Origin: Candidatus Eiseniibacteriota bacterium
Lineage (GTDB): Bacteria; Eisenbacteria; RBG-16-71-46; JABDJR01
NCBI GenBank assembly: GCA_963783375.1
Contig: CAWANH010000018.1
Location: 1-13,990 of the forward strand
Direction of reading: 5' to 3'
DNA: 13,990 bases
In this document: one piece after another, positions 1 to 13,990 of the stretch
Position numbering within the stretch: the stretch's first letter is position 1
How the letters are laid out: the number at the start of each line of letters is the position of its first letter
Translations under genes and position numbers: made by a program
Notes under the pieces: generated by a model
Database searches by the model: none
Told to the model about the DNA's origin: nothing
Seen by the model: only the letters and a program-made list of their open reading frames with translations

Positions 1-13
1 ACCTCCGCCGGCC

Positions 14-460
14 ATGCCGATCGAGATCCACGGACTCCGCTCCGGCGATGAGCCGGTCCTGGAGTGCGTCGCCCCGGACGTCTTCGACCACGCGGTGGAT
101 CCGGACGCCGCCCGGCAGTTCCTCGCCGACCCCCGTCACCACCTCGTCGTGGCGCTGGAAGGCGGAGTGGTGATCGGCTTCGCCTCGGGCGTCCACTACC
201 TCCATCCCGACAGGCCCCGGCCCGAGCTCTGGGTGAACGAGATTGCGGTGGCTCCGTCCCACCGCCGGGGCGGCGTGGGACGCGCGCTCCTCGACGCCCT
301 GATCGAGATCGGCCGCGCCTTGGGCTGTGCCGAAGCCTGGGTCCTCACCGAACGGGGGAACCGCCCGGCCACCGCGCTCTACGCGTCCCGCGGCGGAGTG
401 GAAGCGCACTCCGGCACGGTGATGTTCTCCTTCCGGCTCGACGACTCCGGCCCCCGCTGA
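14..460 (+). CDS. GNAT family N-acetyltransferase
   Basis: 148-aa ORF. It has the acetyl-CoA-binding motif A (EIAVAPSHRRGGVGRALL, i.e. V..xxRxxGxG/A) and the C-terminal N-x-x-A-x-x-L-Y motif (GNRPATALYASRG). The substrate cannot be determined from sequence. Confidence 0.9.
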   Translation: MPIEIHGLRSGDEPVLECVAPDVFDHAVDPDAARQFLADPRHHLVVALEGGVVIGFASGVHYLHPDRPRPELWVNEIAVAPSHRRGGVGRALLDALIEIGRALGCAEAWVLTERGNRPATALYASRGGVEAHSGTVMFSFRLDDSGPR

Positions 461-499
461 GGCGCCGCGGGCCGAAACCCTCCCGCCCCGGTGCTCCCC

Positions 500-527
500 T
501 GGACTGCGGTGAAGGAAGTGCTAGTCT
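500..527 (+). promoter_or_regulatory. putative sigma70-type promoter (extended -10) for the lipoprotein gene
   Basis: TG-C-TAGTCT at 519-527, with TGGACT at 500-505 (16-nt spacer). The same TGCTAGnnT form recurs at 7790 and 12400. Confidence 0.45.
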
Positions 528-630
528 GAAGGGGTAAGGTGAGGCGGTATGAGCATCCGCCGTCAACGGGTCCGCGGTCACCCGACCGGGTGGAACCGCC
601 CGCCCGGAGCGACTTTCCCGGAGTGCGGCC

Positions 631-1215
631 ATGAGAACACGAAATCCGTACCGGCGTCGGTGGATCCTCTCCGCTCTCTTCGGCCTCCTCCTGGTCTCGG
701 GGTGCGGCGAACGCACCGTCACCGGGGTTTTCCATCCCGACGCCATCCACATCGTTCGTTTGGCCGGGGACGGCATGACGCGTCTGAGGCTGGAGTTCTG
801 GCTGGACGGCGGCACGGATCCGCCGTCCCTGTGGGTGGCCGGCCAGGCCCGGAACAGCGGGGATAGACCGATCGCCTACTCGGGCCTCGTCTGCGGCTCG
901 GACGTGCCGGTGATCCGTCTGAAGGACGCCGACGGCGCCGAATACATTCTCGATGGTCCTCGTCCGCTCTGTCCCTCCGGCAAGTTGGTCATGACGCCGG
1001 GCCATGAATCCGGGTCCTACGCGTGGTACCGCGGATTCGCCTACCGGATCGGGTCCCCCAACCTGGTGGAGACCGCCCTTCCCCCGGGTCGCTATACCCT
1101 CTCGGCTCACCTGGACTACACCGTGGATCCCGGTTCGGGCCCGGTCCCGCGGTCGATCGAGGTATCGGCCGACATCATCCTGGAGGACCTCTGGCCGGCG
1201 AACCCGGCGGGGTAG
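631..1215 (+). CDS. hypothetical lipoprotein
   Basis: 194-aa ORF with a basic N-region (MRTRNPYRRR), a hydrophobic core (WILSALFGLLL) and a lipobox-like VSGC. GGAG lies upstream of the ATG. The mature part looks beta-rich and has two further Cys and an LPPGRYTL motif. Confidence 0.75.
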   Translation: MRTRNPYRRRWILSALFGLLLVSGCGERTVTGVFHPDAIHIVRLAGDGMTRLRLEFWLDGGTDPPSLWVAGQARNSGDRPIAYSGLVCGSDVPVIRLKDADGAEYILDGPRPLCPSGKLVMTPGHESGSYAWYRGFAYRIGSPNLVETALPPGRYTLSAHLDYTVDPGSGPVPRSIEVSADIILEDLWPANPAG

Positions 1216-1246
1216 ACCGGAAACCGGTCCCGGGAGACCTGCCGGC

Positions 1247-2014
1247 TCAGATCCCCCCGCCATCGATGAACTCCGGACCCTCGGCGGACCGCGCCGGACG
1301 GTGGGCCGAGAGCGCTCCGTCGGAGACCCGCGTCTCCAGTTGCTCCACCTTCTCGAACAGCACCTCCAGGGCGCGGACACCGTGGTCACCGCTGCTCTCG
1401 GCCAGGTCCATCCCCGGCCGTTCGCCGCGATCATGAACGCGGTCCAGGACGCGTCCGGCAAGCCCCACCACCGTGGCTCCCGGGGGAACGTCCTTGACCA
1501 CCACCGCGCCCGCGCCGATCCGCGCCCCGGCTCCCACCCGGAGCGAGCCCAGCACGTTGGCCCCGGCGCCCACCACCACCCCGTCTTCGAGGGTGGGGTG
1601 GCGCTTTCCCCGCTCCAGGCTCACCCCGCCCAGGGTCACCCCCTGGTACAGGGTCACGTCGTCGCCGATCTCCGCGGTCTCGCCGATCACCACCCCCATG
1701 CCGTGATCGATGAAGAACCGCCGCCCGATCGTCGCGCCGGGATGGATCTCGATGCCGGTCGCATCGCGCGCCACGTGGCTCAACCAGCGCGCGAGCAGGA
1801 ACCGGCGCCGCCCCCACAGGGCGTGGGCCATCCGGTGCATCCAGACGGCGTGAAGACCCGGGTAGCAGATGAGCACCTCGGCGGTGGTGCGGGCGGCGGG
1901 GTCGCGGGCGAAGACCGTGGCCAGGTCCTCGCGCATCCGTCTCACCCCGTGTACCGATCCGCGCGGCTCGGATGCGGGGCGATGATGGGCGAGGTTCGAC
2001 TCCGCGGTGCTCAT
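1247..2014 (-). CDS. cysE: serine O-acetyltransferase
   Basis: This is the C-terminal 255 aa of the 1247..3043 track ORF. The ATG at 2014 has GGAGG upstream and overlaps the cysK stop (ATGA). Motifs are [46 protein letters not shown] and KRHPT, with hexapeptide repeats. It ends in DGGGI (C-terminal Ile). Confidence 0.96.
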
Positions 2015-3015
2015 GATCGCCTCCCCGGGGCCCCGGTCGGCGCCGACGCGCCGGTGGCGCTCGTGTCGGCCTCGGCCACGGCGTCCTCGAACTGGAACAG
2101 GGGGGTGGAGAGGTAGCGCTCGCCGGTGTCGCAGAGGATGGTCACGATGGTCTTCCCGGCGTTTTCCGGCCGGCGGGCCACCTCCGAGGCGGCGTGGACG
2201 TTGGCCCCGGCCGAGATCCCGGCCAGGATGCCTTCGGTCCGGGCGAGCCGTCGAGTGGCCGCAAAGGCATCGTCGTTGGTCACGGTGAGAACCTCGTCCA
2301 CCACGGCGCGGTTCAGGTTTCCCGGGACGAACCCGGCCCCGATCCCCTGGATCTTGTGGGGGCCGGGCTTCCCTCCGGAGAGGATCGGCGAATCCGTCGG
2401 CTCCACGGCGATCGCGCGGAATCCGGGGCGGCGCCCCTTCAGCACCTCGGCGATGCCGGTGATGGTGCCGCCGGTCCCGACCCCCGCCACCACCAGGTCC
2501 ACCTCGCCGTCGGTGTCCGCCCAGATCTCCTCGGCGGTGGTCCGCCGGTGGACGTCGGGGTTGGCCGGGTTCTCGAACTGCTGGAGGATGATCGCGCCGG
2601 GGATCTCCGCCGCCACCTCCTCCGCCCGCGCGATCGCCCCCGGCATCCCGTTGGCGCCCGGGGTGAGGATCAGCTCCGCCCCCAGGGCGCGGAGAAGGTT
2701 CCGCCGCTCCACGGACATGGTGTCGGGCATGGTGAGGACGAGGCGATAGCCCCGGGCCGCGGCCACGAAGGCCAGGGCGATCCCGGTGTTGCCGCTGGTG
2801 GGTTCGACCAGGACGGTCGTTCCGGGTTGGATGCGGCCCTCGCGCTCGGCCGCCTCGACCATGGCCACCCCGATCCGGTCCTTCACGCTGGACAGGGGGT
2901 TCATGAACTCCGCCTTGCCCAGGATGCGCGCGCCGGCATCGGGGGCGAAACGGGAGAGCTCGATCAGGGGCGTTCGCCCCACGGCTTCGGTGATATTGCG
3001 TCGGATGTTCGCCAT
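2011..3015 (-). CDS. cysK: cysteine synthase A (O-acetylserine sulfhydrylase, PLP-dependent)
   Basis: The start [17 protein letters not shown] is at 3015, behind AAGGAG; 334 aa. It has the PLP lysine motif [52 protein letters not shown] and DTGERYLST. Confidence 0.97.
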
Positions 3016-3079
3016 GTCTGGTTCTCCTTGGGGGCTGCCGCAACGGCAGTCGGGATGGGCGAGGCCGGGGGGGGGGTAC

Positions 3080-3111
3080 GAAGAAAGCCCGCCGGCTTTC
3101 GCCGCGGGCCT
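3080..3111 (-). terminator. intrinsic terminator-like hairpin (putative attenuator) upstream of cysK
   Basis: The minus strand reads GCCCGC-GGC-GAAA-GCC-G-GCGGGC followed by TTTCTTC. This gives a 9-bp GC stem with a one-base bulge, a GNRA tetraloop and an imperfect U tract. It lies between the leader ORF stop and the cysK RBS. Confidence 0.7.
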
Positions 3112-3136
3112 GGCTTCCTCGGGAGTTTCGCTTCGT

Positions 3137-3259
3137 CTACGTCCGGGAGCGGTCTCCCGTTCGAGACGTCCGATCACTCGATCCGGCGGACGCACCGGCC
3201 CACGACCCGCAATGCGGGCAACAACAGCAGCAGTTGATGTGGTGGGTCGGACGGATCAC
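3137..3259 (-). CDS. putative poly-cysteine leader peptide, 40 aa: [40 protein letters not shown]
   Basis: GTG start at 3259 is preceded by GGGAGA with a 9-nt spacer. Codons TGC TGC TGT TGT TGC lie at 3232-3218, a sixth Cys at 3211-3209 and TAG at 3139-3137. The ORF sits directly upstream of cysK-cysE on the same strand and is not in the ORF track. Confidence 0.85.
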
Positions 3260-3294
3260 GGTTCGGATTCTCCCGTCTGGGTGCTGATGCACAA

Positions 3295-3323
3295 AGTATA
3301 ATGACCGATCCGGTCCTCTTCAA
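3295..3323 (-). promoter_or_regulatory. sigma70-type promoter for leader-cysK-cysE
   Basis: -35 TTGAAG (3323-3318), 17-nt spacer, -10 TATACT (3300-3295). It stands out in very GC-rich DNA. Predicted +1 is near 3290-3288, about 30 nt before the leader GTG. Confidence 0.8.
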
Positions 3324-3354
3324 TGGGTTTCTCGGAACGGGGCCGCCGGGACCG

Positions 3355-6300
3355 TCATGCCACCTGGGACGAGTCCTCGGCGGCCTTCCTCCGCCGTCCC
3401 CGCCAACCCTCCTCGAAGAGCGAGTAGACCACCGGGATCAGCACCAGGGTGACCAGGGTGGAGGTGGTGAGGCCGCCGATCACCACCCGGGCCAGGGGGG
3501 CCTGGGCCTCGCCGCCCTCGCCGGCCCCGAAGGCCAACGGCAGGAGCCCCAGAACCGTGGTCAAGGTGGTCATGAGGATCGGGCGGAGCCGGCGGGAGCC
3601 GGCCACGGTGATGGCGTCGTGGAGGGGGAGCTTGTCGCGGCGCCGGAGCAGGTTGGTGTAGTCCACCAGGAGGATCGCGTTGTTCACGATGATTCCGCCC
3701 AGCATGATGCAGCCGATGTAGGCGTTCAGGCTGAACGGGATCCCGGTCAGGACCAGGGCCAGCGCGACCCCGATCACCGCCATCGGCACCGAAAAGAGCA
3801 CCACGAACGGGTCGCGCAGGGACTCGAACTGGCCGGCCATGACCATGTAGACCAGGACCAGGGCCAGGATCAGTCCCAGCAACAGCTCCCGGAACGCCTT
3901 CTGCTGCTCCTCGTAGTCGCCGCCGATGATCACCGAGAAGTCCTTGGGCACCGGGATCCGGCCGATCGCCTCGCGAACGTCGCCCACCACCGACCCCATG
4001 TCGCGGCCGGTGAAGTTGGCGGAGACGAACACCGTGCGCTCCTGGTCCTTCCGCTCCAGGCGCACCGGACCCGTCCGCGGCTCCGACACCAGCACGTTCC
4101 GGAGCACCACCGGACGGCCCCGGTCGTTGGTCACGGTGAGGTCGAGCAGGTTCGAGAGGTCGCGCCGGTCGTCCTCGTTCAGCCGCACCATGATCCGGTA
4201 CTCTTTTCCGGCCTCGCGGTAGTTGGAAGCGTAGGTTCCTCCCACCGCGGTGCGGAGGGCCTCGCCGATCCGCGACACGCTCAACCCCAGGTCCGCCGCC
4301 TTCTGGCGGTCGATCCGGATCACCTCCTCCGGCCGTCCCTCCTCCCGGCTGATCCGGGCGTCGCTCACCCCGGGGACCTCGGCCACCGCCGCCCGTACCT
4401 GCTGGGCCAGCTCCCGGGCGGTGTCCAGGTCGTATCCCCGGATCTCCAGGCTCAGGTTGTCGCCGTCTCCTTGCCCCATCCGGAGGATCCAGAGGCCCTG
4501 TCCCGCCCGGGTGCGGACGGTGACCCCGGGGAGCGACGAGAGCGCGGGACGGAGCGCGTTGGCGATCTCCTCGCTGCTCCGGCGCCGCTCCGATTGGGGA
4601 ACCAGGGTGGCCCGGATGTTGGCGGTGTGTCCGCCGGAGGCCCGCCATCCCCCGCCTCCCACGCTCACCAGGATGGACTGGAGTTCCGGCACCTGGGCCC
4701 GGACGATCTCCTCCACCGAGCGGGTCATGCGGTCCATCACGTCCAGGCGCGTCCCCACCGCCATCTCGAGATCCACTCGCACCTCGCCCTCGTCGGAGGC
4801 GGGCATGAAGTCCACCCCGATGGTGGGGAGCAGCAACACCGACCCCACGAAGAGCGCCAGCGCGGAGAGGATCACCATGCGGCGGTGACGAAGGGCCCGC
4901 CGCAATACCCGGCCGTAACCCTGCTCCACCGCCTTGAACGCGGCCTCGCTGGCGTCGTAGACCCGGCCCGGGCCGCGGCGGGATCCGCCCGCCACCGCTC
5001 CCCGGAACCGGAGAAACCGCGCGCTCAACATCGGCACCAGGGTCAGCGCCACCACCAGGCTGCAGAGAAGAGAGAACGCCACCACGAAGGCGAGCTGCTG
5101 GAAGTAGATCCCCGAGATCCCCCGCATGAAAACCACCGGGAGGAACACCACCACCGTGGTCAACGTGCTGGCCACGATGGCGCTTCCCACCTCCTCGGTC
5201 CCCTGGAGCGCGGCGTCCCGGGGGGAGAGCCCGGTCTCCCGCAATCGATAGATGTTCTCCAGGACCACGATGGCGCTGTCCACGAGCATGCCGATCCCCA
5301 GGGCCAGGCCCCCGAAGGTCATCAGGTTCAGGGTGAACCCGCCGAAGTAGATCAGTCCGAAGGTGGCGATGATCGAGACCGGAATGGCGGTCGCGATGAT
5401 CACCGTGCTGGAGACGTTGCGAAGGAACAGGAGGAGGATCACCACGGCCAGGATGCCGCCCACCGCGGTGGCCCGCCCCACGTTCCGGATCGAGTTCTCG
5501 ATGTAGGTGGAGGTGTCGATCAGGGGGAGGAGCTGGATCTGGGGAATGTCCCGGTTGATCCGGGCCATCTCCGCCTTCACCGCCTGGGCCACCTCCACCG
5601 TATTGGCGCCGGATTGCTTGTTGATGGAGAGCCGAAGGCTGGGCTTGCCGTTAACCCGCACCCGGCGGGTGATCTCCTCCCAGGAATCCTCGACCCGGGC
5701 GAAATCGGAGATGCGGATGGGCGAGCCTTCACGGATGGCCACCACGGTGTTCCGGATCTCATCCAGGCTCAGGTACTCGCCCTGGGTCCGGATCAGAACG
5801 TCGAGGTTCCCGGTCTGGACGGTGCCGGCGGGGATGTTCTGGTTCTCCCGGTTCAGGGCGTCCAGGACGTCCGAGGTGGAGAGCCCCAGGGACTTCACCT
5901 GGTCGGCGTCCAGGTCGACGTGGATCTCCCGGGTGAGACCACCCCAGATGTCCACCGCGGCCACCCCGGCCACCCGCTCCAGGCGGTACTTCACCTGGTC
6001 GTCCACGATCTGCCGGAGATCGAGGGGGTTCACGTCGCTCGACACCCCGAGGATCATGACCGGGAAGGCGGAGAGATCGAACTTCCGGATGGTGGGGCGG
6101 TCCATGTCCTCGGGGAGGCGGCCGGTGATCCGGTCGATGCGGTCGCGGATGTCGTTCGCGGCCACGTCCAGATCCGCTCCCCAATCGAACGAGACCCGGA
6201 CGGAGCTGTTCCCCTCGGTGGAGACCGAGTTGATCTCCTCGACCCCCTGGACCGCGGCCACCGCCTCCTCGATGGGCCGGGTGACCAGGTCCTCCATCTC

Positions 6301-6471
6301 CTCCGGCCCCACGTTCCCGTACTGGGCGCGGATGCTGATGGTGGGGAAGATGATCTCGGGCATGAGATCGATGGAGAGGCGGAAGAACGAGACCAACCCC
6401 ACCGTGATCACGATGAGATAGACCATGGTGGTCAGGACCGGACGCTGGATGGGCCCCCGGGCGAGGCTCAT
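3355..6471 (-). CDS. RND efflux permease (AcrB/AcrD/AcrF family)
   Basis: 1038 aa with the N-terminal RPVLTTM..TM1, two large soluble loops and two TM bundles. Motifs are [46 protein letters not shown] and [12 protein letters not shown]. The start overlaps the MFP stop (ATGA). Confidence 0.96.
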
Positions 6472-7661
6472 GGCGCGTCACCGGCGCCGGGCGCCCGGGT
6501 GGTGTCCGAGGCCGGCCCGTGGGACGCGGTGAGGAGGATGGGGCTCCCATCCTCCAGGAGGTGCTGGCCCAGGGTGATCACGCGACCCTCGAGGTTCGGT
6601 TCCACGATCTGCACCCGGGATCCGGCGTGGATGCCCAGGGTGACGGGCACATAGCGCGCCACGCCTTCCGCCTCATCGGCCATGTATACCGCGTCGTGGT
6701 CGTCCCGCCGGACCACCGCCGACGCCGGCACGGACCGGGCCTCGGTCTCCGACGAGATCACCACCCGGACCCGGGAGAACATGCCGGGCTTGAGCTCATG
6801 GCCGGGGTTCGGGACCACGACCTCCATCTCGGCCACCCGGGACTCCTCTTTCAATACCGGGGCCAGCCGGGACACGCGGCCGGAGAAACGCCGGCCGGGG
6901 TAGGCATCCACCTCGACCTCGGCGGTCTGGCCGGGCCGGATGGAACCGTAGTCCCGCTCGATCACCGAGACCCGGACGTAGACCGTGTCCAGGCCGACCA
7001 CGGAAACCACCGCGGCGTTGACCGGAAGGAGCGCGCCCTCGTCCACCAGCCGCTCGCCCACGAGCCCCGGTTCCGCCGCCTTCAGCCGGGTGTAGCCGAG
7101 GCGGATCCGGGAGGCTTCAAGGGCGGCCCGGCGCTGGCTCACCTGGGCCTCGGCGAGCTGGGTGCGCGCCTTCTGGGCGTCGAACCTGGAGCTGGCGTTG
7201 TCCACGTCGGCGTCGGAGATGAGATCGCGTTCCCGGAGCGACCGCGACCGCGCGATTTCCTTTTCGGCCAGGGCCAAGGACGCCCGTGCCTCCTCCAGGC
7301 CGGCCCTGGCGATGTCCAGGTTCGCCTGGGCTTCGGCCTCGGCCTGGCGGTACTCGGCGTCGTCGAGGCGCGCGATCTCCTCGCCCGCCCGGACGCGGTC
7401 GCCGATCCGCTTCCCGAGCGCCACCACCCGGCCGGGCACCTTGGTGGCCACGAGGTATCGGTACTGGGGGAACACGGTGCCGGTGAAGAGCCGGACGTCC
7501 TGGATCGGCCCCACCGAGACCTCGGCCACGGTGACCGCGACCGCGGGGCGGCCCGATCGTCCCTGGGAATCGGCCCCGGAGGAACGGAGGTGATCCACCA
7601 GGCGCCACCCCAGGAGGAGAACGAAGGCCGAAACAGTCAGGACCAGGACGAGTCGTCTCAT
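6468..7661 (-). CDS. RND efflux periplasmic adaptor (membrane fusion protein)
   Basis: 397 aa with an N-terminal membrane anchor, lipoyl half-motifs (VPGRVVAL..IGDRVRAGEEIARLD), an Ala/Glu/Gln-rich alpha-hairpin, VDAYPGRRFSGRVSRLAP and LKPGMF. Confidence 0.95.
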   Translation of the reverse strand: MRRLVLVLTVSAFVLLLGWRLVDHLRSSGADSQGRSGRPAVAVTVAEVSVGPIQDVRLFTGTVFPQYRYLVATKVPGRVVALGKRIGDRVRAGEEIARLDDAEYRQAEAEAQANLDIARAGLEEARASLALAEKEIARSRSLRERDLISDADVDNASSRFDAQKARTQLAEAQVSQRRAALEASRIRLGYTRLKAAEPGLVGERLVDEGALLPVNAAVVSVVGLDTVYVRVSVIERDYGSIRPGQTAEVEVDAYPGRRFSGRVSRLAPVLKEESRVAEMEVVVPNPGHELKPGMFSRVRVVISSETEARSVPASAVVRRDDHDAVYMADEAEGVARYVPVTLGIHAGSRVQIVEPNLEGRVITLGQHLLEDGSPILLTASHGPASDTTRAPGAGDAP

Positions 7662-7706
7662 GGAGTCAGCGTCCCCGCGTGAAATGGGGGCAAAGGGGTG
7701 GGCGAA

Positions 7707-7735
7707 ATTCTAGGGGTTGAGCTTCCGAATCGCAA
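7707..7735 (-). promoter_or_regulatory. sigma70-type promoter for the MFP-RND operon
   Basis: The minus strand reads TTGCGA (7735-7730), a 17-nt spacer, then TAGAAT (7712-7707), 45 nt upstream of the MFP ATG. Confidence 0.6.
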
Positions 7736-7789
7736 TCATGGAAATCGGAACCCCCCCATCGGCGGTTCGCTCCACCGGCCGGCCGGCTC

Positions 7790-7798
7790 TGCTAGAGT
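7790..7798 (+). promoter_or_regulatory. putative extended -10 promoter element for the kinase/phosphatase operon
   Basis: TG-C-TAGAGT in the divergent intergenic region. No clear -35 is present. Confidence 0.4.
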
Positions 7799-7934
7799 AG
7801 GCGCCGGCAAGAGGGTGGGACCCGGGCCCGGCCCCCGGTTCCAGCCGGCCGGTTCCCGGCGGCCCCCGTCGGAGGCCGGGCCGGAAGGACAAACCCGGGC
7901 CGCGATCGAAATCCCCCGGAGTCGAGCGACACCC

Positions 7935-9614
7935 ATGAAATCCGATCTCAAGCTGGGCCTCTGGAGCACGGTCGACTCCCTGCGGAAGCTCCTCTCCGGG
8001 CTCCGGGACCCGCCCGCCGCCGGCCGGTACGCGCTTCGGACCGCCATGGAGCTCACCGGGAGCGAGGACGGATGCTTCGCGGTGCTCGCGTCGGGACGGG
8101 AGTTTCCCGAGATCCTCTTTCGCGCCCCGTCCTCCGGATCGTGGGACGTGGAGATGCTGGCGAAGTGCCTCCGCCACGGCCCCCGCGGAATCCCCTCCAA
8201 CGTGTTCATCGGGATCGTCACCCGGAAAGAGCGCCCCTGGGGCCTCCTGTGCCTTCGGAACCCGACGCTGTCGCCGGTCCGCCACTGCCGGCAGGCGGTG
8301 CGGGCCATCGCCTCCGCGGTCTCCGACATCGTGAGCGAATCAGACGAGCGCCGGGTGCACGAGGTGCGGGAGAGGATCGACCGGAAGCTCATGGAGCAGT
8401 ACGAGCCCAAGGACCTCCTGTACACGATCCTCCACGGGCTGCGTTCCCTCATCCGTTACGACCACTCCTCGTCGTTGCTCCTGGCCCGGCCGGGGGCGAC
8501 GGAGCTGGAGCTGGTGGCCGAGCAGATCGCGTGGACCAAGGGAAAGAGCACCCGGATCGGCACCCGGCGACCCCTCGCCGCGAACCTGATTCCCCCGGGG
8601 CGGAACGGCGACGTTCATCTCTTCGATCGCCGGAATGGGGTGTGGACCTCCACCGAGGCCTCGGGGTTCGATCCGAAGACCATCGAGACCAACCCCGGCC
8701 CCGACCCGGCCGGAGGTGTTCCCCCCGAAGGGGCCCTGATCTGCGCCCCCTTCCGCACACCGGAGGACACGGTGGCGGTATTGCGCGTGGCCGGCCTCGC
8801 TCCAGGCGCCTTCGGAACCTACGAGGCCAGGTTGGTGGACGCCTTCATTCCCCAGGTTTCCCTGGCCGTCCAGTACTCGGTGCAGCGCGAGACCTATCAC
8901 GAGCGGATCCGGGACGCCCAGCGCCGCCAGACCATCGTGAACGTGGCCCGCGGGATCGCCCACGACGTGAACAACGCGTTGGGGGCGGTGCTCCTGACCA
9001 TCCAGCAGATGCAGGCGGACGTCGAGGCGGGAACCGCCGAGCCCGCGCCGCTGGCGGAGCGGCTTCGGAGCAGCGAGAAGGCGGTGCAGACCTGCCGCCG
9101 GATCTTCGACGGCATGCTCACCGTGGCCCGGGGCCCCGGCCGGCGGGCGGTGGGCCACGGCAACCTCCGCCGGGCGGTGGAAAGCGCGCTCGGGATCTAC
9201 TCCGAGGCTCTCCAGAAGCGGCAGATCGTCACCGAACTCCGCCTTCCCCCCGATCTCCCGGCGGTGCGTTGCGGCCAGAACGATCTCACCTCGCTCTTTC
9301 TGAACCTGATCGGAAACGCCAAGGACGCCATGCCGCGCGGCGGGGGGATGGAGATCGCGGCGGTCCTGAAGGACGGCGAGGTGACGGTGGAGGTCACCGA
9401 CACCGGCTCGGGGATCTCGGAGGACAACCTGAACCGGGTGGGTGAGCCCTTCTTCACCACCAAGACCTCGGGCACCGGGCTCGGGCTCTCGATCTGCCAG
9501 GCCATTCTCGCCGACGTGGGGGGGCGCCTCCGCATCCGGAGCCGCGAGGGCGAGGGGACCCGGGTGGCGATGTGGATTCCCGTGGTCTCGGCGGCGCCGG
9601 GGGACGGGTCATGA
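7935..9614 (+). CDS. soluble sensor histidine kinase (probable GAF-like input domains, HisKA, HATPase)
   Basis: H-box GIAHDVNNALG, N-box NLIGNAKDAM, G1 DTGSGI, F-box EPFFTTK and G2 GTGLGLS. No hydrophobic TM segment is present. The start is placed at ATG 7935 (MKSDLKL, 559 aa) because the 79-codon upstream extension is Pro/Gly/Arg-rich and overlaps promoter elements; this start is uncertain. Confidence 0.92.
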   Translation: MKSDLKLGLWSTVDSLRKLLSGLRDPPAAGRYALRTAMELTGSEDGCFAVLASGREFPEILFRAPSSGSWDVEMLAKCLRHGPRGIPSNVFIGIVTRKERPWGLLCLRNPTLSPVRHCRQAVRAIASAVSDIVSESDERRVHEVRERIDRKLMEQYEPKDLLYTILHGLRSLIRYDHSSSLLLARPGATELELVAEQIAWTKGKSTRIGTRRPLAANLIPPGRNGDVHLFDRRNGVWTSTEASGFDPKTIETNPGPDPAGGVPPEGALICAPFRTPEDTVAVLRVAGLAPGAFGTYEARLVDAFIPQVSLAVQYSVQRETYHERIRDAQRRQTIVNVARGIAHDVNNALGAVLLTIQQMQADVEAGTAEPAPLAERLRSSEKAVQTCRRIFDGMLTVARGPGRRAVGHGNLRRAVESALGIYSEALQKRQIVTELRLPPDLPAVRCGQNDLTSLFLNLIGNAKDAMPRGGGMEIAAVLKDGEVTVEVTDTGSGISEDNLNRVGEPFFTTKTSGTGLGLSICQAILADVGGRLRIRSREGEGTRVAMWIPVVSAAPGDGS

Positions 9615-10735
9615 AGCCCCGGATCCTGATCGTGGACGACGATCCCGAAATGCTTCTCGCGGTGGAGTCGGTCCTCGCCGCCGACTACGAGGTGCGCGCG
9701 CTCCGCGACTCCGCGCGCGCGGAATCCGAGGCCTCGAGCTTCCGCCCGCACATGGCGATCCTGGATCTCCGCATGCCGGAAGTGGACGGCTTCACCCTGC
9801 TCAAGCGGTTGAAGGAACGCATGCCGCACCTCCAGGTCATCCTGATGACGGGAAGCGTCTACGATCTGGACCGGGACCTGGTGCGGTCGGTGCGGGAAAA
9901 GGCGTTCTACTTCATCCAGAAACCCTTCGACCGGGAGGTGCTCCTGACCCTGGTCGAGCGGTGCAACGAGATCCGCGTGCTGGAGGAGGACAAGCGCCGG
10001 CGCCTCAGGGACCTGACCCGGGAACTCGAGGAGGCGGCGCGGTTCCAGCGGAGCCTCCTCCCGCCGGGAGACGCGGGGGCGGCCGGGCTCCGGGTGGCGG
10101 CGCGGCTCCTTCCCCACGATCCGGTGGCCGGGGATCTCTACGACTACGCGGCCGCGGGAGGCGGGGCCTCGTTCCTGGTCGCCGACGTGGTGGGTCACGG
10201 GGTGTCCGCCGCCCTCCTCACCGGGATCGTGAAGGCGGCTTTCGGCGCTTCCCACGCCGAGGGATATGATCCGCTGGCCGTGGTCCGTCGGGTGCGGGCC
10301 GGGTTCCAGGGCTTCCCCCCCGCGCTGTTCGCCACCCTGCTCTGCGCGCGGGTGACCCCGGGCGAAGGAACGCTGGAGTACGTGAACGCCGGGCATCCGG
10401 AGGGTGTGCGCCAGACCCCGGACGGAAGGACCGCGCCGCTCGATTCCACCGGGCCCATGGTGAGCGCCCTCTTCGACGACGCTTCGTGGTCCTCCGCGAG
10501 GCTCCCCTGGGCGGCCGGGGACCGCCTGGTCCTGGTCACCGACGGCCTGCTCGAGGCCCACCGCGGGCATGAGGAGTTCGGTCGGGAACGCCTCCTCTCG
10601 CTGGTGGAGGCGGGCCGCCGCCTGGACGGCCCCGGGCTCGCCGATCGCATCACCGGGGCGGTTCGCAAGTTCGTCCCCAAGGGCGATCTTGACGATGACC
10701 TCACCCTGATGGTGGTGAGCGGCGGCCGGCGATGA
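9611..10735 (+). CDS. response regulator receiver fused to PP2C/SpoIIE (RsbU-type) Ser/Thr phosphatase
   Basis: ATG 9611 overlaps the kinase stop (ATGA); 374 aa. Receiver motifs are ILIVDDD, LDLRMP, MTG and QKPF. The linker is ELEEAARFQRSLLP. PP2C motifs are AGDLYD, VADVVGHG, NAGHP, TDGLLEA and DDLT. Confidence 0.94.
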   Translation: MKPRILIVDDDPEMLLAVESVLAADYEVRALRDSARAESEASSFRPHMAILDLRMPEVDGFTLLKRLKERMPHLQVILMTGSVYDLDRDLVRSVREKAFYFIQKPFDREVLLTLVERCNEIRVLEEDKRRRLRDLTRELEEAARFQRSLLPPGDAGAAGLRVAARLLPHDPVAGDLYDYAAAGGGASFLVADVVGHGVSAALLTGIVKAAFGASHAEGYDPLAVVRRVRAGFQGFPPALFATLLCARVTPGEGTLEYVNAGHPEGVRQTPDGRTAPLDSTGPMVSALFDDASWSSARLPWAAGDRLVLVTDGLLEAHRGHEEFGRERLLSLVEAGRRLDGPGLADRITGAVRKFVPKGDLDDDLTLMVVSGGRR

Positions 10736-10975
10736 TGGCGCCGGGCCGGAGAGGGACGTCCCCGGCGAGCCGCCGCTGAATCACCACCCGACCCGCGGCC
10801 CGCGCACGACCGGGCTAACGGGTTGACCCGGAACCGGTTCCGGTGTTCCCGTCCGGGGGTCGGCGGAGTCGGTGGGCTGGGTCTCGTTAGTTTCCCGTGA
10901 GGAGGGCATTCCGTACTCGTCCGGGGATGCCCCCTTGCGTATACTGCGGCCCGCACCGACGAACAGGAGGTCCGC

Positions 10976-12334
10976 TTGGCCGACGAAACTCCCCCCCATT
11001 CGAGTGCCTTCCGAGTCCGCCGCATCGCCAACTGGTTTCCCCTGGGCATCACCTACGCCACGTTCTACATGGGGCGCTACAACTTCAACGTGGTCAAGGG
11101 CACCATGGGCGATGTCTACCATCTGGACAAGGCCCAGATGGGAGCCATCGCCACCGCCGGGTTCTGGACCTACGCCCTCAGCGTGATCTTCATCGGCCCC
11201 CTGGCCGACCGGATCGGAGGGCGGAAGGCGATTCTCATCGGGGCGGCGGGGGCCGCGCTCCTCAACCTCACCATGGGACTCCTGTTCCTGGGCGACATGA
11301 TGACCAAGCTCATCGTCTCGATGTCGCTCCTCTACTCCCTCAACATGTTCTTCCAGAGCTTCGGCGCGCTCTCCATCGTGAAAGTGAACTCCGCCTGGTT
11401 CCACGTACGGGAGCGGGGGGTCTTCGGCGGCATCTTCGGGATCATGATCTCCAGCGGCTACTTCCTGGCCCTGGCCATCGGCGGCTGGATCCTGGCCCAT
11501 CTGGGCTGGAAGATGGTGTTCATCGTGCCGTCGATCGCCATCTTCACGATGTTCGTGATCGACATCTTCATCGTGAAGGACCGGCCCTCGCAGGCCGGCC
11601 ACCCGGACTTCGACACCGGAGACGCCTCCGCCGGCGACAATTCGCCGGTCAACCTGGGATACATCGCGAAGAAGGTGTTCGGAAACCCCATCCTCCTCAC
11701 CCTGGCCGCGGCGGAGTTCTGCACCGGGTTCGTGAGGCAGGGGCTCCTCCTCTACTTCACCGAGTTCCTCAAGGAGGTCCACCACATCGCCCCGGGATCC
11801 ACCCAGTACTGGTGGACGGGGACGGGGGTGACGATCGGGGGAATCGTCGGGGGTCTCCTCTGCGGATGGATGTCCGACAAGCTATTCCAGTCACGACGGC
11901 CGCCGGTGGCCTTCATCTTCTATATCGGCCAGGCCCTCTCGCTCACCGCCCTCGGGTTCACCCACTCGGGGCTCATGGCCACCTTCCTGATCGGCTTCTC
12001 GTGCATGTGGATCTTCGGAGTCCACGGCATGCTCTCGGGAACCGCCTCCATGGACTTCGGGGGCACGAAGGCGGCGGCCACCGCGGCGGGGATGCTGGAC
12101 GGCGTCCAGTACGTCGCCGCCGGCCTCACCGGGTTCGGCTTGGGGTGGATCCTGGACCGCTTCGGATGGGACGGCGGGGCCGCGACCGCGGGCCATGTCG
12201 CCACCAACGCTCCGGTCTGGGTGTTCTCGATCATCCCGTTCTCTATCCTGGGAGCGCTCATCATGACCCGCATCTGGCGGGCCATGCCCAAGCGCGCGGT
12301 TGCGCTGGCGCCGGGAAATTCCGAGGTCGAGTAG
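10976..12334 (+). CDS. MFS transporter, organophosphate:Pi antiporter (GlpT/UhpC/UhpT)-like
   Basis: 452 aa with a TTG start behind AGGAGG and about 12 hydrophobic segments. It has MFS motif A (GPLADRIGGRK; GWMSDKLFQSRR), WFHVRERG and the OPA-type arginines in FYMGRYNF and GFVRQG. Confidence 0.9.
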   Translation: MADETPPHSSAFRVRRIANWFPLGITYATFYMGRYNFNVVKGTMGDVYHLDKAQMGAIATAGFWTYALSVIFIGPLADRIGGRKAILIGAAGAALLNLTMGLLFLGDMMTKLIVSMSLLYSLNMFFQSFGALSIVKVNSAWFHVRERGVFGGIFGIMISSGYFLALAIGGWILAHLGWKMVFIVPSIAIFTMFVIDIFIVKDRPSQAGHPDFDTGDASAGDNSPVNLGYIAKKVFGNPILLTLAAAEFCTGFVRQGLLLYFTEFLKEVHHIAPGSTQYWWTGTGVTIGGIVGGLLCGWMSDKLFQSRRPPVAFIFYIGQALSLTALGFTHSGLMATFLIGFSCMWIFGVHGMLSGTASMDFGGTKAAATAAGMLDGVQYVAAGLTGFGLGWILDRFGWDGGAATAGHVATNAPVWVFSIIPFSILGALIMTRIWRAMPKRAVALAPGNSEVE

Positions 12335-12368
12335 CGATCGGGGTCCACCGGGTAGCGGGACGGCCCCC

Positions 12369-12390
12369 CCAGGCCGGCTGACCGGCCTGG
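12369..12390 (+). other. perfect GC-rich hairpin downstream of the MFS gene (possible terminator or mRNA stabiliser)
   Basis: CCAGGCCGG-CTGA-CCGGCCTGG forms a 9-bp stem with a 4-nt loop. There is no real U tract. Confidence 0.45.
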
Positions 12391-12399
12391 TCGTGGCCG

Positions 12400-12408
12400 T
12401 GCTAGACT
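12400..12408 (+). promoter_or_regulatory. putative extended -10 promoter element for the adenosine deaminase gene
   Basis: TG-C-TAGACT lies about 80 nt upstream of the start codon. Confidence 0.5.
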
Positions 12409-12487
12409 CCCTCCCCAAATCCAAGGCCCCGAATCGGTTTCCGGGCGCAAGCGGCGCCCGCCACCCCCGGGCCGGGAGGAGGACCCC

Positions 12488-13498
12488 TTGAAGGACTGGA
12501 CCCGCGACGAGAAGATCGAGTACCTGAGGACCAAAGGCCTGGCGGAGATCCACCGCCACTTCGACGGCGCGGTCCGCCCGACCACCCTCTGGAACCTCTC
12601 CCAGAAGTACTACTCGGCCATCCCGGGCATGGACTTCGAGGGCTTCGAGCGGATGCTCTCGTGGGACAAGGCGCACGACCGCAGCCTCCTCGACTACCTC
12701 GACAAGTTCCACATCCCCCTCCAGTACACCCAGTTCTACGACAACATCCGCACCATCACCTTCGAGATCTGCGAGGACGCCTACCGGGACGGCGTCCGGG
12801 CCCTCGAACTCCGGATCAATCCCATCATCCACCGCCGGGCCGGCCTCACCTCGCGCCAGGTCCTGAACGCGGTTCGGGCGGGGATGAAGGACTCGCTGGT
12901 CGAATACCCCGACCTCGAGTTGGGGATCACGGTGATCGCCATCCGAGGCCACGGCGGGAACATGGCCAAGATCCTTCTCCGCGAGGTCGTGGGAGAGTTG
13001 GCCGCGTACCACCAGAGCCCCGGCGTGGTGGGGTTCGACATCGCGGGGGCCGAGCGCCCCTTTCCGCCCGTGCTCTTCAAGGAGGCCTATGCCCTCGCTG
13101 CCCAGATGGGCCTCCGGCTCACCGCTCACGCCGGGGAGGACTCCGGTCCCCGAAACGTCTGGTCGGCGGTGGACGATCTGGGGGTCGAGCGGGTGGGCCA
13201 CGGCACCTCCGCCGTGGAGGACAAGGAACTCATGAGGCGCCTGGCCGCCGATCGCGTGACCCTGGAGGTGTGCATCTCCTCCAACCTCCAGACCGGAGCG
13301 GTGGAGCGGATCGATCATCATCCCATCCGCCGGTTTCTCGAAGCCGGGATTCCGGTCACCCTGGCCACCGACAATCCCACCGTCTCCGCGACCACCCTCA
13401 CCGCGGAATACCTCCTGGCCATCGAGAACTTCGGTCTGACCCAGGAAGAGGTGGATCACCTGATCGAGACCGGCCGGACCTCCTCCTTCGTCGGTTGA
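12488..13498 (+). CDS. add: adenosine deaminase (amidohydrolase superfamily)
   Basis: 336 aa with a TTG start behind GGAGGAGG. Motifs are the Zn-binding EIHRHFDGA, GFDIAGAE, catalytic TAHAGE, RVGHG, EVCISSN and ATDNP. Confidence 0.9.
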   Translation: MKDWTRDEKIEYLRTKGLAEIHRHFDGAVRPTTLWNLSQKYYSAIPGMDFEGFERMLSWDKAHDRSLLDYLDKFHIPLQYTQFYDNIRTITFEICEDAYRDGVRALELRINPIIHRRAGLTSRQVLNAVRAGMKDSLVEYPDLELGITVIAIRGHGGNMAKILLREVVGELAAYHQSPGVVGFDIAGAERPFPPVLFKEAYALAAQMGLRLTAHAGEDSGPRNVWSAVDDLGVERVGHGTSAVEDKELMRRLAADRVTLEVCISSNLQTGAVERIDHHPIRRFLEAGIPVTLATDNPTVSATTLTAEYLLAIENFGLTQEEVDHLIETGRTSSFVG

Positions 13499-13652
13499 GG
13501 CGTGTCGCGCCGGACCGGTCGATGCGGCTTTAATCAATTGGACCCAAACGAGTTAAAAGATGACCGGTCCCGTGAGGAGCTTCCCTGATTTCGCTCCGCG
13601 GGAAGGAAACGGCGACCGCGCCGGTATGGGAAGCGAGCCGGGGGTAGGGTCG

Positions 13653-13682
13653 TTGTGTGTGCCGACAGGGGTGGGATACACT
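13653..13682 (+). promoter_or_regulatory. putative sigma70-type promoter for the TPR-like protein gene
   Basis: TTGTGT (13653-13658), 18-nt spacer, TACACT (13677-13682). Confidence 0.4.
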
Positions 13683-13747
13683 CCACCCCGTTTGCAAGGC
13701 GGCGGATCACACGGCCCTCTGGGGCAACGGACACAGGAGGAAGGACA

Positions 13748-13990
13748 TTGAACTCTCGGTTCAGAAACTACGGGATCGCGGTCGCAGCGCTGGTGGCTTC
13801 GGCTTCCCTTTCTCACCCCGCCGTGGCACAGAAGATCAACTGCTCCAATGAGTTCCGGAGCGGAAAGCTCTATTTCTCGCAAGGGGTCTTCGACAAGGCG
13901 GTCGATCACTTCGCGCTTTCCGTGGAAGCTTGCCCGGAGAAGGGGGAATATCGCGCCCGCTACGCGATGGCCCTGTCCCAACGGGCCTCC
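13748..13990 (+). CDS. secreted tetratricopeptide-repeat-like protein, 5' partial (runs off window)
   Basis: TTG at 13748 follows AGGAGGAAGGA, and the frame is open to the window end: MNSRFRNYGIAVAALVASASLSHPAVA|QKINCSNEFRSGKLYFSQGVFDKAVDHFALSVEACPEKGEYRARYAMALSQRAS. It has a Sec signal peptide with an AVA cleavage site and a TPR pattern (G..YF..G.F..A...F..S....P). It is not in the ORF track. Confidence 0.8.
   Translation, partial: MNSRFRNYGIAVAALVASASLSHPAVAQKINCSNEFRSGKLYFSQGVFDKAVDHFALSVEACPEKGEYRARYAMALSQRAS

Follow-up and report, generated by a model that had tools for sequence, protein, structure and literature searches.

A predicted cysteine-sensing transcription attenuator in the cysK–cysE leader of a Candidatus Eiseniibacteriota bacterium

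Cysteine leader peptides and the cysK–cysE locus

The attenuators of the trp operon of Escherichia coli and the his operon of Salmonella are textbook systems that share a common layout: a short leader ORF, in which codons for the product amino acid stand in a run, precedes the alternative RNA pairings 1:2, 2:3 and 3:4 and an intrinsic terminator ahead of a biosynthetic operon. Classical leader-peptide attenuators are described in the legend to Figure 1A of bioRxiv 10.1101/834739. Cysteine is a gap in the classical set. Seliverstov et al. (2005, PMC1262725) reported Cys leader peptides before the cys operons of Mycobacterium, P. acnes and B. longum, which are without conserved terminator hairpins and for which termination by Rho was proposed. 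Canestrari et al. (2020, bioRxiv 10.1101/834739) stated that attenuation by Cys uORFs was previously undescribed, and characterized leaderless poly-Cys sORFs; for one of them, Ms5788A, translational attenuation by occlusion of the Shine–Dalgarno (SD) sequence was shown. PMC13236596 also cites the mycobacterial work as translational. The closest transcriptional counterpart is uORFC-8-2, a motif with 145 examples before cysS in Rhodobacterales, in which two Cys codons are followed by a predicted intrinsic terminator (Brewer et al. 2021, PMC8632094). It is presumed, as a prediction, to act by ribosome-mediated transcription attenuation sensing tRNA-Cys, and in the accessible literature transcriptional Cys attenuation is in print solely as this cysS prediction (PMC8632094). 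The available parts of PMC2965389 and PMC13613805 contain nothing about Cys leaders, and no terminator/antiterminator Cys attenuator before cysK–cysE was found in a literature search outside whose range most subscription papers lay.

The locus considered here lies in a window of 13,990 nucleotides, the whole stretch of DNA analysed, with a GC content of 69%. On its reverse strand, cysK is the first gene of a pair with cysE, the ATG of cysE overlapping the stop codon of cysK (ATGA). The upstream neighbour is an RND efflux operon in the same direction, whose permease gene ends at 3355. Between the two lies a leader that probably is a classical ribosome-coupled transcription attenuator of the trp/his type, sensing charged tRNA-Cys. 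The same layout is seen in the sequences of 16 other genomes. The features are collected in Table 1.

Table 1. Features of the cysK–cysE leader and the genes it precedes; all lie on the reverse (−) strand of the window.
Feature	Position	Description or basis
Putative σ70-type promoter	3295..3323 (−)	−35 TTGAAG 3323-3318; 17-nt spacer; −10 TATACT 3300-3295
SD-like GGGAG of the leader ORF	3270..3274 (−)	10 nt ahead of GTG; from sequence
Leader ORF	3137..3259 (−)	GTG 3259 to TAG 3137, 40 codons; Cys codons 10-14 in tandem, sixth Cys at 3211
Segment 1, putative anti-antiterminator	3242..3250 (−)	pairs with 3203-3195, 8 of 9 bp; present in the ribosome-free minimum free energy (MFE) fold
Predicted sensor, five consecutive Cys codons	3218..3232 (−)	UGC UGC UGU UGU UGC; from sequence
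Small hairpin after the Cys run	3206..3218 (−)	overlaps the first base(s) of segment 2; ribosome-free MFE
Segment 2, putative antiterminator 5' strand	3195..3206 (−)	pairing with segments 1 and 3
Segment 3, putative antiterminator 3' strand and terminator 5' arm	3101..3110 (−)	pairing and folding
Segment 4 (terminator 3' arm, 3096-3087) and U-rich tail (3086-3080)	3080..3096 (−)	from sequence
cysK (cysteine synthase A, 334 aa), first gene under the predicted control	2011..3015 (−)	TIGR01139, 449 bits (cut-off 351)
cysE, serine O-acetyltransferase	1247..2014 (−)	TIGR01172, 241.5 bits (cut-off 210.65)

Like uORFC-8-2, the leader has tandem Cys codons in a uORF, stem structures and a run of U. 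Unlike this leader, which precedes cysK–cysE, that motif controls cysS, carries two Cys codons that are mostly UGC, has two stems and belongs to another phylum, and an antiterminator is undescribed in the accessible text; the comparison is with its published description rather than by motif alignment. With the mycobacterial "Cys ribulon" (Ms5788A, Rv2334A) and the other actinobacterial leaders it shares a poly-Cys sORF that would sense tRNA-Cys upstream of cysteine genes. Those leaders are leaderless, have the Cys run at the end of the ORF and have no conserved terminator hairpin, whereas here the ORF is SD-led, the run is early and a terminator/antiterminator pair follows. From trp and his it differs in sensing Cys, in the separation of segments 2 and 3, and in the position of its stop codon (see below). 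No leader family of Rfam matched it, and among the 4227 families searched, which included riboswitch, T-box and leader families, none matched the window above its gathering score.

The window has a 98.4% identical copy on a contig of the same genome (C28:436757-450005), the leader included. In it a frameshift near residue 121-127 interrupts cysK, and the segment corresponding to window positions 631-1349, an orphan ORF that encodes 194 aa and lacks an NCBIfam match, is missing. This copy is likely a strain variant or an assembly duplicate.

Leader anatomy and the predicted ribosome-dependent switch

Between 2800 and 3600 there is a single promoter-like site, ahead of the leader, where 0.0 ± 0.1 were expected from 50 shuffles, and the same scan gave no promoter consensus between the hairpin and cysK. 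Transcription would be expected to start near 3288. The leaders of two relatives, L003 and L004, are preceded by similar promoter hexamers, as judged by eye. A palindrome in the promoter spacer (3315-3303) was considered as an operator, a reading that was dropped since the palindrome is absent in these two relatives.

The leader ORF has the start, ribosome-binding site and run of product codons that are expected of an attenuator uORF. Its GTG lies 36 nt past the −10 box and is preceded by an SD, so it is not leaderless in the manner of Ms5788A; purine-rich SD equivalents are also present in the homologous leaders L002-L005. It has no NCBIfam match. Runs of at least four TGY triplets occur six times in the genome, and runs of five only here and in the C28 duplicate. 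Among the codons counted in the Cys runs of the leaders (see below for the homologues), UGU makes up 50 of 63, compared with 1135 of 7824 (14.5%) Cys codons in the long ORFs of the genome. Both tRNA-Cys genes of the genome have a GCA anticodon; UGU would be wobble-read by this single tRNA type and may stall ribosomes more readily. The same genome also carries a tRNA-Sec gene on one contig (217530-217627).

The pairings of the original prediction are reproduced by the sequence: the 1:2 complementarity is as proposed, segments 2 (3206-3197) and 3 (3110-3101) can form an uninterrupted helix of 10 bp, two of them G-U, and segment 3 is the 5' arm of the terminator, which has a GAAA loop and is followed by UUUCUUC (3086-3080). 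The location of segment 2 just past the Cys run, from which 11 nt separate it, is likewise as described. The leader has a predicted intrinsic terminator between its ORF and the first gene, with an imperfect tail: the hairpin (3112-3078, −20.6 kcal/mol) contains one bulged G, and a strict terminator scanner gave no call because of this bulge and the interrupted U run. The five type I homologues (see below) have runs of five U. Segments 2 and 3 lie 86 nt apart, and the intervening RNA had been proposed to fold locally and bring them close together. Such folding is indeed predicted (3159-3154:3149-3144, 3168-3164:3138-3134 and several short stacked helices), but the particular helices named in the proposal are possible pairings that lie outside the MFE structure. 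In untranslated RNA the predicted 1:2 helix excludes the antiterminator, as in a classical attenuator. The ribosome-free folds also pair the leader SD (3275-3270) with 3125-3120 and the start-codon region with 3185-3179, which in these models could block re-initiation on terminated leader RNA.

The effect of ribosome position was modelled by folding only the RNA 3' of the ribosome, the leading edge being placed 13 nt beyond the first nucleotide of the A-site codon. This masked folding describes equilibrium and does not treat kinetics. Under this scheme 2:3 has a probability of 0.98-1.00 for a ribosome on any one of the five Cys codons with segment 4 included, and 3:4 has one of 0.99 with the ribosome at the stop codon. 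Footprints of 10 and 16 nt gave the same outcome, the lowest value being a 2:3 probability of 0.77 at the fifth Cys codon with 16 nt. When the ribosome is walked codon by codon, 3:4 does not exceed 0.03 up to and including the Pro codon at 3217, rises to 0.96 at the His codon at 3214 and remains at 0.96-0.99 onward. In the stalled state 2:3 is favoured over a forced terminator by 3.3 kcal/mol, and in ribosome-free RNA the combination 1:2 plus 3:4 is favoured over a forced 2:3 by 5.6 kcal/mol. Helix 1:2 enters the MFE from a transcript length of about 90 nt on, and there is a short window of transcript lengths in which ribosome-free RNA has 2:3 as its equilibrium fold (P 0.84). The antiterminator is thus free, in silico, only with the ribosome on the sensor codons, provided that no pairing occurs across the ribosome. 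The switch depends on this assumption, because allowing such pairing abolishes it at equilibrium, the terminator of this sequence then winning in every state. Attenuators are usually taken to have no pairing between the RNA behind and the RNA ahead of the ribosome.

These calculations bear out the proposal that 2:3 is competitive under a stalled ribosome (P at least 0.98) and gives way to the terminator past the run (P at least 0.96), and they qualify one step of its geometry and correct another. A ribosome on the first Cys codons had been taken to cover segment 1 and leave segment 2 free; on the later Cys codons segment 2 is still free, the ribosome sits between segments 1 and 2, and segment 1 is uncovered. 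Disruption of 2:3 had been assigned to a ribosome that reaches the TAG (3139-3137), a placement that does not hold, as a ribosome there covers neither strand: segment 2 ends 57 nt upstream and segment 3 begins 26 nt downstream. In the folding model the decision falls two codons beyond the Cys run, when the leading edge of the ribosome moves into segment 2; past this flip point segment 2 is predicted to be under or behind the ribosome, or to be re-paired with segment 1. The design thus differs from trp and his in that, with the stop codon 57 nt beyond segment 2, the ribosome would run through this segment instead of halting and parking on it.

The caveat that such pairings can arise by chance in GC-rich sequence had been raised beforehand, and the shuffle controls rarely reach the observed values. 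Within the upstream leader, segment 2 is the strongest partner of segment 3 (−21.2 kcal/mol, against −10.6 for the runner-up), and when the mononucleotides of that leader were shuffled, 3 of 200 shuffles gave an equally strong duplex. For the switch itself the terminator was kept and the region between ribosome and terminator was shuffled 300 times with dinucleotides preserved. A ribosome on the second Cys codon leaves the terminator a probability of 0.005, a value matched by one of the 300 shuffles, with five under 0.1 and a mean of 0.93; the same control on homologous leaders gave 1/300 (L002), 0/300 (L003), 3/300 (L004) and 6/300 (L005) shuffles as low. The fold of the whole leader has a z-score of −2.64, one of 200 shuffles being as good. 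A rough genome scan for other leader-peptide attenuators returned 12 candidates, the only convincing ones being the two copies of the Cys leader. On C28, at 1070216 (+), a 45-codon ORF rich in Phe, Asn and Tyr and ending in YYLKKK enters a hairpin (−29 kcal/mol) with a U5 tail, which is possibly another leader and possibly chance.

The resulting model keeps the classical transcription attenuation of the original prediction, with which the anatomy, the folding under constraint and the homologues all agree, and corrects the step at the TAG. Under Cys shortage a ribosome held on any of the Cys codons would leave segment 2 free, 2:3 would form, and the polymerase would read into cysK–cysE. A ribosome that moves past the run would cover and then pass segment 2, so that 3:4 alone could form and the transcript would end near 3080-3084. 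On a leader free of ribosomes, 1:2 plus 3:4 is predicted to win, which would make the default state off. In this scheme we infer that the leader is translated, that ribosomes stall when Cys is limiting, that they are coupled to the polymerase and that transcripts end at the U tail. In a sediment metatranscriptome (one sample, assembled contigs) 4% of the words of the sequence are present, and a contig of a relative (244 nt, depth 2.1, 15 differences, 2 gaps) lies on 3021-3266, extending past the terminator; it shows neither strand, transcript end nor level, may be DNA and counts neither way.

Homologous leaders in the phylum

The phylum is represented by 206 genomes of one class, of which 64 have a cysK match at E ≤ 1e-100, and the upstream DNA of 54 cysK loci was examined to 1.5 kb. 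A poly-Cys short ORF was found at 17 of the 54, ending 104-221 nt ahead of cysK, and in all 17 a GC-rich hairpin with a U-rich tail comes next, the tail being weak in L282, where the automatic hairpin call was wrong. The homologous ORFs have 27-41 codons with 2-6 Cys codons; the Cys run is kept and little else, apart from an Arg codon directly after the run in most leaders. They fall into two sequence types and, ten being from one genus, are kin rather than independent events. Type I (n = 6) comprises the window, L002 and L003 from the same genus, and L004, L005 and L111 from three other families, the leader–cysK unit being patchy over these four families. Type II (n = 11; L007, L113, L114, L118-L120, L122, L127, L282, L284 and L285) comes from one other family, ten members being of one genus. 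Its terminator is different and unrelated in sequence to that of type I, its ORFs are near-leaderless, 8-12 nt past a −10-like box, with 2-5 Cys codons, and its segment 2 is sequestered by a covarying hairpin, the 3' strand of which is a repeat of the terminator 5' arm.

The pairings are conserved across these leaders, the reverse of which had been named as grounds for rejecting them: 2:3 is paired in 88% (type I) and 93% (type II) of cells, well above slid registers. The CCCGCGG core of segment 3 is invariant in all six type I leaders, 2:3 keeps 7-10 pairs when these are anchored by hand, and all six have an equivalent of segment 1 upstream of the Cys run (−15 to −23 kcal/mol) and a hairpin directly after it, which differs in sequence between families. 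Covariation, proposed as a check, gave a divided answer. The 2:3 helix is conserved and the type II hairpins that hide segment 2 show compensatory changes, with 10 cells changed on both sides, a value found in none of 500 shuffles and inflated by kinship; in type I, a U-to-C change in segment 2 of L005 is matched by a G in segment 1. The covariation of 2:3 itself, however, is not above shuffles (28 of 500 for type I, 279 of 500 for type II), mainly because segment 3 hardly varies. The MAFFT alignment of type I places L005 in the wrong register, and RNAalifold on five leaders recovered the terminator with an otherwise poor consensus as a result of the misalignment.

The best upstream complement of the terminator 5' arm begins 7-14 nt after the run in 15 of the 17 leaders, and in L004 and L119 the complement at that site ranks second; in L004 a stronger complement lies about 75 nt upstream of the Cys run, 5' of the SD. 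Judged by duplex energy alone, 2:3 is matched by more than a quarter of shuffles in 7 of the 17, and there it is the position alone that stands out. When only segment 3 has been made and the ribosome is on the first or second Cys codon (13-nt footprint), the probability of 2:3 is at least 0.66 in 16 of the 17, L111 being the exception at 0.20. At full length and equilibrium 2:3 loses to the terminator in L111 and in every one of the 11 type II leaders; L002, L004 and L005 show the same with the ribosome on the later Cys codons. In these cases the switch would have to be kinetic.

Among the 37 loci with no leader within 1.5 kb, 11 have cysE upstream and five have an adjacent Rrf2-like ORF (L009, L011, L013, L014 and L019, on the same strand as cysK or divergent, recognized by a crude motif and not an HMM), which in these five may provide an alternative, protein-based control of cysK. 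In five genomes of the same genus or family (G003, 98% complete, and G004-G007) no close cysK orthologue was found with the query used, the best matches having 44-58% identity.

Wider scans extended the comparison. A GTDB-wide cysK scan, covering 80 of about 600 candidate loci, found a Cys-rich short ORF at six, credible at two (L079 and L095), which are mycobacterial leaders before cysK with no terminator seen; none of the 80 was of the present type. A phylum-wide pattern scan recovered the six type I leaders among matches that were mostly chance, being about as numerous as in a reversed control, and none of four further candidates combined leader, terminator and Cys gene. A metagenome pattern scan yielded at least 120 stretches, three of which passed a crude filter; none had a Cys gene downstream, and they were treated as chance.

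Alternative readings and significance

The best-surviving alternative, itself improbable, accepts that Cys is sensed by stalling and holds that the output is mainly Rho-dependent termination on a C-rich stretch, the hairpin serving as a pause or gate. Rho is encoded in the genome (718 bits, over the cut-off), of the 51 nt from the hairpin to the cysK SD, 30 are C and 11 are G, and C is the more frequent of the two in this stretch in all 17 leaders; the U tail in the window is broken, and Seliverstov et al. invoked Rho for cys leaders in a prediction termed weak (PMC1262725). On the other hand, a GC-rich hairpin stands directly before a U-rich tail in nearly all 17, with the five U of the type I homologues, and in 9 of the 17 the spacer after the hairpin is just 15-27 nt. 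Such a spacer is short for Rho loading. The layout of hairpin plus U run points to intrinsic termination, to which Rho may be a back-up.

Two further readings are both very unlikely. The first is translational attenuation in the style of the mycobacterial Ms5788A, in which the structures would hide or free the cysK ribosome-binding site; it draws on the fact that the sole experimentally shown mechanism of a polycysteine sORF is, in the accessible literature, a translational one (bioRxiv 10.1101/834739). In the Ms5788A system the sORF RNA hides the SD of the next gene, whereas here the cysK SD (3030-3024) has a predicted accessibility of 0.59-0.66 whichever of the five ribosome states is modelled, it is not paired with either segment, and the competing helices end 55 nt upstream. 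The second, which deserves as little weight, places the trigger in the nascent peptide, as a thiol-, metal- or redox-sensitive arrest peptide read by the RNA switch, or gives the peptide a function of its own. Its five or six Cys plus a His could bind metal, and the run is followed by an Arg codon in most leaders. That codon, however, is part of a conserved RNA stem, the length, Cys number and flanking residues of the peptide vary among homologues, the flip point comes directly after the run, and the regulated genes make Cys. Least probable of all is that the hairpin simply terminates the RND efflux operon upstream, with pairings and Cys run arising by chance at this GC content: the upstream genes do run in the same direction, GC-rich RNA pairs readily and pattern scans return mostly chance matches, but the shuffle controls, the recurrence of the Cys run in 17 leaders, the persistence of the leader where the upstream DNA changes (L002, L004, L005, L111) and the location of the sole promoter consensus ahead of the leader all speak against it.

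Ribosome-coupled transcription attenuation, as a mechanism, is itself textbook, so that its predicted use for cysteine would be a welcome extension for the specialist and no surprise. It is somewhat more probable than its opposite that intrinsic-terminator Cys attenuators of the four-segment kind form a common and undescribed group in uncultured bacteria, with two unrelated cysK designs in this phylum, where they would replace the Rrf2-type regulator that other members have beside cysK. The leader is directly testable in an E. coli reporter, because it is compact, has a σ70-like promoter and a sharp predicted flip. If the reading is true, it would be the cleanest model for a first experimental proof of transcriptional Cys attenuation.

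Follow-up and report, generated by a model that had tools for sequence, protein, structure and literature searches.

The trp operon of E. coli and the his operon of Salmonella carry the classical leader-peptide transcription attenuators, as summarized in the available text of Canestrari et al. (10.1101/834739). For cysteine, the same text describes polycysteine leaderless sORFs in mycobacteria that make up a "Cys ribulon", among them Ms5788A and, before cysK1-cysE, Rv2334A. Ms5788A is leaderless and acts on translation through sequestration of the Shine-Dalgarno (SD) sequence, and the mechanism at other loci was left open. To the authors' knowledge, attenuation by a uORF had not been described for cysteine before, and a 2026 paper, in the part available, cites the system as translational. 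Two sets of predictions are also relevant, each taken from the accessible part of its source. In Rhodobacterales, uORFC-8-2 before cysS was predicted as a Cys uORF with an intrinsic terminator, where stalling is presumed to give read-through (PMC8632094). In actinobacteria, Cys leader peptides were predicted before cys and cbs operons, no terminator hairpins were found and Rho was proposed (PMC1262725). The literature covered here, main texts only and with subscription journals mostly outside the coverage, held no Eisenbacteria leader and no tested terminator-type cysteine attenuator.

Here we describe a poly-cysteine leader in the window, the whole 13,990-nt stretch of Candidatus Eiseniibacteriota DNA that was analyzed. 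The original prediction was a cysteine-sensing attenuator coupled to a terminator. That reading is supported by leaders in relatives, by a predicted competing antiterminator and by matched changes in antiterminator and terminator sequences.

Organization of the leader upstream of cysK-cysE

The features of the leader and of the two genes that follow it are as below.

3295..3323, minus strand: sigma70-like promoter, -35 TTGAAG (3323-3318), 17 nt, -10 TATACT (3300-3295)
3269..3274, minus strand: SD-like GGGAGA of the leader ORF, 10 nt 5' of the GTG, with GGAG at 3273-3270
3137..3259, minus strand: leader ORF of 40 codons, proposed name cysL, GTG at 3259 and TAG at 3139-3137
3242..3250, minus strand: segment 1, predicted in both the centroid and the MFE fold to pair with segment 2 (3203-3195) in ribosome-free RNA
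3218..3232, minus strand: five tandem Cys codons, TGC TGC TGT TGT TGC, the putative sensor
3205..3219, minus strand: short hairpin at the end of the Cys run, whose 3' strand contains a sixth Cys codon, TGC (3211-3209)
3197..3206, minus strand: segment 2, the antiterminator strand, predicted to form 10 bp with 3110-3101
3081..3110, minus strand: intrinsic-terminator-like hairpin (segments 3 and 4, 3110-3086) with a U-rich tail (3086-3081), 26 nt 3' of the leader stop
3035..3049, minus strand: small hairpin directly 5' of the cysK SD (3029-3024), with a hairpin of differing sequence at the same place in G001 and G002
2011..3015, minus strand: cysK, cysteine synthase A, 334 aa (TIGR01139, 449 bits, cut-off 351)
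1247..2014, minus strand: cysE, serine O-acetyltransferase, 255 aa, overlapping the cysK stop (TIGR01172, 241.5 bits, cut-off 210.7)

The order of promoter-like site, SD, ORF, Cys run, complementary segments, hairpin with U-tract and cysK-cysE can be read directly from the DNA. The elements that had been predicted are in place on the minus strand: the promoter, the SD-led ORF with five tandem Cys codons and a sixth, a run that mixes TGC and TGT, and a terminator-like hairpin followed by two genes that pass the NCBIfam cut-offs. The promoter had been placed about 30 nt before the ORF; the layout is as described, but 35 nt separate the end of the -10 box from the GTG. It was the single promoter-like site between 1000 and 3400, compared to 0.2 +/- 0.4 in shuffled sequences, and would place the transcription start near 3288. 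Both same-genus relatives, G001 and G002, also have a -10 hexamer 35-36 nt 5' of the GTG. The GGGAGA is identical across the source genome (G000) and these two relatives, which retain the start, frame and stop of the leader ORF. The ORF had no match in NCBIfam. A GTG at 3292, which would open a 51-aa ORF, was rejected as the start: only 2 nt separate it from the -10 box, and neither relative has it.

The Cys run is not expected by chance. After dinucleotide shuffling of the 280-nt leader, a run of at least four Cys codons was seen in 0 of 20,000 sequences. The 4.73-Mb assembly contains six runs of at least four TGY codons, and the only two with five are the leader run and its copy on contig C28. 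The window lies on contig C18, which is a 98.4% duplicate of C28:436757-450005 of the same assembly and probably represents a strain variant. The two leaders are identical from promoter through terminator and, therefore, the copy provides no independent evidence.

The terminator-like hairpin at 3110-3086, with the tail TTTCTT, has a predicted stability of -27.1 kcal/mol (z -2.37), and its U-tract is short (5 T in 8). A simple terminator scanner did not call it, probably because of a bulge. The small hairpin at 3035-3049, kept within the genus with differing sequences, could stabilize the read-through RNA.

Conservation in relatives

The phylum is represented in the genome collection by one class with 206 genomes. 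The leader was sought at 28 cysK(-cysE) loci, namely the best 7 of 30 CysK loci and 21 further loci from a CysE search, from which 3 duplicates, 2 loci without a cysK start and 2 without an adjacent cysK were left out; the first two matches of that search repeated G000 and G001. A Cys leader was present at 17 of the 28 loci and absent at 11, so the proposed check for a conserved in-frame Cys run upstream of cysK came out in favor of the prediction. Fifteen of these leaders have at least three tandem Cys codons and two have a pair with further Cys nearby. All 17 keep an in-frame start codon 9-11 codons 5' of the run and an in-frame stop before the hairpin. A hairpin with a T-rich tail follows the stop by 23-36 nt in 16 of them, and the last has a hairpin with a poor tail. 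No Cys run of three or more was found within 500 nt of the remaining 23 CysK loci, and no leader was found at six cysE-first (cysE-cysK) operons of the same family in the phylum. The same-genus genome G003 (98% complete) had no close cysK-cysE match.

The cysK leaders fall into two types. Six leaders from four families resemble the window leader, with an SD-like motif in five and a -10 hexamer 35-40 nt upstream in four. The other eleven, all from family f10, have a different sequence. Ten of these have a -10 hexamer only 9-10 nt before the ATG, which suggests that they are probably near-leaderless. In a CysK tree made by a quick method, five of the six loci of the first type grouped in one clade (support 99), and the f10 loci fell in another (100) together with leader-free operons. 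This patchy distribution suggests transfer or repeated gain and loss. One assembly, G102, carries two related leader copies (L384 and L130) with four and three Cys codons and differing flanks; the cysK start that follows the second copy breaks off about 40 codons in.

Other targets and wider searches

Cys leaders were also found before other sulfur genes, and the 22 leaders analyzed have 2-7 tandem Cys codons each. A Cys leader with a terminator precedes sat in 3 of 27 sat loci (G050, G052 and G054), in operons that include sulfite reductase, PAPS reductase and a PLP enzyme. In G050 and G052 (L421 and L422), the operon continues through sulfite reductase, PAPS reductase, the PLP enzyme and a JAB-domain protein to a small protein, which we take to be MoaD/CysO-like; these operons look like a sulfur-carrier route to cysteine. 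The G052 sat leader (L318:309-491) has seven Cys codons and no in-frame ATG, GTG or TTG. An ATC nine codons upstream is a possible non-canonical start. In G144, a Cys leader of the same layout stands before an operon of an ATP-grasp gene and a luciferase-like monooxygenase gene. No Cys run or leader was found upstream of G000's own sat and cysS.

Pattern searches added little. Poly-TGY scans of the phylum gave counts close to those of reversed-pattern controls, and inspection of 30 + 29 + 20 loci yielded four new leaders. A sequence-only model of the six SD-type leaders, run on 151 of the 206 genomes, recovered its training members except those of G033 and G055 and matched two already-seen leaders weakly (E 5e-4); 14 other weak matches were inspected and held no leader. 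A motif of the f10 leaders had 12 exact matches, all of them cysK leaders or their duplicates. Among its listed matches with one mismatch, none had a Cys run in front except the known G096 leader.

A metagenome pattern scan returned at least 118 loci, mostly by chance, with one convincing leader (L256) and none before cysK. L256, on the minus strand of a 630-base contig, is a three-Cys leader ORF with a terminator before a downstream gene, presumably a peroxiredoxin from its appearance, of which a 56-aa piece had no Pfam match. Among CysK relatives from 80 named genomes outside the phylum, a sense run of at least three Cys codons within 500 nt was found in two, both Mycobacterium, and an antisense run also in two. 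The Mycobacterium loci L079 and L095, with TGT-rich poly-Cys ORFs of 9 and 4 codons before cysK-cysE, served as positive controls.

Codon usage and the leader peptide

The Cys runs are rich in TGT. It makes up 51 of 64 run codons, counted in relatives that are kin, and 2 of the 5 in the window. In 1,862 long ORFs of G000, picked by a heuristic, TGT makes up 11% of Cys codons (732/6,482). The only tRNA-Cys found has the GCA anticodon and, thus, UGU would be read by wobble. A preference for UGU may sharpen sensing, and pairing needs could explain it too.

TRAP is an RNA-binding sensor protein that acts in antitermination. The UGY repeats could likewise be a binding site for such a protein, or act through pairing only, with the ORF being incidental. 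The excess of TGT over the 11% in long ORFs fits this idea, as does the ease with which GU-rich RNA pairs and the lack of protein-level conservation of the peptide. Such a role is nevertheless unlikely. The in-frame start and stop are kept in every cysK leader, extra Cys codons interrupted by other codons occur in the same frame in G020, G103, G102 and G094, and the targets are sulfur genes.

Substitutions between G000 and G001 are spread evenly over the codon positions of the leader (9/9/6), unlike those in cysK (20/10/74), and change 14 codons non-synonymously and 3 synonymously. These data suggest that the peptide is not the selected unit and is likely a by-product. It is, therefore, quite improbable that the nascent peptide itself acts on cysteine, redox state or metal, whether as an arrest peptide or as a small thiol- or metal-binding protein. 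The sequence CCCCC-P-H-C does resemble a metal-binding motif, and an Arg follows the run in 15 of the 17 cysK leaders. However, the selection seen is not of the protein type, no peptide beyond the run is common to the families, and the His-Cys is limited to the genus and lies within the hairpin. The Arg codon of the f10 leaders forms the base of a hairpin, the counterpart of 3205-3219, in which two pairs show compensatory changes on both sides.

Predicted folding and covariation of the proposed switch

In the ribosome-free RNA, a 5' helix occupies segment 2 and the terminator is also formed, with a terminator probability of 0.92. When the 5' part was removed, 3206-3197 paired with the 5' arm of the terminator (3110-3101) over 10 bp (z -3.40; 1 of 200 shuffles as stable), and this antiterminator structure still won when the RNA was extended to 3075. 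The ribosome was then walked along the ORF and the RNA 3' of it was folded up to the U-tract. The terminator probability was at most 0.05 with the ribosome on any codon through Cys5 and 0.72-0.92 beyond. The switch at the end of the Cys run held for footprint edges from +9 to +15, and at +18 it failed only for Cys5. By the time the ribosome is at the sixth Cys codon, the terminator has formed in the models (0.72-0.91 for the four footprint settings), suggesting that this codon is probably structural rather than a sensor codon. Of the six Cys codons originally proposed, the run of five thus keeps its place as the putative sensor, but the sixth does not, as it lies past the switch point in a hairpin strand.

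When the fold was extended to the cysK start, the MFE structure regained the terminator even with the ribosome on Cys3. The antiterminator would therefore be a transient state, which attenuation needs and which equilibrium folding cannot prove. A competing antiterminator is predicted in silico for the window, depending on where the folded RNA ends; in the f10 leaders it is weak. Equilibrium switching, taken as a terminator probability below 0.5 on the run and above 0.8 at the stop, was seen in only 4 of 22 leaders. The terminator of G002 was weak (0.09) even with the ribosome at the stop. The pairing of segments 1 and 2 is present in the ribosome-free fold. By duplex energy, 33% of shuffles were as good for this leader, and only 2 of 17 leaders had a 1:2 duplex that was better than shuffles at <5%.

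A kinetic proxy was also calculated, which scores whether the terminator arm is taken before its partner is made, with 25 shuffles per leader. In 21 of 22 leaders its value was higher for a ribosome on the run than for one at the stop, part of which is trivial. The proxy exceeded the shuffled mean in 20 of 22 leaders and reached the 5% level or better in only 7 of 22.

Ten leaders, one for each of 9 genera and one from a metagenome contig, were examined for matching changes in the antiterminator and the terminator. In a test region chosen after the sequences had been inspected, the stretch 4-32 nt after the run paired better with its own terminator arm (-17.5 kcal/mol) than with those of other leaders (-13.7 kcal/mol; permutation p 1.2e-4). 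Without the metagenome contig, p was 1e-5, and two control regions gave p 0.70 and 0.28. The leader's own arm was the best partner in only 4 of 10 rows, and the test was not significant for the 11 f10 leaders alone (p 0.16). In a 6-sequence alignment, 87.5% of antiterminator cells pair, compared to 39-50% in slid controls, and a change on both sides was found in only 1 of 10 antiterminator pairs.

The folding also bears on a mycobacteria-like translational attenuation, in which the stalled ribosome frees the cysK ribosome-binding site. This mechanism was shown for Ms5788A (10.1101/834739, available text), and a hairpin adjoins the cysK SD in the window. It is very unlikely here, as the predicted accessibility of that SD does not change between the three states (0.61, 0.62 and 0.60), and the SD lies about 55 nt 3' of the terminator-like hairpin that all leaders keep.

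Neighboring genes and the source genome

The other genes of the window are as follows.

3355-7661, minus strand: RND efflux permease and adaptor, the upstream neighbor
7698-10735, plus strand: histidine kinase and response regulator-phosphatase
10976-12334, plus strand: MFS transporter
12488-13498, minus strand: presumably an adenosine deaminase-like gene
14-460, plus strand: GNAT acetyltransferase
631-1215, plus strand: 194-aa ORF with no NCBIfam match

The upstream neighbor of the leader varies, being an RND gene in G000 and G002 and a divergent gene in G001, and the leader stays with cysK. That the hairpin is a fixed terminator, of the RND operon or Rho-assisted, with cysK transcribed from its own promoter behind it, is extremely unlikely: the same-strand RND gene stops at 3355 and no intervening terminator was called, rho is present and a C-tract follows the hairpin, but no promoter-like site was found between hairpin and cysK, G001 has the same leader under its divergent neighbor, and the Cys run would be left unexplained.

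Neither a T-box nor a SAM-I riboswitch was found in G000, and Rfam covariance models gave only a 19-bit chance match to MIR531 across 2900-3500. A crude scan of G000 for further attenuators recovered the cys leader and no other convincing candidate. Two chorismate-binding genes had no Trp leader directly upstream, and hisG was not found in this 97% complete assembly. There was no match over the cut-off to the Acidobacterial ADOP family. Among the 120 S3 relatives listed for G000, the five that carry an organism name all belong to Candidatus Eisenbacteria, the best at 85% identity, and the assignment to this lineage is likely. G000 has 103 FlgD-Ig domain matches and, besides rho, a second partial rho-like gene. 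In this assembly, many of the small contigs are duplicates of large ones. Near codon 123, cysK on C28 carries a one-base insertion, which is either a variant or a read error. No alignment to C28 was obtained for about 720 bases of the window (631-1349).

Proposed mechanism

Based on the sequence and the folding models, the leader is probably a classical ribosome-mediated transcription attenuator of the trp/his type, placed before cysK-cysE and responding to cysteine. The transcription start, translation of the ORF, ribosome pausing, termination and the cysteine response are all inferred. When charged tRNA-Cys is scarce, the ribosome would wait at 3232-3218 and keep segment 1 away. Segment 2 (3206-3197) would then be available, and the terminator's 5' arm (3110-3101) could pair with it while being synthesized. 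The terminator would not be ready as polymerase crosses the U-tract, and transcription would read through into cysK-cysE. When cysteine is plentiful, the ribosome would move through segment 2 as far as the stop, which lies 26 nt 5' of the hairpin, and the terminator would form. If the ORF is not translated, 1:2 pairing would likewise leave the terminator to form.

Taking the phylum as a whole, we lean slightly towards an Eisenbacteria cysteine "ribulon" of true transcription attenuators. Its poly-Cys leaders, each with a terminator and an antiterminator, would stand before operons for sulfate assimilation and organosulfur monooxygenases as well as before cysK-cysE, with SD-led and near-leaderless versions on separate cysK clades and with the rare wobble codon UGU sharpening the sensing. 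If so, cysteine biosynthesis would gain its missing trp-type attenuator.

Comparison with known systems

In the sources available, the sole tested cysteine leader system is the mycobacterial one, which acts on translation, and the only printed account of a terminator-type cysteine attenuator is the cysS prediction. The locus described here gives a complete predicted switch of 210 nt with named helices and a first look at how an uncultured phylum may control its genes. It also provides natural pairs for comparison, SD-led with near-leaderless leaders and UGU with UGC sensor codons. The principle of attenuation is well known and, therefore, the surprise is moderate. The SD-led, terminator-coupled version had been proposed as possibly undescribed; no Eisenbacteria report was found in the literature covered, but a terminator-coupled Cys uORF in a diderm had already been predicted (PMC8632094, accessible part). 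The novelty is thus in the full switch, the lineage and the targets, not in the idea.

The predicted actinobacterial leaders share the Cys-codon runs in a leader ORF before cys genes. As far as the available text describes them, their runs are near the stop and come without terminator hairpins, whereas here a conserved hairpin and U-tract follows. According to its accessible description, uORFC-8-2 is a Cys-codon uORF that was predicted in a diderm bacterium together with an intrinsic terminator. In that description it differs in having two Cys codons at positions 14-15, mostly UGC, with cysS as the target and no antiterminator helix named. The Eisenbacteria leaders, compared with it by description only, have 2-7 codons, mostly UGU, and target cysK-cysE and sulfur assimilation.

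The mycobacterial "Cys ribulon", as presented in the available text, is similar in its poly-Cys sensor ORF, in targeting cysK-cysE and in serving several sulfur operons through separate leaders. In contrast, the ORF here is SD-led, its run is in the first half, and it is coupled to a terminator and antiterminator. Its start is not leaderless, with an SD present and the -10 box 35 nt before the GTG, although 10 of the 11 f10 relatives come close. SD sequestration is not predicted either, as accessibility stays at 0.60-0.62 in all states. The window leader falls outside the leaderless translational class of mycobacteria.

In layout, the leader resembles the classical trp and his attenuators. Sequence and folding together give the tandem-codon ORF, the terminator hairpin and the predicted antiterminator helix expected of such a system. 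Shared with trp and his are the short leader ORF with its tandem codons for what the operon makes, the predicted alternative 2:3 and 3:4 helices, and a terminator-like hairpin before the first gene; a 1:2 helix is seen in the ribosome-free fold. Here, the amino acid that would be sensed is cysteine, a gap of about 85 nt separates segments 2 and 3, and the ORF continues for 26 codons beyond the run. Further differences are the lineage, likely Ca. Eisenbacteria, and the relatives that probably apply the same logic with near-leaderless starts.
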